Positions 1 through 27,684 of a stretch of DNA of 27,684 nucleotides are shown in pieces. The notes beneath the pieces were generated by a model. It made no database searches. It was not told the origin of the DNA and saw only the letters and a list, made by a program, of their open reading frames with translations. How positions within the stretch are numbered: the stretch's first letter is position 1; each line of letters starts with the position of its first letter. Where the stretch lies: the IMG/VR virus record IMGVR_UViG_2562617057_000002; one strand, written 5' to 3'. The DNA comes from a virus (Duplodnaviria > Heunggongvirae > Uroviricota > Caudoviricetes). A program made the translations under genes and the position numbers.

Positions 1-611
<611 letters not shown>

Positions 612-831
612 CAGCTAACTCCTTCGTGTATTTAGCATCGAGTGCATCAGCAGAACGCTGGCGCTGCTGCATGTCAGTAATGGTTGCGTTCGCCAGCTTC
701 AGTTCTCTTGCGTTTTTGTCGCGCTGCTCTTTGTAGGTAATGGCGTTATCACGGTAATGATTAACAGCCCATGACAGGCAGACGATGATGCAGATAACCA
801 GAGCGGAGATAATCGCGGTGACTCTGCTCAT
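612..831 (-). pseudogene. Rz: Phage i-spanin Rz, 5' fragment (~73 codons) truncated by the IS21-family insertion; embedded Rz1 presumably lost
   Basis: N-terminus [34 protein letters not shown]...DAKYTKELA is lambda-Rz-like; ATGA overlap with the endolysin stop; the frame then runs into IS-derived sequence ([16 protein letters not shown]) and stops at 562. Confidence 0.7.
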
Positions 832-1325
832 TGCTGCCCCCACAAACAGACTTCACGCTCAATCTCACGACGGGTCATCAGCCCTTTCCATTGCTTACCG
901 CCAGCATATGTCCAGCGACGTAGCTGGTCACATGCGCCTTTGATATCGCCCTGGTTTATTTTGCGAAGAAGCGTCGATGTTCTGAAATTGCCAGCGCCCA
1001 CGTTGTAAACGAACGAGTAAAGAGCGCCGCGCGTTGTTTCCGGTATATCGACTTTGATGTACGGGTTAATTTGTCTGGCGACAGTGGCAAGGTCTTTATT
1101 CAGGAGAGCTTTGCATTCTGCTTCGGTATACGTTTTACCAGGCATGATGTCTTTTCCGGTGTGTCCGTGACATACAGTCCATACACCAATGATATCTTTG
1201 TATGGTATGTAGCTGACACCTTCCAGACCATCGTTACCACCTGGGCCAGTGATTAACACAGATGCTATAGCAACAGCCCCGCCACCAATAGCAACTGCAA
1301 CAGCCTTGCGTAATGATGGCGACAT
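828..1325 (-). CDS. R: SAR (signal-anchor-release) endolysin, T4-lysozyme-like muramidase of phage-21 R type
   Basis: 165 aa; N-terminal Gly/Ala-rich weakly hydrophobic helix ([20 protein letters not shown]) typical of SAR endolysins; sits between holin and Rz with overlapping start/stop codons. Confidence 0.85.
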
Positions 1326-1540
1326 TATTCACCTCTCGCAGCCTTACGCTTATCTTCTCTTATTTTGAAATACAGATTCGTCAGATAAGTCAGAAGCCCC
1401 AGAAGCAGACTTCCCAGCACACCAATCGCAGCCCACTGTGATGGACTGACCTGATCCAACCACTGCAAAAACCAGTAGCCGGCACTGCCGGCGGAGGTGC
1501 CGTAGGCAATGCCCGTTGAAATTTTGTCCATGGATTTCAT
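1325..1540 (-). CDS. S: Class II pinholin (phage 21 S21-like) with dual-start motif
   Basis: 71 aa, two predicted TM helices, N-terminal M-K-S-M dual start, charged C-terminus ([13 protein letters not shown]); immediately upstream of and overlapping the endolysin start. Confidence 0.85.
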
Positions 1541-1871
1541 AGCCTCACCTCCGCAAATAACGGATGGCGTAGTTTTACACTGAGAAATGAAAGGGATTTG
1601 AAAAGAAAAAAACGCAAAAGCGGGCGAAACGATATATACAGTAAGGAAAGCACTCTATCCAACAAACCACCCACAGTTAATCGGAATAAAAGCAGAGTGC
1701 TTATGAATGATCGCACGCCCGAAGGTTAGTATTTCTGCACAGCAATTTTGCAAAAAAGGCGATCATTCATAACGCAAACGTCTTTCAGTCACTCCGGGCT
1801 TTCCCATCATCGCAGACTGAAAGACTTTAACTTGAGCGGCAGCGGGAATCGAACCCGCATCATCAGCCTGT

Positions 1872-1905
<34 letters not shown>

Positions 1906-1908
1906 ATA

Positions 1909-1983
<75 letters not shown>

Positions 1984-1986
1984 CGC

Positions 1987-2063
1987 TGGCCCACCACCGA
2001 GGACTCGAACCTCGCACCGTCAACTTAGAAGGTTGATGCTCTATCCGGATGAGCTAGTGGTGG
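1987..2063 (-). tRNA. tRNA-Arg (anticodon UCU), argO/argU-like
   Basis: Reverse complement folds as a cloverleaf: acceptor CCACCAC/GTGGTGG, anticodon stem TCAAC/GTTGA with loop CTTCTAA (anticodon TCT), T-arm CGAGG-TTCGAGT-CCTCG, encoded CCA. Confidence 0.75.
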
Positions 2064-2064
2064 T

Positions 2065-2141
2065 TGGTGGCCCTTGCTGGACTTGAACCAGCGACCTGGC
2101 GATTATGAGTCGCTCGCTCTGACCAACTGAGCTAAAGGGCC
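2065..2141 (-). tRNA. ileZ: tRNA-Ile2 (anticodon CAU, lysidine-type; often annotated tRNA-Met), ileZ/ileX-like
   Basis: Reverse complement GGCCCTTTAGCTCAGTTGGTCAGAGCGAGCGACTCATAATCGCCAGGTCGCTGGTTCAAGTCCAGCAAGGGCCACCA is close to E. coli ileX as I recall it; anticodon loop CTCATAA. Confidence 0.8.
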
Positions 2142-2226
2142 GGAGGCAGAATAATAACCATATGTCATCACATCTGCAAACTCATCTGACCACCAGCACG
2201 TTTAACGTCCTGTGCCGTTTTTCAGG

Positions 2227-2250
2227 TATAAAAACCCGCTCAATGGCGGG
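2227..2250 (-). terminator. Rho-independent terminator on the minus strand, tR'-like, between the Q-like gene and the tRNA cluster
   Basis: Minus-strand hairpin CCCGCC-ATTGA-GCGGG followed by TTTTTAT (plus-strand 2229-2250: taaaaacccgctcaatggcggg). Confidence 0.55.
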
Positions 2251-2310
2251 TTCTGGTAAAGTTCATGCGCTTGGTTCGCCTCGCGATACAGCTTTGCGAA
2301 GCGTACCTGA

Positions 2311-2339
2311 ATTGAAGCAGTTTATTGGCAAAAATGCAA
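2311..2339 (-). promoter_or_regulatory. Candidate late promoter pR'-like (minus-strand -35 TTGCAT, 17-bp spacer, -10 TTCAAT) directly downstream of the Q-like stop
   Basis: Hexamers read from sequence; position matches the lambdoid Q-pR'-tR' arrangement. No experimental or search support. Confidence 0.35.
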
Positions 2340-2347
2340 TAACTTTT

Positions 2348-2890
2348 TTATTGGCTTTCTCCGCATAACGCTAATTTCATTGGTATATACAGAATGTGTT
2401 CAGCAACACCCAACCATGCGTCAATGCGATTTCTGCAAGTTTTCAAGCTCCAGCCAGGGCGATACTTATTTAACTGTTGTGCCATTTTCAGCTTACTCAT
2501 CCCCCGCCCTTTATACCGTTGCCGGAGGACACTAATCAATCCAGGATGCTCTGCCAGCACCTCACTTATGACTCTATCAATACATAACGCCTCTGCATCA
2601 GTACAATGCGCCAGCCAGGTCTTTTGCTTGCCATTGATCATCTCTCGCAAAAACGCTTCCAGCTCAGGTTTCTCTATTCCCGCTTTTTTCATCCTGCGCA
2701 GGGCTTCATTGACGGCTGTTTTTGTCATTTTTTGGGATGCCAGCAACTGCTTGAATATATTTCCCGTCTTACCGCCACCAATATACGACCAGCGCCCCCA
2801 CATGCGCAGTTTTCCCTGAATCCAGACACTTTCCAGCGTGGTGAGACGAAGGTGTTCCCCGCTTTTGCCTGTATTTGTTGGGTAAATCAT
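2348..2890 (-). CDS. Putative late-gene antiterminator Q-like protein (180 aa from the SD-supported start MIYPTNTGK)
   Basis: Called mainly on synteny: last gene before the pR'/tR'-like elements, tRNAs and lysis cassette. ATGA overlap with the upstream YbcO-like stop; GGAAGG Shine-Dalgarno. Family identity not verified. Confidence 0.5.
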   Translation of the reverse strand: MIYPTNTGKSGEHLRLTTLESVWIQGKLRMWGRWSYIGGGKTGNIFKQLLASQKMTKTAVNEALRRMKKAGIEKPELEAFLREMINGKQKTWLAHCTDAEALCIDRVISEVLAEHPGLISVLRQRYKGRGMSKLKMAQQLNKYRPGWSLKTCRNRIDAWLGVAEHILYIPMKLALCGESQ

Positions 2891-3177
2891 AAATAACCTT
2901 CCTTTCTCCAGATTTCTTGTGTGCGAAAAACACCTTCTGCATGCATCAGGCGTAATTCTTCTTTGGTGTAATCGCTGGTTTTTACCCGCCCGTCGATTAA
3001 ATCGTGGCACGAGCTACAGGCAATAGCCGCCTGCATATCGTGTGGCTTTATCGCTGTTCCGCACGCTCCCGCCAGTCGGTAATGCGCCAGCACAGACGTT
3101 TCGGGATTGTGATTGCAGTAGCCAGGAATTCTGACGGTGCACATCTGCCCCCGCGCCGCTTTACGTAAATCCACCAT
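2887..3177 (-). CDS. YbcO-like phage protein (DUF1364-type, Cys-rich putative nuclease)
   Basis: 96 aa; motifs DLRKAARG...C.VRIPG.CN.NPETSVLAH.R...CGT..KP.D..A..ACS.CHD resemble DLP12 YbcO as recalled; typical nin-region neighbour of Q. Confidence 0.6.
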   Translation of the reverse strand: MVDLRKAARGQMCTVRIPGYCNHNPETSVLAHYRLAGACGTAIKPHDMQAAIACSSCHDLIDGRVKTSDYTKEELRLMHAEGVFRTQEIWRKEGYL

Positions 3178-3776
3178 TACGCAAACTCCAGTAACTGTGC
3201 GGCCACATTTTCGACTTCCTCCGGAGAGGAAAATTTACGGAACAGGATCCAGTTCCACAGCACATTCAGTACAGATTTATAAACCTGCTGAAACTCGGTT
3301 TCGTCCATGTTCGCAAATGCGATAGATTTTGCCCTGCGCCCACGGCTACCGTCCGGATAAATATGCTCGGTGTAAAATCCGGCCTGAATGGTTACCCACT
3401 CGCGGAAAGCCTCAAACGACTTTAGCAATGCTGTATCTCGGGTTCTGCGTGTCGCAACTGTATTCAGATATTGCTCTGCGGCTTCGCTCAGAGCTGGCGT
3501 ATGTTCCCGGCCTACTGATTCGCACAGGTACTCAACGAAGCCTGATACCAGTTTTTGTTCGCTAGGCGTGATCGCCCCTCCGACCGGAGTCCAGTAATCG
3601 AACCCCAGTTGCAGGAGTTTGAAAAAACGCTTGTGGAATGCGTAGTTACGCACACGCTTAAAGTCTGCGTGTATCCACTCACCTGTTTTGATTTGATGCA
3701 GAAAATCGCAACTCTCCGGCGTCGCCGGGAGAAGTAAACCAGAAGAAGTTTGTTTGACTAACTGTAAATGCACCAC
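3177..3776 (-). CDS. Phage nin-region protein, DUF1367-like (hypothetical)
   Basis: 199-aa ORF with GAGGG Shine-Dalgarno; start/stop overlap with the YbcO-like gene; family guess from recollection and neighbourhood. Confidence 0.5.
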   Translation of the reverse strand: MVHLQLVKQTSSGLLLPATPESCDFLHQIKTGEWIHADFKRVRNYAFHKRFFKLLQLGFDYWTPVGGAITPSEQKLVSGFVEYLCESVGREHTPALSEAAEQYLNTVATRRTRDTALLKSFEAFREWVTIQAGFYTEHIYPDGSRGRRAKSIAFANMDETEFQQVYKSVLNVLWNWILFRKFSSPEEVENVAAQLLEFA

Positions 3777-3957
3777 TACTACCCTCGTAATGGTGCGACA
3801 GGTACCAGGTGTTCAGACTGGCGTTGCCAGTATAATTTAGTCTTCTTTAATACAGAAGTGGCTTACAGAATTGTAACCGTCTCATTTAAACCGTCTTTCG
3901 CCTCCCTTTCCTGTTTCCGATACTAATGTCCATTTTCGCAGTAAAGGGACATTTAAG

Positions 3958-4599
3958 ATGAATGCACGAAAAGCGGTACTGGCAGACAATCCGGAATTGA
4001 TCCTGCGTGTGCTACAACTGAGATTTGACGAGTCACTGTCGTACCCGCGCATTTCTGCGCAGACCGGTATCAGCAAAACCGCCATTTTTTCTCTGGTGAG
4101 GCGATTTCACCAGGTATTCACTGACTGGCCTCTTTCCGGGGAATATTCCTGCGTGCAACTGGCCCGGGCTTTGTTCCCGGGGCGATACCCTTCAGCCCCG
4201 ACAGTAACTCAGACTGTGAAAACAGAGAAAAACCGCCGGAACCGATTTTCACCGGAGTTTAAATGGAGACTTGTTCAGCAAACTCTTTTACCCGGTGCCT
4301 GTGTCGCACAAATAGCTCGTGAGAACGGAATCAACGATAACCTGCTCTTTAACTGGCGGCATCTCTGGCGTAACGGCGGCCTGCAGCCGACCGGCGAACA
4401 TGAAACATCGCTACTTCCCGTGACGTTAACTCCGGAGCCGGATAATAAAATCCCGGCACCAGTGCAGATACCTGAACAGATGCCCGACAGTCTGTGCTGT
4501 GAGCTGGTTCTGCCGGCCGGAACTCTCAGGCTGAAAGGTGAACTGACACCGGCGTTATTACAGACACTTATCCGCGAAATGAAAGGGAGCAGCCACTGA
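3958..4599 (+). CDS. tnpA: IS66-family accessory protein TnpA-like (213 aa, with N-terminal extension)
   Basis: C-terminal half (RFSPEFKWRLVQQTL...IARENGINDNLLFNWR) matches the IS66 Orf1 HTH motif; first gene of the element; stop overlaps the tnpB start (ATGA). Confidence 0.75.
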   Translation: MNARKAVLADNPELILRVLQLRFDESLSYPRISAQTGISKTAIFSLVRRFHQVFTDWPLSGEYSCVQLARALFPGRYPSAPTVTQTVKTEKNRRNRFSPEFKWRLVQQTLLPGACVAQIARENGINDNLLFNWRHLWRNGGLQPTGEHETSLLPVTLTPEPDNKIPAPVQIPEQMPDSLCCELVLPAGTLRLKGELTPALLQTLIREMKGSSH

Positions 4600-4946
4600 T
4601 GATATCTCTCCCTGCCGGTTCGCGTATCTGGCTGGTTGCCGGTATCACCGACATGCGAAATGGTTTTAACGGCCTGGCATCAAAAGTTCAGAACGTCCTG
4701 AAGGATGACCCGTTCTCCGGGCATCTGTTCATCTTCCGCGGACGCCGGGGTGACCAGATAAAAGTGTTGTGGGCTGACAGTGACGGACTGTGCCTCTTCA
4801 CCAAACGCCTGGAGCGGGGCCGCTTCGTCTGGCCGGTTACCCGTGACGGCAAGGTGCACCTTACTCCGGCTCAGTTATCTATGCTTCTTGAAGGTATCAA
4901 CTGGAAGCACCCGAAACGAACGGAACGCGCTGGCATCCGCATATAA
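4599..4946 (+). CDS. tnpB: IS66-family TnpB (Orf2)
   Basis: 115 aa, MISLPAGSRIWLVAGITDMRNGFNGLA...KVLWADSDGLCLFTKRLERGRF is the characteristic IS66 Orf2 sequence. Confidence 0.85.
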   Translation: MISLPAGSRIWLVAGITDMRNGFNGLASKVQNVLKDDPFSGHLFIFRGRRGDQIKVLWADSDGLCLFTKRLERGRFVWPVTRDGKVHLTPAQLSMLLEGINWKHPKRTERAGIRI

Positions 4947-4965
4947 CCCGTTGTAAAGTGAGGAT

Positions 4966-6537
4966 ATGGACACCTCACTTGCTCATGAGAATGCCCGCCT
5001 GCGGGCACTGTTGCAGACGCAACAGGACACCATCCGCCAGATGGCGAAATACAACCGCCTGCTCTCACAGCGGGTGGCGGCTTATGCTTCCGAAATCAAC
5101 CGGCTGAAGGCGCTGGTTGCGAAACTGCAGCGCATGCAGTTCGGTAAAAGCTCAGAAAAACTTCGCGCTAAAACCGAACGACAGATACAGGAAGCACAGG
5201 AGCGAATCAGCGCACTTCAGGAAGAAATGGCGGAAACGCTGGGTGAGCAATATGACCCGGTACTGCCATCCGCCCTGCGCCAGTCTTCAGCCCGTAAACC
5301 GTTACCGACCTCACTTCCCCGTGAAACCCGGGTCATCCGGCCGGAAGAGGAATGCTGTCCGGCCTGTGGTGGTGACCTCAGTCCTCTGGGGTGTGATGTG
5401 TCAGAGCAACTGGAGCTTATCAGCAGCGCTTTTAAGGTTATCGAAACACAACGTCCGAAACTGGCCTGTTGCCGGTGCGACCATATCGTGCAGGCACCAG
5501 TACCTTCAAAACCCATTGCACGCAGTTATGCCGGAGCGGGGCTTCTGGCTCATATCGTCACCGGGAAGTATGCAGACCATCTGCCGTTATACCGCCAGTC
5601 AGAAATATACCGTCGTCAGGGCGTGGAACTGAGCCGCGCCACGCTGGGGCGCTGGACCGGTGCCGTTGCTGAACTGCTGGAGCCGCTGTATGACGTGCTG
5701 CGCCAGTATGTACTGATGCCCGGTAAAGTCCATGCGGATGATATCCCCGTTCCGGTCCAGGAGCCGGGCAGTGGTAAAACAAGAACTGCCCGGCTGTGGG
5801 TCTATGTCCGTGATGACCGTAACGCCGGTTCACAGATGCCCCCGGCGGTCTGGTTCGCGTACAGCCCGGACCGGAAAGGTATCCATCCACAAAATCACCT
5901 GGCCGGTTACAGCGGTGTGCTTCAGGCCGATGCTTACGGTGGTTACCGGGTGTTATACGAATCCGGCAGAATAACGGAAGCCGCGTGTATGGCTCATGCC
6001 CGGAGAAAAATCCACGATGTGCATGCAAGAGTGCCCACCGACATCACCACGGAAGCCCTGCAGCGTATCGGTGAACTGTATGCCATCGAGGCAGAGGTCC
6101 GGGGCTGTTCAGCAGAACAGCGTCTGGCGGCAAGAAAAGCCAGAGCCGCGCCACTGATGCAGTCACTGTATGACTGGATACAGCAACAGATGAAAACACT
6201 GTCGCGTCACTCGGATACGGCAAAAGCGTTCGCATACCTGCTGAAACAGTGGGATGCACTGAACGTGTACTGCAGTAATGGCTGGGTGGAAATCGACAAC
6301 AACATTGCAGAGAACGCCTTACGGGGAGTGGCCGTAGGCCGGAAAAACTGGCTCTTCGCGGGTTCTGACAGCGGTGGTGAACATGCTGCGGTGTTGTACT
6401 CGCTGATCGGCACATGCCGTCTGAACAATGTGGAGCCAGAAAAGTGGCTGCGTTACGTCATTGAACATATCCAGGACTGGCCGGCAAACCGGGTACGCGA
6501 TCTGTTGCCCTGGAAAGTTGATCTGAGCTCTCAGTAA
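4966..6537 (+). CDS. tnpC: IS66-family transposase TnpC (DDE)
   Basis: 523 aa; N-terminal coiled-coil/leucine-zipper region, Cys cluster (CPACGG...CCRCDH), C-terminal DDE core; typical IS66 Orf3. Confidence 0.85.
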
Positions 6538-6833
6538 ATATCAATACGGTTCTGGCGAGCCGCTTACACAGAATCTGCGTGCGATTCTTTGCTGATTAGA
6601 ATTGCATCAGGAGGTAATGGCGTTACGATAAACTCCCCATTTTCGAGCGTTATCACTTCGTAGTGACCTGGTAAAGAAAGCACAACAATCAATTCTTTAA
6701 CGTTCATAACAAAAAGCCTGTGAACTTTTAACACTTCCCCTTAAGGGGTCCATCCCTCTTCTCCCTGCGCGCTACTTAAGTGTTTTTGATTCTATTCCTG
6801 CGCATTCTGAAAGTTCAAACGAGTTGAAAATCG

Positions 6834-6857
6834 CAACAAAAAACCCGCCGAAGCGGG
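6834..6857 (-). terminator. Rho-independent terminator after the 272-aa membrane-protein gene
   Basis: Minus strand: CCCGCTTCGGCGGG hairpin followed by TTTTTTGTT (plus-strand caacaaaaaacccgccgaagcggg). Confidence 0.5.
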
Positions 6858-6879
6858 TCTGGTTATTGATGAATTAACT

Positions 6880-7698
6880 TCACGGTTTGGGCTGGAAATT
6901 CTTATTCAGCGCTCTGCACTGCTCTTTGTCTTCTTCTTCATGGGCTTTAAATACAGAATAAGTATCAGGGTCAAAAAACGAGATAGATTCCACTTCCCTC
7001 TTGGCTACAAGTATCCGAAAGTCTTCAAGGCTAAGGCCGCCAAGACCTTCCGCTACAATTCCTTCTGACTGATAATGTCGGCGGTAGTTTGTTGTGATGT
7101 TTGTAGTTAACGTACCCTTATCCCGATACCCACTCAACAGCGGAAGAAGTTCAATATGGGTAAAATCGCCGTTTTCAAAACTTGGGCAGATAACAATTCC
7201 AACGTAAAATTTTCTGGATGAGAGTGTTATAATGACGGGAAATTGCCTGACTGCTGCTTCCATCAGGAAGCTCTCTTCTGGACTTGTGGAAACAATTCTT
7301 GCGATAGCATCCAACCTGCGATCCCCTTTCTCTGTTCTTTTTTTGCGCCGCCAACCGCAAAATGCAGCAAGAGCAACAGATGTCATTCCCCAGACTGCAG
7401 ATTTAAGATCCTTTATCGAATTTCCTCCATCAAAAGAGATAGGAAAAACTCTTTTCAGGGCATCAGGACCAAGATGAAAAAAATGCAGAATACCGTTAAT
7501 CAACCAGCGGTATACCCCAAGGAAACCAAGGATCGTACAAACAACCCACGCAACACAGACAAAAACAGCTCCCCAGGTTGCAACAAAAAAATAAGCGTCC
7601 CATCCCACAGAACGCTTATACCTATATCTTGTTTCCAAACAAAGAGTAACATAAACATAACCACTAATCAGTATGACAGCGATCAATAGCGTATTCAT
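6880..7698 (-). CDS. Hypothetical integral membrane protein (272 aa): ~4 N-terminal TM helices plus a ~150-aa C-terminal soluble domain
   Basis: Long ORF in an AT-rich segment; hydrophobic stretches at residues ~3-21, ~35-75, ~100-117 followed by RRKKRTEK (positive-inside); start adjoins the upstream small gene's stop; no family recognised. Confidence 0.6.
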   Translation of the reverse strand: MNTLLIAVILISGYVYVTLCLETRYRYKRSVGWDAYFFVATWGAVFVCVAWVVCTILGFLGVYRWLINGILHFFHLGPDALKRVFPISFDGGNSIKDLKSAVWGMTSVALAAFCGWRRKKRTEKGDRRLDAIARIVSTSPEESFLMEAAVRQFPVIITLSSRKFYVGIVICPSFENGDFTHIELLPLLSGYRDKGTLTTNITTNYRRHYQSEGIVAEGLGGLSLEDFRILVAKREVESISFFDPDTYSVFKAHEEEDKEQCRALNKNFQPKP

Positions 7699-7700
7699 TC

Positions 7701-7907
7701 TTACCCTGGCTTTTTGTTTTCCAATGACTCAAGCTTGTCCAGCTGTTCTTTGATAGCCTTTCTGACCTTGTCGTTCTCAAGGTTAACCATGATGAAACCA
7801 TCGTCGCTTACTTCGAACTTATCCTTGTTTTCTTTAAGAACTTTTGACAACCTGTTCGACGGTGTCTGTATGGTTCCATACCCTCTTATTGCATATGCGA
7901 GACTCAT
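7701..7907 (-). CDS. Hypothetical small soluble protein (68 aa from MSLAYAIRG), first gene of a two-gene cassette
   Basis: Strong Shine-Dalgarno GGAGGT 4 nt upstream of the ATG at 7907; Lys/Glu-rich C-terminus; stop (7701-7703) sits 2 nt before the downstream gene's ATG. Confidence 0.55.
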   Translation of the reverse strand: MSLAYAIRGYGTIQTPSNRLSKVLKENKDKFEVSDDGFIMVNLENDKVRKAIKEQLDKLESLENKKPG

Positions 7908-8076
7908 TCTTACCTCCCATCTTACCGTTATCACCGTGTAGTGACACTGTTACATCCATGTATAAATGCTTTGATACTATGGCTATACCATTAAAATAAG
8001 TTTACCGGAAGACTTTGATCAACTACTTTTCACACCAAATACACAAATAATGTGAAACACAACATAGAAATTGTCA

Positions 8077-8094
8077 AAACCGCCGGGTGGCGGG
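8077..8094 (-). terminator. Rho-independent terminator downstream of the hok gene
   Basis: Minus strand CCGCC-ACCC-GGCGG followed by TTTT; preceded within the 3' UTR by a perfect 9-bp hairpin (8125-8146, GGCGGGAGA/TCTCCCGCC). Confidence 0.5.
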
Positions 8095-8155
8095 TGCGTT
8101 GAGGATGCCTGACACATCAAAGGTGGCGGGAGATTACTCTCCCGCCTGGTCACTC

Positions 8156-8311
8156 TTACTCTCTAGATTCGTAGTCTACGAAGACAGCGACCTCCGTCTG
8201 GCCGGTTCGGATTCGTACCTCATAGAGGTCTTTCCTCGTTACCAGTGCCGTCACAATGACGGTTAAACAGATGACGATCAGGGCGATTAACATCGCCTTT
8301 TGCTGCTTCAT
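8156..8311 (-). CDS. hokD: Hok/Gef-family type I toxin (HokD/RelF-like, 51 aa)
   Basis: MKQQKAMLIALIVICLTVIVTALVTRKDLYEVRIRTGQTEVAVFVDYESRE: single TM helix plus conserved Hok C-terminal motif; the ORF track's 70-aa frame is an in-frame N-terminal extension. Confidence 0.8.
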   Translation of the reverse strand: MKQQKAMLIALIVICLTVIVTALVTRKDLYEVRIRTGQTEVAVFVDYESRE

Positions 8312-8569
8312 AGCCTGCTTCTCCTTGCCTTTCGGCACGTAAGAGGCTAACCTACATGTGTCTAGCATGAAATTGGCCTCAGATTAATGTTAAGCGTCTT
8401 GCAGGACGCGTAATGTTAACCGGGGCTTTTCTCTATCTGCCGTTGGTGTTCATGCCCGAGGCAGATAGCCTCAAGCACCCGCAGTCATTCTACTTAACTA
8501 AGATTTCCCTGCAAACCGTTTTTGTCCAGCACAGTAAATATCCAACTAAACCAATGGAGTTCGCTGTAT

Positions 8570-8749
8570 TTACCGCCAGTATTCAATGCACATGACCGCC
8601 ATGAACACCCCTAAAAAAAGGGCATTTATATATCCAAATATTAATATCAAAACATCAACTTTTTCCATATACCTTGCTGTGAAGATGATGGGCATACATG
8701 ATGCGAACAACCAGAACGCAACAAACAAAAACTGCAATGCGTTTTTCAT
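8570..8749 (-). CDS. Hypothetical small membrane protein (59 aa from MKNALQF, two predicted TM helices)
   Basis: AGGGGGAA Shine-Dalgarno 4 nt upstream of the ATG at 8749; very hydrophobic; AT-rich context next to hok. Confidence 0.35.
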   Translation of the reverse strand: MKNALQFLFVAFWLFASCMPIIFTARYMEKVDVLILIFGYINALFLGVFMAVMCIEYWR

Positions 8750-17162: not shown

Positions 17163-17630
17163 TCAAAAATCATTATTGAAATTGTAGTCCATGAGATACT
17201 CATTTTTACAGGAGGGACATTGAGTTTTCGTATATTTATCGCCTTCCTCGATAGGGAAAGGTTGCAATATAGATATTGCTCTCTTCGCAAAACATTCTGG
17301 ACAAAAATACATGGTAATCTTGCCAGAGCTAGTATTGCACTGTCTGGCATACACAATCGTTCCAGTAATCAATTGGCGAGGTTCGCAGTCTTCACTTTGG
17401 AACTTAAACTTTTCTATCTCCGTGAGTTTTGCTTTGAGCGCAGCCTCATTGCTTTTAGAGATTGTCAGCTCATCAATGAGAGACAAATATTCAAGCTGAA
17501 TGCTTGACAACTTAGAGTTTATTTCAGACACAGCGCGATCAACCTCAGCCTGAGTTTTTGCTTCATTGAATAATTTTAACATTGATGCAGTCTCTTTGAG
17601 AGCTGACATCGCTAATGATAGATCAAACAT
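17163..17630 (-). CDS. Hypothetical coiled-coil plus C-terminal zinc-ribbon protein (155 aa from the ATG)
   Basis: Opposite-strand gene in an AT-rich segment of the early-left operon; N-terminal ~85 aa heptad-like helix; C-terminus C-x16-C ... CPEC-x22-CPSC. Confidence 0.55.
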   Translation of the reverse strand: MFDLSLAMSALKETASMLKLFNEAKTQAEVDRAVSEINSKLSSIQLEYLSLIDELTISKSNEAALKAKLTEIEKFKFQSEDCEPRQLITGTIVYARQCNTSSGKITMYFCPECFAKRAISILQPFPIEEGDKYTKTQCPSCKNEYLMDYNFNNDF

Positions 17631-17960
17631 CACTTGCTCACTCTTCTTATTGTTGGGGTATTCAGATTATACAAATTTCTTGTTGTTGGGGAATAACAGG
17701 AACCACCTCGCCTGACGTGGTTAAAAGCAGGCACACAACACGAAAGCGCACGGCGAGGTAGCTGGTCATAGATAGCCTGTCGTTAAATTTTCGCCGACCG
17801 TGCGCTTCCGGTTGTGGCAATCCGCGAAATGGCGCGGCGGTAAGTATGGCGGGGTTTCTCCGTTCCTCGCAAATGTCCACCGGGTTGTCAGGTTGACCAT
17901 ACGATTAAGTGACAACCCGCCACAACATCTCCAGATTGAGTTGTTGGCGATGAAACTTTT

Positions 17961-17992
17961 GGCGGCATCAGTTTTGCTCTGCCGCCCTTTTT
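17961..17992 (+). terminator. Rho-independent terminator-like hairpin inside the long non-coding gap
   Basis: GGCGGCA-N12-TGCCGCC followed by CTTTTT. Confidence 0.4.
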
Positions 17993-18394
17993 AAAGTGAA
18001 TTTTGTGATGCGGTGAATGCGGCTGAGCGCACGCGGAACAGTTAAAACAGTAAGGAAAATCCCTTATTCCGGCGTTAATTGTTAACTGGTTAACGTCACC
18101 TGGAGGCACCAGGCACCGCATCAACAAAATTTATTTAATTAATTATGCGCGAATTAACCGTTATTCGTGCAGGGGATTTCCACACCTGAAATCCGCCGCT
18201 CTTTAACAATATGAACCGGGCTGTCACGTAAACCACAATTCGGGGTGCCGCCGAATGCCCTGATATATCCGCAGAACCGGAACGCAGGGTCGGGATGTGA
18301 CTTTTTGAACAAACCAAACTGGCGGCTTCCGCCACTTGCGAGAAAACTAAATTCAGACTAAATTATAACTCCCAATGAAAAAAGGAACACCCAT

Positions 18395-18628
18395 ATGAAA
18401 ATAGAAACTATCAGCTACATCAAGAAAAACGCAGCCTCACTGGACCTGGCGGAACCCATTCTTGTCACGCAGAATGGTGTTCCTGCATACGTAATTGAAT
18501 CCTATGAGCAGCAACAGGAACGCGAGAACGCTATTGCGTTACTGAAACTTCTCACTATTTCAGAAAACGACAAGTCTGAAGGTCGCGTGTTTTCAAAAGC
18601 ACAGTTGCTGGATAGCTTTAACAACTAA
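18395..18628 (+). CDS. Phd/YefM-family type II antitoxin
   Basis: 77 aa; AAGGA Shine-Dalgarno; Phd/YefM-like N-terminus; 8-nt gap to the toxin gene. Confidence 0.7.
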   Translation: MKIETISYIKKNAASLDLAEPILVTQNGVPAYVIESYEQQQERENAIALLKLLTISENDKSEGRVFSKAQLLDSFNN

Positions 18629-18636
18629 GGTTAACT

Positions 18637-18957
18637 ATGCAGGTTGAATACACACTTACCGCCAGAACAAGCCTTGAGCAAATTGCCGACCATCTCCGGA
18701 GTAACGACATTGACCCACGCCCTGTAATAGCAGAAATTCTTGAGCGATTTGAAACAAGAGTTACTGCATTCCCGTCCGGATGTCAGTTATGCCCGGAGTT
18801 GCTCAAGCTTGGCGTGGCTAAATACAGAGAGTGCAACACACCAGAAGGCTACAGAGTGCTGTACTCTGTCGAGGAGGATATTATCACTGCACACGTGATT
18901 CTTTCCCAACGTCAGGATATTAAACAGTTACTGTTCAGACGATTGATCAGAGTTTAG
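18637..18957 (+). CDS. ParE/RelE-superfamily type II toxin
   Basis: 106 aa; C-terminal GYRVLYSVEEDIITAHVILSQRQD matches the RelE/ParE fold signature; immediately downstream of the Phd-like gene. Confidence 0.7.
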   Translation: MQVEYTLTARTSLEQIADHLRSNDIDPRPVIAEILERFETRVTAFPSGCQLCPELLKLGVAKYRECNTPEGYRVLYSVEEDIITAHVILSQRQDIKQLLFRRLIRV

Positions 18958-19276
18958 CAATTACACATTTAGTAGCGCCCCTGTCCCCACCAGTTCAGGG
19001 GTTTTTGCTTTCTGATATCCGGGATATTGACAAAGCAACCTGCATTGTTGCAAGATGAACGCACTAGAAACAGTTAAGCGGTCATCCGCACCCGATAGCC
19101 TTGCGGCTTTTTTATGCCTGAAATACGGCACATCCGTACAAAGATCGGGTGGAGAGGCGTAATACAATACCCGTAAGGGGAATATGCCCGGAGCTTCTTA
19201 ACTGGCTCTAGTTGACACCCGATCACCAGCTACTAACTGGTAATCGCAGACTAAAACAGTTAAGGAGGCCACTAAA

Positions 19277-19831
19277 ATGGCTACTATCCCTGCCCTTTCT
19301 CACCCTGACGTAACCATCGAAAATGGTCGCGCTGTCACTACGTCTGTTGCTATTGCGGAGTTCTTCGGCAAACGCCACGAACGTGTGCTGGATAAAATTC
19401 GCAATTTAGACTGCTCATCAAATTTTAACGAACACAATTTTGTGTCGGTCACCTACACCGACACCAAAGGCGAAAAACGCCCAATGTACCAAATCACCAA
19501 AAACGGCTTCGTTTTCCTGGTGATGGGCTTCACTGGCAAAAAAGCCGCCGCATTCAAAGAAGCCTACATTGCTGAGTTCGACCGCATGGAGGCCGAACTG
19601 CGCCAGAATAATACCCTGCCCGCTGACAAAATTATCCCGGGAGATGGCCGTACTCTCGTTGTTCACTTCGACGAACACGGCAACATCAGATTCACCGAAA
19701 CCGTTCCTGACGGTGCAATGGTCTGTACCCTGGATACTTTCCAGTTTTATCTGGAAAAACAGGGGTGGGCTCTTGTAAACCGGAGCGCAATTAAAAATAT
19801 GACTGTGGAACAATTACTTTCTTTAAAATAA
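19277..19831 (+). CDS. rha: Rha-family phage regulatory protein
   Basis: 184 aa; AAGGAGG Shine-Dalgarno; N-terminal motif TTSVAIAEFFGKRHERVLDKIRNL typical of Rha N-domains. Confidence 0.7.
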   Translation: MATIPALSHPDVTIENGRAVTTSVAIAEFFGKRHERVLDKIRNLDCSSNFNEHNFVSVTYTDTKGEKRPMYQITKNGFVFLVMGFTGKKAAAFKEAYIAEFDRMEAELRQNNTLPADKIIPGDGRTLVVHFDEHGNIRFTETVPDGAMVCTLDTFQFYLEKQGWALVNRSAIKNMTVEQLLSLK

Positions 19832-19847
19832 AAATGGAGCTACGGAT

Positions 19848-20129
19848 ATGAACCCTATGCTTGATTATTGTTTTACCTCTGCACCTCAGCAGACCATAAC
19901 ACACACCGGAATCAAAAAATTGTTATGGATAATCAAAAAAACCCTCCAGCAGAAAGGTGATCCCGATTTAATTCCCTGTGCTTATGGCCTGTGTGACAGA
20001 CAAGTAAGCCCTGATAAGGCTTACACTGCTGAACTTATTTACATGCACGGAACCATGATGAGGAAAAAGAAACGCAAATATTGTAGTGAAATCTGTGCCG
20101 AAAAAGACCAGATGGCACACGAACTTTAA
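19848..20129 (+). CDS. Hypothetical Cys-containing small protein (93 aa)
   Basis: ORF with GGAG Shine-Dalgarno; scattered Cys (C..C, CSEIC); no family recognised. Confidence 0.4.
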   Translation: MNPMLDYCFTSAPQQTITHTGIKKLLWIIKKTLQQKGDPDLIPCAYGLCDRQVSPDKAYTAELIYMHGTMMRKKKRKYCSEICAEKDQMAHEL

Positions 20130-20203
20130 TTAACTGAATATTCGAAACTGAATTTATGCCAGCAATGGCAGGGATTCACTCAACCTTAAAAAAGGAAACA
20201 GCA

Positions 20204-20500
20204 ATGAGTATTATTGAATGTGAAATTGAACTTGATGTTATTAACGATTCTCTCGCCGAATTTAAATGTGGGAATACATTACATAGTTTCATTCAGATTT
20301 CCCAAAAAGAAAACGTCACGGTAATTATTGATGGCTGTTACGTTCTGAGAACATTTGATTGTTGTGTATGTGCCATTAAAGAAATTGCATTACTCACAGC
20401 TCGCATTGAAGAGGCTGACAAGAAATACGGTATCAGTTATCAACGACTGAAAGAACTCTCTCATATCGCATCATCAGTTCGTTTCTTTTATGCAATCTGA
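20204..20500 (+). CDS. Hypothetical protein (98 aa from MSIIECEI; the track's longer frame starts at 20156)
   Basis: AAGGA Shine-Dalgarno before the ATG at 20204; none before 20156. Confidence 0.4.
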   Translation: MSIIECEIELDVINDSLAEFKCGNTLHSFIQISQKENVTVIIDGCYVLRTFDCCVCAIKEIALLTARIEEADKKYGISYQRLKELSHIASSVRFFYAI

Positions 20501-20603
20501 ATATGAGTTGAGGTTAAAAAACAATGAGCACCGATAAACAAGTTTACCCACTGTATTACGAAGCAAAAAATGACAAAGTAAGAAAACGCCTCGGTATTAA
20601 AGG

Positions 20604-22029
20604 TAATGCCAGTCAGTTAAGCAACTGACTGGCTCTTTTTCGGGGCTGTGGGGTATTTCCAGGGCCTCTCCTTTACCACTCTCGGGAAGGCCCTTTCCCT
20701 TCTCGTCGGTAATTTCACAAGTTGTCCCATACTTGCAAGATCGCGCATCAGCTCCGGTATACGTCCCGGTGAAGCGCCCTGCAATGTCATCAGCATTCTC
20801 ATCACCATTCCGCATGATTCTGAGAAACTCAGTTGATTCGGCCAGTAACCTTTCAGATGTTCCGCCATTTTAATCATCTGATATCTCACCAGATTATAAG
20901 CCAGTAAGACACCCCACAGCTCTTGCTCCACAAGCTCCGGCTTTTTACTTCTCAGCGTCAGCCTGCTCAGTTGCATCGTCTGTTTTATCTCCCTGTATCC
21001 CAGTTCGATTTCCCAGCGATGACTGTACAGATCCGCCATTTCTCCTCCGGGGAAGCGCATGGCGTCCGTCATCGACGTCAGCAGATGGCAGACTTTTCCT
21101 TTGCGCGTCACGGTCAGCAGGCGGGCTGTCACTTCATTTCCCAGTCCCGGCCACTTTTTTCGTGCCTGCGGGCTGGTTTTCAGCTTCACCAGATGATCGC
21201 CTTTACCCAGTTTTCTGAGCTCTTCATATTGCGCTCCCTTTCTGAGAGGTATCATCCAGTGGCGGTGTTCTCCCGCCAGGCTCCAGGCATTTAACAGTCC
21301 CAGTGAGTAATAACCTTTATCCATTAACGTCAGAGTGTTATCGCCGGTTTGTTCTATAAGTTGCTCAGCAAGCTCATTTTCGCTGTTCTTCATCGTGCCG
21401 AAGGCTGCAGCCGTCAGCAGATGGCTGGTCAGTTCCATCTGGCAGACCATTTTGACCTGCGGGTAGAGCGCCGGGTTCCCGGCATGTGTCTGGCGGGGGA
21501 AGGCTGCATCGTTCTCTGGTGTATCCGGTGTGCGCCAGAACACACCATCGATGGCCAGCAGGGTCAGGCCGCACCAGTGCGGATGCGGCGTGGCGTTATG
21601 CCAGAGCTGCGCTGTTTTCGTGAACACGCGGCGGACAGCCTCACTTCCCAGGCGCTGGCGGGCCTGAATAACGGCACTGGGGGCAACGAAGGGGCGATTG
21701 CCCGGCAGCATGATGTCCAGGCGATTCACAATCTGGTGAAGAGGTTCTTTACGCTCAAGCGCCATGCCAACAATACACCAGACCATCATTTCGAGGGGAA
21801 GACGGCGCTTGCGTAGCGTTACAGTACCTGATTCGGCAAGGCAACGAGAGATGAGTTCGGGGTCGAGGTAATCCCCCAGAGAAGTCAGTGGGTTACGCAG
21901 AGAATCGTAACGGGATACCAGATCAAGAGCCTGTCCAATGTGCATAAAAAAATCCGGAAACAAGTGAGCGTTTCCGGATTCTTACACAGCCACTGGATCG
22001 GTCAACTGATCCTTAACTGATCGGCATTA
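20604..22029 (-). mobile_element. IS4 (1426 bp) with terminal inverted repeats and a 12-14 bp target-site duplication
   Basis: Ends TAATGCCAGTCAGTTAAG / reverse complement TAATGCCGATCAGTTAAG; direct repeat CTCGGTATTAAAGG at 20590-20603 and 22030-22043. Confidence 0.85.
20617..21945 (-). CDS. insG: IS4 transposase (DDE; InsG-like, 442 aa from MHIGQALDL)
   Basis: Sequence matches E. coli IS4 transposase as recalled; the track frame extends 6 codons further upstream (to 21963). Confidence 0.9.
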
Positions 22030-23881
22030 CTCGGTATTAAAGGCGGTTTTTACTGGGCTGAAGCGAAAAAATTATCCATTGCCATCTCCCGTGGTGCTGT
22101 TGCGATTGACGATGCAGGCTACGATGAAGATGACTTTAAAAAACCTGTTCACGTCAATTTGCCCGTTGTTGATGACCTCCCGCCAGAAGGCGTGTTTGAT
22201 ACGGAATTCTGCAACCGTTACGAAAAAGGCGGGGAAGATGGCATCACAATGGTATTTATCGCATCTTCTCCCTCTGTTCAGGACAAACCAGCCAGCACTG
22301 ACAATACCAACGTCAACGGCGAAGACATGACAGAAATTGAGGAGAACATGCTCCTGCCAGTTTCCGGTCAGGAACTGCCCATTCGCTGGCTTGCTCAACA
22401 CGGCAGCGAAAAACCGGTAACGCACGTTTCACGCGACGGACTCCAGGCATTACACATTGCTCGGGCTGAAGAACTACCGGCTGTTACTGCCCTGGCTGTT
22501 TCCCACAAAACCAGCCTGCTCGACCCGCTGGAAATTCGCGATCTCCACAAACTGGTTCGTGACACTGACAAAGTTTTCCCTAATCCTGGTAATTCAAGCC
22601 TGGGACTGATAACTGCTTTTTTCGAAGCATACCTGAACGCTGACTACACCGATCGAGGACTGCTGACAAAAGAGTGGATGAAGGGTAATCGTGTTTCACA
22701 CATCACTCGCACGGCTTCCGGTGCTAATGCTGGCGGCGGAAACCTCACCGATCGCGGCGAAGGTTTCGTACACGATCTGACGTCACTGGCGCGCGACGTA
22801 GCCACTGGCGTACTGGCCCGTTCAATGGATCTGGACATCTATAACCTTCATCCGGCACACGCTAAACGCATTGAGGAAATTATCGCTGAAAATAAACCGC
22901 CCTTTTCTGTTTTCCGCGACAAATTCATCACCATGCCTGGCGGGCTGGATTATTCCCGCGCCATCGTGGTTGCGTCCGTAAAAGAAGCACCAATTGGGAT
23001 CGAGGTCATCCCCGCGCACGTCACTGAATATCTGAACAAGGTACTGACTGAAACCGATCATGCCAACCCTGATCCGGAAATCGTGGATATTGCCTGCGGT
23101 CGCTCCTCTGCCCCGATGCCGCAGCGTGTAACAGAAGAAGGAAAACAGGATGATGAAGAAAAACCGCAACCATCTTGCGCAATGGCAGATGAACAGGCAA
23201 CGGCTGAAACAGTGGAACCGGATGCAACTGAACATCATCAGGACACGCAGCCGCTGGATGCTCAGTCACAGGTAAATGCTGTTGATGCGAAATATCAGGA
23301 ACTGCGGGCAGAACTCCATGAAGCCCGGAAAAACATTCCGCCCAAAAATCCTGTCGATGCAGACAAATTACTGGCTGCCTCTCGCGGAGAATTTGTTGAA
23401 GGGATTAGCGACCCGAATGATTCGAAATGGATTCCCGGTCATCATATCTCCTCAAATGAAGTCAAAAAAACGGAAAATGAAGTGCGACAGACCGAAGATA
23501 AACAGCACCAGAACAGCGAACCGGAGGAGGGAACACCCTGCAATCAGACTGGCGAGGATAACTGCCCTGACTGTGGCGCGGTGATGGGAGACGCAACTTA
23601 TCAGGAAACTTTTGACGAAAAAAAACCAGATGAAGCACAGGAAGAAGAGCCGAAGAAAACGGAAAAAGCTGATGATTTGTTACCGGAGAACGCTGGCAGC
23701 GATCAGCATAATGATAGCAATAATGAAACTGGCGAAGATGAACTCAACTGGAAAAGACAGGTGTTGATTGCGGCGGTTTACGGTTTATGTGCGAATCCTG
23801 CGTGCATAGCCTATGCGCCTGCAATCCCTGACATCGCAATGATGATTGCCAACAAGCTTGAAAATTTTGGAGTGACCAGTG

Positions 23882-24178
23882 ATGAGCGCTTACCCGATTT
23901 TTGATCGTATTGAAGAAATGGCATGGGCTCGTCACTACCAGCAGATCGTTCGTGAAGAAAAAGAAACGGAACTGGCGGACGACCTGGAAAAAGGTCTGCC
24001 TCAGCACCTGTTTGAATCGCTCTGCATCGACCATTTGCAACGCCACGGTGCCAATAAACAGGCAATCAGCCACGCATTTGATGATGATGTTGAGTTTCAG
24101 GAGCGCATGGCAGAACACATCCGGTACATGGCTGAAACCATTGCCCACCACCAGGTTGATATTGATTTGGAGGACTAA
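23882..24178 (+). CDS. RacC-like small protein (98 aa)
   Basis: WARHYQ..VREE ... [40 protein letters not shown] resembles Rac RacC as recalled; GGAGTGA Shine-Dalgarno; overlaps the 3' end of the RecE-like gene. Confidence 0.5.
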
Positions 24179-24183
24179 AATCT

Positions 24184-25281
24184 ATGGCGCTTTTTCAACG
24201 AGCAATAAACACACAGGCCTATCTAAAAGCAGGAATTATGGGGTTTGCTGGCGACGGCAAAACCTACACAGCAAGCGAACTGGCTATTGGTCTGGTAATG
24301 CTTATGCGGCAACGGGGAATTGAAGCTGGTAACCGCCCGGTAATGTTTCTGGACACAGAAACAGGCTCTGACTGGGTTAAACCCCGCTTTGATGCGGAAA
24401 ATATCGAATTATTTACGGCAAAAACCCGCTCGTTTGTTGATCTGCTTGAAGCCATTAATGAAGCGGAAAGCAGCGGTTCCGTAATGATCATCGACTCCAT
24501 CAGTCACTTCTGGACCGGATTATGCGACGAGTATGCCAGACGCCGAAACCGTAAACGAGGACTGGAATTTTCAGACTGGGCGTGGCTCAAACAGGAGTGG
24601 CGACGCTTTACCGATCGATTTGTTAACAGTCAGGCGCACATTATTATGTGCGGGCGTGCAGGATATGAGTATGACTTTTTCGAAGGTGATGATGGCAAAC
24701 GCCAGTTGGCAAAAACCGGTATAAAAATGAAAGCAGAAACAGAAACCGGTTATGAACCCTCCATCCTGATCCAGATGGAGAAGCAAATGAACATAGAAAC
24801 CGGTCAGGTGTGGCGCACCGCCAGAATACTAAAAGATCGCTCCACCCGTATTGATGGACAGGTATTTTCAAACCCAACATTTAAAAACTTTCTTCCTCAT
24901 ATCGAGTTTCTTAACCTGGGAGGTGAACACCTCGGCATCGATACCTCACGGGATAACAGTGAATTATTTGCCAACGACGGTACACCGACATGGCTAAAAG
25001 AAAAGCGTGCAAAAGAAATCGCACTTGATGAAATTATCGAGTTGCTCAACAAACACCATGGGGGCACCAGTAACGACGCCAAACGCGCAAAAGCTGATTT
25101 GCTGGAAAAAACATTCACCTCCCGCTCATGGGAAAGAATCAAAGGTATGGACTGGCCGACAATCAAAGCTGGTCGTAATGCACTATGGATTGAACTGGAA
25201 GGCGTTGAATATGCATTCCCGGATCCACAAACACAAAACGAAACGCAACAAGCAGGATACGATGAGAATATTCCGGTGTAA
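24184..25281 (+). CDS. P-loop NTPase, RecA-like/AAA_24 (Sak4-like) candidate recombination ATPase
   Basis: 365 aa; Walker A GFAGDGKT, Walker B-like VMIIDSISHFW; sits where lambdoid phages carry their recombination module. Confidence 0.55.
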   Translation: MALFQRAINTQAYLKAGIMGFAGDGKTYTASELAIGLVMLMRQRGIEAGNRPVMFLDTETGSDWVKPRFDAENIELFTAKTRSFVDLLEAINEAESSGSVMIIDSISHFWTGLCDEYARRRNRKRGLEFSDWAWLKQEWRRFTDRFVNSQAHIIMCGRAGYEYDFFEGDDGKRQLAKTGIKMKAETETGYEPSILIQMEKQMNIETGQVWRTARILKDRSTRIDGQVFSNPTFKNFLPHIEFLNLGGEHLGIDTSRDNSELFANDGTPTWLKEKRAKEIALDEIIELLNKHHGGTSNDAKRAKADLLEKTFTSRSWERIKGMDWPTIKAGRNALWIELEGVEYAFPDPQTQNETQQAGYDENIPV

Positions 25282-25331
25282 AACCAAGTGCATTTTGGAC
25301 ACGGTTTTTGAAAATATTAATGGAGGTGTTC

Positions 25332-25520
25332 ATGTATAAAATTACAGCCACTATTGAAAAGGAAGGTGGTTCTCCTGCCAGCTGGACAAGATACTCAAAG
25401 ACAAAACTAACGAAATCAGAATGCGAAAAAATGCTCTCAGGGGAAAAAGAAGCAGGCGCTTCCAGAGAGCAGAAAGTAAAACTGATAAATTTTAATTGCG
25501 AGAAACTTCAGTCCTCGTGA
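25332..25520 (+). CDS. Hypothetical small protein (62 aa from MYKITATIEKEGG)
   Basis: TGGAGGTG Shine-Dalgarno before the ATG at 25332. Confidence 0.45.
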   Translation: MYKITATIEKEGGSPASWTRYSKTKLTKSECEKMLSGEKEAGASREQKVKLINFNCEKLQSS

Positions 25521-25626
25521 ATTTCATTATATCCAGATTAGAACTTCATAGCTGATTATTAAAAATCAACCACACCCGCCAGTATTCTGTATATTTACTG
25601 GCGGTCATATCGTGAGAGGTATGGCA

Positions 25627-25908
25627 ATGAATCTTGTGACACTCAAAACGTGGGGAAAACTCAGATATCCGGATAACCCACCATCAATATCAACGCTGAG
25701 ACGATGGGCAAGGAATGGAAACATTTATCCTGCACCTGAACTACACGGGAGGAGTTACAGGGTGGTTCCGGAGGCTTTCTATATCAACCCAAATAAGGTT
25801 GATACCGATATAACACACCATCAGCCTAATGGGCGACAAGGGAGAGACAGTCCGTTAATGGAGAAGTTAAAACATGCAGCGGAAAAAATACGATCCCAAT
25901 TTGCCTAG
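25627..25908 (+). CDS. xis: Excisionase (Xis-like DNA-binding protein)
   Basis: Motif TLRRWARNGNIYPAPELHGRSYRV resembles lambda-type Xis; overlaps the integrase start; start codon uncertain (25612/25621/25627). Confidence 0.65.
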   Translation: MNLVTLKTWGKLRYPDNPPSISTLRRWARNGNIYPAPELHGRSYRVVPEAFYINPNKVDTDITHHQPNGRQGRDSPLMEKLKHAAEKIRSQFA

Positions 25909-26950
25909 AAACTTAACATATCGAAGGAGAGACAAAGCATATTACTGGCGCAACCCTCTGACGAAAGAAGAATTTACACTAGGTAAAATTTCAAGAAGAG
26001 ATGCAGTAACGCAGGCAATTGAAGCAAATCATTATATATACAAAAACTACTCTCCCGCTGCCTTAATTGAAAAACTTAAAGGGTTCGACTCATTTACTAT
26101 GGCAGACTGGATTGAACGTTACAAAACGATTCTTATAAGGAGAAAAGTGTCCAGAAATACTTATAAAATTCGGGCAAATCAACTGGAGACAATAAAAGAA
26201 AAATTGGGAGAGATTTTACTGACAGAAATAACCACTCGCCATATTGCCGAGTTTCTTGATTTGTGGATTGAAGGAGGGAAAAACACAATGGCAGGATCAA
26301 TGCGTTCTGTGTTGTCTGATATGTTTCGCGAGGCCATTGTTGAAGGACGTATATCTCAAAATCCAGTCACGCCAACAAGAGCACCGAAAATAGTAGTTAC
26401 AAGAGAACGACTGAAACTAAAGACATACAACTGCATCAGGGAGGCAGCAGATCAACTTCCGGCATGGTTCCCATTAGCTATGGATTTAGCCCTTGTAACA
26501 GGACAACGTCGCGAAGACATAACGAATATGCGGTTCAGTGATATTTATGATGATCGTCTCCACGTCAGGCAAATTAAGACAGGAATGATGATTGCTATCC
26601 CCCTGTCACTCAGCCTTCCTGTCGCTGGTCTACGGCTTGGTACAGTAGTTGAACGATGCCGCCTGGTAAGCCGGGGAGATTATCTAATCAGTGCCGGGAT
26701 TAGAAAAAACAGCCCTGACGGCAGCATTCACCCGGATGGCCTGACAAAAAAATTTGTCGCAGCCAGAAAATTCACAGGTATCCAGTTCAGTGAAAACCCA
26801 CCAACTTTTCACGAGATCAGAAGCCTGGCTGGACGATTGTACAAAGAAACATGTGGAGAAGAATTTGCTCAGCGTCTACTTGGCCACACATCGGAGAAGA
26901 CAACAAAAATGTATCTTGATGAGAGAGAAAAAACGTACTTACTGCTCTGA
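25874..26950 (+). CDS. int: Tyrosine site-specific integrase (lambda Int family)
   Basis: 358 aa; N-terminal arm-binding-like region, core and catalytic-domain motifs (R...HEIRS...[13 protein letters not shown]) with a C-terminal Tyr. Confidence 0.85.
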
Positions 26951-26995
26951 TTTTAACGTAAATGGATTGTTAAATGTATTTTGGTTGTGATATAA

Positions 26996-27120
26996 CCAAA
27001 AAGACCGGAATACAGAAATTCGAGTAAATTTCGGGGAATTTCGGGGGAGACATTTGCAACTAATTGATTTCAAATGCAATTAAAAAAAGACCGAATACGA
27101 TTCCTGTATTCGGTCCAGGG
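26996..27120. repeat. att-arm-like repeat region downstream of int
   Basis: Direct repeats AAAAAGACCG(G)AATAC at 26999 and 27085; tandem ATTTCGGGG x2 at ~27029-27048; perfect 10-bp hairpin GACCGAATAC/GTATTCGGTC (27089-27115) with an adjacent A7 run. Confidence 0.4.
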
Positions 27121-27270
27121 AAATGGCTCTTGGGAGAGAGCCGTGCGCTAAAAGTTGGCATTAATGCAGGCTTAGTTGCCTTGCCCTTTAAGAATAGATG
27201 ACGACGCCAGGTTTTCCAGTTTGCGTGCAAAATGGTCAATAAAAAGCGTGGTGGTCATCAGCTGAAATGT

Positions 27271-27313
27271 TAAAAACCGCCCGTTCTGGTGAAAGAACTG
27301 AGGCGGTTTTTTT
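27271..27313. terminator. Bidirectional rho-independent terminator between the prophage end and the convergent secreted-protein gene
   Basis: AAAAACCGCC...GGCGGTTTTTTT with an inner GTTCT/AGAAC stem; A-run upstream and T-run downstream. Confidence 0.6.
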
Positions 27314-27342
27314 ATTGGAAATCAAAAGGCTATTTTAGGTAA

Positions 27343-27684
27343 TTAACAGAGTTTTTCAGCTCGTTCTATAAACGGTGCCAGACTCATTTTTTCGCCGGGA
27401 TTGTTAGGATCATCAATCTGAATCACCGAAATGGGTTGGGCATTGGTCTTCCCACTGGCAACTTCCTTTTGTGCGATATCGTTTAAAGGATACTGCACGA
27501 GGGTACTCGGATTAATAACATACAAAGCATTACCCGGTCGGCAAGTCAGCATCACCTCTTCGCGATTAAACGCCCATTTGTCTTTACCCACTTCAAAACG
27601 ACTGACGGTAATCACCTGCGGTGCAGCCAGCGCCGCTGCAGAACTGGTGAGTAACAGAAACGCCAGAATACTTTTTTTCATCAT
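27343..27684 (-). CDS. Secreted/periplasmic protein with Sec signal peptide (YebY/DUF2511-like by recollection); probable host flanking gene
   Basis: 113 aa; signal peptide [25 protein letters not shown] is at the last bases of the window; moderate GC unlike the adjacent AT-rich prophage arm. Confidence 0.5.

Follow-up and report, generated by a model that had tools for sequence, protein, structure and literature searches.

STnc100 (RF02076)/PasD is, like the element described here, a structured, terminator-ended, sense-strand non-coding RNA of ~170-200 nt, encoded by lambdoid prophages of E. coli and Salmonella in the leader between Q and the holin gene. PasD adjoins the holin/lysozyme operon, as do PasA and PasC. 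A second point of comparison is RNA that derives from tRNA transcripts. The 3'ETS-leuZ RNA of the E. coli glyW-cysT-leuZ transcript, attributed to Lalaouna and colleagues in 2015, is reportedly a tRNA-trailer-derived sRNA sponge. It is ~50 nt long and largely unstructured except for its terminator, and in tables for EPEC it is entered as 3'ESTleuZ. The tRNA cluster of phage T4 ends in the stable RNAs species 1 and 2 (rnaC and rnaD), which are structured, co-transcribed and processed, and are not tRNAs. T7 R1.1 and lambda sib are RNase III processing hairpins of phage mRNAs. Finally, the put RNAs of HK022 and HK639 are cis-transcribed and consist of two hairpins upstream of terminators in lambdoid phages (PMC9378689).

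The element that we describe lies in the window, the 27,684-nt stretch of phage DNA analysed here. It occupies the same slot as STnc100, which is itself present in three of the related loci (L004, L005 and L006). However, the two have no sequence or covariance-model similarity, and the element adjoins tRNAs and has a kink-turn-like hairpin and a three-way junction. With 3'ETS-leuZ it shares a position in the trailer past the last tRNA of a polycistronic transcript, ending at the operon terminator, but its trailer is ~190-230 nt long and contains three conserved structured domains. The likeness to T4 rnaC and rnaD is one of description only; these RNAs, unlike the element, have tRNA-like 3' ends and come from an unrelated virulent phage. 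Like T7 R1.1 and lambda sib, the element has a long regular helix (14-18 bp, extended by stacking) between units of a polycistronic transcript, but its central domain usually encloses a conserved three-way junction and not a simple loop. The comparison with put is one of position, not sequence: put acts on RNA polymerase, and the element sits in the late leader after the tRNAs. HK639, a put phage, also carries the element. A put-type antiterminator (~70 nt, two stem-loops by an early promoter) was rejected as an identity, because the element belongs to the late leader that depends on Q, and the nearest promoter-like site is >300 nt away. A put-like role is also disfavoured because Q already serves this stretch, and a lysogen would be harmed by antitermination there.

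Results

A perfect inverted repeat between a prophage tRNA array and the holin gene

The first-pass annotation of the window had singled out a perfect inverted repeat, TTATGAATGATCGC and GCGATCATTCATAA, between the tRNA cluster and the holin gene. The repeat is indeed 100% complementary over 14 nt, with 44 nt between the arms, and it lies between tRNA-Val(tac) and the P21-type holin gene as described (Table 1). No other perfect inverted repeat of at least 14 bp with a loop of at most 120 nt occurs in the whole window. A perfect repeat of at least 14 bp arose in 6 of 300 dinucleotide-preserving shuffles of the window (mean 0.027 per shuffle), so it is unlikely, though possible, by chance; the relatives described below provide the stronger evidence. 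On the late strand, which is the minus strand of the window, stretches of 85-96 nt around the repeat fold better than shuffled sequences (z = -3.3 and z = -4.0). The 14-bp helix forms in these folds and closes a domain that we call HP2. From these sequence comparisons, the repeat is helix P2 of a predicted structured RNA of three domains on the late strand, in the order HP1, HP2, HP3.

Several features had escaped the first annotation. A second inverted repeat (1777-1790 and 1815-1828) is adjacent to the first, a third hairpin follows on the other side, and the 44-nt 'loop' is itself structured. The window copy belongs to a degrading prophage, in which the Rz gene is interrupted; HP2 is nonetheless intact.

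Table 1. Features of the Q-to-lysis region of the window, listed along the late (minus) strand. Paired segments are given as 5' arm with 3' arm.
Feature	Position	Strand	Evidence or remarks
Q-type antiterminator gene	2348-2890	-	DUF1133 and Phage_antitermQ
tR'-like intrinsic terminator (ACCCGC-CAUUGA-GCGGGU-U5)	2228-2253	-	read from the sequence; conserved in alignment A3
Sigma-70-like promoter (TTGCAG-17-TATTAT)	2151-2180	-	pattern scan; ends 9 nt before first tRNA
Four-tRNA array: Ile2/Met(cat), Arg(tct), Thr(tgt), decayed glyT-like tRNA called Val(tac)	1834-2141	-	
tRNA-Val(tac), last tRNA	1834-1905	-	ARAGORN
Interval from last tRNA to holin		-	293 nt; contains HP1, HP2 and HP3
HP1, hairpin with kink-turn-like internal loop	1777-1828	-	
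P1, stem of HP1	1815-1825 with 1780-1790	-	11 bp, covarying
HP1 internal loop	1806-1814 and 1791-1795	-	bulge GAU and tandem G·A / A·G
P1a (GGG/CCC)	1803-1805 with 1796-1798	-	apical loop freely variable
HP2, three-way-junction domain	1701-1772	-	folds, covariation
P2, closing helix of HP2 (the repeat)	1759-1772 with 1701-1714	-	14 bp, 9 of 14 A-T
P2a	1749-1756 with 1732-1739	-	8 bp; conserved 9-nt loop AAAUUGCUG at 1740-1748
P2b, short tetraloop hairpin CCUUCGGG	1718-1725	-	
HP3, long irregular G·U-rich hairpin	1650-1700	-	abuts HP2 with zero spacer
P3 (GCACUCU/AGAGUGC), P3a (UCCGA/UUGGA), P3b			helices of HP3
A/U-rich segment UUUCCUUACUGUAUAUAUCGUUU between HP3 and T1	1627-1649	-	predicted single-stranded; sequence differs among lineages
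T1, degenerate intrinsic terminator (CGCCCGC-UUUU-GCG-U7)	1606-1626	-	sequence and comparison with relatives
P21-type holin gene	1325-1540	-	Pfam PF04971, E = 1e-35
Lysozyme gene	828-1325	-	
Rz gene			truncated by an IS21-family element (IstB, 34-552)

Covariation points to an RNA of the late strand

Comparison across related prophages revealed that the helix of the repeat is present in relatives and is not specific to the window. Among 34 distinct sequences of HP1 plus HP2, 96.9% of helix cells are paired, compared with 36-54% when the 3' partners were offset by 1-3 columns. Column shuffling lowers the covariation score from 0.200 to 0.129, and 0.200 was reached in 0 of 500 shuffles, in a control that takes the sequences as independent and leaves their relatedness aside. 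Six pairs change on both sides, and RNAalifold recovers the proposed helices de novo, together with two covarying pairs that extend P2. A second set, of 51 distinct sequences of HP2 plus HP3, takes in loci that were found without recourse to HP1; here compensatory changes affect 9 of 41 pairs, and RNAalifold predicts P2, P2a, P3, P3a and P3b. Since the copies come from Escherichia and Shigella only, with two main lineages and a handful of aberrant variants among them, these compensatory changes represent few independent events. The HP1 core, the P2a loop and the HP3 core served as search patterns, so that part of the constancy they show in the viral loci is built in; the unbiased sample consists of the BLAST-derived loci L001-L006, which agree.

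The strand on which the structure is selected can be read from the wobble pairs. In the orientation of the late strand, helix cells contain 270 G·U pairs versus 6 A·C oppositions, which indicates that the structure is selected in the RNA of this strand. P2a contains a G·U pair in every sequence and thus cannot form on the opposite strand. P2 by itself is strand-ambiguous: type-B copies have one G·U and, at the sixth pair, one persistent A·C (or C·C). We consider it highly probable that the element is a conserved RNA structure of the late strand. The earlier proposal of a processing or termination structure in the late transcript thus stands as far as RNA structure is concerned, with compensatory changes that keep the helix and G·U pairs that fit the late strand alone.

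Termination is the part of that proposal that fails. A stable hairpin within a leader region might act as an intrinsic terminator or pause hairpin of the late transcript. However, the stem of HP2 is A/U-rich and encloses 44 nt, and its 3' flank, GCACUCUGC, is the 5' arm of HP3 and has no U-tract. The pattern scan for terminators made no call at 1701-1772, and the real terminators lie downstream, that of the window ~75 nt away. Termination or pausing at HP2 is therefore barely credible.

Could the repeat instead function as DNA, either as a palindromic binding site, as a boundary of module recombination, or as a scar or MITE left by excision of cargo? A protein-binding site and an excision scar had both been suggested for it, and the repeat is palindrome-like, perfect in the window, and placed at a mosaic junction where neighbouring modules vary between phages. 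Yet the type-B arms are imperfectly symmetrical as DNA (G·T and A·C oppositions), P2a pairs on one strand only, and in L035 the arms are entirely replaced by unrelated sequence with pairing retained. Together with the 270 to 6 asymmetry, these observations led us to reject a palindromic operator and to disfavour protein binding to DNA. A scar is no better supported: the repeat is confined to one genomic context, has a median copy number of one per genome, lacks target-site duplications, and is kept across differing Q, tRNA and holin modules. A MITE or IS remnant was rejected because the sequences that flank the arms, GTTTGCG and GCACTCT, are not direct repeats, and a mobile element because the 72-bp unit has no dispersed copies and the variants keep the helix at the same site. 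Overall, a DNA-level role appears extremely improbable.

Architecture of the three domains

P2 is 14 bp long in the window and 16 bp in most relatives, and its compensatory changes fall at positions 3, 10 and 11 and in the extension pairs. Two divergent loci show what is retained when the rest of HP2 changes. In L035 the sequence of HP2 is unrelated, yet stems of 7 and 9 bp form (z = -5.0), and in L112 HP2 has shrunk to a simple 18-bp hairpin with a 5-nt loop (z = -4.6). A helix of 14-18 bp persists at the HP2 site in all variants with a replaced or shortened interior, and P2 is the most persistent feature of the module. RNase III sites are regular double-stranded helices of some one and a half to two turns. 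P2, at 14-16 bp (18 bp in L112), could stack on P2a, P2b or P3; length alone is no proof of reactivity with the enzyme.

Three pairs of P1, the stem of HP1, carry compensatory changes. Above P1, the bulge G21 A22 U23 (columns of alignment A2) is followed by G24 opposite A39 and A25 opposite G38, with C20:G40 at -1b:-1n, U26:G37 at 3b:3n and G27:C36 at 4b:4n. This is the layout given by the standard kink-turn rules, under which -1b:-1n is commonly C:G in a Watson-Crick C helix, 3b:3n is a non-Watson-Crick pair, and G at 3n favours folding in metal ions (PMC8191799; PMC4382518). The kink-turn positions fell within the HP1-core search pattern, and their independent support comes from the BLAST-derived loci L001-L006 together with L199 and L304. 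Judged by this sequence layout, the internal loop of HP1 is likely a kink-turn and we treat it as a candidate. The same layout accounts for a chance-level Rfam match to box C/D RNA. E. coli is not known to encode a kink-turn-binding protein of the L7Ae type.

HP1 is optional, being missing from L201, L214, L218, L235, L236 and L314. Elsewhere it is partly lost (its 5' half is deleted in L285), decayed (L210 and L312), or kept with G·U wobble changes (L199 and L304). We also observed that HP1 and the glyT-like tRNA have TCAGyCT...GATGATG...GGG/CCCG in common, and that L010 resembles a tRNA-HP1 fusion. On sequence grounds, HP1 may be a relic of the glyT-like tRNA, or the likeness may come from a micro-homology deletion.

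HP3 follows HP2 directly. Its P3 pairs 95/140, 96/139 and 97/138 are compensatory, and the GU-rich tract GGGUGGUUUGUUGG is the 3' strand of the hairpin, base-paired and not a free seed. In the L005 type, an unrelated sequence takes the place of HP3. Folded as single sequences, the whole trailer forms three domains plus a terminator, with z = -3.0 for the window and z = -5.4 for phage PhiR47_1.

A predicted transcription unit that includes the tRNA array

The sigma-70-like promoter is widespread. In 75 of 90 loci the tRNA array is preceded by TTGCAr-17-TATTAT, which ends 9 nt short of the first tRNA; in most of the other loci an alternative sequence family, TTGCrw-17-TATCAT, takes its place at the same spacing. 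The promoter is conserved in five contexts with differing upstream DNA. Because it is located downstream of the tR'-like terminator (which the pattern scan for terminators did not call), the tRNA array and the trailer may be transcribed without Q. The last tRNA of the window, called as Val(tac), is a decayed copy of a glyT-like tRNA-Gly(tcc), with a deletion in the acceptor stem and without CCA.

At the other end of the unit, a canonical intrinsic terminator is found 12-41 nt past HP3 in 79 of 128 loci. The T1 stem in relatives is GCGGG or GCGG. Many type-A copies have a weaker stem, in which G has changed to T (from GCGGG through GCGG to GCG); the form in the window is the weakest, and T1 is weak or absent in ~38% of loci, the window included.

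A large conserved structure just upstream of an intrinsic terminator of polymorphic strength, before the lysis genes, would fit a sensor or leader that tunes read-through of T1, and hence the leak from the tRNA promoter into the holin and endolysin genes. Kink-turns, moreover, are common in riboswitch aptamers (PMC4316175). However, no conserved antiterminator pairing was seen between the domains and T1, from which they are separated by a non-conserved spacer of ~22 nt. In addition, Q-modified polymerase ignores terminators, and both HP3 and T1 are replaced in some lineages. We regard a sensor of this kind as very improbable.

Distribution and genomic context

The interval is found at ~96% identity in 523 of 5,426 complete E. 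coli genomes and never on a plasmid. The module as a whole occurs in ~530 of them, or ~10%; in the 536 genomes counted with a copy, it always lies in the tRNA-to-holin interval of a prophage. The same version occurs in four phage records, and that of phage HK639 is ~74% identical. A relaxed scan for the HP1 core in one genome per species gave real matches only in Shigella flexneri and E. coli; the remaining 23 matches of that scan were chance, without HP2. The module always lies between the Q gene and the lysis cassette, around which the Q genes, tRNA sets and holin families vary.

In most loci the element follows a tRNA closely. The HP1 core lies 16 nt past the 3' end of the glyT-like tRNA in ~100 of 127 loci, and in PhiR47_1 P1 begins 2 nt after the tRNA. 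With core words of HP2 or HP3 we found 16 additional loci. Six of these have a glyT-like tRNA followed directly by HP2, HP1 being missing; in loci without HP1, HP2 begins 0-2 nt after CCA. Five others have no tRNA, and HP2-HP3 comes after a small sense-strand ORF. The element is thus typically in the position of a tRNA trailer, directly 3' of the last tRNA, on the same strand and before a terminator, but this position is not universal, given the tRNA-less class and the loci in which the terminator is not canonical.

This linkage raises the possibility that the element is a decoy or cofactor tied to phage tRNA arrays, which would sequester or mislead host defence nucleases that target tRNA, or recruit a tRNA-processing or tRNA-modifying enzyme. 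At the second position of the arrays, a single tRNA scaffold carries a wide assortment of anticodon loops, some of them aberrant, a variety that suggests conflict with anticodon nucleases. HP1 is predicted to be bent by its kink-turn, and HP2, a junction of several helices, is about as long as a tRNA (72 nt). But neither domain has a tRNA-like elbow, T-loop or CCA, searches with ARAGORN and Rfam gave nothing like a tRNA or tmRNA in either of them, and the module also occurs without any tRNA. With association as its support, such a role seems quite improbable.

Candidate identities examined

We compared the element with known RNA families and with other features that might account for it. In a cmscan of window positions 1-4000 against Rfam 15 (E up to 10), only tRNAs and chance-level matches were returned, the best in the interval scoring 18.5 bits against a threshold of 52, and four related loci gave no Rfam 15 match at the element. 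The covariance models of STnc100, AgvB, AsxR, Esr41 and isrK, and those of ribozymes and riboswitches, did not match; AgvB and AsxR are convergent sRNAs of other prophages (Tree et al., 2014). PasA (major and minor), PasD2 and the esterase-holin intergenic region, taken from the E2348/69 locus, gave only chance matches of at most 16 nt to window positions 1300-2400 (blastn, word size 7). Of the other Pas genes, PasB sits within structural-gene operons, and PasC aligns with PasA.

A coding function was rejected because the small-ORF frames across HP2 shift with poly-T length and their start codons are not conserved. A promoter in HP2 (TTGCAA-16-TACTAA) was likewise dismissed, as the final T of its -10 hexamer is missing and the pattern scan made no call there. 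A search for loop-loop complementarity between HP1 and HP2 found nothing conserved, and a full-text literature search for the core sequences, within the library that was searchable, returned only chance primer matches.

Discussion

What might a structured RNA at the end of a phage tRNA transcript do? We infer that the element is transcribed from the upstream promoter, released by tRNA processing, and has a stabilising or processing role. More specifically, we propose that it acts in cis, as a module that closes the tRNA/moron transcript at its 3' end and serves RNA processing and stability, a predicted function to which we assign about an even chance. In this model, transcription from the sigma-70-type promoter would cover the tRNA array and the segment alike, and Q-modified polymerase reading through from pR' would provide a second route. 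Tight helices would then form 0-6 nt past the CCA end of the tRNA, so near that they would set the site at which the last tRNA is released and would bar 3' exonucleases. During Q-driven late transcription, the helices would leave the downstream lysis mRNA with a base-paired 5' end, which should be a poor substrate for RNase E. P2, a long and regular helix, might serve as a cleavage site for RNase III.

Besides the covariation, the strand asymmetry, the position and the whole-trailer fold described above, two observations favour a cis-acting module. The boundaries of the unit are a promoter-like site and a canonical terminator, in the proportions of loci given above, and it is the helix, rather than its sequence, that is conserved in L035 and L112. 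On the other hand, the kink-turn and the nearly invariant loop of P2a would be superfluous in a plain stabiliser, and the weakness or absence of T1 in over a third of loci also tells against such a module. Moreover, HP1 is dispensable and HP3 replaceable, so the three domains may not act as one unit.

Alternatively, the element could act in trans. In this case a trailer of ~190-230 nt, consisting of HP1-HP3 and the terminator, would persist after tRNA processing as a regulatory RNA. Such an RNA may associate with Hfq or ProQ, and its exposed conserved loops or A/U-rich spacer may base-pair with RNAs of the host or the phage, with HP2 as a scaffold that displays AAAUUGCUG. Other terminator-ended, Hfq-binding sRNAs (STnc100, PasA, PasC and PasD) occupy the Q-to-holin slot, and the element comes with a separate promoter and, in most copies, a U-tailed terminator. 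In divergent copies the stems vary and the loops stay constant, the loops of P2a and HP1 being far more conserved than their stems, and the invariant kink-turn and P2a loop are easier to explain with a trans-acting RNA than with a passive stabiliser. Where tRNAs are lacking, the module is placed in the 3' UTR of a small ORF, which also agrees with a regulatory RNA. Conversely, the single-stranded spacer by the terminator varies among lineages, the GU-rich tract is occupied by pairing, and many copies have a weak terminator. E2348/69 and O157, the strains studied for such RNAs, carry other cassettes. From this comparison, we view a trans-acting regulatory RNA as possible but doubtful. In its most specific form, in which the trailer would represent a new family of kink-turn non-coding RNAs acting in trans, either as a decoy or regulator in conflicts between tRNAs and defence systems or as an Hfq/ProQ-dependent regulator of host genes, we consider the idea unlikely.

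The Q-to-lysis leader of lambdoid prophages houses Shiga toxin genes, tRNAs and several Hfq-binding sRNAs. To this slot our analysis adds an undescribed structured RNA cassette of ~190 nt that is supported by covariation and is unusual in its attachment to tRNA arrays, and with it a candidate for a kink-turn, a rarity among RNAs of E. coli phages. If the cassette serves the maturation of phage tRNAs or the stability of the lysis mRNA, it would bear on how the expression of late genes and cargo is set. If, rather, it acts in trans, it would represent another means by which prophages rewire their hosts.

Architecture of the leader between Q and holin

The leader that runs from the late antiterminator gene Q to the holin gene is a series of separate non-coding RNA cassettes. 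In divergent relatives, the tRNAs and the new HP1-HP2-HP3 element share this leader with STnc100, a known prophage sRNA, which precedes the tRNAs or follows the new element. One of these relatives (locus L004) also carries a near-threshold isrJ-like match, which overlaps an annotated terminator downstream of Q.

A conserved sigma-70-like promoter (TTGCAr-17-TATTAT) is placed downstream of the tR'-like terminator, and suggests that the prophage tRNAs may be expressed without Q. At the other end of the leader, the terminator separating the new element from the holin gene is graded among relatives, from GCGGG-T5 through GCGG-T6 to GCG-T7 at constant total length, with the window carrying the weakest form. 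Many prophages therefore have a weakened predicted terminator ahead of the lysis genes.

Features in the window and in related prophage loci
Feature	Sequence	Coordinates	Strand	Remarks
IS21-family element	window	1-843		region in which the element interrupts Rz lysis gene
IstB ATPase ORF	window	34-552	plus	within IS21-family element
Terminator	window	1606-1626		between new element and holin
tRNA called Val(tac)	window	1834-1905		decayed glyT-like tRNA-Gly(tcc)
tRNA-Arg(tct)	window	1987-2063		second tRNA of array
Sigma-70-like promoter	window	2151-2180		ends 9 nt upstream of first tRNA
ORF, 213 aa	window	3958-4599	plus	helix-turn-helix-like N terminus
STnc100 (RF02076)	L004	2264-2469
STnc100 (RF02076)	L005	1644-1836
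STnc100 (RF02076)	L006	982-1184
isrJ-like match	L004	1765-1837		near-threshold
Annotated terminator	L004	1815-1839		downstream of Q
HNH endonuclease gene region	L005 (NCTC13148)	963-1388
HP1-tRNA junction	L010	about 1890-1960

Decay and insertion

The Rz remnant retains only the first 45 of 126 profile positions, and the window prophage is defective. The 213-aa ORF lies on the plus strand inside the minus-strand early/nin region. It resembles an IS transposase orfA, which suggests a putative second insertion element.

The last tRNA of the window, named Val(tac) by both ARAGORN and PGAP, is a decayed form of a glyT-like tRNA-Gly(tcc) that most relatives carry. Its anticodon has changed from TCC to TAC, the 3' acceptor strand is one base short and the encoded CCA is lost; it is probably non-functional. 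NCTC13148 has an HNH endonuclease gene with tRNA-Asn on one side and, on the other, a remnant of the 3' end of glyT (GCCCGCTCCA). In another relative (L010), a glyT-like tRNA is represented by its 5' half, which runs at a common TCAGyCT into the 3' half of HP1, the kink-turn-like hairpin. HP1 itself may be derived from a tRNA, because it has GATGATG and GGG/CCCG in common with the variable loop and T arm of the glyT-like tRNA.

A variable anticodon loop in the second tRNA

Across prophages (loci L001-L126), the second tRNA of the array is built on a single scaffold (acceptor stem CCGCCAC...GTGGCGG), on which the anticodon loop differs by prophage: Lys UUU, Arg UCU, Phe AAA, Leu UAA and several aberrant forms. 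One Leu(cag) and one ochre-suppressor-like (tta) call also fall in this slot, to which they are assigned by position. The neighbouring Ile2/Met(cat), Thr(tgt) and Gly(tcc) tRNAs are invariant. This looks like diversifying selection acting on one phage tRNA, possibly as a counter to anticodon nucleases.

Follow-up and report, generated by a model that had tools for sequence, protein, structure and literature searches.

The window analyzed here, a stretch of 27,684 nucleotides of prophage DNA, carries a small minus-strand ORF that runs into the right end of an insertion sequence, which raises the question of whether transposition has cut a genuine gene and what has become of that gene. It has been suggested, in an earlier note on this DNA, that removal of the IS together with one copy of a flanking duplication would restore a protein of 55 aa. 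We performed this excision in silico by cutting positions 3872-6574 out of the window. The resulting sequence was 100% identical over 495 bp to an uninterrupted site in five complete E. coli genomes and encoded a 55-aa protein ending ...ADSVSHFCIKED, which is exactly the CDS annotated at the empty site of the genome CFSAN029787 (RefSeq WP_001101065.1, hypothetical protein). The right flank (6568-10294, 3727 bp) is also 100% identical to this empty-site genome, and no IS scar was found in the genomes with the uninterrupted site. The proposed transposition is thus borne out base for base in related prophages lacking the IS, and chance is excluded because the empty site exists, not only because of the repeat.

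We hold the following explanation, taken as a whole, with high confidence. In the EIEC 53638 lineage, an IS66 element of the IS679/ISCro1 type, 2695 bp long, inserted through the 8-bp staggered cut usual for the family into the target ACAGAATC, which spans codons 45-47 of a genuine gene of 55 codons in a lambdoid (Rac/Qin-like) prophage. Because the IS terminus GTAAGC supplies the G and the TAA, the gene now stops after Val47, and its last eight codons (SHFCIKED) are stranded 2.7 kb away. Translation confirms the clipped ORF: the truncated gene (6564-6707, minus strand) begins with an ATG at 6707 and consists of 47 codons (MNVKEL...HADSV), compared with 55 in the intact gene, followed by a TAA stop at 6566-6564 that is formed by the right end of the IS. 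The translation of codons 48-55 and their TAA stop is found at 3837-3863 on the minus strand, and in the empty-site genomes this orphaned 3' end joins directly onto the rest of the gene.

The element itself (3873-6567, plus strand, GTAACC...GCTTAC, IS679/ISCro1-like) had been assigned to the IS66 family by eye, and the Pfam domain set of its three ORFs confirms this assignment. The genes tnpA, tnpB, and tnpC follow one another in the canonical order on the plus strand. tnpA (3958-4599) encodes a 213-aa HTH accessory protein (HTH_Tnp_1, E 2.3e-16), tnpB (4599-4946) a 115-aa IS66 Orf2-like accessory protein (TnpB_IS66, E 4.7e-40), and tnpC (4966-6537) a 523-aa IS66-family DDE transposase (DDE_Tnp_IS66, E 4.1e-104), which also contains the zf-IS66, LZ_Tnp_IS66, and DDE_Tnp_IS66_C domains; the tnpA stop and the tnpB start overlap at 4599. 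The ends, which were taken from independent copies, map where the earlier note had implied. They form imperfect terminal inverted repeats starting with 5'-GTAA that match at 17 of 25 positions (GTAACCGTCTC... vs GTAAGCGGCTC...), and the GTAA...TTAC ends are identical in all other copies of the element that we examined. Most close copies are 2704 bp long, and the copy in the window is shorter, at 2695 bp, because 9 bp are deleted in frame from its tnpA, near 4482, in comparison with this common form.

More than 2000 near-full-length copies of the element are present in E. coli genomes, at up to 33 places per genome, and many plasmids also carry copies; the search located roughly 13,000 places in all. 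A copy with 100% identity was found on plasmid pINV of E. coli O121 201805972, and there are 12 copies in the O121 chromosome. The 2695-bp variant was also found in yhaV of another strain, where it is flanked by a perfect duplication, so this variant is mobile. Judged by this second site and by the filled site in the window compared with the empty site in five genomes, the 2695-bp IS66-family element is transposition competent.

The right copy of the target-site duplication (ACAGAATC, 6568-6575) is identical to the unoccupied target and lies within the 9-bp palindrome CAGAATCTG (6569-6577). In E. coli VL40, an independent IS66-family element, different from that in the window (95.9% identity), interrupts this gene too, at a distance of 3 bp and in the opposite orientation. 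When both targets are written in the orientation of the IS, they are ACAGAATC in 53638 and GCAGATTC in VL40, which are mirror-symmetric about the center of the palindrome. It is conceivable, if on balance unlikely, that the palindrome is a preferred, orientation-specific target of IS679-like elements and that disruption of the gene is recurrent rather than a one-off; such a preference would extend the main explanation and not replace it. Besides the two mirror-image insertions 3 bp apart, this idea is consistent with the presence of CAGA in 12 of 108 unique duplications, compared with 2.5% of control 8-mers, and with the bias at position -6 (A or T in 89 of the 108) and position -4 (A in 58). 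However, the information content is low (at most 0.29 bit per position), the motif is absent from most duplications and was picked after the data had been seen, and only two events are known at the locus. We give slightly less credence to the general form of the idea, in which IS679-like elements prefer an orientation-specific CAGA target, approximately NCAGAWTC from the left end, and CAGAATCTG is a two-way hot spot, which, if true, would explain the mirror-image insertions in the EIEC-type strains 53638 and VL40.

The target duplication of IS66 elements is 8 bp long (PMC6778807), and ten other copies of the element, at ten independent sites, have perfect 8-bp duplications that directly abut GTAA...TTAC. 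In the window, ACAGAAT is present twice (3865-3871 and 6568-6574), as had been noticed before, and this duplication does support transposition, but its length is 8 bp with one mismatch and not 7 bp. The left copy ACAGAATT (3865-3872) has a T as its last base where the target has a C, and the two copies agree at seven of eight positions (T at 3872 vs C at 6575); ACAGAATC is single in the empty-site genomes. The mismatch may be an assembly or consensus artefact at the repeat boundary, the true duplication being a perfect ACAGAATC, if reads from a T-flanked IS copy contaminated the junction consensus in the Sanger-era assembly of 53638. The element is multicopy in related strains, and the mismatch is the first base outside the repeat while the rest is identical to the empty-site genome, both of which would fit an artefact; however, it would be just as simple to invoke a real C-to-T transition or an error of repair during insertion, and we regard this reading as possible but doubtful.

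Considerably less probable is the proposal that the 7-bp duplication ACAGAAT is real and that the T at 3872 arrived with the element, either as a donor-flank nucleotide through imprecise cleavage or as part of a variant left end (TGTAACC...). The only copy found with 100% identity, that on pINV, also has a T before the element, and the flanks show no other substitution (0 in 3727 bp to the right and 0 in the approximately 190 bp tested to the left), so a chance mutation arising later at precisely the base next to the IS would be a coincidence. However, the same flank base is expected by chance in one case out of four, and no other 7+1 case was seen among the duplication-bearing copies. Moreover, the ten independent perfect 8-bp duplications place A, C, G, or T before GTAA, which shows that the T does not belong to the element. 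We prefer an 8-bp duplication with one altered base.

An 8-bp cut within codons 45-47 has a victim only if the small ORF is a gene, and the substitution pattern indicates that it is clearly a genuine protein-coding gene under purifying selection. The dN/dS of the intact gene is 0.07-0.09 with a dS of about 1, and the substitutions fall mostly on third codon positions (4/7/21, 5/7/24, and 3/6/21 by codon position in three comparisons). Reading frame and length are kept across homologues of 78-100% identity, and there are 13 homologous protein clusters with conserved length. The protein gives a full-length match to the profile of PHROG 34610 (E 9.5e-33, with residues 1-55 aligned to positions 10-64 of the 64 in the profile). 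Of 5426 complete E. coli genomes, 89 carry the gene, each in one copy, and PGAP calls it in every genome listed. The ORF had been described as unrecognised, which does not hold: RefSeq annotates a hypothetical protein, PHROGs has a family, and the reconstructed product has homologues. It had also been said to lack a clear Shine-Dalgarno sequence. The motif (AGG/GGG/AGGA) is indeed weak, but all five loci compared have retained it, at 7-9 nt before the ATG.

The 55-aa protein belongs to no Pfam family, a PDB sequence search returned two non-significant matches only (E 1.4 and 1.7), and Foldseek against BFVD and PDB yielded nothing at E<=0.001, with SpoVT as the top PDB match (E 2.4, not significant). 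A tblastn search against 50,697 deposited phage genomes had no match, and the gene is known only from prophages. Rfam searches of the whole window at gathering thresholds and of the intact locus at E<=1 left the ORF and its leader uncovered, and the sole match was a sub-threshold isrK over the terminator (23 bits, compared with a gathering score of 50). These missing Pfam, PDB, fold, and phage-genome matches and the weak Shine-Dalgarno motif could suggest that the ORF is not a gene and that the IS sits between genes, in the spacer that separates the 272-aa gene from the NinB-like gene, but this is hardly credible and is effectively refuted by the low dN/dS at a dS of about 1, the third-position substitutions, the conserved frame and length, the PHROG family, and the PGAP calls.

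The only record of precisely this truncated 47-aa product is AAKB02000001.1, which belongs to EIEC 53638, the source of the window, and junction searches found neither IS junction in complete E. coli genomes; by these records, the insertion is carried only by EIEC 53638. The truncated ORF read from its GTG start (56 aa) is not recorded as a called gene, and nor is another truncated form. The truncated protein is probably impaired because the lost tail is conserved, with S48 and F50 nearly invariant in the family. In the AlphaFold2 model of the 55-aa protein (mean pLDDT 74.5), the lost tail falls in a low-confidence and probably disordered part, and the truncated protein might still work because the folded core of the model (helix 3-11, hairpin 16-30) is kept. 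In the annotation of 53638, the 55-codon ORF should be marked as a pseudogene.

The small gene is located upstream of a NinB-like/DUF1364/Q-like block, and the insertion puts 2.7 kb between it and the downstream NinB-like and Q-like genes. The IS, antisense to the transcription of the prophage, likely reduces read-through into these two genes; its antisense strand contains weak terminator-like sites only. Transposases of the IS110 and IS4 families are encoded elsewhere in the same prophage, and the insertion seems to advance the decay of a prophage in which two other IS elements are already present. In the enteroinvasive E. coli lineage, the spread of IS elements and the loss of genes are the norm. 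The event is ordinary, an IS disruption in a decaying EIEC prophage; it has little import beyond annotation, and its strain-specific junction could serve as a lineage marker.

Compared with known systems, the element resembles IS679 and ISCro1 of Enterobacteriaceae in its tnpA-tnpB-tnpC layout, its DDE_Tnp_IS66 transposase, its GTAA... termini with imperfect inverted repeats of approximately 25 bp, and its 8-bp duplication, and it differs from these relatives, which are mostly 2704 bp long, in its length of 2695 bp. Related copies are named "IS679 family" or "ISCro1 family" by PGAP, and IS679 is reportedly 2704 bp long; it is only this length of the relatives and the PGAP labels that point to kinship with IS679 specifically. 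The reconstructed gene product has exactly the sequence of WP_001101065.1, and its match to the PHROG 34610 profile runs from end to end, whereas the gene in the window lacks its last eight codons. Gene calls for the members of PHROG 34610 start at a GTG further upstream (64 aa), and this extension is not conserved in frame among relatives.

The upstream region invites a comparison with rem (b1561) of the cryptic prophage Qin in E. coli K-12 and with the rem of PPompW. An intrinsic terminator (6831-6860, minus strand), consisting of AGACCCGC-TTCG-GCGGGTTT and a T run, ends the upstream transcription unit; the same terminator is the hok terminator in most relatives. It is followed by a candidate sigma-70-like promoter (TTGAAC-18 nt-TAGAAT, 6789-6818, minus strand), which is a consensus match only; four of five related loci have kept its hexamers. 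A 45-nt leader block with a small CCCC/GGGG hairpin, defined by alignments (6736-6780, minus strand), precedes the gene. Even between loci where the synonymous sites of the coding sequence have reached saturation, this block varies hardly or not at all, and the rem leader in the Qin and PPompW prophages has it too. In the structure of the leader RNA, only the 4-bp hairpin is shared, and there are no compensatory changes. An 18-codon upstream ORF overlapping the start codon was considered as a translational-coupling device and rejected, since it is cut to 11, 8, and 3 codons in relatives.

The proteins themselves differ. Rem has 83-85 aa, in contrast to 55, and homology is not supported: BLASTP gave no alignment at E<=100, and the profile of the 55-aa family gave K-12 Rem a score of 2.6 bits. 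The N-termini are faintly alike (MN.xEL...G.Y.V..ENG), and what is shared with Rem is position and upstream region. The small gene fills the rem slot of Qin-type prophages, after the hok terminator and before DUF968/NinB-type and Q-type genes, and has in common with the rem loci the terminator, the promoter-like hexamers, and a nearly identical 45-nt leader. This common promoter/leader cassette might interest researchers working on small prophage genes.

An intact IS66-family insertion sequence occupies 3873-6567 on the plus strand, with its three ORFs in canonical order: tnpA (3958-4599, 213 aa, Pfam HTH_Tnp_1), tnpB (4599-4946, 115 aa, TnpB_IS66, E 4.7e-40), and tnpC (4966-6537, 523 aa, DDE_Tnp_IS66, E 4.1e-104), the last of which also matches zf-IS66, LZ_Tnp_IS66, and DDE_Tnp_IS66_C. 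Its termini (left, GTAACCGTCTC...; right, ...GAGCCGCTTAC) are imperfect inverted repeats, with 17 matches over 25 positions. When 3872-6574 was removed in silico and the flanks were joined, the product aligned as a single uninterrupted block, with 100% identity over all 495 bases tested, to each of five complete chromosomes of E. coli (CFSAN029787, FDAARGOS_943, RMDEC332, RMDEC364, and VL46). At this empty site in CFSAN029787, PGAP annotates a 168-bp CDS (WP_001101065.1) with the translation MNVKELIVVLSLPGHYEVITLENGEFIVTPLPPDAILISKESHADSVSHFCIKED, which is exactly the 55-aa protein that the earlier note had reconstructed. The excision identity and the IS66 domains thus bear out both the observation and the interpretation of an IS66-family element clipping the 3' end of a small minus-strand ORF. 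Neither IS junction was found in any complete E. coli genome of the collection. The truncated 47-aa product is recorded in exactly this form in a single accession, AAKB02000001.1, which belongs to the enteroinvasive E. coli (EIEC) strain 53638 of serotype O144 (PMC4374849); the window therefore comes from this strain. Known biology already accounts for the event, a textbook case of an IS landing in a prophage gene for a hypothetical protein in a sequenced strain.

The ends of the element were fixed by reading the flanks of other copies. Perfect 8-bp direct repeats adjoin GTAA...TTAC in five E. coli genome copies and five copies on metagenomic or viral contigs, and the base preceding GTAA varies among copies, so the T at 3872 lies outside the element. 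The duplication in the window (ACAGAATT at 3865-3872 and ACAGAATC at 6568-6575) is therefore the canonical 8 bp of the IS66 family (PMC6778807). The 7-bp ACAGAAT proposed earlier is present as the matching part of this duplication, but the real length is 8 bp with one mismatch. Both ends lay on a single contig for 19 copies: the duplication is perfect in 10 of these and absent in 8, which are rearranged or nested, and the one-base mismatch is peculiar to the window copy. Since ACAGAATC occurs once at the empty site, it is the left copy that deviates, with T where the target has C. Across the junction, nothing else separates the window from the empty-site genome, and there is no further difference in 3727 bp on the right (CFSAN029787) or in about 190 bp tested on the left. 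With flanks otherwise identical, it would be a coincidence for a random mutation to have struck, after insertion, precisely the base next to the IS. The mismatch could instead be a donor nucleotide carried over with the element, and the identical copy on a pINV plasmid is likewise preceded by T. Alternatively, faulty repair during insertion or misassembly at the repeat boundary may have produced it.

Of the copies found, only the one on plasmid pINV of E. coli O121 201805972 has 100% identity to the window element. Near-full-length relatives are present in 1471 of the 5426 complete E. coli genomes, as well as on many plasmids of Escherichia, Klebsiella, Shigella, and Salmonella; PGAP names related copies "IS679 family" or "ISCro1 family". 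The window element is 2695 bp long, compared with 2704 bp in most close copies, because of an in-frame 9-bp deletion in tnpA (window ~4482). The 2695-bp variant is still mobile, as it is flanked by a perfect duplication at yhaV in another strain. The draft assembly of Escherichia sp. MOD1-EC7003 breaks off within an IS679-like element at 16 or more contig ends, which indicates a large expansion.

The small gene is also interrupted in E. coli VL40 (NZ_CM177011.1; 4100-6840 of the locus examined), where the prophage module is the same but the IS66-family element is another one (95.9% identity), lying in the opposite orientation 3 bp from the window site (...GCAGATTC|GTAAGCGCATC). This insertion is a second, independent event; its far side adjoins an unrelated phage neck-protein fragment, and a later rearrangement there is therefore deduced. 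Both insertions sit at the palindrome CAGAATCTG (6569-6577), with their 8-bp targets (window, 6568-6575; VL40, 6571-6578) in mirror symmetry about its centre; taken from the left end of each IS, these targets read ACAGAATC and GCAGATTC. We surveyed the 8 bp upstream of IS left ends in 108 unique flanks from genomes, metagenomes, and viral contigs. The target preference of IS679-like elements is weak (A/T at position -6 in 89/108; A at position -4 in 58/108). CAGA occurs in 11% of duplications versus 2.5% of control 8-mers, a motif picked after the data were seen, and with that limit there is a hint of a local hot spot at the palindrome.

The interrupted ORF, which starts at ATG 6707, is a real gene. 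Prophage homologues with 79-86% DNA identity keep the frame and the 55-codon length, with substitutions at codon positions 1/2/3 of 4/7/21, 5/7/24, and 3/6/21 and a dN/dS of 0.07-0.09 at a dS of ~1 (Nei-Gojobori). Of 5426 complete E. coli genomes, 89 have the gene, always as a single chromosomal copy; many of the 89 are O157:H7 strains. Its protein matches PHROG 34610 (E 9.5e-33) and has relatives in 13 clusters, all from E. coli or Shigella; no Pfam family, no relative among solved or predicted structures, and no match in deposited phage genomes was found. In an AlphaFold2 model (mean pLDDT 74.5), residues 3-11 form an N-terminal helix and residues 16-30 a beta-hairpin, and the tail beyond them has low confidence. 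The earlier note saw no clear Shine-Dalgarno; the motif is indeed weak, but the gene does have a weak ribosome-binding site, a conserved AGG/GGG/AGGA 7-9 nt upstream of the ATG. The upstream GTG start chosen by some gene callers does not keep its frame among relatives.

The truncated gene ends ...HADSV-stop because the IS terminus contributes G+TAA. The lost tail, SHFCIKED, is predicted to be disordered; family members conserve it well, with almost no variation at S48 and F50. The element is antisense to prophage transcription and places 2.7 kb between the small gene and the NinB-like gene. The IS strand read by prophage transcription has only weak terminator-like sites, and polarity via Rho on the untranslated RNA is plausible. 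The prophage also carries an IS110-family element (~11427-12874; 398-aa transposase, 11653-12849) between the DUF1627 and DnaB-like helicase genes, and an IS4-family transposase (20617-21963) adjoining an exonuclease VIII (recE-like) ORF that lacks its N-terminal part. The IS66 insertion is thus one among several steps in the decay of this prophage, a typical pattern in EIEC and Shigella. In the relative CFSAN029787, which has the empty site, an IS2 lies in the DUF977 gene instead.

The prophage is of the lambdoid (Rac/Qin-like) type and encodes the small gene on the minus strand. Read as transcribed, the gene is preceded by hok/sok, a 68/77-aa gene, and a 272-aa gene, and followed by a NinB-like DUF1367 gene, a DUF1364 gene, a DUF1133/Q-like gene, four tRNA genes (1835-2141), and lysis genes. 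Rfam matches above the gathering score comprise these tRNAs, the sok antitoxin RNA (8306-8480), RalA, the antitoxin of RalR (25338-25516), an sRNA-Xcc1 match (19143-19232), and SraC/RyeA with SdsR/RyeB (27078-27222); the last lie just past the integrase gene, which places the prophage directly next to the ryeA/ryeB locus. In most relatives hok directly precedes the small gene. The 272-aa (PHROG 3630) and 68/77-aa (PHROG 9843) gene pair at 6880-7934 stands between hok/sok and a terminator that directly follows hok in most relatives, and looks like an inserted cargo module.

In the cryptic prophage Qin of E. coli K-12 and in PPompW prophages, the slot of the small gene is occupied by rem, whose product has no detectable homology to the 55-aa protein. 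The two kinds of locus have in common the hok terminator, a promoter-like TTGAAC-18-TAGAAT (6789-6818, minus strand), and a 45-nt leader block (CTTAAGTAGCGCGCAGGGAGAAGAGGGATGGACCCCTTAAGGGGA, 6736-6780, minus strand). The leader is invariant or nearly so across loci, and the coding regions downstream are unrelated or saturated at synonymous sites; a regulatory RNA, a protein-binding site, and a recombination linker are its candidate roles. Because the terminator, promoter-like site, and leader are shared with the rem loci, the small gene looks like an exchangeable cassette behind a common regulatory module.

Follow-up and report, generated by a model that had tools for sequence, protein, structure and literature searches.

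The two-gene cassette analyzed here, located on the minus strand of a 27,684-nt stretch of viral DNA (the window), is a self-contained, horizontally mobile operon and a member of a very widespread family. It encodes a mini-protein of 68 aa and a membrane protein of 272 aa, and we consider the chances about even that it represents an uncharacterized exclusion or abortive-infection module of mobile elements with a membrane effector. The gene structure, the selection on both genes, their strict pairing, the fold of the large protein, and the distribution of the pair in accessory and defense loci are established, as described below.

Gene Structure and Expression Signals

A sequence-only reading of the window had proposed two ORFs separated by 2 nt, the first of them preceded by a strong Shine-Dalgarno sequence. 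Both ORFs were confirmed by translation (Table 1), and the GGAGGT element is indeed present on the minus strand, where positions 7918-7905 read GGGAGGT-AAGA-ATG. Given the spacing of 2 nt between the stop codon of the small gene and the start codon of the large gene, the two genes are probably translationally coupled. The terminator that had been assigned to the cassette at 6834-6857 was recovered by the terminator scan at 6860-6834, with the stem occupying 6860-6841 and the T-run following it. The region between 6600 and 8000 has a GC content of 0.39-0.455 vs. approximately 0.47-0.60 in most of the window, in agreement with the AT-richness noticed before.

Table 1. Features of the cassette and its upstream region (positions refer to the window).
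Feature	Position	Strand	Basis
Small gene, 68 aa	7907->7704, stop 7703-7701	minus	ORF and translation
Large gene, 272 aa	7698->6883, stop 6882-6880	minus	ORF
Shine-Dalgarno sequence GGAGGT of the small gene	7912..7917	minus	4 nt 5' of the ATG at 7907
Intrinsic terminator of the cassette, AGACCCGCTTCGGCGGGTTT + T-run	6834..6860	minus	terminator scan
Membrane region, residues 1-116 of the large protein	7351..7698	minus	AF2, hydropathy
Predicted Sm/LSm/Hfq-fold beta-barrel domain, residues ~140-260 of the large protein	6919..7281	minus	predicted structure
Intergenic region 5' of the small gene	7908..8100	minus	read by eye
hok/sok type I toxin-antitoxin locus	8156..8480	minus	RefSeq Hok/Gef annotation, Rfam

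Directly upstream of the cassette lie hok (8156-8311) and sok (8306-8480; Rfam RF01794, 113 bits). A probable hok terminator, CCGCCacccGGCGG+TTTT, was recognized by eye at 8100-8078. With respect to its autonomy as a unit, the cassette has the confirmed terminator, a GC content of 39-45%, and promoter candidates that were seen by eye alone, namely a TTGACA element at 8076-8071 and an extended -10-like element, TGgTATAGC, near 7990. In the interval separating hok from the small gene, a scan for the sigma-70 consensus yielded no strong site, none reaching 9/12 matches.

Both proteins are annotated in RefSeq (WP_000050565.1 and WP_001094287.1), and both genes are under purifying selection, the median dN/dS across homologous pairs being 0.19 for the small gene and 0.05 for the large gene. 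The annotation and these values together indicate that the ORFs did not arise by chance.

A Widespread Family of Strictly Paired Genes

Homologs of the large protein form 56 clusters at 90% identity; when clustered at 50% identity, the family comprises at least 2,819, nearly all of them full-length matches. Its members are distributed among Enterobacterales, Aeromonas, Shewanella, Pseudomonas phages, and marine Gammaproteobacteria, and further members were found in MAGs labeled Rhodothermales, Actinomycetes, and Bryobacteraceae.

In each of the 115 close pairs, the small gene is located directly 5' of the large gene, with gaps mostly between -4 and +8 nt, and no orphan copy of either gene was seen among approximately 140 loci. 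Remote members (24-33% identity), including those from remote phyla, retain a small ORF at the same position; some of these ORFs match the iterated HMM, and most of them appear by eye as a Gly-turn hairpin followed by a helix. The two proteins diverge together and are strictly paired, with pairwise identities of the small and large proteins correlated at r = 0.96 (Mantel 0/500). Absence of the pair as a unit from other genomes, which the sequence-only reading had named as an argument against itself, was not what we observed: the unit is strictly kept across phages, plasmids, and islands. A small-large (Rosetta-stone) fusion was sought among the longer homologs and none was evident, their extensions being C-terminal or internal.

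Neither protein had been recognized from the sequence, and neither has a usable match in Pfam, NCBIfam, or PADLOC (PADLOC-DB v2.0.0). In these scans, which also covered 41 diverse relatives, the sub-threshold noise comprised VinK_C, DUF1828, ORF6N, Cas2, and TrmBL2; the 41 family members likewise gave no match to PADLOC v2. The matches obtained are to PHROGs of no assigned function, phrog_9843 for the small protein (3.8e-31) and phrog_3630 for the large protein (6e-92). Homology to characterized non-defensive proteins, the other finding that had been named as contrary to a defensive role, was not found for either of them.

Matches to the Pfam family DUF6338 (PF19865) suggest a remote link to the family studied here. 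Three of the 41 diverse members match its profile, the remote member P0195 with 30.8 bits (gathering score 26.5), whereas the window protein gave no match. The match covers profile positions 7-112 of 205, i.e., the TM part with the barrel excluded. A literature search for DUF6338, the accessions, the PHROG identifiers, and Sm-like proteins in connection with anti-phage activity found no characterization, and a single paper mentions DUF6338. The family is so far without a Pfam entry, a defense-database entry, or a paper.

Predicted Structure of the Two Proteins

The anatomy suggested by the sequence, a soluble charged small protein and a membrane-bound large protein, was upheld. The small protein varies between approximately 50 and 110 aa across the family. 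Alignments show a core in which a Gly-turn beta-hairpin leads into an amphipathic helix, and the motif RL..VLKEN is invariant in the small proteins of the close subfamily. The AF2 model, a mediocre one (pLDDT 67), has the topology beta-alpha-beta-beta-alpha and no significant fold match. Since the small protein has neither a confident DNA-binding match nor a confident fold match, and no recognizable antitoxin fold, its designation as a small regulator is an assumption. Against PADLOC it produced just a sub-threshold match to Cas2 (E 0.0027). The fold of the GhoS protein resembles that of Cas2, and the weak match is recorded here alongside this likeness.

In the large protein, the AF2 helices and hydropathy place TM1 at residues 3-21, TM2 at 34-60, and TM3, which is rich in Gly, Ala, Ser, and Thr, at 98-116. 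These helices are connected by a basic cytoplasmic loop (residues 22-33) and a periplasmic loop bearing a short interfacial helix (62-73); loop 22-33 has a K+R count of 4, and the segment of residues 117-135 one of 9. Based on the AF2 model, the hydropathy, and the positive-inside rule, the large protein is most likely an inner-membrane protein with three TM helices and one interfacial helix in the N-out/C-in orientation. The earlier estimate of about four TM helices thus gives way to the more likely three, whereas the predicted cytoplasmic domain of approximately 150 aa stands. The N-terminal sequence VTLC was considered as a sign of a lipoprotein or signal peptide, an idea rejected because of the Leu at position -1 and the lack of conservation of the Cys.

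The cytoplasmic domain is modeled by AF2 as a helix (residues 140-151) and five strands, with a helix and a variable loop inserted between beta4 and beta5, and a C-terminal helix. It has the N-terminal helix and the five-stranded, strongly bent beta-barrel of the Sm fold, and the top structural matches of the predicted model are RNA-binding Sm/LSm/Hfq proteins; we assign the domain to the Sm/LSm/Hfq fold from the predicted fold alone. Invariant residues of the barrel are Y165, G167, P186, S189, G190, R192, and Y205, and its conserved basic and aromatic residues are R162, K163, Y165, Y191, R192, K194, and Y205. Neither Sm1/Sm2 or Hfq motifs nor Pfam LSM/Hfq matches were found in the window protein and the 41 family members, and an hhalign comparison of the profile of the family with E. 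coli Hfq gives a probability of 0.5%. The sequence-profile search of the PDB returned chance-level matches alone (claudin, PsbD, YaeO at E 0.16), and Foldseek against BFVD returned weak helix-bundle matches, none at E <= 0.001. Membership in the MscS family was rejected, as no homology to PF00924 (TM3 plus beta domain) was obtained.

Genomic Contexts and Mobility

The cassette had been described as a moron next to hok in the nin-region position. In the window it adjoins hok/sok, and the gene order of a near-identical prophage of CFSAN029787 agrees, with the cassette located between the replication/hok region and DUF1367/DUF1364/DUF1133 (Q-like), i.e., in the nin region. Two other lambdoid prophages share with the window a module at 6840-8492/8527 (97% identity) that includes hok/sok. 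This homology starts at 6840, at the cassette terminator, which bounds the mobile module on its left side. In its P2, siphophage, plasmid, and island contexts, the pair occurs without hok.

At least four unrelated backbones carry the pair, its locations being lambdoid and P2-like prophages, a siphophage tail region, a prophage end by the integrase, an IncC conjugative plasmid, and chromosomal islets. The lambdoid version is present in 10 of 5,426 E. coli genomes and the P2 version in 52 E. coli genomes, compared with 2,611 genomes having a P2-type portal. In P2-like prophages, the pair is situated between gpA and the portal gene and has variable neighbors. The pair is sporadic cargo, present or absent among close phages, as is characteristic of morons and variable hotspots. 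Since Stx-converting prophages and clinical Klebsiella and Salmonella prophages are among its carriers, it could affect the host range in phage therapy.

Association with Defense Loci

The gpA-portal slot of P2 is, to our knowledge, the best-validated anti-phage hotspot. Neighbors of the pair in this hotspot are bSEFIR (1e-102), PtuA of the Septu system (3e-118), NDT_II-A, PDC-S49, and retron St85. One remote pair follows HsdM-HsdS-SMODS-SLATT-HsdR, that is, a type I R-M system and a CBASS-like pair, and other remote loci have matches to PDC-S05/S23/S24/S48 and to type I REase. The co-localization with known defense genes is thus observed as raw co-occurrence at individual loci; at some remote loci, housekeeping genes flank the pair, with no obvious defense genes.

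The gpA-portal slot is shared with old, tin, and the AC1 TIR+TM system (PMC9122126). Accessions of the pair appear as "hypothetical" in Table S5 of Rousset et al. (2022), outside the systems tested there, and their neighbors in the same table are SieB, PIN_12, or DUF262/DUF1524 (PMC9122126). TM proteins in defense systems are usually suicide effectors (PMC9122126), and six of the eight unannotated loci of P4 hotspots that were tested proved defensive (PMC13586616).

Functional Interpretation

The presence of the pair among the cargo of defense hotspots and its R-M/SMODS-SLATT neighborhood provide strong circumstantial support for abortive infection or superinfection exclusion. From the features described above we infer a possible oligomeric state, a channel activity, roles for both proteins, and a defense phenotype, which can be combined into the following tentative mechanism. 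Sm-fold domains typically assemble as 5-7-membered rings. Such a ring beneath the membrane would bundle 15-21 TM helices, with the Gly/Ala/Ser-rich TM3 nearest to the ring axis in an MscS-like arrangement, and a ligand, nucleic acid, or partner would bind at a site formed by the invariant loop residues of the barrel (SRK-Y-G, PLLSGYRDK, and TTNY). Translated from the coupled upstream ORF in stoichiometric quantity, the small protein would serve as a cytoplasmic partner that either keeps the assembly closed or links it to an infection cue. Once triggered, the assembly would depolarize or permeabilize the membrane, or block the entry of DNA.

A new immune or exclusion class of this kind, an "Sm-ring channel" in which a ring of Sm/Hfq-fold domains and a TM pore are controlled by the co-evolving mini-protein and a nucleic acid, nucleotide, or phage protein is sensed through the invariant barrel loops as the infection cue, is possible but doubtful. 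If true, it would be the first case in which a membrane effector uses an Sm-fold domain as its sensor or gate, and would add a new defense family that spans several phyla and resides on phages, plasmids, and islands. We know of no characterized precedent among defense systems for the combination of a membrane anchor, an Sm/Hfq-like barrel, and an obligatory mini-protein. Anti-phage activity of the pair, if shown, would define a new type of effector or sensor and a new role for the small beta-barrel fold; a non-defensive pair would still give a function to a widespread DUF-like family.

In many P2-like prophages of Klebsiella, Enterobacter, and Salmonella, the pair is the constant neighbor and the defense cargo is variable, so a non-defensive accessory role is also compatible with the data, e.g., as a lysogenic-conversion channel, a stress protein, or a factor in the induction of the carrier phage. 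The SOS-linked DinI/Tum-like gene that precedes the pair in P2-like prophages (DinI-like in a Pectobacterium islet) fits such a role, and the three TM helices combined with an Sm-like barrel recall MscS-type channels. However, the pair is present in approximately 1.6% of E. coli P2-like prophages, which indicates that it is dispensable for the phage, and its positions in different phages are unrelated, with further copies occurring outside phages. We regard an accessory role of this kind as unlikely.

A toxin-antitoxin or addiction module, with the membrane protein as the toxin and the upstream mini-protein as the antitoxin, would stabilize the carrying element and contribute to defense secondarily. 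The tight coupling and the leading position of the small ORF are reminiscent of type II loci; the pair forms one module with hok/sok in lambdoid phages, is found on conjugative plasmids, and has remote representatives near HicAB and a SocA/Panacea-like gene. We nonetheless find this explanation improbable, as the small protein lacks a recognizable DNA-binding or antitoxin fold, no toxin of a known family was identified, and neither gene occurs as an orphan among the approximately 140 loci. Furthermore, the supposed toxin differs from simple membrane toxins in being large and in the high conservation of its cytoplasmic domain (dN/dS 0.05).

The best structural matches of the barrel, RNA-binding Sm/LSm/Hfq proteins, together with its conserved basic and aromatic residues, raise the question of a membrane-tethered RNA binder of the Hfq/LSm type, which would sequester or localize RNA in host takeover or counter-defense, with the mini-protein as a cofactor. 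Proteins of LSm-like fold have been reported from T-even phages (PMC12152347). The missing Sm1/Sm2 and Hfq motifs and the hhalign result for Hfq speak against such a binder, and the occurrence of the pair in non-phage defense islands and on plasmids speaks against phage takeover, making this explanation highly improbable. Finally, chance or decayed functionless ORFs, for which the missing annotation speaks and nothing else, are refuted by the size of the family with its nearly always full-length members, the strong purifying selection, the confident fold, and the synteny conserved across phyla, leaving this explanation a negligible probability.

Comparison with Known Systems

The large protein resembles the DUF6338 proteins, which are uncharacterized integral membrane proteins, in size and membrane character but, like most of its family, does not match their profile. 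Within the Sm/LSm/Hfq superfamily, which includes WYL and Rof/YaeO, it is distinguished by the fusion of the predicted barrel to a three-helix membrane anchor, by the beta4-beta5 insertion and the extra C-terminal helix, and by the absence of motif or profile similarity. MscS has three TM helices (N-out) and a cytoplasmic Sm-like beta domain that forms a heptameric ring; the similarity of the large protein to it, three TM helices plus an Sm-like domain, is an architectural analogy alone.

Among systems with membrane effectors, we compared the pair with RexAB, CBASS Cap15 (two TM helices and a beta-barrel), the TM effectors of Pycsar and CBASS, SieB, and, from the P2/P4 hotspots, Rst_2TM_1TM_TIR and Rst hydrolase-TM. 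Unlike these systems, the pair has no signal-generating enzyme, its partner protein is just 50-110 aa long, and it matches no PADLOC model; the Sm-like barrel is presumably different from the barrel of Cap15. As in these systems, a TM protein is combined with a cytoplasmic partner or a ligand-binding domain and is carried as prophage or hotspot cargo. The order of a small gene followed by a membrane-protein gene is also that of ghoS-ghoT (type V GhoST), and hok/sok, which adjoins the pair, moves with it as one module in lambdoid prophages only.

Organization of the Cassette and Its Lambdoid Setting

ORF calls and a reading of the sequence confirmed the cassette described in the sequence-only reading, namely 68-aa and 272-aa genes set 2 nt apart and preceded by a strong GGAGGT Shine-Dalgarno motif. 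The separate terminator was recovered by the terminator scan, and the claimed AT-richness next to hok also held, the GC content over window positions 6600-8000 being 0.39-0.455, i.e., below most of the window. The two ORFs are hypothetical proteins in RefSeq (WP_000050565.1 and WP_001094287.1). E. coli CFSAN029787 carries a nearly identical prophage, in which the pair is flanked on one side by the replication/hok region and on the other by DUF1367/DUF1364/DUF1133 (Q-like) genes. The hok/sok locus looks intact, since the sok match spans the full Rfam model.

Three lambdoid prophages that differ elsewhere, including an Stx1d-converting phage, share at 97% identity a ~1.65-kb module comprising the terminator, the pair, and hok/sok. 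The left edge of the shared block is exactly the cassette terminator. Outside lambdoid prophages, the pair was never accompanied by hok. The anatomy is that of a moron, with low GC content and its own terminator, which coincides with the module boundary. The lambdoid version was found in only 10/5,426 complete E. coli genomes.

Coordinates of the cassette, of neighboring features in the window, and of related features in fetched loci
Feature	Position	Strand	Details
Small gene, 68 aa	ATG 7907, stop 7703-7701	minus	ORF read from sequence
Shine-Dalgarno of small gene		minus	GGGAGGT-AAGA, strong
Large gene, 272 aa	ATG 7698, stop 6882-6880	minus	begins 2 nt past the small-gene stop
Intrinsic terminator	stem 6860->6841	minus	after the large gene; stem followed by T-run
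hok	8156-8311		directly upstream of the cassette
sok	8306-8480	minus	Rfam RF01794, 113 bits, E 2e-26, full model length
1.65-kb module, window	6840-~8500		
1.65-kb module, L002 (E. coli C311 Stx1d prophage)	9001-10651		
1.65-kb module, L058 (lambdoid prophage)	5173-6859		
IS66-family element	3872-6567		
IS66-element ORFs	3958-4599, 4599-4946, 4966-6537	plus	213, 115, and 523 aa
56-aa ORF	6564-6734	minus	past the cassette terminator
72-aa ORF	8570-8788	minus	just upstream of hok/sok
Four tRNA genes	1834-2141	minus	upstream of the lysis genes
beta family/sce7726 family genes, L002	11023-12658		convergent; far side of hokD
Type I R-M operon with embedded cyclase and SLATT_6 genes, L139/L140 (marine island)	1-7804		immediately upstream of the remote pair
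Remote-pair region, L147 (IncC plasmid)	3872-6789		pair of 68 aa and 262 aa, 3-nt gap

Several further features of the region were recorded. Compared with the CFSAN029787 prophage, the window carries an inserted IS66-family element shortly beyond the cassette terminator, where it abuts the 3' end of the 56-aa ORF (hypothetical protein WP_001101065.1 in CFSAN029787); the flanks of the element overlap by ~7 nt when the two prophages are compared, which would fit a target-site duplication. The 72-aa ORF (GC ~0.38-0.41), encoding a strongly hydrophobic, membrane-like product, may be another small moron. The tRNA genes are Val-TAC, Thr-TGT, Arg-TCT, and a CAT-anticodon tRNA, which is assigned to Met by ARAGORN and to Ile by RefSeq in the homologous prophage. 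The 'beta family protein' and 'sce7726 family protein' genes of the Stx1d prophage have no counterpart in the window and may be accessory or defense cargo in their own right.

Database Identity and Features of the Large Protein

As the sequence-only reading had it, the proteins are not recognizable: neither has a significant match in Pfam, NCBIfam, or PADLOC, and the PHROGs matched by the large (phrog_3630, 6e-92) and small (phrog_9843, 4e-31) proteins have no assigned function. Homologs in deposited phages (Salmonella SEN4/SEN5, Klebsiella ST15-OXA48phi14.1, Pseudomonas vB_Pae_U5/U6) are annotated as 'hypothetical protein', as are members of NCBI, UniRef, and IMG clusters. A single UniRef name differs, that of a Photorhabdus luminescens homolog (P0002), which starts 'Heat-induc...'; the family is hypothetical in every other source. 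No characterization turned up in literature searches covering DUF6338, the accessions, the PHROG identifiers, and Sm-like plus anti-phage terms, and the pair carries no defining sequence feature of a characterized family.

A word-indexed search yielded 56 large-protein clusters at 90% identity from Enterobacterales, Aeromonas, and others, and an exhaustive profile search yielded 2,819 clusters at 50% identity with E <= 1e-3 (1,869 with E <= 1e-10), nearly all of ~250 aa and matched over their full length. Pfam DUF6338 was matched by 3 of 41 diverse relatives, in one case above the gathering score and over the transmembrane (TM) region; the family is therefore a remote relative of DUF6338.

Hydropathy analysis revealed strong TM segments at residues 3-21 and 34-60 and a weaker one at 98-116, rich in Gly/Ala/Ser/Thr, and K+R residues number 4 in the loop 22-33 and 9 over positions 117-135. 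These features of the sequence combined favor three TM helices in an N-out/C-in topology rather than the approximately four originally proposed. An AF2 model (36 sequences, pLDDT 77.7) places helices at 2-19, 33-60, and 94-125, with short helices at 62-84, followed by a helix at 140-151, strands at 154-159, 163-170, 181-192, 199-204, and 229-241, and a helix at 244-260. In this model, the large protein combines a membrane part with an Sm-fold barrel on the cytoplasmic side. Eight residues are invariant in the 22-44%-identity alignment: G13 in TM1, and Y165, G167, P186, S189, G190, R192, and Y205 in the barrel, within SRK-Y-G, PLLSGYRDK, and TTNY.

Pairing and Selection

Sequence searches had difficulty in detecting homologs of the small protein (4 clusters initially, 27 with a profile); these homologs were recovered by position. 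Among the 137 fetched loci, a small-protein homolog lies directly upstream of every intact close large-gene homolog, the only exceptions being frameshifted large genes. The 115 close pairs have gaps of -1 (50 cases), -4 (23), and +3 (15), among others, and an iterated HMM also finds the upstream ORF in remote pairs of Photorhabdus paralogs, Shewanella, and marine Gammaproteobacteria. The pair is a conserved unit in other genomes. The most remote members, including MAGs labeled Rhodothermales, Actinomycetes, Bryobacteraceae, and Pseudomonadales, were examined singly. Each one with a complete upstream region has a same-strand ORF of 53-112 aa, whose end ranges from overlapping the large gene by 4 nt to lying 78 nt ahead of it. 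Most of these ORFs show alternating hydrophobics, a Gly turn, alternating hydrophobics, and an amphipathic helix, a pattern that is ambiguous in the remotest of them (L057).

Pairwise identities of the small and large proteins are correlated over 80 distinct pairs (r = 0.96, Mantel 0/500), and both genes are under purifying selection (median dN/dS 0.19 and 0.05, respectively). The two genes therefore constitute an ancient, co-inherited functional unit.

Distribution Among Mobile Elements and Defense Islands

Most loci of the pair are P2-like prophages, where it occupies the slot between gpA and the portal gene. In P2 itself, this cos-proximal hotspot houses old and tin, and published work established it as a reservoir of anti-phage systems (PMC9122126). 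WP_000094764 and WP_000212611 appear in Table S5 of Rousset et al. as 'hypothetical + hypothetical' with SieB, PIN_12, or DUF262/DUF1524, outside the tested set (PMC9122126). Genes immediately downstream of the P2-like pair vary, with matches to bSEFIR (1e-102), Septu PtuA (3e-118), NDT_II-A (1e-53), PDC-S49, and DndB/DpdB-like and DitB-like models; in E. coli MS14386, the downstream neighbor is a retron St85 system. The P2-type pair was found in 52 E. coli genomes and the P2-type portal in 2,611 (3,371 places); being present in ~1.6% of P2-like prophages, the pair is cargo, not core machinery.

A DinI-like (Tum-like) gene regularly precedes the pair in P2-like prophages (L005, L020-L022, L064-L104, L146), and a Pectobacterium chromosomal islet (L011-L013), apparently left over from a P2-like element, contains only DinI and the pair between housekeeping genes. 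Because of this arrangement, expression of the pair is possibly SOS-linked.

Other settings are diverse. In siphophages (Aeromonas and others), the pair follows genes for the tail terminator, an Ig-domain tail protein, and DUF6246 and precedes the tape measure gene; in several siphophage-type prophages (L008-L010, L123-L137), it likewise sits within the tail gene block, an unusual site for accessory cargo. It lies between tail genes and the integrase at a Shewanella prophage end, near integrase and Bro-N genes in a Succinivibrio prophage, and near HicAB in a Photorhabdus chromosomal islet. A marine gammaproteobacterial island has the order HsdM, HsdS, SMODS/AGS_C, SLATT_6, HsdR, YgjP, and pair, the SMODS/AGS_C cyclase and SLATT_6 genes being embedded between hsdS and hsdR. 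On the conjugative IncC plasmid pSTY1-2010K-1587, a remote pair directly follows a gene for a 547-aa AAA-family ATPase, between a mer operon and a DNA methyltransferase gene; this version occurs in ~25 Salmonella plasmid records (32 plasmid records for all homologs). In a bulk scan of 132 neighbors of remote pairs, the genes included integrases, transposases, and some housekeeping genes; PADLOC matches among them, as a descriptive tally, were to a type I REase, a CBASS cyclase with 2TM effector, and PDC-S05/S23/S24/S48.

Interpretation and Comparison with Known Systems

The pair is a genuine accessory operon, its two genes constrained, strictly paired, and highly mobile, and it resides in anti-phage hotspots and defense islands. 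The original interpretation as an exclusion- or abortive-infection-like module is partly supported; the defense role itself, with the membrane protein as the effector, we infer with middling confidence.

Sm-fold domains usually assemble into 5-7-membered rings. In such a ring of the large protein, 15-21 TM helices would be brought together, the Gly/Ala/Ser-rich TM3 lying close to the axis; the invariant loops of the barrel would form a putative binding site, and the co-evolving mini-protein would be a partner that inhibits or triggers the assembly. Tentatively, the pair might represent a new class of gated 'Sm-ring' membrane effector.

That the pair serves an accessory purpose other than defense, or acts in the induction of the phage itself, is rather unlikely; the DinI/Tum-like gene preceding the pair in P2-like phages and the Pectobacterium islet speaks for it, as does the constancy of the pair beside variable defense cargo in many P2-like phages. 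A toxin-antitoxin or addiction module appears unlikely. That the large protein is a membrane-tethered RNA binder is quite improbable, and chance ORFs are excluded by the data.

The exclusion or abortive-infection reading places the pair among known hotspot cargo of mobile elements with a membrane effector. Listed merely as 'hypothetical' in the published hotspot table, it is a widespread, clean, and experimentally tractable candidate. RexAB, Cap15, Rst TM systems, and SieB share its niche and general logic of a membrane effector but not homology; hok/sok is a neighbor and nothing more. MscS offers an architectural analogy to the large protein, the likeness to the Sm/LSm/Hfq fold is by structure only, and DUF6338, itself without known function, is remotely related through the TM part only. 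While the kind is known, the protein family and its combination of a membrane anchor, an Sm barrel, and an obligatory mini-protein are uncharacterized, and the finding is not an ordinary one.

Follow-up and report, generated by a model that had tools for sequence, protein, structure and literature searches.

The minus strand of the window (the whole 27,684-nucleotide stretch of viral DNA analyzed here) very probably harbors, at positions 8076–8520, a complete type I hok/mok/sok cassette of the hokD/hokW subfamily, with RNA control of the R1/hokW type and a toxin that is probably attenuated by a Tyr residue at position 30 (Hok-Y30). All parts of such a cassette are present. The system is of an already known, ordinary type and is a close relative of the studied hokW-sokW pair; its one unusual feature, the Tyr30 (TAT) allele, is a minor curiosity. 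The control mechanism is most likely that of the R1 and hokW paradigms, as suggested by the anatomy of the locus and its predicted folding, and we infer the transcript ends, the abundance of Sok, and the toxicity of Hok at this locus.

The initial annotation had proposed a stand-alone hok toxin gene without relBE and had expected a Sok-type antisense RNA upstream of it. This interpretation stands, since a mok-type overlapping frame, an antisense promoter, and a strong Rfam match all occur here. One point has to be reversed: the absence of relBE, taken as an unusual state, is instead the complete and common form, and hokD of Escherichia coli K-12 is a truncated copy.

Organization of the Cassette

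The features of the cassette are listed in Table 1. The toxin ORF matches the Pfam family HOK_GEF (PF01848, E = 7e-23, 80.4 bits versus a cut-off of 22) and PHROG 251, 'MokW-like host killing' (4.6e-31), and the identical RefSeq locus is annotated as a Hok/Gef family protein. As initially noted, it nearly matches HokD/RelF, with 46 of the 51 residues identical to the K-12 protein. The mok frame, which has its own Shine-Dalgarno sequence, runs in frame to the hok stop codon, and its product is identical to MokW of phage 933W at 66 of 70 positions. Phage 933W annotates mokW and hokW with a 57-nt offset, equal to that of mok and hok in the window.

Table 1. Predicted features of the hok/mok/sok cassette, listed from the 5′ end of the hok mRNA (positions in the window).
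Feature	Position	Strand	Basis or remark
hok/mok mRNA promoter, TTTGCA-17 nt-TAGAAT	8487..8515	−	Promoter scan; −10 element ends 7 nt before the Rfam-defined mRNA 5′ end
Full-length hok mRNA, ~405 nt	8076..8480	−	5′ end, RF01794 position 1; 3′ end predicted
tac (translational activator), GGGUGCUUGAGG	8469..8480	−	mRNA 5′ end; pairs with fbi (full-length) or ucb (3′-truncated)
ucb, AAGCCCC	8422..8428	−	Alternative partner of tac; fold of 8480–8116 and Rfam consensus structure
Sok antisense RNA, predicted 71 nt: 5′ tail, long hairpin, GGGGCUUUU tail	8360..8430	+	Homology
Sok-target hairpin	8343..8380	−	Holds mok GAGG (8380–8377) and AUG (8368–8366); forms in the 3′-truncated fold
mok ORF, 70 aa, N-terminally extended Hok; start ATG 8368	8156..8368	−	ORF list; in frame with hok
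sok promoter, TTGCCT (−35, 8325–8330)-17 nt-TAACCT (−10, 8348–8353)	8325..8353	+	Homology to 933W sokW and CP53
hok toxin ORF, 51 aa; Shine-Dalgarno GGAG 8324–8321	8156..8311	−	Pfam, PHROG, RefSeq annotation
Codon 30, TAT (Tyr)	8222..8224	−	TGC (Cys) in relatives; TACG motif for TadA absent
Codon 47, TAC + G, TACG TadA editing motif	8170..8173	−	Kept in the family
3′-UTR hairpin, 9 bp, GUAA loop	8125..8146	−	Both folds; covariation in 10 loci
fbi (fold-back inhibition), CCUCAACGCACCC	8092..8104	−	Pairs with tac at the mRNA 5′ end
Weak terminator-like hairpin, CCGCC-ACCC-GGCGG then UUUU	8076..8093	−	Sequence reading; specific to this allele

The Rfam search that had been suggested gave a strong match to RF01794 (113.4 bits versus a gathering score of 59), which covers the full model (1–157) at positions 8480–8306. 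This match lies on the hok-sense strand and ends at the hok AUG, indicating that the Rfam 'sok' model describes the hok mRNA leader rather than the antisense RNA. Compared with the model, the leader hairpin of the window has 16 additional nt inserted. A permissive Rfam scan of 7950–8700 gave only sub-threshold noise beyond RF01794. The promoter assigned to the hok/mok mRNA is the only sigma-70-like site called in 7950–8650.

Folding of the hok mRNA

The folding pathway of R1 hok mRNA has reportedly been established by the Gerdes laboratory, and the predicted folds and pair counts obtained here reproduce it in silico. The fold of the full-length mRNA (8480–8076) has a free energy of −167 kcal/mol (z = −8.4), and its 5′ end pairs with its 3′ end; this z-score and the Rfam score place the feature well beyond chance. 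The tac-fbi duplex, present in this minimum-free-energy fold, comprises 12 bp with one bulged C (ΔG −21.1). When the last 40 nt are removed (fold of 8480–8116), tac switches to ucb in silico and the Sok-target hairpin forms. This hairpin presents a 7-nt loop, CUAGACA (8365–8359), with the YUNR motif CUAG, is fully complementary to the 5′ part of Sok, and is conserved across 10 loci.

Shuffled-sequence controls did not discriminate for the short tac duplex, and tac pairing was instead judged by alignment-based pair counts. Ten hok mRNAs were aligned: six came from the window, 933W, CP53, and three close Cys30 alleles, and the other four from plasmid loci, among them R1-like ones. Across these loci, 89.9% of the cells in the named helices are paired, versus 38–52% when the partners are slid by 1–3 columns. 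Compensatory changes are found in 13 pairs, a number reached in none of 500 shuffles. For tac-fbi, 92% of the cells are paired and one pair shows a compensatory change from U-A to C-G; for tac-ucb, 97% are paired.

The perfect 9-bp hairpin that had been noticed in the 3′ UTR is borne out: 8146–8138 pairs with 8133–8125 in both minimum-free-energy folds, and among the 10 loci compensatory changes affect all but two of the nine pairs. The terminator placed at 8077–8094 by the same reading fares less well. An inverted repeat followed by TTTT does exist (8093–8076) and overlaps fbi by 2 nt, but it is short, and a scan of 7950–8650 called no terminator-like site; we therefore do not endorse it as a strong terminator. 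The MAFFT alignment shows that the relatives carry a stronger one at the same place, AACCCGC-TTCG-GCGGGTT then T5. Since the weak terminator of the window is unlike theirs, the true 3′ end, and hence the processing step, may differ.

The Sok Antisense Gene

The 71-nt sokW annotated in phage 933W maps to the predicted Sok RNA with 63 of 71 positions identical, and the corresponding sequence of strain CP53 with 70 of 71. The antisense RNA thus lies upstream of hok, within the stretch where the initial annotation had looked for it. Its predicted fold has a free energy of −25.9 kcal/mol (z = −3.4), and from its position the RNA would span both the Shine-Dalgarno sequence and the AUG of mok.

The sok promoter was placed by homology because a generic promoter scan of 7950–8650 did not call it; the scan misses it since its −10 element matches the consensus at only three of six positions. 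Its sequence is the same in 933W sokW and in the hokD-type locus of strain CP53, and in distant plasmid hok loci the sok promoter is placed and spaced alike, its −10 element reading TAnnCT. In the window, the −35 element shares bases with the sequence complementary to the hok Shine-Dalgarno region. Takada et al. reported that mutating the sokW −10 element abolished antitoxin activity, and their primer YO-421 replaces the complement of TAACCT (PMC8621323).

Proposed Control Mechanism

By analogy with the R1 and hokW paradigms, a constitutive promoter would drive a stable mRNA of about 400 nt. In this transcript, pairing of the 5′ tac with the 3′ fbi would keep the mok and hok ribosome-binding sites closed and make Sok binding poor. 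Slow 3′ trimming would then remove fbi, whereupon tac would pair with ucb and the hairpin holding the mok Shine-Dalgarno sequence and AUG would form. An abundant but unstable 71-nt Sok RNA from the opposite strand would pair with this mok-start hairpin and block mok translation, to which hok translation is presumed to be coupled, and the duplex would be marked for RNase III. Once Sok synthesis stops, upon loss or induction of the prophage, Hok would be made and would insert into the inner membrane. At this locus, the inserted protein would probably be an attenuated toxin, its Cys30 being replaced by a non-editable Tyr.

Relationship to Known hok Loci

The closest characterized relative is the hokW-mokW-sokW locus (Stx2 phages 933W/Sp5, VT2-Sakai), with 93.8% DNA identity over the cassette and a shared architecture throughout. 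Both loci are carried by lambdoid prophages, and they match exactly in the sok promoter and in the hok Shine-Dalgarno region. They differ in codon 30 (TGC, Cys, in hokW versus TAT, Tyr, in the window), in the C-terminus (...SEK versus ...SRE), in eight substitutions within the Sok/mok-start region, and in the sequence 3′ of fbi. Their positions also differ: the 933W cassette lies near the right end of the phage, whereas that of the window lies between the replication genes and a Q-like gene. The hokW-sokW pair has been shown experimentally to be a type I toxin–antitoxin pair, in which HokW is located at the inner membrane and halts growth, and sokW, expressed from its own promoter, counteracts it with partial help from RNase III and Hfq (PMC8621323). 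After mitomycin C treatment, sokW RNA is lost in a RecA-dependent manner and HokW is made; with hokW-sokW, growth arrest occurred about 40 min earlier and the yield of Sp5 phage doubled (PMC8621323).

The hok/sok (parB) locus of R1 and the loci of IncF/IncHI plasmids share with the window the order tac, ucb, Sok target, mok, hok, 3′ hairpin, and fbi, as well as the placement of the sok promoter, and tac-fbi and the hairpins are kept via compensatory changes. However, DNA similarity to these loci is detectable only across some 80 nt (78–82%) that surround the Sok promoter and the start of mok. In R1-like loci, mok is out of frame with hok (97-nt offset), whereas mok of the window is in frame.

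With hokD (relF) of the K-12 Qin prophage, the window shares the Hok protein (46/51), the hok Shine-Dalgarno sequence, the ORF, the 3′-UTR hairpin, and fbi; in K-12, however, relBE stands in place of the promoter, tac, ucb, the mok start, and sok. Homology between the two begins only at the hok Shine-Dalgarno sequence, indicating that K-12 hokD is 5′-truncated. The relBE-hokD (relBEF) arrangement, with relB and relE directly upstream of hok, does not occur in the window, and the K-12 relE sequence gives no alignment with it. As initially reported, no RelB/RelE-like ORF lies upstream of hok, be it in the ORF list, in the Pfam search, or in the PGAP annotation of the locus of strain CFSAN029787, whose hok region is 100% identical to that of the window; there, PGAP annotates only hypothetical, DUF7167, and frameshifted genes upstream.

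The possibility that the window holds a decayed or unregulated remnant like K-12 hokD, one now devoid of a promoter, mok, and sok of its own, is suggested by the 90% identity of its protein to K-12 HokD, whose locus is truncated, and by the weak, remodeled terminator. This is highly improbable. The alignment to hokD/relF and hok/sok loci that the initial annotation had called for shows that the full set of elements, i.e., the promoter, tac, ucb, mok, the Sok promoter, the Sok hairpin, and fbi, aligns base for base with the complete loci, and the upstream homology missing from K-12 exists in the window. The remnant reading was rejected because all 5′ elements are present. The locus is instead a clean example showing that K-12 'hokD' is a truncated derivative of the complete cassette.

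The distribution of the cassette was assessed with a 431-nt query (8090–8520) in 5426 complete E. coli genomes. It matched 4711 of them, and in 4017 (~74%) at least 80% of the cassette was covered at one place; related loci number two per genome in the median and nine at most. Since about 74% of the genomes carry the relBE-less cassette, and since its upstream part was replaced by relBE in K-12, the relBE-less cassette is the complete, usual form. As a system, it offers nothing new: roughly three out of four complete E. coli genomes carry complete hokD/hokW-type cassettes, and one of these, hokW-sokW, has been characterized. The locus also exemplifies that annotation pipelines call only the toxin ORF and leave out mok, Sok, and the mRNA elements. 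The cassette behaves as a mosaic unit: homology to other loci ends just 3′ of fbi and, in one context, also just 5′ of the promoter near 8525.

Codon 30, Codon 47, and Predicted Toxin Strength

The near-universal Cys of Hok proteins at logo position 31 (Cys30 here), either hard-coded or encoded as an editable TAC-G, is absent from the window, where codon 30 reads TAT-G. The equivalent Cys is hard-coded in 92% of Hok sequences (preprint 10.1101/2025.08.07.668861). Codon 30 is TGC in 933W, CP53, K-12, and plasmid relatives and also in alleles with an otherwise identical 70-aa product. Since the nearest of these alleles, compared by MAFFT alignment (indels present), have TGC, the TAT codon represents a change of two bases in tandem (8223 and 8222).

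TACG is the motif for editing by TadA, through which the Tyr TAC of HokB within TACG is edited to Cys (PMC5630033), and Hok position 46/47 is occupied by either Cys or an editable TAC-G Tyr (PMC5630033; 10.1101/2025.08.07.668861). The window reads TAC-GAA at codon 47 (8173–8168), and TACG was found there in all seven loci compared. hokB resembles the window in its Tyr at the position equivalent to 30 and in the family-wide Cys/Tyr pair at 29/30 and 46/47. However, it combines an editable TAC-G Tyr with a hard-coded Cys46, whereas the window combines a non-editable TAT-G codon 30 with an editable TAC-G codon 47; thus, no periplasmic Cys is hard-coded in the window. A second TACG motif (8214–8217, minus strand) lies out of frame right after codon 30, in GAG-GTA-CGA; editing of its A would be synonymous (GTA to GTG, Val), and 933W hard-codes GTG there.

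The high toxicity of edited HokB requires Cys29 and Cys46, with disulfide formation in vivo, and an engineered non-editable TAT HokB shows only mild toxicity (PMC12214031; preprint 10.1101/2025.08.07.668861). Codon 30 of the window, being TAT, is not editable by TadA, so a Cys30-Cys47 disulfide could not form; on the strength of this disulfide–toxicity relationship, which was observed in HokB and not in a HokD/W-type protein, Hok-Y30 is probably attenuated. The C30Y change may even abolish toxicity outright rather than just lower it. The FASTBAC-Seq study of R1 hok leaves the cysteines unmentioned (PMC9841398) and thus holds no mutational data for Cys31.

At least 111 contigs encode the exact Tyr30 Hok protein, a further 51 encode its 70-aa form, and the allele is present in 6 of the 5426 complete E. 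coli genomes. Identical DNA is found in several different prophage contexts and, in two strains, at two chromosomal sites, namely at ttcA (CFSAN029787) and beside yebY (VL40, as in the window). Other sporadic replacements of Cys30 among close homologs are Gly, Trp, and, in a relBE-linked hokD, Tyr encoded by TAC, a pattern that fits occasional escape from toxicity.

Such losses would also be expected if the toxin had been disarmed altogether. According to this explanation, the RNA machinery remains intact whereas Hok-Y30 lacks toxicity, and the cassette persists neutrally or serves mainly as a source of Sok that cross-neutralizes the other hokD/W-type mRNAs of the same genome (anti-addiction). 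The strong preference for Cys at the position equivalent to Cys30 agrees with it, and suitable targets would be at hand, given the multiple related loci per genome (median two, up to nine) and a Sok region identical to that of a hokD-type locus at 70 of 71 positions. Yet both unedited HokB (Tyr29 + Cys46) and the engineered TAT form still slow growth (PMC12214031). Moreover, the identical allele occurs in several prophage contexts and on at least 111 contigs with its ORF and regulatory elements free of further decay, and we regard complete disarmament as unlikely, an attenuated toxin being the preferred reading.

A similarly improbable reading is that the Tyr30 (TAT) allele keeps a HokD/W-type toxin, devoid of any hard-coded periplasmic cysteine, naturally 'locked' in a state of low toxicity. 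In that case, the sole Cys that could be gained would be at position 47, by TadA editing of A8172, and the edited protein would enter a state like that of unedited HokB (Tyr29 + Cys46), with its dimer/pore behavior, rather than the highly toxic disulfide form. If selected and not accidental, the allele would be the natural equivalent of the hokB mutant that was engineered to be non-editable, and it would depart from the reported rule by which this Tyr is 'never TAT'. The Cys30-to-Tyr (TAT) change provides a natural experiment on the link among TadA editing, disulfide formation, and Hok toxicity, which so far has been studied only with engineered hokB.

Prophage Context and Possible Role

Within an E. 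coli lambdoid prophage, the cassette occupies the early-right region. The hok gene is co-oriented with the early-right operon, in the order cro-like gene, replication genes, hok, Q-like gene, tRNAs, and lysis genes, and Sok is antisense to it. Given this co-orientation, read-through upon induction could occlude the sok promoter.

Beyond the integrase end, immediately outside the prophage and beside yebY, Rfam matches to SraC/RyeA (179 bits) and SdsR/RyeB (118 bits) are found at 27078–27222 (both strands) and 27343–27684 (minus strand), indicating that the prophage occupies the ryeA/ryeB-yebY site. The CFSAN029787 prophage with the identical hok region lies at ttcA, the Rac site. In that relative, IS2 splits a DUF977 gene (7067–8295 in L001, corresponding to about 10306–11534 in the window by coordinate conversion only), RecE is present in truncated form, and a frameshift affects another early gene; such prophages are thus at least partly degraded.

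These observations bear on whether the cassette acts mainly as a helper of lysis and phage release upon induction rather than as a prophage-stabilizing or phage-exclusion module. That role was proposed for hokW-sokW, given the earlier arrest and the doubled Sp5 yield described above, and the RecA-dependent disappearance of sokW RNA after mitomycin C is in line with it, as is the orientation of hok, with which read-through could occlude the sok promoter. However, an attenuated Y30 toxin would aid lysis less, the 933W cassette lies in another part of the phage genome, and the IS2 insertion and pseudogenes in the relatives imply that this prophage may not be inducible. For the locus of the window, a role mainly as such a helper is somewhat doubtful.

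Neighboring Genes and Other Toxin–Antitoxin Modules

The DNA upstream of the cassette is AT-rich, as had been described, with a GC content of 0.32–0.38 over 8500–8875 versus 0.48–0.53 within the cassette, and the small hydrophobic ORF reported there was recovered at 8788/8749–8570 (minus strand). The upstream 72-aa ORF had no Pfam match. The very hydrophobic 59-aa ORF (MKNALQFLFVAFWLF..., 8570–8749, minus strand), directly upstream of the hok promoter, had no Pfam or PHROG match and is absent from the PGAP annotation; its exact sequence occurs on at least 1000 contigs, with point variants only. It may be a real small membrane protein often found beside hokD-type cassettes. Just downstream of hok (6880–7907, minus strand) are two genes, one for a 68-aa product (PHROG 9843) and the other for a 272-aa product that bears membrane helices at its N-terminus (PHROG 3630). 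Both accompany the Tyr30 hok in all seven contexts examined, whereas Cys30 relatives have other genes there.

Two further toxin–antitoxin modules are present in the window. At 18395–18957 (plus strand), a Phd/YefM antitoxin gene (77 aa; PF02604, 4e-07) is followed by a ParE/RelE-family toxin gene (106 aa; PF05016, 1e-07); this type II pair is annotated alike in the near-identical VL40 prophage. A RelE-superfamily module thus exists about 10 kb from hok and does not adjoin it. A match to Rfam sRNA-Xcc1 at 19143–19232 (plus strand; 67 bits versus a gathering score of 53) follows closely downstream of the ParE-like toxin gene and precedes an ORF for a Rha-like regulator. The third module lies near the excisionase and integrase genes, where Rfam RalA (204 bits), which acts as antitoxin RNA in the ralR/ralA type I system, is antisense to a RalR-like DUF1187 ORF of 63–70 aa (PF06688, ~1e-35), at 25308–25520 (plus strand) and 25338–25516 (minus strand).

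Finally, four tRNA genes (1835–2141, minus strand) separate the Q-like antiterminator gene from the holin gene. The CFSAN029787 relative annotates this cluster as Ile, Arg, Thr, and Val, and such clusters are typical of lambdoid and Stx-type prophages.

Follow-up and report, generated by a model that had tools for sequence, protein, structure and literature searches.

A Rip1-like gene at the sieB-equivalent position of an Escherichia coli Rac/Qin-type prophage

A 155-aa gene on the minus strand of a caudovirus genome (IMG/VR record IMGVR_UViG_2562617057_000002; positions 17163–17630 of the 27,684-nucleotide stretch that was analysed, hereafter the window) probably codes for a divergent Rip1 protein, from a family of abortive-infection proteins carried by prophages, that acts by the mechanism of its homologues. 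Homology to Rip1 supports a role in defence. The gene occupies the slot that holds the superinfection exclusion gene sieB in related prophages, downstream of a block of DNA that is also found upstream of sieB. The name Rip1 reportedly stands for "ring interacting pore 1" and is said to come from Patel et al. 2026 (Nature 651:1060). The assignment moves a "hypothetical protein" of an E. coli prophage of the Rac/Qin (dicB-operon) type into a defence family whose mechanism is known.

Gene call and family membership

The open reading frame starts with ATG (or, as an alternative, with GTG at 17633), has its stop codon at 17163–17165, and was called as a minus-strand gene of 155 aa in the first-pass annotation, made from the sequence alone. 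The ORF listing and RefSeq agree. RefSeq carries the same frame in E. coli VL40 as WP_052327206.1, "hypothetical protein", and VL40 is 100% identical to the window across 16400–19300. Because it matches phrog_1244 (E = 2e-35) and has a large family of full-length relatives, the opposite-strand frame is judged on sequence to be a genuine gene and no chance ORF. It lies in an AT-rich block, as first described, with a GC content of 0.39–0.40 over 17150–17749 compared to about 0.50 on either side, and is bordered on its 5' side by 761 bp with no annotated CDS (17634–18394), close to the 750 bp first estimated. All other genes from 16511 to 25281 had been placed on the plus strand. This holds for the native prophage genes but not for an IS4-family transposase on the minus strand (20617–21963) that interrupts recE.

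Sequence comparisons placed the product with Rip1. The same phrog_1244 profile matches HK446 Rip1 (E = 2e-53), JBD30 gp30 (3e-61), and HkaP of HK620 (8e-51). PDB entry 9oox contains phage HK446 Rip1 with the T6 small terminase, according to its title, and phmmer aligned residues 10–147 of the rip1-like protein to residues 21–157 of chain 9oox_L (E = 1.3e-7). A profile built from 48 family sequences reached the same chain with an E value of 6.5e-27. BLASTP recovered HK446 gp37 (7e-11, 24% identity) and JBD30 gp30 (2e-9), and identity to the characterised Rip1 proteins was 24%–27%.

HMM searches and structure prediction with Foldseek had both been suggested as checks, and both led to Rip1. The AF2 model (pLDDT 82) matched only 9oox_L and 9oox_M in the PDB (E = 3e-6, prob 1.00, 119 columns), with TM scores of 0.61/0.73 for the alignment to 9oox_M and the long helix included in the fold match; the second-best PDB match had an E value of 0.4. 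With sequence homology to Rip1 over its full length and the same predicted fold, the rip1-like protein is a divergent Rip1-family member. The first-pass annotation knew of no described defence protein with this architecture. Rip1 (PDB 9oox) has it, and what appeared to be the main surprise is already published.

The family is large. An exhaustive profile search identified 3,412 cluster representatives (clusters defined at 50% identity) at E ≤ 1e-3, and nearly all of the best 150 of these are 140–210 aa long, with matches that span most of the protein. The helical half described below is kept in essentially all of the same 150. An alignment-based search was needed to recover the family, as a single-sequence, word-indexed search gave only two hits. 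Within the family, the window protein forms a clade with proteins of PhiR29, Kp4882, and Salmonella P0001 that is separate from the HkaP and HK446 clades.

Profile libraries were also scanned. No match at threshold was found in Pfam or NCBIfam, where sub-threshold hits were weak zinc-ribbon noise, and PADLOC gave none. PADLOC 2023 fails to detect even bona fide Rip1 and SieB, so its silence is uninformative. HkaP of HK620 and the whole of phrog_1244 belong with Rip1 in a family that current Pfam, NCBIfam, and PADLOC libraries miss. Two other assignments were considered and rejected. DksA/TraR (zf-dskA_traR, CxxC-x17-CxxC) produced no Pfam or NCBIfam match even at E ≤ 10 and has the wrong spacing, with 24 residues between the knuckles in the rip1-like protein. 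Homology to the SieB protein had no Pfam or NCBIfam match either, and the family HMM scored –2.4 bits against P22 SieB.

Two-part architecture of the product

The known Rip1 proteins (HK446 gp37 and a Pseudomonas aeruginosa prophage Rip1, whose homologues include JBD30 gp30 and D3112 orf25) are likewise single proteins of ~155–165 aa, in which a helical N-terminal half is joined to a C-terminal beta domain with the pattern CxxC...SILQ(P)...CxxC. In the AF2 model of the window protein, the N-terminal ~80 aa are helical (aa 1–79, minus strand, 17394–17630), with helices at residues 4–23 and 27–79. By analogy, this half may be the counterpart of the amphipathic segment with which Rip1 forms its pore. 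A beta-rich domain follows (aa 83–148, minus strand, 17187–17384), and its strands have pLDDT values of about 87–93, dipping to 77 at residues 121–130. The model suggests that this domain, with a predicted C4 zinc ribbon, is equivalent to the half of Rip1 that binds the ring.

The predicted zinc ribbon has two knuckles, C110-P-E-C113 (minus strand, 17292–17303) and C138-P-S-C141 (minus strand, 17208–17219), both invariant in 48 family members. Their counterparts in HK446 Rip1 are CAQC and CHRC, and the first is CADC in JBD30 gp30. Between them lies a signature motif, S120-I-L-Q-P124 (minus strand, 17259–17273), which is invariant or nearly so in the family and reads SILQY in HK446 Rip1. The protein has cysteines at 82, 98, 110, 113, 138, and 141, but those of the two knuckles are the only ones invariant among the 48 sequences, while C82 and C98 vary. 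In the cluster described in the first pass, the pair given as C-x16-C is C-x15-C and is unconserved.

A coiled coil of ~85 aa had also been described. The long helix is there and residues 27–79 show a heptad a/d pattern, but 3.5-residue periodicity over these residues was not significant compared to shuffles; a long helix is shown in this segment, and a coiled coil is not. No transmembrane segment was predicted in the rip1-like protein (maximum 19-residue Kyte-Doolittle mean, 0.72), in line with the original reading that it is not a membrane protein. That reading is nonetheless misleading about function, since the characterised homologue forms a membrane pore according to PMC13434031. The N-terminal helix (residues 4–23) has a mean hydrophobicity above zero and is modestly amphipathic (hydrophobic moment about 0.37). 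HK446 Rip1 has a more hydrophobic N-terminus that is longer by about 11 residues. In the family alignment, no conserved internal start able to yield a shortened product of the Esc type was found at Met8 or Met17, as neither methionine is conserved.

The sieB slot and its upstream block

In E. coli ETEC1746, an opposite-strand sieB lies between the same flanks as the rip1-like gene, with the DUF1391 gene ydaF/ydfA on one side and Phd/YefM-RelE on the other. Alignment of the window to the ETEC1746 prophage locus (blastn) revealed homology only at 16487–16647 and 17982–19818, between which ETEC1746 carries sieB. The swapped segment of the window (16648–17981) contains ydfB, ydfC, the rip1-like gene, a sas-like block, and a DicF-like remnant. 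Together with homology of the upstream DNA to lambda and P22, these shared flanks bear out the sieB-equivalent position first proposed for the gene. The rip1-like gene occupies this slot, at which closely related prophages exchange one abortive-infection gene for another.

Recurrence of opposite-strand homologues in other prophages had been proposed as a check and was found. Homologues lie on the opposite strand inside the early operons of HK620, HK629/HK630, HK446, PhiR29, and RcWaterboi (gp10). HK446 rip1 and HK620 hkaP are both located between cIII and N, and the JBD30 homologue gp30 is opposite-strand between terminase genes. The rip1-like gene has the opposite-strand "moron" placement of its family. 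Like the known rip1 genes, it is prophage-borne and antiparallel to its neighbours, and HK446 rip1 shares its upstream block. Its prophage is of the Rac/Qin type, whereas the known rip1 genes are in lambda- or Mu-like phages. HkaP of HK620, HK629, and HK630 is in the same family as the window protein (25% identity, tblastn E = 2e-10) and its gene has the same opposite-strand site within the early-left operon, preceded by the same conserved block, but it belongs to a different clade. In the HK620 record (NC_002730), hkaP is labelled "putative superinfection exclusion protein". A literature search found no functional test of HkaP and one paper on phage engineering, in which the intergenic regions flanking hkaP were used; a search for PhiR29 and PhiR49 found nothing relevant.

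The DNA upstream of the rip1-like gene is shared with these loci. A promoter/leader block (minus strand, 17631–17745) is homologous by blastn and alignment to the DNA upstream of sieB in lambda and P22, of HK446 rip1, and of HK620 hkaP. Over ~100 nt, it is 74%–84% identical to the sequence upstream of lambda and P22 sieB, and in a 2.3-Gb database blastn matched it to P22 with an E value of 5e-6 and to PhiR29 with 3e-21. Two CCCCAACAA repeats occur in the block (17683–17691 and 17650–17658). An alignment of seven loci with different cargo genes has 49 invariant columns. The cargo downstream of the block belongs to at least four unrelated families, including SieB, the Rip1 family, phrog_5286 (SfIV gp36-like), and phrog_8894 (phiES15), along with several singletons. 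A pattern scan of IMG/VR gave at least 120 matches, mostly chance, and 35 of the matches listed have the full element, so that cargo counts are no more than indicative.

SieB itself (lambda, P22, and Rac) has the same slot and orientation, and homologous upstream DNA in lambda and P22. Both SieB and the window product would be abortive-infection functions expressed in the lysogen. The proteins are unrelated, and the SieB-like cargos recovered begin with a long hydrophobic stretch, whereas the window protein has no transmembrane segment.

Within the promoter/leader block, a TATAAT on the minus strand (17666–17671) is a candidate –10 box for the promoter of the rip1-like gene. It aligns with TAAAAT in HK446 and HK620 and with TAAACT in P22 and lambda. 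No recognisable –35 box was found upstream of it, and a consensus promoter scan did not pick it out.

The opposite strand of the block is a candidate sas-like antisense RNA locus (plus strand, 17626–17745), complementary to the ribosome binding site, start codon, and leader of the rip1-like gene. Table 2 of PMC13397905 places P22 sas at nt 11387–11513 (minus strand), and the antisense RNA was described by Ranade & Poteete 1993, as cited in PMC12197685 and PMC7067206. The candidate locus shares 74% identity with the P22 sas region (64 of 87 columns) and overlaps the cargo leader and start codon in the same manner, the cargo being sieB in P22 and a Rip1-family gene in the window. An RNAalifold consensus and a three-helix model (with a possible pseudoknot) had no convincing covariation. 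In the three-helix model, 94.5% of cells pair, but both sides change at only two pairs, two of the three helices never vary, and the covariation score was reached by 54 of 500 shuffles. No Rfam family covers the conserved upstream block.

We propose tentatively, at somewhat less than even odds, that lambdoid prophages of enterobacteria conserve this ~100-nt block as a "socket" into which unrelated lysogen-expressed exclusion genes are plugged, with promoter and leader of the sieB type on one strand and a sas-type antisense RNA on the other. If so, sas-type antisense would be a general self-immunity device, silencing the abortive effector in the slot when the prophage's own early-left operon fires, and uncharacterised slot cargos would be candidate new defence genes. 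The block is a cheap sequence handle for finding more exclusion genes. Rip1-family genes of lambdoid phages inherit sieB/sas regulatory DNA, and this inheritance offers a testable idea of how these phages avoid triggering their own Rip1.

Proposed mechanism and alternative explanations

Rip1 assembles as a 12-mer on ring-shaped phage oligomers, with the zinc-ribbon half binding the ring, and causes abortive infection through a membrane pore; its triggers differ by host, the portal in Pseudomonas phages and the small terminase in coliphages (PMC13434031). The mechanism of the family is also covered in PMC12908700 and PMC13601566. By analogy, the rip1-like protein would be a soluble monomer, harmless to the cell, that the repressed prophage makes from the gene's own promoter of the sieB type. 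When an infecting phage reaches late expression, its ring oligomers (the small terminase 11-mer or the portal) would serve as a template, the C-terminal zinc-ribbon domain would bind around the ring, and about 12 copies may assemble. The inner membrane would then be breached by a pore of N-terminal amphipathic helices, and the cell would be killed or lysed before progeny mature. The upstream block may also act as a P22-sas-like antisense locus, in which plus-strand early-left transcription would stop translation of the rip1-like gene during the prophage's own lytic growth.

A Rip1-family member that is wired differently, with another oligomeric trigger or none known, or with a pore-free block such as terminase sequestering, is an unlikely alternative but the strongest of those considered. 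The identity of only 24%–27% to HK446 and Pseudomonas Rip1 fits such a divergence, as do the distinct clade of the window protein, its shorter N-terminal segment, and the variation in triggers by host already seen in the family (PMC13434031). Against it, the two-part architecture is kept along the whole length of the protein, and the fold match to Rip1 includes the long helix.

The gene could instead be a decaying relic of a cryptic prophage, unexpressed or inactive, though we give this about one chance in ten or, put otherwise, consider it improbable. The VL40 prophage looks defective, with IS insertions and several annotated pseudogenes, the window has its own IS4 insertion in recE, and the candidate promoter has no –35 box. 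The window allele was found in 4 of 5,426 complete E. coli genomes, and two of these four copies are damaged, by stop codons in PSJ-22 and by a 5' deletion in RMDEC465. As the allele is rare and half of its copies are damaged, selection for the rip1-like gene is evidently not strong everywhere. The window ORF, however, is full length with all family-invariant residues intact. The frame is also intact in WGI31CT, with a pN/pS of 0.29 between the two, and the remaining three E. coli copies have an identical upstream block, save one substitution each in PSJ-22 and RMDEC465.

That the product is a small zinc-ribbon, nucleic-acid-binding regulator of the early-left (dicB-type) operon and no defence effector is very improbable, for although it has a predicted C4 zinc ribbon with sub-threshold Pfam zinc-ribbon matches and its gene lies inside a regulatory region near the DicF-like remnant, no Pfam or NCBIfam family matches at threshold, the DksA/TraR signature is absent, and Rip1 is its sole significant relative in sequence and fold, a protein in which the zinc-ribbon half serves to bind a ring of protein (PMC13434031). 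The preferred reading is a Rip1-type effector.

Two further elements were identified near the gene. A weak hairpin (17105–17131), possibly a bidirectional terminator, lies inside the 118-bp spacer between the convergent ydfC and rip1-like genes; it was recognised from a plus-strand terminator-like match (17118–17131) and by inspection, and the minus strand has no clear T-run. The DicF-like remnant, which represents the terminator hairpin part of DicF (plus strand, 17951–17987), matched Rfam RF00039 with 27.9 bits (E = 0.0014) compared to a gathering score of 48, and an STnc100 match in the gap likewise falls short of its own gathering score. The rip1-like gene is upstream of dicB in WGI31CT and PSJ-22.

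Rip1-family identity of the minus-strand gene

The open reading frame reported in the first-pass annotation is present on the minus strand at 17163-17630, begins with ATG (an alternative GTG lies one codon upstream), and encodes 155 aa. Window 16400-19300 is 100% identical to the chromosome of E. coli VL40, where the identical ORF is annotated by RefSeq as a hypothetical protein (WP_052327206.1). Scans of the protein against Pfam, NCBIfam, and PADLOC yielded no match above threshold; the silence of PADLOC is explained by PADLOC-DB 2023, which has no model that detects Rip1. PHROGs placed the protein in phrog_1244 ('unknown function', E=2e-35), which also holds HK446 Rip1 (gp37), JBD30 gp30, and HK620 HkaP. 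Searches of phage genomes with tblastn found homologs at 25-47% identity in Escherichia phages PhiR29 and PhiR49, Klebsiella Kp488x prophages, HK620, HK629, and HK630 (HkaP), an Stx1a phage, and RcWaterboi, a Mu-like Rhodobacter phage. A seven-sequence alignment was used to gather 51 further relatives, giving a 48-sequence family alignment (A2). A profile search run exhaustively against 1.84 billion cluster representatives recovered 3,412 proteins at E<=1e-3, of which 1,842 also passed E<=1e-10. Among the best 150 of the 3,412, nearly all are 140-210 aa long and are matched over most of their length. The family is thus a large one, made up of single-domain proteins.

Compared with PDB sequences, the A2 profile produced one strong match, over the full length, to 9oox chain L, 'ring interacting pore 1 (Rip1)' (E=6.5e-27). 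The window protein alone also matched this chain (phmmer E=1.3e-7, residues 10-147 against 21-157), and matched HK446 Rip1 by BLASTP at 7e-11 with 24% identity. An AlphaFold2 model built on A2 (mean pLDDT 82) has two helices (residues 4-23 and 27-79) followed by a beta domain (83-148). Its only significant Foldseek matches in the PDB were 9oox_L and 9oox_M (E=3e-6, probability 1.00; TM 0.61/0.73 over 119 columns), with the next-best match at E=0.4. Sequence and modeled fold together indicate that the protein very probably belongs to the Rip1 family. The first-pass annotation was sound in guessing at defence and out of date in knowing of no described defence protein with this architecture, which was published in 2026. 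Entry 9oox, 'Cryo-EM structure of the Escherichia phage HK446 Rip1 in complex with the Enterobacteria phage T6 small terminase', was released 2026-02-04. The primary paper on Rip1 is Patel et al. (2026, Nature 651:1060, doi 10.1038/s41586-025-10075-1).

Two further descriptions of the protein held in part. The cysteine cluster is real, with C110/C113 and C138/C141 conserved, but its first pair is C-x15-C rather than C-x16-C, and C82 and C98 are not conserved in the family alignments. In the seven-sequence alignment, C110, C113, C138, and C141 are invariant, and S120-I-L-Q-P124 is invariant or nearly so. The proposed coiled coil corresponds to a long helix in which the a/d positions follow a heptad-like pattern; in a comparison with shuffled sequences, however, the 3.5-residue periodicity was not significant. 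No transmembrane segment was predicted (maximum 19-residue hydropathy 0.72).

An exchange point for exclusion genes

The gene lies in a Rac/Qin-type early-left (dicB-type) operon whose other native genes are on the plus strand. On one side are a DicA-like HTH repressor (15954-16343) and ydfA/DUF1391, ydfB, and ydfC (16511-17044, plus). On the other, a gap without annotated CDS (17634-18394, upstream of the rip1-like gene) is followed by Phd/YefM, RelE/ParE, Rha, YdaE, recE, gam, xis, and int on the plus strand. GC content is 0.39-0.40 across 17150-17749 and about 0.50 on either side, in agreement with the AT-rich block described earlier. The recE gene is interrupted at 20617-21963 by a minus-strand IS4-family transposase (Nterm_IS4 + DDE_Tnp_1), so the rip1-like gene is the sole opposite-strand native prophage gene in this stretch, not the sole opposite-strand gene as had been stated. 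This insertion is missing at the otherwise near-identical VL40 locus and explains the 1,439-bp offset between the two.

The proposed equivalence to the sieB position is borne out by the ETEC1746 prophage, which shares the flanks 16487-16647 and 17982-19818 and carries an opposite-strand sieB in place of 16648-17981. Homologs also recur in antiparallel orientation. In HK446, rip1 runs against the pL operon that contains it, with the ral-like/cIII genes on one side and N on the other; hkaP of HK620 and HK630 is likewise opposed between cIII and hkaQ/N, and its product is already noted in the HK620 record as a 'putative superinfection exclusion protein'. The PhiR29_2 homolog runs opposite to cI as well as to the early-left genes, that of RcWaterboi is antiparallel inside the early operon, and that of JBD30 lies antiparallel between the terminase subunit genes. 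Since Rip1-family genes and sieB occur antiparallel in the same kind of location, and sieB is swapped in at ETEC1746, the slot is an exchange point for exclusion genes.

The Phd/YefM-RelE/ParE type II toxin-antitoxin pair directly past the gap (18395-18628 and 18637-18957, plus) is a second accessory module of the operon and adjoins sieB too in ETEC1746.

A shared upstream block and its cargos

DNA at 17638-17736 is about 76% identical (blastn) to the DNA immediately 5' of HK446 rip1 and HK620 hkaP, despite only about 25% identity between the proteins. Queried with 17631-17770, the phage collection gave 151 matching records. Among them are lambda (34394-34454) and P22 (11401-11461), in both of which the matching DNA is 30-50 nt 5' of the start codon of sieB. 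The block of ~100 nt (17626-17745, both strands) has 74-84% identity across phages, with counterparts in the loci extracted from P22 (L011 1480-1613), lambda (L012 1480-1596), and HK446 (L009 3815-3945). An alignment of seven loci with different cargo genes has 49 invariant columns and two copies of the motif CCCC(A/T)ACA(A/G) that change together between loci, with a -10-like hexamer between them (TATAAT in the window, 17666-17671).

The P22 match is the same stretch as the sas antisense RNA, sequenced at nt 11387-11513 on the minus strand, that of the pL operon (PMC13397905, Table 2). According to PMC12197685 and PMC7067206, sas acts in cis as an antisense RNA and shifts the translation of sieB away from SieB and towards Esc, the inhibitor of SieB. 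In the window, the plus strand shares 74% identity with the P22 sas region (64/87 columns); it is homologous to that region and a candidate antisense RNA locus. At the rip1-like gene, the sas-like region covers both the start codon and the ribosome-binding site. In a three-helix model, 94.5% of cells pair and two pairs vary on both sides, with weak covariation (54/500 shuffles reach the observed score).

The block precedes the unrelated cargos SieB, Rip1 family, phrog_5286, phrog_8894, and some singletons. It occurs upstream of VT1-Sakai sieB, of SfIV gp36 and its vB_EcoS-569R4 homolog (phrog_5286; 144 aa, 1308-1742 in both L013, from Shigella phage SfIV, and L015), and of an unannotated 86-aa ORF (phrog_8894) in Cronobacter phage phiES15 (L014 1290-1547). 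A scan of IMG/VR found at least 35 loci with the full element. Cargo ORFs were callable at 27 of 35: 11 are phrog_5286-like, the commonest cargo among the matches listed, nine are Rip1-family of the window's clade, two are SieB-like, and five are singletons. The SfIV gp36-like and phiES15 cargos, which had no match in a PADLOC scan, are candidate exclusion genes by position. The block resembles a promoter/antisense 'socket' that exclusion genes share. Its use by several unrelated cargos, and the link of Rip1-family genes to the sieB/sas regulatory block, are possibly new.

Predicted mechanism and state of the prophage

The review PMC13434031, with which PMC12908700 and PMC13601566 agree in outline, traces the discovery of Rip1 to a Pseudomonas aeruginosa prophage, where the gene is flanked by those for the small and large terminase. 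Rip1 is described as non-toxic alone, with relatives that are widespread in Proteobacteria and mostly prophage-borne. Escapers carry portal protein mutations in Pseudomonas phages and small terminase mutations in coliphages. Cryo-EM placed 12 Rip1 monomers around an 11-mer small-terminase ring, with an amphipathic helix from the N-terminal part and ring contact by the C-terminal half; the assembly contains a pore, causes liposomes to leak dye, and perforates E. coli cells (PMC13434031). The two-part layout of Rip1 recurs in the window protein; its N-terminal helix is moderately hydrophobic and amphipathic, but about 11 residues shorter than in HK446 Rip1. The protein has the conserved C4/SILQP core, and its gene has a moron-like placement and upstream DNA of the sieB/sas type. 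By extension from the characterized homologs, the protein would be expressed in the lysogen, oligomerize on rings that an infecting phage builds from small terminase or portal protein, and open a pore in the inner membrane, leading to abortive infection. We regard this full Rip1-type mechanism as probable. By analogy with P22, transcription of the early-left operon would silence the gene by antisense.

That the protein is a relative of Rip1 which responds to another trigger, or produces another outcome, is an unlikely reading. Somewhat less likely still is a decaying relic. The allele is rare (4/5,426 complete E. coli genomes at >=96% identity), and two of these four copies are damaged, that of PSJ-22 by two in-frame stop codons (L018 2501-2971) and that of RMDEC465 by a 5' deletion taking the first codons and part of the leader (L019 2484-2954). 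It is intact in VL40 and WGI31CT, with seven synonymous and eight non-synonymous differences (pN/pS 0.29), and an 88%-identical protein was found in Salmonella. A nucleic-acid-binding regulator is highly improbable.

The prophage itself is probably defective, given annotated IS66 and IS2 insertions and several pseudogenes in VL40 and the IS4 element in recE of the window. In WGI31CT and PSJ-22 the rip1-like gene sits between ydfA/ydfB-like genes and dicB. This position upstream of dicB in two related genomes, with a sub-threshold Rfam match to DicF in the gap (17951-17987, plus; 27.9 bits vs gathering 48; terminator-hairpin part only), suggests that the 'non-coding gap' may hold a degraded DicF locus.

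STnc100 also matched below threshold at 17989-18158 (plus; 38.9 bits vs gathering 47), and sRNA-Xcc1 matched above its gathering score (67.4 bits, Rfam) at 19143-19232 (plus), in the interval that separates the genes for the RelE-like toxin and Rha. Among other RNA genes, a Rac-like RalA antitoxin sRNA is encoded near xis/int (25338-25516, minus), and the junction of prophage and chromosome carries SraC/RyeA and SdsR/RyeB (27078-27222, both strands). A sok antisense RNA (8306-8480, minus) lies where VL40 has an annotated Hok/Gef family protein, and four tRNA genes (Val, Thr, Arg, Met) cluster at 1834-2141 (minus).

Follow-up and report, generated by a model that had tools for sequence, protein, structure and literature searches.

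A probable rare allele of the dicF locus, with a conserved pseudoknotted RNA domain, in the early-left operon of a lambdoid prophage

The interval 17640-18394 of the window (the whole 27,684-nt stretch of IMG/VR record IMGVR_UViG_2562617057_000002) is, with a probability of about 0.8, the dicF locus of a lambdoid Qin/Rac-type prophage, present as a rare allele within a long untranslated region of the repressor-controlled early-left operon. DicF, a prophage small RNA with a long history of study, blocks cell division and also tunes virulence in EHEC. The first-pass annotation described the interval as a single feature of about 750 bp without a convincing open reading frame, representing either a structured RNA or a decayed gene. 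None of its reading frames is credible, every hairpin and repeat named there lies where it had been placed, and the GC-content contrast is real (0.37 at 17500-17699, 0.57 at 17700-17899). However, the interval is not one feature but a mosaic, made up of at least five blocks that are found apart in other phages (Table 1). The structured-RNA reading is right. The terminator forms the 3' end of a small RNA of the DicF family, and the 9-bp inverted repeat corresponds to helix P4 in a conserved, pseudoknotted domain of RNA, referred to below as U.

Table 1. Features of the dicF-type interval, with positions in the window
Feature	Position	Strand	Basis or remark
Block M1, upstream region of 156-aa gene	17634..17731	-	repeats, co-occurrence with gene
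Long hairpin	17732..17818	+	inverted repeat I3, MFE fold, K-12 homology
U domain, conserved pseudoknotted RNA, 116 nt	17811..17926	+	covariation, covariance model R1
U helix P1	17811-17818 / 17919-17926	+	
U helix P2	17822-17826 / 17833-17837	+	
U helix Pj	17838-17841 / 17879-17882	+	
U helix P3	17850-17854 / 17865-17869	+	
U helix P4	17883-17890 / 17910-17917	+	loop 19 nt, near-invariant, GGTTGACCATACGATTAAG
U pseudoknot	GTATGG 17844-17849 with CCATAC 17897-17902	+	
Variable single-stranded spacer/seed ATCTCCAGATTGAGTTGTTGGCGATGAAACTTTT	17927..17960	+	alignment with K-12, A34, RM11911
Intrinsic terminator and DicF-variant body	17961..17992	+	GGCGGCA-loop-TGCCGCC, C, TTTTT
D leader, ~22-bp closing stem (17994-18015 / 18114-18136) around four hairpins	17993..18136	+	fold z, covariation
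Block M4, leader accompanying toxin-antitoxin module	18137..18335	+	homologues, motif scan
M4 hairpin	18172-18178 / 18188-18194	+	
M4 boxA-like CGCTCTTTAACAA	18197-18209	+	1 mismatch to TGCTCTTTAACAA
M4 hairpin TTCGG/CCGAA	18239-18243 / 18251-18255	+	
Candidate promoter/operator of Phd/YefM-ParE operon	18336..18394	+	sequence, inferred

The operon position is that of dicF in the DicA-controlled ydfABC-dicF-dicB operon: ydfA, ydfB, and ydfC are annotated upstream of the gap and the flanks are homologous, dicB itself being absent from its usual place after the D leader. Positions 17720-18135 align almost invariantly with the ydfC-dicF-dicB spacer of K-12, and among 5426 complete E. coli genomes, 4719 carry related sequence (80-90% identity). 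The prophage sequence is 100% identical to E. coli VL40. About 1.35 kb of the plus strand is untranslated from ydfC to the antitoxin gene, and ARAGORN detected no tRNA or tmRNA within the gap.

In K-12, DicF occurs as a 53-nt species (terminator and RNase E), a 190-nt species with an RNase III-generated 5' end, and a 72-nt species with an RNase III-generated 3' end (PMC5069750; doi 10.1101/2023.04.14.536235), the dependence on RNase III having been reported by Ragunathan et al. 2023 (doi 10.1101/2023.04.14.536235). The long hairpin in the window, whose 5' arm CACACAAC-ACGAAAGCGCACGG (17732-17753) and 3' arm CCGTGCGCTTCCG-GTTGTGG (17798-17817) are 92% complementary and pair in the minimum free energy fold, is nearly invariant relative to K-12. 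Its sequence marks it as the homologue of the K-12 RNase III site giving the 5' end of the 190-nt species; as that species ends at the dicF terminator, its 5' end falls, by our own arithmetic, inside the 3' arm of the hairpin. The hairpin and helix P1 of U cannot form together, as the 3' end of the former shares nucleotides with the 5' strand of the latter. With a different sequence, the hairpin is kept in cdtI/Citrobacter-type and Erwinia-type loci and in the U-less Rac-type locus.

Within U, the inverted repeat CGGGTTGTCA/TGACAACCCG (17881-17890 and 17910-17919) is 100% complementary, and covariation across homologues, a check proposed in the first-pass annotation, supported the folds of both U and D through compensatory pairs. 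Among 72 distinct U sequences, 96.9% of cells were paired and compensatory changes were found in 11 of the 31 pairs, including one pseudoknot pair; none of 500 shuffles reached any of the five measures, and slid controls were 25-58% paired. The covariance model R1 recovers a single copy in the window (134 bits), and the minimum free energy fold of the 189-nt RNA 17804-17992 reproduces P1, P2, Pj, P3, and P4 together with the terminator. No Rfam 15 model overlapped U (17811-17926) up to E = 10, and none matched the U copies of K-12, P1, cdtI, and Erwinia at E ≤ 0.01. U is found in Qin-type and cdtI-type lambdoid prophages and in P1-like phages, as well as in prophage-like regions of Citrobacter, Erwinia, Izhakiella, Trabulsiella, and Serratia, with a cI-like repressor adjacent where checked. 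An intrinsic terminator follows about 10-70 nt after U in every copy examined, with at least nine different hairpins in that role. Literature searches turned up no described function for the ydfC-dicF spacer or for the "dicF-like region" of phage P1.

Several further assignments for U were considered and rejected. An extension of the pseudoknot by UAAG/CUUA is unsupported, as lineages with GCCUGAG place C opposite A, and pairing of the U loop with the D core was dropped, the complementarity being 5 nt only and showing no covariation. The RfaH ops consensus GGCGGTAGnnTG is approached by GGCGGTAAGTATG in U and by GGCGGCATCAG in the terminator, but on inspection these motifs have either no G at position 8 or one base too many. 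A self-cleaving ribozyme is unlikely, since both K-12 species ends depend on RNase III or RNase E. Membership in the HK022 put class, first suspected from the place of U after cI in cdtI, was abandoned when BLAST against HK022 returned nothing and R1 found nothing in HK022 or HK639.

Downstream of U, the spacer occupies the position of the DicF 5' seed with a different sequence (17927-17960), and at least nine different spacer/terminator cassettes stand behind U in other loci. GcvB-like GU-rich and CA-rich motifs occur in phage P1 and in the spacer. The terminator hairpin was confirmed as GGCGGCA (17961-17967) paired with TGCCGCC (17980-17986), followed by C and TTTTT (17988-17992); with its 7-bp GC-rich stem, 2-bp inner stem, C, and UUUUU it forms a Rho-independent 3' end as in DicF, and it was missed by a simple terminator scanner because its loop is 12 nt. 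The Rfam/Infernal scan suggested in the first-pass annotation, run with Rfam 15, gave sub-threshold matches to DicF and STnc100, both in the places expected, and nothing on U. The DicF model (RF00039) scored 27.9 bits (E = 0.0014) over 17951-17987, leaving an 11-column gap; its gathering score is 48 bits, and K-12 and the RM11911 variant reach 76.7 and 37.9 bits, respectively. With so low a score, the RNA may be only a terminator without a trans-acting role.

Relative to K-12, the DicF body of the window has lost 11 nt (ACUCCGUGACU) of the apical region, and with them the part responsible for pairing with pykA and with the ribosome-binding site of ftsZ. The 3' region to which this part belongs is required for pairing with ftsZ and pykA in K-12 (PMC5069750). 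In our own reading, the CUCCG of K-12 would match CGGAG upstream of the ftsZ start; in calculated DicF-ftsZ duplex energies, shuffled sequences scored similarly. An allele with a different spacer and without the CUCCG loop probably does not regulate ftsZ in the manner of DicF. The cassette occurs in 2 of 5426 E. coli genomes. That the hairpin is a mere terminator or insulator between modules, and the variant RNA a dead DicF without trans-acting function, is a doubtful reading. It would accommodate the deletion of the ftsZ-pairing loop, the score of 27.9 bits against the cutoff, the rarity of the allele, and the decay of the prophage elsewhere (an IS2 insertion, a frameshifted integrase, and a frameshifted recE). 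However, the stem, the U-run, and the flanks are all intact, the cassette is retained in the second genome at 97.8% identity, and many cassettes with other seeds occupy the same slot, which fits diversification of specificity rather than decay.

The D leader folds with z = -6.39 relative to shuffles, and RNAalifold yields 29 pairs, 7 of them with compensatory changes. The alignment identifies D as the homologue of the K-12 dicF-dicB spacer, the site of the RNase III cut giving the 3' end of the 72-nt DicF species described in PMC5069750. The STnc100 model (RF02076) matches 17989-18158 at 38.9 bits, below its gathering score of 47 (E = 1.5e-6), and the D copies of K-12, P1, Stx-phage, A34, and RM11911 score 33-35 bits; D is, on this sub-threshold similarity, a distant relative of STnc100.

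The outer blocks of the mosaic have different affiliations. The first ~95 bp of the interval, which carry the TTGTTGGGG repeats, probably belong with the minus-strand gene at 17163-17633, which encodes a 156-aa protein of phrog_1244 (function unknown). The repeated motif was correctly recognized in the first-pass annotation, but the actual unit is longer, comprising 18-nt direct repeats TTCTT(A/G)TTGTTGGGG(T/A)AT at 17644-17661 and 17677-17694 with a spacing of 33 bp. On the minus strand, both repeats flank a TATAAT, and M1 is read here as a candidate promoter with operators of this gene; the call is weak, the promoter scanner having found no good -35 in M1. M1 and the minus-strand gene are both present in RM11911 and both missing from K-12 and A34, and M1 also stands alone in other phages. 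The 470-bp opposite-strand gene lies between ydfC and the hairpin, where convergent transcription or Rho could halt the early transcript before U.

At the other end, the full M4 block is present in 7 E. coli genomes. Its core (~18197-18305) is shared by an integrative conjugative element, where type IV secretion genes lie downstream of it and a G-C pair of the hairpin has become A-U, a compensatory change. On the transcribed strand, CGCTCTTTAACAA has one mismatch to the boxA consensus UGCUCUUUAACAA; a scan allowing up to 2 mismatches gave 4 matches against 0.77 expected, a count reached by 2 of 100 shuffles, and the motif is kept in A34, ETEC1746, and one integrative conjugative element. The GC hairpin near the end of the interval was also confirmed (TGGCGGCTTCCGCCA, 18320-18334); it reads as terminator-like on the minus strand in the scanner and is degenerate in the closest homologue, A34. 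The last ~60 bp have the appearance of a promoter-operator region for the Phd/ParE pair (antitoxin PF02604, toxin PF05016), which occupies the position of dicB in K-12. The candidate promoter hexamers TTGCGA (18336-18341) and TAAATT (18359-18364) are separated by a 17-nt spacer and match at 8 of 12 positions, under the scanner threshold; direct repeats ACTAAATT lie at 18346-18353 and 18357-18364, and a Shine-Dalgarno sequence AAAGGAA precedes the ATG at 18395.

From these elements, a working order of events can be proposed, in which the folds of U and D are based on covariation in this analysis, and hairpin cleavage, termination, RNase E trimming, and the RNase III cut in D have experimental support in K-12 only and are transferred here from near-identical sequence. 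The early transcript, controlled by a DicA-like repressor, would leave ydfC and cross the antisense of the inserted minus-strand gene. The long hairpin would then form and, by analogy with K-12, be cut by RNase III near 17803; removal of the 5' arm would free GUUGUGGC, allowing helix P1 to close and the 116-nt U to fold completely. Most polymerases would be expected to stop at the terminator, producing an RNA of ~189 nt (U, spacer, and terminator) as the counterpart of the 190-nt DicF; trimming by RNase E within the A/U-rich spacer could shorten this ~189-nt RNA to a small RNA of the Hfq type. Read-through transcripts would enter the D leader, whose ~22-bp stem may be a second RNase III substrate, and then pass the boxA leader to the Phd/ParE genes, which apparently have their own promoter too.

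As to the role of U, we tentatively prefer an autonomous, stable 5' body of the long isoform, in which the 5' end made by RNase III would be buried and maturation by RNase E slowed, and to which a host factor might bind. U is dispensable for making the small RNA, as Rac-type and Stx-phage loci lack it but retain the hairpin, seed, terminator, and D. A mere stabilizer role leaves the near-invariant 19-nt loop of U unexplained. That U is an unclassified phage RNA class with its own function is a possibility to which we give rather less than even odds; such an RNA, always sited early in a repressor-controlled operon just ahead of an intrinsic terminator, could have as its partner a small molecule or a host component (RNA polymerase, an RNase, Hfq/ProQ, or something else), and could in this way control how the early operon is expressed or what becomes of the attached small RNA.

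It is improbable that U is a processive antiterminator like HK022 put, with nascent U binding RNA polymerase so that the terminator and a Rho-sensitive stretch are read through and distal genes are switched on without an N protein. U does lead repressor-controlled early operons in three unrelated settings (P1ban under C1, ~350 nt after cI in phage cdtI, and the DicA-controlled operon), and its cdtI site corresponds to the place of nutL in lambda and putL in HK022. U is always followed by an intrinsic terminator, beyond which lie genes that have to be expressed, and the untranslated plus strand ahead of the antitoxin gene is long (~1.35 kb). In addition, no N homologue is annotated downstream in two loci, those of Erwinia tracheiphila and phage cdtI, as judged from annotations only. 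However, put has two stem-loops in ~70 nt (PMC9378689), whereas U has four helices and a pseudoknot in ~116 nt, and neither HK022 nor the annotated putL-like RNA of HK639 resembles U in sequence or by model. Northern blots of K-12, where U is intact, revealed nothing longer than ydfABC-dicF (doi 10.1101/2023.04.14.536235), which indicates that termination there is efficient. A single U copy was found per phage, without a PR-side partner like putR, and U-less loci retain the same terminator and downstream genes.

Quite improbable, too, is a riboswitch-like or condition-sensing attenuator, in which a ligand, temperature, or host factor would stabilize U and the C-rich 3' end of U (CCCGCCACAA) would pair either inside U or with the 5' arm of the terminator (UUUUGGCGG), setting read-through into toxic genes. 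An aptamer-like, conserved pseudoknotted domain followed by an intrinsic terminator would suit such a switch, as would the competing upstream partner of the helix P1 5' strand and the complementarity, seen by eye, of CCGCCACAA (17917-17925) with UUUUGGCGG (17957-17965) at 8 of 9 positions. However, the terminator follows U at anything from ~10 to 70 nt, its 5' arm is constant while the 3' end of U varies, so that the switch is without covariation support, the phage P1 terminator is not complementary to the same part of U, and no known riboswitch class is matched.

Highly improbable is the remaining half of the first-pass reading, a decayed protein gene (dicB or another early gene) with incidental hairpins: dicB is missing from its place after D, homologous sequence carries hypothetical-protein annotations in some phage records, and a PHROGs search of the gap ORFs gave one match (phrog_8854, residues 1-21 of a 64-aa ORF, over the invariant part of U), but none of the gap ORFs (49-79 aa) matched Pfam, 1-nt length differences between otherwise near-identical copies break every frame over U, substitutions preserve base pairs and not codons, the same sequence is untranslated in the experimentally studied K-12 locus (PMC5069750), and dicB has been cleanly replaced at the D end (18136) by another block instead of being degraded.

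Collectively, the comparisons suggest that the dicF locus is a modular cassette, consisting of an RNase III hairpin, an optional U, an exchangeable seed and terminator, and a processed leader. The exchangeable slot holds different RNAs in different phages, with a tRNA-like fold in one strain, and what lies downstream is dicB, kil, tciA, or a toxin-antitoxin pair. As a natural DicF variant without the ftsZ-pairing part, the allele described here could be used to test how target specificity evolves.

Among known systems, the dicBF untranslated region of K-12 Qin shares with the window the position after ydfABC, the RNase III hairpin, U, and D, with near-invariant stretches at ~17720-17925 and 17993-18135 and the same GGCGG/CCGCC terminator base and U-run. 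However, K-12 has dicB and ydfD where the window has the boxA leader and Phd/ParE, and, unlike K-12 Qin, the window has a minus-strand gene inserted between ydfC and the hairpin. The STnc100/PasD small RNAs have in common with D the core GGUGAAU...UCACCnGGAGGCACCnGGCACC and the overall branching. However, D belongs to the early-left operon, where it precedes dicB, kil, or tciA, and is closed by a long RNase III-type stem, whereas the described PasD1 and PasD2 genes have lpxR and the gene for the late antiterminator Q in their vicinity (Zhu, Shabalina and Storz 2026 preprint).

The boxA-like element CGCTCTTTAACAA matches the rrn boxA consensus TGCTCTTTAACAA at 12 of 13 positions, with a covarying hairpin downstream. 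In lambdoid nut sites, boxA and hairpin are 8-10 nt apart, whereas the hairpin of the window lies ~30 nt from boxA; neither an N-like protein nor a lambda-type boxB was identified beside the boxA of the window. The put RNAs of HK022 and HK639 are, like U, cis-encoded, structured, and placed early in a repressor-controlled operon upstream of terminators, but differ from U in size and fold as well as in sequence and covariance-model likeness.

The 137 nt that separate the 190-nt from the 53-nt DicF are a conserved pseudoknotted fold, not a spacer, and this fold is also found in phage P1. The ban leader of P1 contains U (R1 95 bits) in the "dicF-like region" (NC_005856, 68791-68892), a label that covers only part of the U copy in that record. 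Compensatory changes are present in helix P4 and the pseudoknot and an intrinsic terminator follows directly, whereas helix P1 is not evident, and the terminator and spacer are unrelated in sequence to those of the window. A D-like element lies further downstream, before tciA, and the locus, unlike that of the window, continues with tRNA genes. In P1, U starts ~35 nt after the C1-controlled promoter P1ban, at the 5' end of the primary transcript and without an RNase III hairpin. With U just after P1ban and a terminator following, phage P1 would directly make an RNA of ~180 nt of the same design.

Over 821 bases that include the interval at 17640-18394, the sequence matches the E. coli VL40 chromosome at 100% identity, and the RefSeq annotation there describes a lambdoid prophage. 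This prophage comprises a replication module, a YdaT-like gene and two divergent helix-turn-helix regulators, followed on the + strand by DUF1391/ydfA, ydfB and ydfC, and then by a minus-strand hypothetical gene, the gap itself, a Phd/YefM antitoxin, a RelE/ParE toxin, rha, ydaE, recE, gam, xis and int. The GC shift reported in the first-pass annotation is real, and its failure to find a convincing ORF was borne out, with gap ORFs of 49-79 aa lacking a Pfam match; their sole PHROG match covers 21 residues over an invariant RNA segment. Alignment with K-12, strain A34 and strain RM11911 revealed two nearly invariant stretches, equivalent to the K-12 ydfC-dicF spacer (approximately window 17720-17925) and dicF-dicB spacer (approximately 17993-18135), and the segment between them, which is the small RNA DicF in K-12, is different in each aligned strain. 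Query positions 7-107, 178-294 and 349-503 were found apart in different phage genomes, which shows the interval to be a mosaic of blocks.

Features of the interval and helices of the U domain
Feature	Position	Strand	Description
Minus-strand gene	17163-17633	-	156 aa; phrog_1244, function unknown, weak Zn-ribbon-like C-terminal matches
M1	17634-17731	-	two 18-nt repeats flanking TATAAT on the minus strand
Upstream hairpin	17732-17818	+	arms CGAAAGCGCACGG and CCGTGCGCTTCCG, 92% complementary (inverted repeat I3)
U (pseudoknotted RNA domain)	17811-17926	+
U helix P1			GUUGUGGC/GCCACAAC
U helix P2			CCGCG/CGCGG
U helix Pj			CGGU/ACCG
U helix P3			variable hairpin
U helix P4			GGUUGUCA/UGACAACC, near-invariant 19-nt loop
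U pseudoknot			GUAUGG with CCAUAC in the P4 loop
Terminator and small RNA	17927-17992	+	stem and U-run intact
D (folded leader)	17993-18136	+	~22-bp closing stem around four hairpins, z = -6.39
M4 and promoter region	18137-18394	+	leader, then last 60 bp before Phd/ParE
Candidate promoter TTGCGA-N17-TAAATT	last 60 bp before 18394	+	overlapped by two ACTAAATT repeats

An IMG/VR pattern scan returned 120 stretches with 69 distinct U cores, and one pass over species-representative genomes contributed copies from E. albertii, E. ruysiae, Shigella, Citrobacter, Erwinia tracheiphila, Trabulsiella, Izhakiella and Serratia symbiotica. The derived model has five helices and a pseudoknot. Across 72 distinct sequences and the 31 pairs of all helices but P3, 96.9% of cells are paired and 11 pairs carry compensatory changes, none of 500 column shuffles reached any of five measures, and slid registers gave 25-58% paired. 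Variant pairings include Izhakiella P4 (GGGUAACCA/UGGUUACCC), the pseudoknot GCAUGG/CCAUGC and P4 GUUGCCA/UGGCAAC of phage P1, and Pj as CGGC/GCCG in some P1-type copies, and the second pair of P3 is G-C, A-U, U-A or C-G across lineages. The inverted repeat described earlier is present at 17881-17890/17910-17919, and the compensatory changes in U and D support the structured RNA proposed for the region. The alternative, a decayed gene, finds no support, since P3 differs in length by single bases among otherwise near-identical copies of U, so that no reading frame runs over the domain. None of the lineages tested has a U copy that matches an Rfam family, U is absent from Rfam 15, and we found no described structure or function of it in the literature. 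A covariance model built from the alignment located one copy in the window; it detected no copy in HK022, nor in HK639, for which a putL-like RNA is annotated.

In every locus examined, an intrinsic terminator lies within about 10-70 nt after U, and at least nine unrelated hairpins serve in this role, namely the canonical DicF type (the majority) and the window, RM11911, L009, L037, L093, cdtI, P1 and Erwinia types. The terminator-like hairpin of the window was confirmed at 17961-17986, followed by C and TTTTT. In A34 (L001 3240-3317), a tRNA fold (Rfam tRNA, 44 bits; tRNA-OTHER in PGAP; not called by ARAGORN) sits directly after U in the K-12 DicF slot, replacing the seed and the terminator 5' arm. 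In the P1 reference genome, U follows P1ban, the promoter through which C1 controls the ban operon, at a distance of ~35 nt; in phage cdtI it follows cI at ~350 nt, on the same strand. The domain is facultative; it is precisely missing from a Rac-type locus in ETEC1746 (L163 2180-2350) that keeps the hairpin, seed, terminator and D, and only its last ~35 nt are retained in Shigella phage 75/02 Stx (L007 2417-2450). In the Erwinia, Izhakiella, Trabulsiella and Serratia homologues (L156 4655-4760, L158 2496-2600, L154 and L140), the terminator loop contains a Shine-Dalgarno followed by ATG TTC TAC/TGC CG..., opening a mini-ORF of 10-37 codons across the terminator 3' arm, whose translation could prevent termination.

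In K-12, a 190-nt DicF species owes its 5' end to RNase III cleavage, and the 53-nt form is made by RNase E (Ragunathan et al. 2023, doi 10.1101/2023.04.14.536235). A length of 190 nt measured upstream from the 3' end of dicF puts the K-12 cut within the upstream hairpin, in its 3' arm; by analogy the window cut is predicted at about 17803. This hairpin is retained with different sequences in Citrobacter-type, Erwinia-type and Rac-type loci. MFE folding lengthens its stem to CACACAAC/GTTGTGG, and with the upstream arm included, GUUGUGG pairs with the upstream CACACAAC instead; helix P1 would thus have to await cleavage or compete with the hairpin. For the predicted RNase III product (17804-17992), the MFE fold recovered all five helices and the terminator. 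The 8-mer AGCGCACG occurs both in the 5' arm of the hairpin (17745-17752) and in the invariant core of D (18026-18033), so CGTGCGCT (17799-17806) could pair with either copy; were it to pair with the one in D, a single large processing stalk would surround both U and the small RNA.

If the locus works like its K-12 homologue, RNase III would cleave the early transcript within the hairpin and transcription would mostly end at 17992. The product would be a long RNA, made of U plus the small RNA, which RNase E could shorten, and read-through RNA would receive a second cut in D before continuing to the downstream genes. Our tentative preference, with a probability of about 0.4, is that U forms a self-contained structured body in the long isoform. 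A put-like antiterminator RNA is improbable, because K-12 northern blots detected nothing longer than ydfABC-dicF (Ragunathan et al. 2023), a result that speaks against U abolishing termination and is the chief evidence against such a role. A riboswitch-like switch formed by U and the terminator is likewise improbable, with neither fixed spacing nor covariation between the two. These observations lead us to prefer the autonomous body, which may have a host binding partner, but this reading does not explain the near-invariant P4 loop.

The 5' strand of the D closing stem begins immediately after the terminator, a position that fits the 3' end of the 72-nt DicF, which is reported to be made by RNase III (PMC5069750). 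From 26 D sequences, P1 and Stx-phage copies among them, RNAalifold predicted 29 pairs, of which 7 show compensatory changes. D is followed by dicB in Qin-type loci, kil in Stx phages, tciA in P1, and M4 in the window and A34. Rfam gave no match at gathering score anywhere inside the interval; at a relaxed threshold, STnc100 matched at 17989-18158 (38.9 bits vs cutoff 47), as it did below threshold in all D copies tested, and DicF at 17951-17987 (27.9 bits vs cutoff 48), with an 11-column gap that takes out ACUCCGUGACU. STnc100 and PasD are prophage small RNAs (Zhu, Shabalina and Storz, 2026 preprint).

The first-pass repeats of TTGTTGGGG are present, although the real unit is longer (18 nt, 33 bp apart). 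M1 was found only alongside the minus-strand gene, both being missing from K-12 and A34, and is a candidate promoter/operator region of that gene; the promoter scanner called no promoter in M1, and the -35 is poor. The gene is a convergent insertion within the early operon, between ydfC and the hairpin, and sieB occupies the analogous place in the Rac-type locus L163. The whole of M4 occurs in 7 genomes, always ahead of the same Phd/ParE pair in those inspected. Its core contains CGCTCTTTAACAA at 18197-18209, with 1 mismatch to the rrn boxA consensus, and a hairpin at 18239-18255. This core (18197-18305) is ~78% identical in an integrative conjugative element (L162 2501-2604), upstream of type IV secretion genes, where the hairpin carries a compensatory G-C to A-U change, and the shared elements may represent a mobile Nus-factor-dependent leader. 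TTGCGA-N17-TAAATT is a plausible promoter of the toxin-antitoxin pair. The GC hairpin, located at 18320-18334, is not conserved in A34. At the start of M4, a 14-codon ORF (MRELTVIRAGDFHT, 18146-18190, +) has the same length in A34 and ETEC1746, although its amino acids change; it lacks a Shine-Dalgarno, and its translation is unlikely.

Between the ParE gene and the Rha-like gene (19277-19831), Rfam sRNA-Xcc1 scores 67.4 (gathering score 53) at 19143-19232 (+), and isrK and C4 antisense RNAs fill the matching slot in A34 (L001 4438-4626), which by analogy suggests P1 immI-like RNA control of an antirepressor. Further Rfam matches above gathering score and a cluster of four tRNA genes (Val, Thr, Arg, Met) lie at 8306-8480 (-), 25338-25516 (-), 27078-27222 and 1834-2141 (-). 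The matches are to sok, beside which a Hok/Gef gene is annotated in VL40, to the RalA antitoxin RNA and, where the window ends, to SraC/RyeA with SdsR/RyeB.

The locus itself is already known, and the early-left operon layout is the same as in the K-12 Qin prophage (dicA, ydfABC, dicF, dicB, ydfD). The similarity between P1 and the dicF region had likewise been noticed in P1 annotation, and the P1 reference record labels 68791-68892 "dicF-like region". What is new is the allele, a rare DicF variant whose downstream cargo has been swapped; its cassette occurs in only 2 (VL40 and RMDEC465) of 5426 complete E. coli genomes. Duplex energies against the ftsZ leader did not discriminate it from shuffles. 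The spacer of its small RNA differs from the 5' seed of K-12 DicF, and the part of K-12 DicF that is deleted in the window allele pairs with ftsZ and pykA (PMC5069750).

Follow-up and report, generated by a model that had tools for sequence, protein, structure and literature searches.

The early-left region of this prophage contains a gene that resembles the N-terminal part of recE and ends in something other than the RecE nuclease domain. The question is whether such a gene is a remnant of recE or a gene form in its own right. The DNA that was analyzed (the window) is the whole stretch of 27,684 nucleotides from the virus record, in which the gene begins with an ATG at 20524 and ends with a stop codon at 23902-23904. 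The features of the locus are listed below.

Table. Features of the recE-like gene, its IS4 insertion and the genes downstream, in window positions.
Feature	Position	Strand	Basis or remark
5' gene fragment	20524..20603	+	codons 1-26 plus 2 nt; runs into IS4
Left target-site duplication, 14 bp, CTCGGTATTAAAGG	20590..20603	.	exact direct repeat
IS4, 1426 bp, terminal inverted repeats TAATGCC...	20604..22029	-	repeats and transposase domains PF13006/PF01609
IS4 transposase ORF	20617-21963	-	PF13006/PF01609
Right target-site duplication, 14 bp, CTCGGTATTAAAGG	22030..22043	.	exact direct repeat
Remaining RecE N-terminal homology, residues 27-591	22044..23736	+	exoVIII model and alignment to K-12 RecE
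Two-helix C-terminal tail, residues ~592-646 plus stop	23737..23904	+	conserved motif, predicted fold, DNA homology breakpoint
gam, lambda Gam family host-nuclease inhibitor	23882..24178	+	domain/family match
AAA_24 / Sak4-like ATPase, 365 aa	24184..25281	+	domain/family match
DUF1187/RcbA-like gene	25308-25520	+	domain match
Excisionase (xis)	25612-25908	+	domain match
Integrase (int)	25874-26950	+	domain match

The gene is interrupted by an insertion element that has the length of IS4, terminal inverted repeats of ~18 bp, an IS4-type DDE transposase and a directly repeated target site, and that is 100% identical to annotated E. coli IS4 copies. Target duplications of IS4 are 11-13 bp long; the one found here is one base longer. 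The original prediction called this duplication in-frame. The repeat is indeed exact, but the term is not meaningful because 14 bp do not make up whole codons. The insertion, placed after codon 27 in the same prediction, follows 26 codons and 2 nt. The interrupted reading frame yields 27 native and 7 IS-encoded residues before a stop, and in line with what had been supposed, the insertion probably inactivates this copy of the RecE-family gene; its expression as a full protein is almost certainly ruled out. On the 3' side of IS4 lies a 581-aa ORF with a TTG start at 22159, which an outward promoter of IS4 might express. The host prophage, located at yebY, is decaying and carries four IS elements. 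Excision of IS4 together with one copy of the repeat restores the predicted 646-aa protein from an ORF of 1941 nt (20524-20603 joined to 22044-23904), and the rebuilt protein differs from an intact database protein (P0001) at only 2 residues.

The proposed similarity of this protein to the N-terminal region of RecE is real. Its residues 1-591 correspond to positions 1-596 of the 877 positions in the NCBIfam exoVIII model NF007259, with a score of 1065.9 bits that stays below the equivalog cut-off of the model (1269 bits), and the Pfam family PF06630 (Exonuc_VIII N-terminal region), which K-12 RecE also has, is found with 131 bits (cut-off 25). In BLASTP, residues 48-591 align with residues 40-585 of RecE from the K-12 Rac prophage at 78% identity; the two proteins are near-identical over ~108-480, whereas the first ~47 residues represent a different allele. 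From the N-terminus onwards the protein consists of an alpha/beta domain, a helical core (residues ~120-390, window ~22321-23133) and two acidic disordered linkers. The first linker follows the core and leads to helices at 439-473; a degenerate Zn-ribbon-like C..CPDC motif (residues 526-538, ~23539-23577) lies between the linkers, and the second linker terminates in 'ETGE'. The entire protein is acidic, with a pI of 4.67. Residues ~225-390 of the core carry the RecE-type signature RTxSGAxAGGGNxTDR ... PGxLDYSRA ... DIACGRSS, which was also detected in over 20 representatives with the tail and in alignment A3.

What follows in Rac RecE is missing here, as the original prediction had stated. A Pfam scan of the 646-aa protein gave PF06630 alone and no match to the PD-(D/E)XK nuclease domain (PF12684). 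The alignment to K-12 RecE (866 aa) halts at RecE residue 585, and the K-12 nuclease domain occupies ~606-866 (~564-866 with the earlier boundary). At the DNA level, homology to a recE-recT prophage with a nuclease-type recE stops at window position 23737. From this lack of recognizable domains we infer that the protein has no nuclease activity. The gene shares with Rac recE the early-left position after kilR/ydaE/racC-like genes; in contrast to Rac recE it has neither the nuclease nor a recT partner, and it ends in a two-helix tail where Rac RecE continues into the nuclease. No recT was found downstream of the gene in the window; its place is taken by gam, whose start shares the final 23 nt of the gene, and by the AAA_24 ATPase. 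The operon ends with the DUF1187/RcbA-like gene, xis and int, and yebY lies further on. This lambdoid early-left position with xis-int downstream is common to the window and to loci L001-L013.

The last ~55 residues had been described as an unrelated tail, and this holds insofar as sequence and profile searches found no match in Pfam or PDB and no nuclease. The ending is, however, not arbitrary. It contains a helix-turn-helix of ~40 residues with the motif LTYxQQLTIAALQGLCANPA...IPxMA, and related proteins share the consensus QQLxxAAxxG(L/M)CANPA-x6-8-(I/L)PxxA at their C-termini. The residues A, A, G, C, N and P are invariant, with one variant (GLSSNPA in P0224). In the structure prediction of the full protein the tail appears as a confident two-helix unit (pLDDT 72-90). 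Searches for homologues with the tail, both as a single sequence and as a profile, returned short proteins only, mostly fragments; the useful one is a standalone 79-aa ORF from Serratia, for which two helices are also predicted (pLDDT 87-94). A tblastn search of the phage collection with the tail gave no match, although phage 75/02 Stx has the tail, and this negative was discarded; the low-complexity filter of BLAST may account for the missed matches. Fold and domain comparisons gave no match that points to a function of the tail protein. The dN/dS ratio of the tail is 0.05-0.11 at a dS of 0.65-1.6, while values of 0.06-0.12 and 0.3-0.8 were obtained for the core and the linker respectively. 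Judged by these substitution rates, the tail is under purifying selection and not an arbitrary ending or junk. The tail furthermore forms the C-terminus of over 20 divergent enterobacterial clusters, which come from Kluyvera, Klebsiella, Cronobacter, Lelliottia, Citrobacter, Buttiauxella and Cedecea and whose identity to the query is only 20-30%.

A search for intact copies and their downstream genes, as the original prediction had advised, showed that near-identical proteins of 646 aa occur commonly in Shigella and E. coli, where they are labeled "exodeoxyribonuclease VIII". Full-length homologues of 646-671 aa, with identities down to 78%, occur in E. coli, Shigella and E. albertii. The tail is also retained in orthologues of 682-690 aa from Shigella phage 75/02 Stx, POCJ13, phiSTEC1589-Stx1c and PhiR5_2. 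Viable, plaque-forming Stx phages, which plate on K-12 or Shigella, thus have the tail form. RecE-family proteins without a nuclease make up at least as many of the cluster representatives as nuclease-bearing ones, and the architecture is not rare. Among the sequences compared, the form with the tail is widespread and under selection, and it is not a truncation. PMC12315714 (2025) mentions nuclease-less 'RecE-2' proteins, with their role stated there as unknown; the subfamily of the window protein may belong to this set. We judge the window gene to be a further example of this already noted, uncharacterized kind of protein.

Comparison with its relatives indicates how such proteins are built. 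Members of phrog_26058 (unknown function) and tail-bearing members of phrog_607 have the same core, CANPA tail and operon position. The E. coli/Shigella form has a Rac-type middle with the helices 439-473 and the Zn-ribbon remnant; in the Citrobacter/Klebsiella type another domain precedes the tail. A further close relative is gp06 from Shigella phage 75/02 Stx/POCJ13, which is 56% identical over the full length, tail included. This protein and the homologues from phiSTEC1589-Stx1c and PhiR5_2 have a very divergent middle (residues ~100-225) and are encoded by intact genes with the same gam overlap as the window gene; in the 75/02 Stx-type phages gam-bet-exo follows, whereas the window has gam and the Sak4-like AAA ATPase. 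Another relative, found in ompW-site prophages, is a RecE-N::DEDDh fusion of 814 aa (PF06630 and PF16473). Its N-terminal ~590 residues are 83% identical to those of the window protein, from which it parts just past 'ETGE' to continue into a 3'-5' DnaQ-like exonuclease, with xis-int directly next. One N-terminal scaffold occurs with alternative ends, which are a PD-(D/E)XK nuclease, a DEDDh exonuclease, the tail and other non-nuclease ends; Pfam scans of these other C-terminal variants gave no matches. Detailed alignment of three types, the two nuclease forms and the tail form, placed the start of the divergence just past the 'ETGE' linker.

The surrounding DNA is mosaic, with breakpoints at 23737 and 24180/25309. 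The tail and gam move together as a single mosaic block in phages of the E. coli lineage, and the Sak4-like ATPase fills the slot that bet-exo-ralR occupies in sister prophages. The linkage to gam is a feature that sets the E. coli/Shigella form apart from its nuclease-less RecE relatives. Since gam is missing beside the tail-type genes of Citrobacter, Lelliottia, Buttiauxella, Cedecea and Serratia, an obligate coupling between tail and gam was rejected.

The window gene is an IS4-inactivated copy of a conserved early-left-operon gene found in lambdoid (Rac-like) prophages, and it encodes a RecE-family protein without a nuclease; together with the proposed scaffold and C-terminal slot, this explanation is held with moderate confidence. 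The N-terminal region may be a non-catalytic, strongly acidic, protein-binding scaffold, a role that we assign with low certainty, and it is assumed to do the same job as in full-length RecE. The domain architecture suggests that the C-terminal position could be a slot for interchangeable effectors. The two-helix module of the tail form would then serve as a docking or oligomerization element. End processing and annealing would be supplied in trans by the neighboring Exo/Bet or Sak4-like ATPase, and by enzymes of the host where the phage encodes no partner. Reviews report that linear-linear recombination works better with full-length RecE than with the nuclease domain alone, while the nuclease domain alone is genetically sufficient for RecE recombination (PMC11611040).

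The tail might, more specifically, recruit a nuclease. By analogy with P22 Abc2, which hijacks RecBCD, it would dock lambda Exo or a host exonuclease/RecBCD-type enzyme in trans and so replace the fused nuclease. The tail sits exactly where two different exonuclease domains sit, after the same 'ETGE' linker, and gam-bet-exo adjoin the tail gene in E. coli and Stx phages. In other genera there is no nearby phage nuclease, and the adaptor would therefore need a host partner. Against this, the existence of further non-nuclease C-termini means that the slot is not obligatorily nuclease-related, and in the E. coli versions the adjacent Gam speaks against RecBCD as the recruited enzyme. We consider this reading fairly unlikely. 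A similar, low likelihood is given to the view that the ~590-residue N-terminal region is an autonomous phage effector with a modular C-terminal slot and a portable CANPA docking tail, the latter also present as a separate gene in Serratia prophages, in which case the nuclease-less state would be ancestral or the main one and Rac RecE a secondary fusion. The tail would then capture a DNA-end enzyme of host or phage, or drive assembly, and its partner would reveal the role of the RecE N-terminus.

A role wholly outside recombination is a further alternative. The protein would act on its own in host takeover, in anti-defense or as an acidic DNA/protein mimic, with C-termini that only oligomerize and nuclease fusions that are secondary. 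The majority of family representatives are without any nuclease, and the whole protein is acidic, with long disordered linkers rich in D/E. Often, xis-int follow a tail-type or DEDDh-type gene that stands by itself, and in several genera no phage single-strand annealing protein or nuclease was found adjacent to such genes. Beside the tail-type genes of Citrobacter, Lelliottia, Buttiauxella and Cedecea there are no neighboring recombination genes at all; a non-recombination role is therefore equally compatible with these genes. The sufficiency of the RecE nuclease domain also fits this alternative. On the other hand, the help that full-length RecE gives to linear-linear recombination ties the N-terminal region to this process, within the early-left operon the gene always occupies the place of the recombination module, and searches outside the PADLOC library of defense proteins gave no similarity to known anti-defense proteins. 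Overall, we regard such an effector as distinctly unlikely.

Much less credible is simple decay, in which the nuclease and recT were deleted from a recE locus and the tail is meaningless read-through. In E. coli CFSAN029787, PGAP gives the intact copy the label 'RecE family exodeoxyribonuclease, incomplete, missing C-terminus', which agrees with decay, as do the score below the exoVIII equivalog cut-off and the heavy IS degradation of the window prophage. However, other copies are intact CDSs in the PGAP annotation, plaque-forming Stx phages have the tail, and its fold is predicted with confidence. Because of the dN/dS of the tail and the breadth of its conservation, the reading as a truncated pseudogene was rejected and is largely refuted. 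An inner-membrane anchor is just as improbable and was rejected on hydrophobicity: the best 19-residue window of the E. coli-type tail is borderline transmembrane (Kyte-Doolittle mean 1.72), but the values for orthologous tails are only 0.8-1.2, their segment includes conserved charged residues (DD/DE, R), and the predicted helix-turn-helix hairpin has helices of only 15-17 residues.

Annotation is a further problem, since these proteins have no nuclease domain and yet routinely receive the label 'exodeoxyribonuclease VIII' or a pseudogene flag. It is reasonable to expect, as originally suggested, that they could shed light on what the N-terminal region of RecE does. The IS4-disrupted copy in the window is not the best specimen for this purpose; it is a sound but ordinary example that adds nothing beyond the general picture. 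Natural nuclease-less versions that are common and selected, together with viable phages that have them and a separate tail module, offer a practical way to approach the function of this region.

The gene at 20524–23904 is a nuclease-less member of the RecE family; genes of this form are conserved and under selection, and IS4 disrupts the present copy. Its ORF begins with ATG 20524 and is broken after 80 nt by an IS4 element. The terminal inverted repeats are imperfect (TAATGCCAGTCAGTTAAG... / TAATGCCGATCAGTTAAG...), the product of the element carries Nterm_IS4 and DDE_Tnp_1 domains, and several complete E. coli genomes hold copies with 100% identity to it, annotated as 'IS4-like element IS4 family transposase'. 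Excision of IS4 and one copy of the flanking repeat yields an ORF of 1941 nt (646 codons) that ends at 23904; hence the coordinates and the reconstruction in the original prediction are correct. In the present state the 5' fragment reaches a stop seven codons inside IS4, while the longest 3' ORF starts with TTG at 22159 and comprises 581 aa. Assembly GCA_000167915.2 (locus L022) contains the same disrupted arrangement. An intact 646-aa paralogue (P0004) differs at 3 residues, and its source names E. coli 53638; the strain with the disrupted copy probably carries two related prophages. In E. coli FDAARGOS_944 and RMDEC465 (H9 and H10) the same gene is independently broken by other IS elements, namely ISEc60 (IS4 family) and ISSso6 (IS110 family).

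Residues 1–591 match positions 1–596 of 877 in the NCBIfam equivalog model for exodeoxyribonuclease VIII with 1066 bits, which is below the cut-off of 1269 bits; the shortfall comes from the final third of the model, to which nothing aligns. In a Pfam scan of the 646-aa protein the only domain detected was PF06630, the N-terminal region of Exonuc_VIII; a nuclease domain was absent. Residues 40–585 of K-12 RecE (from NC_000913) align with 78% identity and are near-identical over about 108–480. Reviews describe the N-terminal part of RecE as 'of unknown function' and put the nuclease domain at 564/606–866 (PMC11611040, PMC11610958); the domain boundary is therefore where homology breaks off. These data confirm the claimed similarity to the RecE N-terminal region (RecE-N) and the claimed lack of an exonuclease domain. 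The absence of recT also holds, with gam, an AAA_24 ATPase, a DUF1187 gene, xis and int downstream instead. Unlike RecE sensu stricto, the protein thus has neither nuclease domain nor recT partner and scores below the equivalog cut-off. Most family members contain a zinc-ribbon-like motif (CxxC-x7-CPDC) ahead of the last acidic linker; in the allele of the window and in close relatives of it the first cysteine has been lost (residues 526–538, window ~23539–23577).

In place of the nuclease the protein ends in a tail of about 55 residues. The proposed search for intact copies was successful: 646-aa proteins with 2–3 different residues occur in Shigella and E. coli, and full-length homologues of 646–671 aa, with identities down to 78%, in E. 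coli, Shigella and E. albertii. The tail is kept in the 682–690-aa orthologues of the viable phages 75/02 Stx (Shigella), POCJ13, phiSTEC1589-Stx1c and PhiR5_2, where overall identity is only 56%. In a Nei-Gojobori analysis of six loci the dN/dS of the tail was 0.05–0.11 at dS 0.65–1.6, which resembles the conserved core (0.06–0.12) and differs from the acidic linker (0.3–0.8). Among 1.84 billion cluster representatives, searched exhaustively, only 221 family members were found. By local classification the tail forms the C-terminus of more than 20 representatives with 20–30% overall identity to the query protein; the sources, where named, are Kluyvera, Klebsiella, Cronobacter and Lelliottia, and a scan of genomes extended the list to Citrobacter, Buttiauxella and Cedecea. 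The consensus reads LTYxQQLTIAALQGLCANPAyxxxxDDIPxMAxxLA, with A, A, G, C, N and P invariant in an alignment of 24 sequences; one outlier reads GLSSNPA. No Pfam family covers the tail, which falls into phrog_26058 ('unknown function'). AlphaFold2 predicts two helices in context (596–610 and 618–634, pLDDT 72–90).

Prophages of Serratia quinivorans (L015–L017, 5001–5240) contain a free-standing ORF of 79 aa, which consists of a disordered leader, the two-helix tail and little more. It carries a Shine-Dalgarno sequence of its own, takes the operon position of the tail-type genes just ahead of xis-int, occurs on 9 contigs and is predicted to fold with pLDDT 87–94; no RecE-N remnant was found nearby upstream. 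A mere truncation product can be rejected, since the tail is broadly conserved, under selection, present in viable phages and confidently predicted to fold. A conserved membrane anchor is also unlikely; the Kyte-Doolittle value of the E. coli type is borderline hydrophobic (1.72), whereas the orthologues reach only 0.8–1.2.

The same N-terminal ~590 residues (83–87% identity) are joined to three main endings, which all part directly after a common '...SDETGE' linker: the tail, the PD-(D/E)XK RecE nuclease PF12684 (whole protein 884 aa) or the DEDDh 3'-5' exonuclease PF16473 (whole protein 814 aa). Representatives of 690–814 aa have neither nuclease nor tail and carry other conserved C-termini. 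Such conserved non-nuclease modules, at least two of them and both without a Pfam match, occur in RecE-N family members of 620–814 aa: '...YLEGRLRRLEEVK...' and '...LRAEKxxRK...HGE' (P0139, P0166, P0197, P0198, P0211, P0228, P0265; P0138, P0171, P0182, P0189). Homology to a recE-recT prophage that shares the yebY site ends at 23737 and restarts at 25309; homology to a tail-gam-bet-exo-ralR prophage continues through tail and gam to 24180 and again restarts at 25309. These breakpoints therefore define the blocks [RecE-N] / [tail + gam] / [AAA ATPase or bet-exo-ralR] / [rcbA-xis-int] in this lineage. The AAA_24 ATPase fills exactly the block of bet-exo-ralR in sister prophages at the yebY site; it may provide the annealing or recombinase function of the module. 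Tail and gam are not linked everywhere: behind the tail-type gene of Citrobacter, Lelliottia, Buttiauxella and Cedecea come small ORFs, xis and int. Homologues of gam, Bet or Exo were not detectable beside these genes, and no ORF of the size of an annealing protein occurs upstream in the fetched stretch (up to about 5 kb). The DEDDh-type gene has xis-int directly downstream. The other parts of the window represent a lambdoid prophage, in which three further IS elements or fragments indicate an IS-rich genome of the Shigella/EIEC type and a decaying prophage.

Features of the window around the RecE-family gene
Feature	Position	Remarks
IS21 istB fragment	34–552	
IS66-family element	3958–6537	three ORFs
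ORF, 272 aa	6880–7698 (-)	no Pfam match
IS110-family element/transposase	11653–12849	
ORF, 156 aa	17163–17633 (-)	no Pfam match
Phd/YefM-type antitoxin (77 aa) and ParE-type toxin (106 aa)	18395–18957	prophage early region
Rha-family regulator; YdaE-family gene; phrog_2434 ORF	upstream	
14-bp direct repeat CTCGGTATTAAAGG	20590–20603 and 22030–22043	exact; flanks IS4
IS4	20604–22029	1426 bp; transposase ORF on minus strand, 448 codons
gam	downstream	overlaps last 23 nt of RecE-family gene
AAA_24 ATPase, 365 aa	24184–25281	phrog_1366 (unknown function); weak Sak4-like match (1e-8)
DUF1187 gene; xis; int; chromosomal yebY	downstream of AAA_24 ATPase	DUF1187 gene resembles Rac RcbA

A structure model of the 646-aa protein, computed from a 47-sequence alignment (mean pLDDT 74.9), predicts a confident alpha/beta domain at 1–100, a helical domain at about 120–390 (pLDDT >90 from 190), helices at 439–473 and disorder at 397–436 and 493–592; sequence searches of the PDB gave no match. 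Every segment is acidic (pI 4.67 for the whole protein), and D and E are very abundant in the linkers; we read this as an argument against simple electrostatic DNA binding and in favor of a protein-binding or mimicry role. We propose that the N-terminal region would be a non-catalytic scaffold with the C-terminus as an exchangeable effector position; in this position the two-helix tail may serve docking or oligomerization, with catalysis presumably supplied in trans. That the tail-type protein is an adaptor which recruits a nuclease appears unlikely to us, and an autonomous function outside recombination is slightly less probable still.

Databases label the tail-type protein 'exodeoxyribonuclease VIII' or 'RecE family exodeoxyribonuclease'. 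PGAP is inconsistent: the intact 646-aa gene of E. coli CFSAN029787 (L001, 5921–7693) is called a pseudogene 'missing C-terminus', whereas orthologues in two other loci (L003/L004, 4921–6918/6939) are listed as intact 'RecE family exodeoxyribonuclease' genes, although the nuclease domain is missing from all of these copies. Nuclease-less relatives of RecE are mentioned without analysis as 'RecE-2' (PMC12315714), and our literature search found no further paper on them. The protein of the window belongs to a known, uncharacterized kind. No earlier description seems to exist of the conserved tail module, of the selection on it, of its standalone form or of the precise shared junction; these points belong to the family and not to the damaged copy in the window, whose main value is to direct attention to intact and tractable orthologues carried by viable phages.

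Follow-up and report, generated by a model that had tools for sequence, protein, structure and literature searches.

The segment from position 23882 to 25281 of the window, by which we mean the whole 27,684-nt stretch of viral DNA analysed here, raises the question of what a Rac-like prophage carries for recombination in the place where recE-recT would be expected. The host element is a defective lambda-like E. coli/Shigella prophage riddled with insertion sequences (IS4 and two further IS elements), and a sequence-only reading had proposed that a RacC-like gene and a Sak4-like ATPase form a mosaic recombination module in it. The best explanation, to which we assign a probability of roughly 0.6 as a whole, is that a lambdoid, Rac-like prophage carries here a two-gene recombination (Rec) module, in which Gam would act together with an ATP-dependent annealase of the Sak4/AAA_24 lineage in place of Red-beta/RecT, and which would be transcribed in the early-left operon, between a RecE-N-like gene devoid of its nuclease part and rcbA-xis-int. 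Phage recombination modules are the source from which recombineering tools originate. Anti-phage systems, moreover, are often triggered by them or directed at them (PMC11846896).

A lambda-type gam gene in a Rac-like setting

The two tightly packed reading frames on the plus strand proved to be real genes, encoding 98 aa from an ATG (23882-24178) and 365 aa (24184-25281), respectively. The first of them is not the RacC-like gene for which it had been taken: BLASTP of ORF 23882-24175 against K-12 RacC (b1351) yielded no alignment at E ≤ 100, and the product is instead a full-length lambda Gam, which matches PF06064 at positions 1-97 of 98 (E 8.1e-56) and phrog_259 (E 5.5e-54) and is annotated in RefSeq as WP_001277359.1 of the Gam family. 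Inhibition of RecBCD by this protein may be expected from its family membership. Because the middle gene is Gam and not RacC, the module resembles lambda Red, with gam followed by the annealase gene, rather than the Rac type. A 114-aa ORF further upstream (20156-20497) has no similarity to K-12 RacC either (E 2.5).

A Shine-Dalgarno sequence for the ATPase gene, GGAGGA (24169-24174, plus strand), can be read directly within the last gam codons, 9 nt 5′ of the ATPase ATG, and this position indicates translational coupling of the two genes. The end of gam lies 0-6 nt ahead of the ATPase start in 47 of 52 enterobacterial loci, and the Gam-ATPase pairing is kept even though the two Gams are 39% identical and the ATPases 85% identical. 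A promoter and terminator scan detected nothing of note inside the Gam-ATPase module.

Upstream of gam, the RecE-N-like gene is split by an insertion. Its 5′ fragment of 27 codons (MSTDKQVYPLYYEAKNDKVRKRLGIKG; 20524-20603, plus strand), which lines up with the beginning of the RecE-family CDS at position 11935 of locus L001, is severed from the remainder (22030-23904, plus strand) by an IS4-family insertion sequence of 1426 bp on the minus strand (20604-22029; Pfam Nterm_IS4 and DDE_Tnp_1; transposase ORF at 20617-21963, minus strand), flanked by a 14-bp target duplication, CTCGGTATTAAAGG, with copies at 20590-20603 and 22030-22043. L001 is free of IS4 and is elsewhere 99.9-100% identical to the window locus. 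The remainder is RecE-N-like, as had been supposed, with 80% identity to K-12 RecE residues 58-585, and it matches Pfam Exonuc_VIII as well as NCBIfam PRK09709, the latter at positions 66-596 of 877 only (941.8, under the cut-off of 1269). The RecE nuclease domain was not found in this ORF: the alignment with K-12 RecE stops at residue 585, and the 5′-3′ exonuclease domain comprises about the last 260 residues, at the C-terminus of the 866-aa protein. The final ~55 aa are unrelated to RecE, and the 3′ end of the gene overlaps the gam start by 23 nt. Since IS4 splits the gene just upstream of the module and two further IS elements are present, normal expression of the module has probably been lost in this prophage.

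On the other side, the module is followed by an rcbA homologue (DUF1187; 25308-25520, plus strand; PF06688, E 8e-36), which is 90% identical to RcbA of K-12 Rac and of which Met9 at 25332 is the probable start. An excisionase (25612-25908) and a tyrosine integrase (25874-26950), both on the plus strand (25612-26950 together; Pfam Exc, Phage_integrase and Arm-DNA-bind_1; RefSeq annotation of L001), form the prophage end, which yebY (27343-27684, minus strand) adjoins. The element shares with Rac, in which racC lies upstream of recE-recT, the same prophage lineage, the N-terminal 585 residues of RecE (80% identical) and the succession of rcbA, xis and int, whereas a RacC homologue, the RecE nuclease domain and RecT are missing from it and Gam is missing from Rac.

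Replacement of bet-exo-ralR by a RecA-fold ATPase gene

A sibling prophage at the same yebY att site carries gam-bet-exo-ralR between identical flanks. Homology to this sibling ends at window position 24180, just past the gam stop, and restarts at 25309; the ATPase gene is thus an exact replacement of bet-exo-ralR, between gam and rcbA, the latter being the first gene past the swapped cassette. In another strain, the block of RecE-N, Gam, ATPase and RcbA genes also occupies the genuine attachment site of Rac (ttcA, intR/xisR), where K-12 has recE-recT. The sibling breakpoints and the copy at the Rac site bear out the proposal of a mosaic recombination module with a RecA-fold AAA_24/Sak4-type ATPase in the annealase and exonuclease slot. 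The operon position and the order of genes, with gam ahead of the recombinase, are those of lambda Red (gam-bet-exo), whereas a single RecA-fold ATPase gene stands for the Rad52-fold Bet and for Exo (and ralR), and no nuclease remains.

The ATPase ORF (24184-25281, plus strand; WP_001173292.1; phrog_1366) is intact, and its 365-aa product is a long-form Sak4-like ATPase with the motifs of the RecA family, all encoded on the plus strand. The Walker A motif recognized earlier, GFAGDGKT, occupies residues 20-27 (24241-24264), and its G20, G25 and K26 do not vary among 76 diverse members of the family. D57-T58-E59 (24352-24360) constitutes a RecA/Rad51-type ‘IDxE’ motif with a putative catalytic glutamate, which we take, from known sequences, to be equivalent to RecA E96 and the Rad51 IDTE motif; conservation in the family reaches at least 90-95% for D57 and E59, and likewise for D104 and S105 of VMIIDS, the Walker B motif with its serine (hhhhDS; residues 100-105, 24481-24498). 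A conserved hairpin or loop at residues 168-193 (24685-24762; ...GKRQLAKTGIKMKAETETGYEPS), in which E191 is invariant, is predicted to be disordered, with pLDDT < 50 at residues 175-189, yet no other part of the protein is better conserved (mean column conservation 0.67), and it is a candidate L2-like loop that may bind ssDNA. In Sak4 of phage 52A, a lysine of the neighbouring protomer is located at the nucleotide (PMC11846896); by comparison, the near-invariant K217-D218-R219 at the end of a core strand (24832-24840) may supply a Lys/Arg finger in trans. Family members with just 36-59% identity to the query still show almost no variation in Walker A, the DTE glutamate, hhhhDS and KDR.

Among the profile families that the sequence-only reading had named, AAA_24 was matched at residues 14-187 (E 7.5e-14, 52.5 bits against a cut-off of 27) and DnaB_C was not; neither DnaB nor DnaB_C was found in the ATPase even at E ≤ 10, nor was a primase domain. 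Structure prediction gave a RecA/Rad51-type fold (AF2, pLDDT 83.9), the structural neighbours in BFVD carry the name RecA-like DNA recombinase, and the best matches in a fold search include XRCC3, RAD51D and XRCC2. Some short phage relatives (about 30% identity) are annotated as ‘replicative DNA helicase’, which could point to a replication ATPase, either a RecA-fold hexameric helicase of the DnaB, RepA or T7 gp4 type or a helicase loader. Such an identity is very improbable, however, as the protein has no DnaB N-terminal domain, the fold search ranks recombinases above helicases, the ATPase gene occupies the early-left recombination slot, and the prophage already possesses a DnaB-type helicase of its own (12929-14359; DnaB and DnaB_C domains), beside an O-like gene in the opposite operon.

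The same arrangement occurs in a UV-induced Cronobacter phage, phiES15, which carries Kil-Gam-ATPase, with Gam as gp08 and the ATPase as gp07, O/P replication genes and RusA; the presence of O and P there likewise speaks against a replication role for the ATPase, and no annealase besides the ATPase was found in this phage. By elimination from Table 1 of PMC12315714, phiES15 is probably classed there as ‘anti-RecBCD + SAP’. Homologues of Bet, RecT, P22 Erf and lambda Exo were not found at 39 non-redundant loci searched with up to 10 kb of flank per side by single-query phmmer, a survey of limited sensitivity, and the Pfam families reported for ORFs within about 1.8 kb of the ATPase gene at these loci (25 downstream, 18 upstream) include no annealase or lambda-type exonuclease family. 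SSB is the commonest identifiable neighbour, directly downstream in 5 of the 39, often with overlapping stop and start codons as in sak4-ssb, and NinB co-occurs in 6. Clustering of ORFs at the same loci found no conserved partner gene, the recurrent clusters being out-of-frame shadows of the ATPase only.

Lambdoid phages house accessory genes such as ralR and rcbA between their Rec genes and xis, and the neighbours of the ATPase vary widely by host (DUF7740, SutA-RBD/HTH, methylases, SNF2-like helicase). Together with the rarity of the gene in E. coli (10 of 5426 complete genomes) and the entry ‘function unknown’ for phrog_1366 in PHROGs, this might suggest an accessory P-loop protein, that is, a moron or a defence or anti-defence gene without a part in recombination, residing in the variable gam-xis region. 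We regard this as quite unlikely. Conservation of the ATPase is unusually high, at 60-87% identity in prophages from Enterobacteriaceae to Burkholderiales, which was judged nearer to core DNA metabolism than to fast-evolving defence genes; the protein has the fold and motifs of a RecA-family recombinase, its gene is closely coupled with gam (in other hosts with ssb), and neither in phiES15 nor, within the limited sensitivity of the search, at the 39 loci was another annealase found.

Relation to Sak4 and extent of the family

Sak4 (HkaL of phage HK620, and the proteins of phi31, PA73 and S. aureus 52A, PDB 8rc5) is, like the window ATPase, a RecA/Rad51-fold P-loop AAA_24 ATPase that temperate phages encode in their early/recombination module instead of a Rad52-type annealase. 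It is an ATP-dependent annealase (PMC5928155), forms Rad51-like filaments in the case of phage 52A (PMC11846896), and has been defined as a core-only ‘mini-Rad51’ of < 290 aa, with 245 aa in phi31 (PMC2896510). The earlier description of the window protein as Sak4-like holds for the AAA_24/RecA-type core with Walker A and B, and also for its position as the sole annealase candidate in a temperate-phage recombination module, to judge from the slot, phiES15 and the 39 loci within the limited sensitivity of that search; further traits of Sak4 are ATP-dependent ssDNA binding and annealing, and recombineering in vivo. It does not hold for the core-only architecture: with 365 aa, an added domain and a tail, the protein is, as had been noticed, longer than typical Sak4, by about 135 aa (219 aa for the 52A chain, 226 aa for HK620, up to 245 aa). 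The associations also differ, since Sak4 goes with Abc2 and the window ATPase with Gam, usually without a phage SSB. HK620 Sak4 requires its cognate SSB and about 80% of sak4 genes adjoin ssb (PMC5928155), whereas the window module contains no SSB gene.

The window ATPase scores higher than the validated HK620 Sak4 against AAA_24 (52.5 versus 30 bits) and against the Sak4-like phrog_124 (E 1e-8 versus 1.9e-5), although its best PHROG is 1366 and Sak4 belongs to 2872 and 124. Direct comparison of the two proteins by hhalign was marginal (probability 24%, E 8e-4, Walker A to Walker B region only). Against PDB sequences, a profile of the diverse family (A5) gave P-loop-level matches only (RadA 0.045, Sak4 0.68), and one of close homologues (A1) gave none; a match of the former to SRP54 (3e-4) was judged spurious. 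RecA, UvsX, archaeal RadB and the eukaryotic Rad51 paralogs have the same core fold as the window ATPase, with both Walker motifs, the ‘IDxE’ glutamate and hhhhDS, whereas sequence identity is just 11-18% and the ATPase lacks the C-terminal domain of RecA and the N-terminal DNA-binding domain of Rad51.

Homologues are numerous, with 2050 in one search and at least 627 clusters at 50% identity (E ≤ 1e-30), and databases label them merely ‘AAA family ATPase’ or ‘unknown function’; a literature search found no publication on the long-form clade. This is, then, a large and very conserved family in the annealase slot, usually as the sole recombinase candidate, with a domain and a tail added to the characterized Sak4 plan. 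If active, it would offer ATP-dependent recombineering with one gene, or with Gam and one gene, for many Proteobacteria, as well as a natural test of what a second domain brings to a ‘mini-Rad51’. For the window itself the gain is more modest, namely a corrected annotation (Gam, not RacC) and a clean cassette swap documented in an IS-riddled prophage.

Proposed function and the C-terminal extension

In the proposed mechanism, Gam would block the host RecBCD, so that linear or rolling-circle phage DNA survives; the ATPase with ATP would bind ssDNA, probably as a Rad51-like filament via residues 168-193, and the bound ssDNA would be annealed to its complementary strand at replication forks or resected ends. 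The module encodes neither an exonuclease nor an SSB of the phage, so the host would have to provide both resection and SSB functions. Several observations run counter to an annealase: it is hard to see where ssDNA would come from if Gam blocks RecBCD and the phage supplies no exonuclease, and the sequence kinship with Sak4 is weak, SSB is adjacent in just 5 of 39 loci, and there is no family-wide partner.

The part that distinguishes the protein from canonical Sak4 is its C-terminal extension at residues 233-340 (24880-25203, plus strand), made up of the conserved linker PHIEFLNLGG and a domain of four helices, followed by an acidic disordered tail (25204-25278, plus strand; pLDDT about 40) that ends in ...YDENIPV. 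The helical domain (about 110 aa) and the tail are present in every one of the 150 top-ranking family representatives. No detectable counterpart of the domain was found, and a C-terminal profile (A2) gave no match against PDB sequences. The tail end DENIPV is similar to the C-terminal tip of SSB, DDDIPF, and family tails contain the pattern [DE][ILVM]P more often than expected (in 59 of 188 members, versus 19.3 ± 4.0 after the tails were shuffled). The domain and the ...DENIPV tail are the likeliest elements for contact with a partner or for self-regulation.

Such protein-protein contacts would also suit a Rad51-paralog-like mediator, which would aid loading of the host RecA (or a RecFOR-type pathway) on SSB-coated phage ssDNA once Gam removes RecBCD-dependent loading, with a purpose like that of lambda Orf/NinB. 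The best structural matches include XRCC3, RAD51D and XRCC2, which are non-catalytic Rad51 paralogs, canonical Sak4 is incapable of strand exchange alone (PMC5928155), and dependence on the host is needed in any case. We nevertheless consider a mediator unlikely: the ATPase motifs, including the putative catalytic Glu, are fully conserved, unlike those of many degenerate paralogs, the slot occupied is that of bet and not of orf/ninB, and NinB co-occurs at 6 of the 39 loci, where a mediator would be expected to be redundant. In addition, HK620 Sak4 neither stimulates nor inhibits RecA strand exchange (PMC5928155).

It is tempting to speculate that the long form is a self-sufficient recombination system in a single polypeptide, in which the core anneals and the C-terminal domain and SSB-like tail join the host SSB network, either by binding host SSB or by mimicking the SSB tail to recruit RecJ, ExoI, RecQ or RecO. 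This extension is doubtful, but if it were true, one gene would stand for annealase, exonuclease and cognate SSB, providing a portable recombineering tool, and the high conservation across Gamma- and Betaproteobacteria would be explained. That the SSB-like tail serves as a stand-in for an adjacent phage SSB is unsupported, as 2 of the 5 ATPases having an adjacent SSB carry the tail motif nonetheless. A check of ten relatives, the longest of those listed (517-1115 aa), detected no extra Pfam domains, and the C-terminal extensions that were read in long relatives are of low complexity.

Gene order and replacement of bet-exo-ralR

The window is occupied by a Rac-like lambdoid prophage (E. coli/Shigella) adjoining yebY. 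The early-left arm of this prophage runs on the + strand in the order YdaE-like gene, 114-aa gene, RecE-family gene, 98-aa ORF, 365-aa ORF, DUF1187, xis, and int. The two ORFs singled out by the sequence-only reading lie in mid-arm and together fill exactly the proposed interval (23882-24178, 98 aa; 24184-25281, 365 aa). The E. coli VL40 locus is 99.9-100% identical over this arm, apart from an insertion and a brief divergent stretch at 26554-26585. The early-left region also carries a type II toxin-antitoxin pair (Phd/YefM-ParE/RelE, at 18637-18957 and upstream), downstream of which lies a Rha regulator gene (19277-19831) whose VL40 counterpart carries the annotation of a partial pseudogene.

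The middle gene had been called RacC-like, which proved to be wrong: BLASTP returned no alignment between the 98-aa protein and K-12 RacC, even at E 100, and the protein gives a full-length match to Pfam Gam (E 8.1e-56, positions 1-97 of 98) and also hits phrog_259, while an identical RefSeq protein is named Gam-family host-nuclease inhibitor. A Shine-Dalgarno sequence for the following gene (GGAGGA) lies within the final gam codons, 9 nt ahead of the ATPase ATG.

The upstream gene (20524-23904, with its true start at 20524) was correctly recognized as RecE-N-like. Residues 58-585 of RecE align with it at 80% identity, after which ~55 unrelated residues follow, and NCBIfam PRK09709 covers positions 66-596 of 877 only, with a score under the cut-off; judged by sequence, it is RecE-like but without the nuclease. 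A RecE homologue of 580-665 aa that keeps the N-terminal ~585 RecE residues, lacks the nuclease domain and overlaps the gam start with its 3′ end is conserved upstream of gam in both gam-bet-exo and gam-ATPase prophages (e.g., L002, 5935-7932). Because the gam-bet-exo siblings carry the same gene, RecE-N is not specific to the ATPase variant.

An E. coli R1 prophage at the same yebY site has the order RecE-N, gam, bet, exo, ralR, DUF1187, xis, and int. Its DNA homology to the window ends at 24180, two bases beyond the gam stop, and restarts at 25309, at the DUF1187 gene start; thus, the 1.1-kb ATPase gene is a precise replacement of bet-exo-ralR. Directly after the cassette lies the DUF1187 gene (25308-25520), a homologue with 90% identity to Rac rcbA (“double-strand break reduction protein”); ralR, which lies upstream of rcbA both in Rac and in the sibling with gam-bet-exo, was lost along with bet-exo.

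Among 5426 complete E. coli genomes, the ATPase gene was present in 10, which together contain 23 copies (1-4 per genome, median 2), and in the loci examined the copies reside in different prophages (e.g., in CFSAN029787, O121 201805972, and VL40; L028, L029, and L001, respectively). The RecE-N/Gam/ATPase/RcbA block is constant at three attachment sites in these loci, namely yebY, yfaA-gyrA, and ttcA. The ttcA copy occupies the genuine Rac site, with intR/xisR, where K-12 has recE-recT. The earlier proposal of a mosaic module with the ATPase in the recE-recT position was partly supported; in the window it is bet-exo-ralR that is replaced, after gam.

The ATPase family and its relation to Sak4

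The ATPase matches Pfam AAA_24 with 52.5 bits (cut-off 27) and phrog_1366, labelled “function unknown,” over residues 2-304 (E 1e-79); it matches no NCBIfam model. The family is large and very conserved: one search returned 2050 homologues, which share 60-87% identity across a range that extends from Enterobacteriaceae as far as Pseudomonas and Burkholderiales. Clustering at 50% identity gave at least 627 clusters with E values of 1e-30 or below, of which the top 150 all cover the core as well as the C-terminal region. Structure prediction, proposed earlier as a check, gave an AlphaFold model (pLDDT 83.9) with three parts: a RecA-type α/β core spanning residues 1-230, in which a hairpin (175-189) is modelled with low confidence; a linker leading to a four-helix domain (residues ~233-340); and a disordered acidic tail (residues 341-365; 25204-25278). 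Among members merely 36-59% identical to the ATPase, the residues conserved at or above 90-95% are Walker A G20, G25, and K26; D57 and E59, which we read as the RecA/Rad51 “IDxE” glutamate; D104 and S105 (hhhhDS); H152, G157, and R158; E185 and E191, within the poorly modelled loop; and K217-D218-R219. For the extra C-terminal domain, Pfam and PDB-sequence searches gave no match, and structure searches none that was convincing.

The Sak4-like identity was partly upheld. The match to Sak4-like phrog_124 is weak (E 1e-8), phrog_1366 is the best PHROG, and hhalign to the validated HK620 Sak4 is marginal (probability 24%, E 8e-4, Walker A to Walker B region only). The HK620 Sak4 itself scores below the ATPase against either profile (AAA_24, 30 bits; phrog_124, E 1.9e-5), so that, at the level of sequence profiles, membership of the superfamily is as good for the ATPase as for a proven Sak4. 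PDB sequence searches with the family gave matches at the P-loop level only. Sak4 proteins have been defined as core-only mini-Rad51s of <290 aa (PMC2896510), and HK620 Sak4 is 25.6 kDa (PMC5928155); by contrast, the ATPase, with 365 aa and an extra C-terminal domain, falls outside this definition, and its unusual length had been rightly noticed.

A candidate two-gene Rec module

In the UV-induced Cronobacter phage phiES15, the order is Kil-Gam-ATPase-DUF7740-methylase-xis-int, and the phage has no other candidate annealase. DNA similarity of phiES15 to the window is limited to the ATPase gene (24184-25175, 77%). The E. coli and phiES15 ATPases are 85% identical and the adjacent Gams only 39% (23882-24178 vs. 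6711-7001 of the phiES15 locus L003), so the ATPase changes at a far lower rate than the Gam beside it. The pairing with gam is conserved, the ATPase start lying 0-6 nt after the gam end in 47 of 52 enterobacterial loci. Across the family loci there is no conserved partner gene. SSB is the commonest identifiable neighbour, directly downstream in 5 of 39 non-redundant loci (in Achromobacter prophages, ssb starts at the ATPase stop codon), and NinB occurs in six of the 39. These 39 loci yielded no homologue of Bet, RecT, Erf, or Exo (phmmer, up to 10 kb each side; Pfam, ~1.8 kb each side). The prophage has its own DnaB-type helicase (12929-14359), and phiES15 carries O/P replication genes and RusA.

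We favour, with a probability of roughly 0.6, a two-gene Rec module in which Gam would inactivate RecBCD and the ATPase would act in the fashion of Sak4 as an ATP-dependent annealase or recombinase, with resection and SSB supplied by the host. Gene identities, fold, motifs, the cassette replacement, and the conserved pairing are established by the analysis, whereas annealing activity, filament formation, a DNA-binding loop, and any part played by the C-terminal domain and tail are putative features of the protein. Of the alternatives, a Rad51-paralog-like mediator for host RecA is rather unlikely, an accessory ATPase without relation to recombination that landed in a variable region is unlikely, and a replication helicase or loader is very improbable. 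HK620 provides a known precedent for a RecA-fold annealase in a lambdoid Rec module, and a survey from 2025 that covers 325 lambdoid phages includes a Rad51/RecA type among strand-annealing proteins and mentions that phiES15 has a Rec module (PMC12315714). Literature searches found no published characterization of the long-form ATPase.

In the window, an IS4 element (20604-22029, 1426 bp; transposase 20617-21963, - strand) interrupts the RecE-N-like gene after 27 codons, flanked on both sides by the 14-bp direct target duplication CTCGGTATTAAAGG (20590-22043 with duplications); the VL40 locus does not have this insertion. An IS66-family element (3958-6537) with three ORFs (HTH_Tnp_1, TnpB_IS66, and DDE_Tnp_IS66) and an IS110-family transposase (11653-12849) lie elsewhere in the prophage. 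Shigella and enteroinvasive E. coli typically show such an IS-riddled state, and the prophage is probably defective. Since IS4 splits the gene directly upstream and two further elements are present, the Gam-ATPase module of the window is probably silent or decaying.

C-terminal tails

The ATPase ends in ...YDENIPV. Within the last 30 residues, [DE][ILVM]P occurs in 59 of 188 family members, compared with 19.3 ± 4.0 in shuffled tails; it is often found at the very C-terminus (e.g., EDIPQ, EEIPL, EDVPA), with the proline as the penultimate residue in 26 members, and is similar to the DDDIPF tip at the SSB C-terminus. No anticorrelation was seen between this motif and an adjacent phage ssb. Many other members end in ...AA, ...EAA, or ...AAA (L012, L020, L080, L083, L084, L099, and L104, among other loci), which may represent an alternative tail type reminiscent of ssrA/ClpX-type C-terminal degrons.

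Follow-up and report, generated by a model that had tools for sequence, protein, structure and literature searches.

A lambda-like prophage junction very probably seated in the sdsR/ryeB terminator between pphA and yebY

Results

Genes and features of the locus

In the window, i.e., the whole 27,684-nt stretch of DNA that was analysed, phage genes for excision and integration were followed by an sRNA locus and a convergent host gene (Table 1). The integrase carried Pfam domains PF09003 (residues 4-61; 28 bits against a cut-off of 22), PF22022 and PF00589, and its alignment with lambda Int (5J0N/1Z1B) spanned the whole protein (E = 6.5e-73). The protein retained the R, K, H-x-x-R, H and Y motifs: in the alignment to 5J0N, its TGQR, KTG, FHEIR, GH and MY matched the lambda motifs of R212, K235, H308/R311, H333 and Y342. 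The xis gene overlapped the start of int; an excisionase was annotated in NZ_CP119441 and NZ_CP065615, and xis was found in all 10 homologous loci that were fetched. At least four IS elements interrupted the prophage, and its att site may therefore have fallen out of use.

On the other side of the junction, similarity to prophage-free genomes began at about 27081 when complete E. coli genomes were compared. The segment from 27081 to yebY was present at 97-100% identity in all 5426 genomes, and the yebY region was matched in every one of them. The pphA-yebY intergenic region was unbroken in 5189, while 228 (~4%) had this int at the sdsR site. Prophages at this site are often degraded. The gene copD adjoined yebY in every genome examined, and the order yebY-copD-yobA-holE was the same in K-12. 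Neither of the two Rfam hits was truncated (gathering thresholds 38 for RF00111 and 37 for RF00101). The terminator common to SraC/RyeA and yebY was predicted to fold on both strands, at -20.6 kcal/mol (+) and -19.8 kcal/mol (-), with z of about -4.2 and -4.5 and a U-run after each stem.

A sequence-only reading had proposed a prophage/host junction just downstream of int, and comparison with the empty site and with related lysogens confirmed it. The elements which that reading listed were all present, namely the direct repeats (26998-27013 and 27083-27098), the tandem repeat (twice exact, 27027-27046), the perfect 10-bp hairpin with its 7-nt loop, the bidirectional terminator and the convergent gene; the repeats and hairpin, described as lying within about 180 bp of the int stop, fell within 165 bp of it. 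The refuting case named there, a phage-encoded secreted-protein gene with the junction outside the window, did not hold, yebY being a host gene. Nor was this gene of different composition: GC was 0.36-0.51 in int and 0.42-0.45 in yebY, and the phage arm alone was distinct, at 0.325. The SdsR/SraC sRNA pair had gone unrecognised.

Table 1. Positions of genes, sites and candidate sites around the junction (window coordinates)
Feature	Position	Strand	Details
xis, lambda Exc-family excisionase	25621-25908	+	Pfam PF07825, E = 7e-14; RefSeq relatives start at second ATG, 25627
int, intact 358-aa lambda-type tyrosine integrase	25874-26950	+	Stop 26948-26950; arm-binding, core-binding and catalytic domains
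Putative phage-arm promoter facing sRNA locus	26967-26996	+	-35-like TTGTTA 26967-26972; extended -10 TGTGATATAAC 26986-26996; predicted +1 ~27003
Conserved core-like box AAAAAGACCGGAATAC	26998-27013	+	Phage arm; role unexplained; inside PP818812.1 and OK490361.1 attP
Three tandem arm-type repeats (likely), P'1-P'3 analogues	27016-27046	+	AAATTCGAGT 27016-27025; (A)AATTTCGGGG 27026-27036; AATTTCGGGG 27037-27046
IHF consensus (H'-like) AATCAATTAGTTG = WATCAANNNNTTR	27057-27069	-	Consensus match, offset -42 from loop
sraC/ryeA, 3' part, antisense to sdsR	27078-27313	+	Rfam RF00101, 179.1 bits at 27078-27222; terminator T-run ends 27313
att identity block common to both junctions, 32 bp	27081-27112		Three diagnostic mismatches: 27087, 27096, 27108; attB/attP/junction alignments
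sdsR/ryeB sRNA gene, complete	27181..27082	-	Rfam RF00111, 118.1 bits, model 1-100 of 100
Core inverted repeat GACCGAATAC / GTATTCGGTC with 7-nt spacer GATTCCT	27089-27115		Arms 27089-27098 / 27106-27115; also SdsR terminator stem-loop
Crossover segment ACGATTCCTGT, 11 bp	27097-27107		Terminator loop (7 nt) plus 2 bp each side
Bidirectional terminator, host DNA, common to SraC/RyeA (+) and yebY (-)	27272-27311	both	Arms 27272-27281 / 27302-27311
yebY, host gene, 113 aa	27343-27684	-	Pfam PF10709 (DUF2511/YebY), E = 2e-45; RefSeq annotation

The att core and the site of strand exchange

No complete E. coli genome matched at least 80% of the window; O121 201805972, whose sequence agreed with the final 985 bp at 100% identity, and FDAARGOS_943 were used in its place. 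Six sequences were compared at the core, among them an empty site, the far junctions of the two lysogens and the intact attP of PP818812.1 and OK490361.1. Phage DNA lay to the left of the crossover and host DNA to the right. At the int-side junction, 27087 and 27096 were of phage type and 27108 was of host type, and the pphA-side junctions of O121 and FDAARGOS_943 showed the reciprocal pattern. In empty sites attB read AAAAAGAGACCGAACAC-GATTCCT-GTATTCGGTC, and in the free-phage records attP read AAAAAAAGACCGAATAC-GATTCCT-GTTTTCGTC; the attP of PP818812.1 was the predicted P-O-P' sequence. Both prophage junctions were reciprocal chimeras of attB and attP, which places the exchange inside ACGATTCCTGT; as judged from these alignments, strand exchange is confined to 11 bp. 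The far junction of this prophage lies outside the window, so the host alleles proposed for 27087 and 27096 derive from empty sites and from lysogens of related elements; the phage alleles would be A and T, respectively.

The inverted arms flank a spacer that falls inside the crossover segment, and the segment lies 16-26 nt from the SdsR 3' end (27082). This perfect hairpin occurred once in the window; its minus strand was terminator-like, with a predicted fold of -15.8 kcal/mol. The junction, which had been placed after the cluster of repeats and hairpin, instead runs through it, and the core, which had been thought impossible to place from one junction, is now located to within 11 bp with the help of the empty site, the junctions of relatives and attP. 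Alignment to an uninterrupted host locus, one of the checks suggested with the sequence-only reading, was run and helped to define the core. The other, a search for a matching core at the opposite prophage end, succeeded in O121 and FDAARGOS_943 and failed in the window, where the far-arm sequence was searched for throughout and not found. Comparison with FDAARGOS_943 puts the far junction outside the window, about 20 kb past its left edge.

Thus region 26950-27340 very probably represents the junction nearest int (attL by lambda convention) of an IS-damaged, lambda-like prophage in the sdsR/ryeB terminator, within the pphA-yebY intergenic region. The junction is genuine but ordinary because this terminator was previously known as a phage insertion hot spot.

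The int-side arm and its conservation

The three arm repeats lay 56-86 bp from the overlap centre. Two exact copies of AATTTCGGGG stood back to back (27027-27036 and 27037-27046) and were the sole matches with at most one mismatch in the window; the third copy (27016-27025) was degenerate. Counts in the window were not significant, as at least two such AATTTCGGGG matches arose in 67 of 100 shuffles and at least one match to the box pattern in 29 of 100. The decisive evidence beyond chance was that every arm and core element was conserved at constant spacing across 13 loci of 11 genera. The repeat triplet kept a 10-11 bp period in the 11 genera, its 3' halves, which read GGGG, GAGG, GGAA or GTGT, co-varying within each locus, and the box was found in 13/13 loci, 83-86 nt from the left arm of the core. 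Int homologues (61-74% identity) ended 84-130 nt from the SdsR 3' end, measured from the stop codon, in all nine genera (Citrobacter, Scandinavium, Cedecea, Cronobacter, Serratia, Klebsiella, Pantoea, Buttiauxella and Shigella). None of the motifs was found with the Rahnella homologue, and the Yersinia locus ran into non-SdsR sequence past the core.

The IHF consensus WATCAANNNNTTR was exact in 7 of 13 loci and had one mismatch in 2 of 13, at a fixed offset (-42; -41 in S. flexneri, with its 1-nt deletion), in spacers that had otherwise diverged. It was absent from 3 of 13, and Yersinia had only a one-mismatch form at a different offset and on the other strand. Three exact matches occurred in the whole window. 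In the far arm, TTTCG sites were seen at +125 and +146, in the same orientation and at positions fixed across genera. The far arm of O121 also had another core-like stretch (CAATTCCTGTATTGAATA, ~+184 to +201), which was not conserved in pPE4 and was attributed to chance.

The direct repeat pairs AAAAAGACCGGAATAC with AAAAAAGACCGAATAC, which were 75% identical without gaps and 15/15 with a 1-nt indel. It consists of one phage-arm box and the left arm of the core, 85 bp apart, and not of two arm-type sites. The box, eight helical turns from the core in 13/13 loci, could be an extra core-type Int site; read as an inverted arm-type site, it showed no consistent similarity across genera and was rejected. 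The tandem repeats are likely arm-type sites to which Int would bind. Of the repeats previously called arm-type, the tandem ATTTCGGGG copies very probably are Int sites, whereas the hairpin and the 27083-27098 copy of the direct repeat belong to the host sdsR terminator, which is the att core.

We assigned the 7-bp overlap and the candidate core-type, arm-type and IHF sites by analogy and conservation. On these assignments, the N-terminal domain of Int would bind the three (A)AATTTCGnn repeats and the far-arm sites at about +125 and +146, while IHF would bend the spacer at 27057-27069 and fold the arm back onto the core. The arms of the terminator stem are the presumed core-type sites, at which Int would act through its core-binding and catalytic domains, with the 7-nt loop as overlap region. 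Xis would direct excision, restoring attB as ...GACCGAACAC-GATTCCT-GTATTCGGTC and attP as ...GACCGAATAC-GATTCCT-GTTTTCGTC.

Alternative explanations

The arm repeats were kept in Serratia, Pantoea, Yersinia and Buttiauxella, where no promoter-like element accompanies them. This argues against taking the repeats and the box as transcription or operator-like signals (of a phage regulator or an SraC arm promoter), with the Int arm sites elsewhere, even though a conserved extended -10 (TGTGrTATAA) stands just upstream, the box would be at +1, and ryeA/ryeB expression is reported to be altered by lysogeny (PMC7380047). The distances of the repeats from the overlap centre match the familiar lambda P'1-P'3 positions, the IHF consensus sits between repeats and core, same-orientation copies occupy fixed positions in the other arm, and the arm-binding domain of Int needs such sites; the signal reading is unlikely. 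Recombination and transcription roles of the repeats are not exclusive.

In two phage records, an unbroken attP contained box, repeats and spacer, and the other phage arm came after the core. Together with an order and an 83-86 nt spacing that persisted in 13 loci from 11 genera despite divergence of the spacer, unlike a fossil, this largely refutes the view that the direct repeats are two successive att sites, that the intervening ~85 bp are what is left of an older element at this hot spot, and that repeats and hairpin are fossils and not a working arm. We consider that view very improbable, although the box resembles the left arm of the core, prophages at the sdsR site are frequently degraded, and the ryeA/ryeB locus in Salmonella is a published hot spot with repeated insertions (PMC7380047, PMC3333887). 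That the phage carries yebY and the sRNA locus as cargo, with the true host boundary beyond the window, has next to no probability: although yebY is a small gene for a secreted protein, in convergent orientation to int, the notion is on present comparisons already refuted by the E. coli genomes (the 27081-yebY segment in 5426/5426, 5189 of them with an uninterrupted pphA-yebY region) and by the K-12 gene order.

Comparison with known systems

The int side of lambda attP is laid out as C'-H'-P'1P'2P'3, and its distal arm carries P1/P2 (Landy's reviews). The present element resembles it in having three tandem, likely arm-type repeats at +56 to +86, an IHF consensus match between repeats and core, two spaced candidate sites in the distal arm like P1/P2, and a core inverted repeat with a 7-bp spacer. 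An Int with three domains and the catalytic residues, and an Exc-type Xis beside int, are also common to both. By analogy, the arm and core layout appears to match lambda attP almost position for position. However, the arm site here is ATTTCGnn, different from the lambda arm-type consensus, and the additional conserved core-like box at +89 to +102 has no lambda counterpart. Further, the lambda core is weakly symmetric and lies between gal and bio, whereas the core here is an sRNA terminator hairpin with perfect 10-bp arms in the lysogen.

Several integrases target the 3' ends of small-RNA genes, including those of P4 at leuX, P22 at thrW and CP4-57 at ssrA. As in these tRNA and tmRNA systems, a tyrosine recombinase finds its dyad in the symmetric stem-loop of a conserved RNA gene, and the copy of the 3' end brought by the element restores the RNA. 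By contrast, the target here is an Hfq-binding sRNA with a regulatory role that is overlapped by an antisense RNA, and therefore restoration of SdsR truncates SraC/RyeA and would uncouple the downstream read-through gene pphA.

The element is an E. coli/Shigella-type member of the already published ryeB kind of attachment site (Salmonella, Balbontin et al. 2008, J Bacteriol 190:4075). The attachment site of PhiW104 is given as the last 23 bp of ryeB (review PMC7380047, citing Balbontin 2008; also PMC3333887). This site would correspond to 27082-27104 of the window and overlaps both the 32-bp identity block and the 11-bp crossover. PhiW104 and the Salmonella hot spot share with the present junction the target (3' end of ryeB/sdsR, internal to ryeA), the rebuilding of SdsR and the replacement of the 5' part of ryeA. 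The Salmonella prophage ZC-S1_prp had int DNA 73% identical to that of the window and the same attP layout. Differences lay in the cargo, sopE in the Salmonella element versus ipaH3 in relatives of this one, and in the host, which here is of E. coli/Shigella type. Relative to Balbontin 2008 as cited in PMC7380047 and PMC3333887, the present analysis adds the narrowing of the crossover to the terminator loop, the arm architecture and the Int lineage over 11 genera. A wider search of the literature on the ryeB/sdsR site in E. coli, Shigella or ipaH prophages gave no further reports.

Effects on sdsR, sraC/ryeA and pphA

Comparison with K-12 showed that the last ~16-26 nt of SdsR, i.e., the 3' half of the terminator stem and the U-tract, came from phage DNA. 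SdsR remained full length after insertion, with a terminator stem of equal predicted stability. The idea that the phage improves the SdsR terminator was rejected, since the minimum free energy of the stem was -15.8 kcal/mol in both versions and the U-tract alone differed; any effect on the SdsR level therefore cannot stem from stem stability.

Sequence to the left of 27081 was unrelated to K-12, where the ryeA promoter sits, and the K-12 ryeA -10 (TATGGT) lay on the other side of the crossover. In published work, transcripts that start at the sdsR promoter read through into pphA, the ryeA -10 is on the pphA side, and RyeA 3' ends fall at +261 to +270 (PMC6610125). Extrapolating from the K-12 and Salmonella work, sraC/ryeA would lose its native promoter and first ~56 nt, left behind at the pphA-side junction, and the whole prophage would separate pphA from the sdsR promoter, its normal source of read-through. 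In Salmonella, ryeA expression reportedly went down and ryeB expression went up upon lysogeny (PMC7380047, citing Balbontin 2008).

A conserved promoter of its own may exist in the int-proximal arm. Among nine aligned loci, TGTGrTATAA was invariant and ATGTTAA nearly so, about 13 nt apart amid variable flanks, and the sixth base of the -10 hexamer was never T. A promoter scan of the window did not report the arm promoter because the -10 hexamer ends in C. The predicted +1 falls on the conserved core-like box, and the predicted RNA lengths agreed with published SraC sizes (PMC3333887); the Shigella/Salmonella-type SraC promoter described in the literature has its -10 box ~35 bp further upstream and gives an RNA ~35 nt longer. 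We tentatively propose, at somewhat less than an even chance, that this promoter drives a chimeric antisense SraC of ~311 nt against SdsR, with pphA also losing access to the sdsR promoter. The Shigella/Salmonella-type SraC promoter would then be prophage-arm DNA, a lysogen would exchange the host promoter of ryeA for one of phage origin and not simply lose RyeA/SraC, and the phage would actively rewire a toxin/antitoxin-like sRNA pair.

SdsR regulates many targets (e.g., tolC and ompD), RyeA/SraC counteracts SdsR, and pphA relies on sdsR read-through; the prediction is therefore that sRNA regulation in stationary phase is altered in lysogens at the sdsR site. Between-species comparisons of 'SraC' may really compare host with phage promoters. 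For annotation, the prophage boundary is fixed to within 11 bp, and the hairpin counts as a working terminator of a host sRNA, not as phage arm DNA. Current understanding is not overturned by the junction findings. The multi-genus alignment offers a map of a lambda-like attP for experiments, and relatives of the element have the T3SS effector genes ipaH3 and sopE beside the far arm.

The int-side junction in the SdsR terminator

All elements listed in a sequence-only reading were present downstream of int, and were described there as a prophage/host junction with arm-type repeats. The junction was real and the general idea right, but the anatomy differed, with the junction running through the cluster itself. 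The perfect inverted repeat, which occurs once in the window, and the U-run after it are the Rho-independent terminator of the host sRNA SdsR (RyeB). The second hairpin is the terminator common to SraC (RyeA) and yebY; published RyeA 3' ends are at +261 to +270 (PMC6610125), and the K-12 geometry reproduced a 271-nt RyeA RNA. The claimed compositional difference between int and yebY was absent from the composition profile.

Features of the window (nt)
Feature	Position	Strand	Details
int ORF	stop at 26950		
Direct repeat	26998-27013, 27083-27098		AAAAAGACCGGAATAC, AAAAAAGACCGAATAC
Core-like box, multi-locus form			AAAGACCG(G)AATAC
Tandem repeat	27027-27046		two exact adjoining copies of AATTTCGGGG
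Inverted repeat	27089-27115		perfect, 10 bp, 7-nt spacer
SdsR/RyeB	27181..27082	minus	Rfam scan, full length, 118 bits
SraC/RyeA	27078-27222	antisense to SdsR	Rfam scan, 179 bits
Second hairpin	27272-27311		terminator fold on both strands
yebY	27343-27684		ORF convergent with int
IS insertions (IS21 IstB; IS66-, IS110-, IS4-family transposases)	34-552, 3958-6537, 11653-12849, 20617-21963		
Four phage tRNA genes	1834-2141	minus	ARAGORN: Val-TAC, Thr-TGT, Arg-TCT, Met-CAT; clustered beside lysis genes
sok antisense RNA	8306-8480	minus	Rfam, 113 bits
sRNA-Xcc1 match	19143-19232	plus	Rfam, 67 bits (gathering threshold 53)
rha	19277-19831		truncated
recE	22159-23904		truncated
DUF1187 (RalR/Lar-like) ORF	25332-25520	plus	opposite RalA
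RalA antitoxin sRNA	25338-25516	minus	Rfam, 204 bits

In prophage-free genomes, the match to the window began at about 27081 and extended rightwards only. The empty site of K-12 type read ...CAGATAAAAAGAGACCGAACAC GATTCCT GTATTCGGTCC..., and the far (pphA-side) junction read ...AAAAAGAGACCGAACAC GATTCCT GTTTTCGTCAACAAAC... in two lysogens, EIEC-like O121 201805972 and FDAARGOS_943, whose int-side sequence was the same as that of the window. An uninterrupted attP was found in phage record PP818812.1 and Salmonella prophage record OK490361.1, both in the order window's arm, core and far arm. When aligned in a table, the two junctions were reciprocal chimeras of attB and attP: on the int side, positions 27087 (A) and 27096 (T) were of phage type and 27108 (A) of host type, and the pphA side showed the reverse pattern. 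Because the junction alleles form such chimeras, strand exchange is placed by sequence comparison inside ACGATTCCTGT (27097-27107), which comprises the 7-nt SdsR terminator loop flanked on either side by two stem pairs. The wider identity block (27081-27112; 32 bp, three mismatches) agrees with the attachment site of Salmonella phage PhiW104, for which PMC7380047 (citing Balbontin 2008) and PMC3333887 give the final 23 bp of ryeB. Insertion at ryeB has thus been described before in Salmonella; the present case is of E. coli/Shigella type with a lambda-like attP. The far junction was searched for within the window and not found; the FDAARGOS_943 comparison puts it about 20 kb past the left edge.

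Recombinase and relatives

Int has arm-binding, core-binding and catalytic domains as in lambda; residues 8 to 353 aligned with lambda Int structures (E = 6.5e-73), the catalytic motifs were kept, and an Exc-family xis overlaps the int start. Homologues with 61-74% identity were spread across Enterobacterales. The order xis-int-SdsR-yebY-copD was found in Shigella, Citrobacter, Scandinavium, Cedecea, Cronobacter, Serratia, Klebsiella, Pantoea and Buttiauxella, with 84-130 nt from the int stop to the SdsR 3' end in these nine genera. Box, repeat and core motifs were all absent after the stop codon of the Rahnella homologue (65% identity). In Yersinia, box, repeats and core were present, but the sequence after them was not SdsR and held more ATTTCG repeats, at +125 and +146; this pattern would be consistent with an attP-like joint or with tandem elements. 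PP818812.1 is labelled 'Actinobacillus phage vB_Apl-pPE4' with host A. pleuropneumoniae; its int and P arm were 96% identical to those of the window prophage, and its attP matched enterobacterial sdsR. Judged by sequence, this host label looks doubtful.

Arm architecture

The arm alignment showed a constant order of box, three tandem repeats, spacer and core, with a box-to-core distance of 83-86 nt at 13/13 loci. The (A)ATTTCGnn repeats directly followed the box with a period of 10-11 bp, and their 3' halves co-varied per locus (GGGG, GAGG, GGAA or GTGT); the repeat-to-core spacer was conserved in length and variable in sequence. An exact IHF consensus lay on the minus strand in the spacer of 7 of the 13 loci, and a one-mismatch form in 2 more, at an offset of -42 relative to the loop (a 1-nt deletion makes this -41 in S. 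flexneri); the whole window held only three exact matches. In the far arm, E. coli-type phages and Yersinia had TTTCG both at +125 and at +146 relative to the loop; Salmonella had it at +146. Counted from the centre of the overlap, the int-side repeat triplet spans +56 to +86, where lambda has P'1-P'3, with H' between these and C'. Because the positions match this map, the tandem ATTTCGGGG repeats are, by conservation and analogy, candidate arm-type Int sites and 27057-27069 a candidate H'-like IHF site. The tandem ATTTCG repeats are the only arm-type candidates in the cluster; the hairpin is the SdsR terminator and att core.

Copy 2 of the direct repeat is the core's left arm, in the SdsR terminator, and copy 1 is the conserved phage-arm box. 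A scar of an earlier insertion was ruled out for the box, which lies inside both free-phage attP sequences with its position kept across genera. The box falls just beyond the span needed in lambda attP, and could serve as an additional core-type site or as the +1 region of a putative arm promoter.

Putative arm promoter

Just upstream of the box, TGTGrTATAA was invariant in nine aligned loci, and ATGTTAA about 13 nt before it was nearly so; neighbouring stretches were unconserved. Together they look like an extended -10 promoter aimed at the sRNA locus, with a -10 hexamer whose last base was never T. The element was absent in the Serratia/Pantoea/Yersinia/Buttiauxella group, where the int stop lies 2-10 nt before the box. 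The predicted RNA, from 7 nt past TGTGrTATAA to the SraC terminator, had a length of 311 nt in the window and 306 nt in S. flexneri; the S. flexneri value exceeds the 271 nt predicted for K-12 by exactly 35 nt. Frohlich et al. reported SraC about 35 nt longer in Shigella/Salmonella than in E. coli and a potential -10 box about 35 bp further upstream there (PMC3333887), a good, indirect fit. Only the arm promoter and the core-like box are possible new additions.

Predicted effects on sdsR, ryeA and pphA

SdsR was full length in the lysogen, with a predicted stem energy of -15.8 kcal/mol, equal to K-12; the sole terminator change was in the U-tract (UCUUUUUAU to UUUUUUUAAUU). The copy beside the prophage in S. 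flexneri SFBU1023 (L005:2700-2850) was decayed, with terminator arms GACCAACAT / GTATTGGGTC, small deletions and an Rfam score of 81 bits versus 114-118 elsewhere. The crossover leaves the native ryeA -10 (TATGGT, which Choi et al. mutated) on the pphA side, together with the first ~56 nt of RyeA; therefore, the window has only the 3' part of sraC/ryeA. K-12 pphA is transcribed via read-through from the sdsR promoter (PMC6610125). In a lysogen, pphA is predicted to be set apart from that promoter by the whole prophage.

T3SS effector cargo adjoined the int-distal arm: ipaH3 in E. coli/EIEC prophages (L002:43715-45430, L018:47721-49436) and sopE in a Salmonella element (L004:3004-3726). Once integrated, both point in the same direction as the host ryeA promoter left at the pphA-side junction, and host read-in from it is conceivable.

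Prophage state and other features

Four IS insertions (IS21, IS66, IS110 and IS4 families) and truncated recE and rha were found; the prophage is probably defective with int intact. No complete E. coli genome covered at least 80% of the window, which therefore probably derives from a Shigella or EIEC strain. Among 5426 complete E. coli genomes, the pphA-yebY intergenic region was uninterrupted in 5189, and int of this type adjoined yebY in 228.

Just upstream of xis-int, RalA and the DUF1187 ORF form a type I toxin-antitoxin pair of the Rac type. The sok match indicates a hok/sok locus, and the FDAARGOS_943 annotation has a Hok/Gef gene at the corresponding place. The CAT tRNA, Met by ARAGORN, is tRNA-Ile in RefSeq for a related prophage. 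The truncated rha is directly preceded by the sRNA-Xcc1 match.
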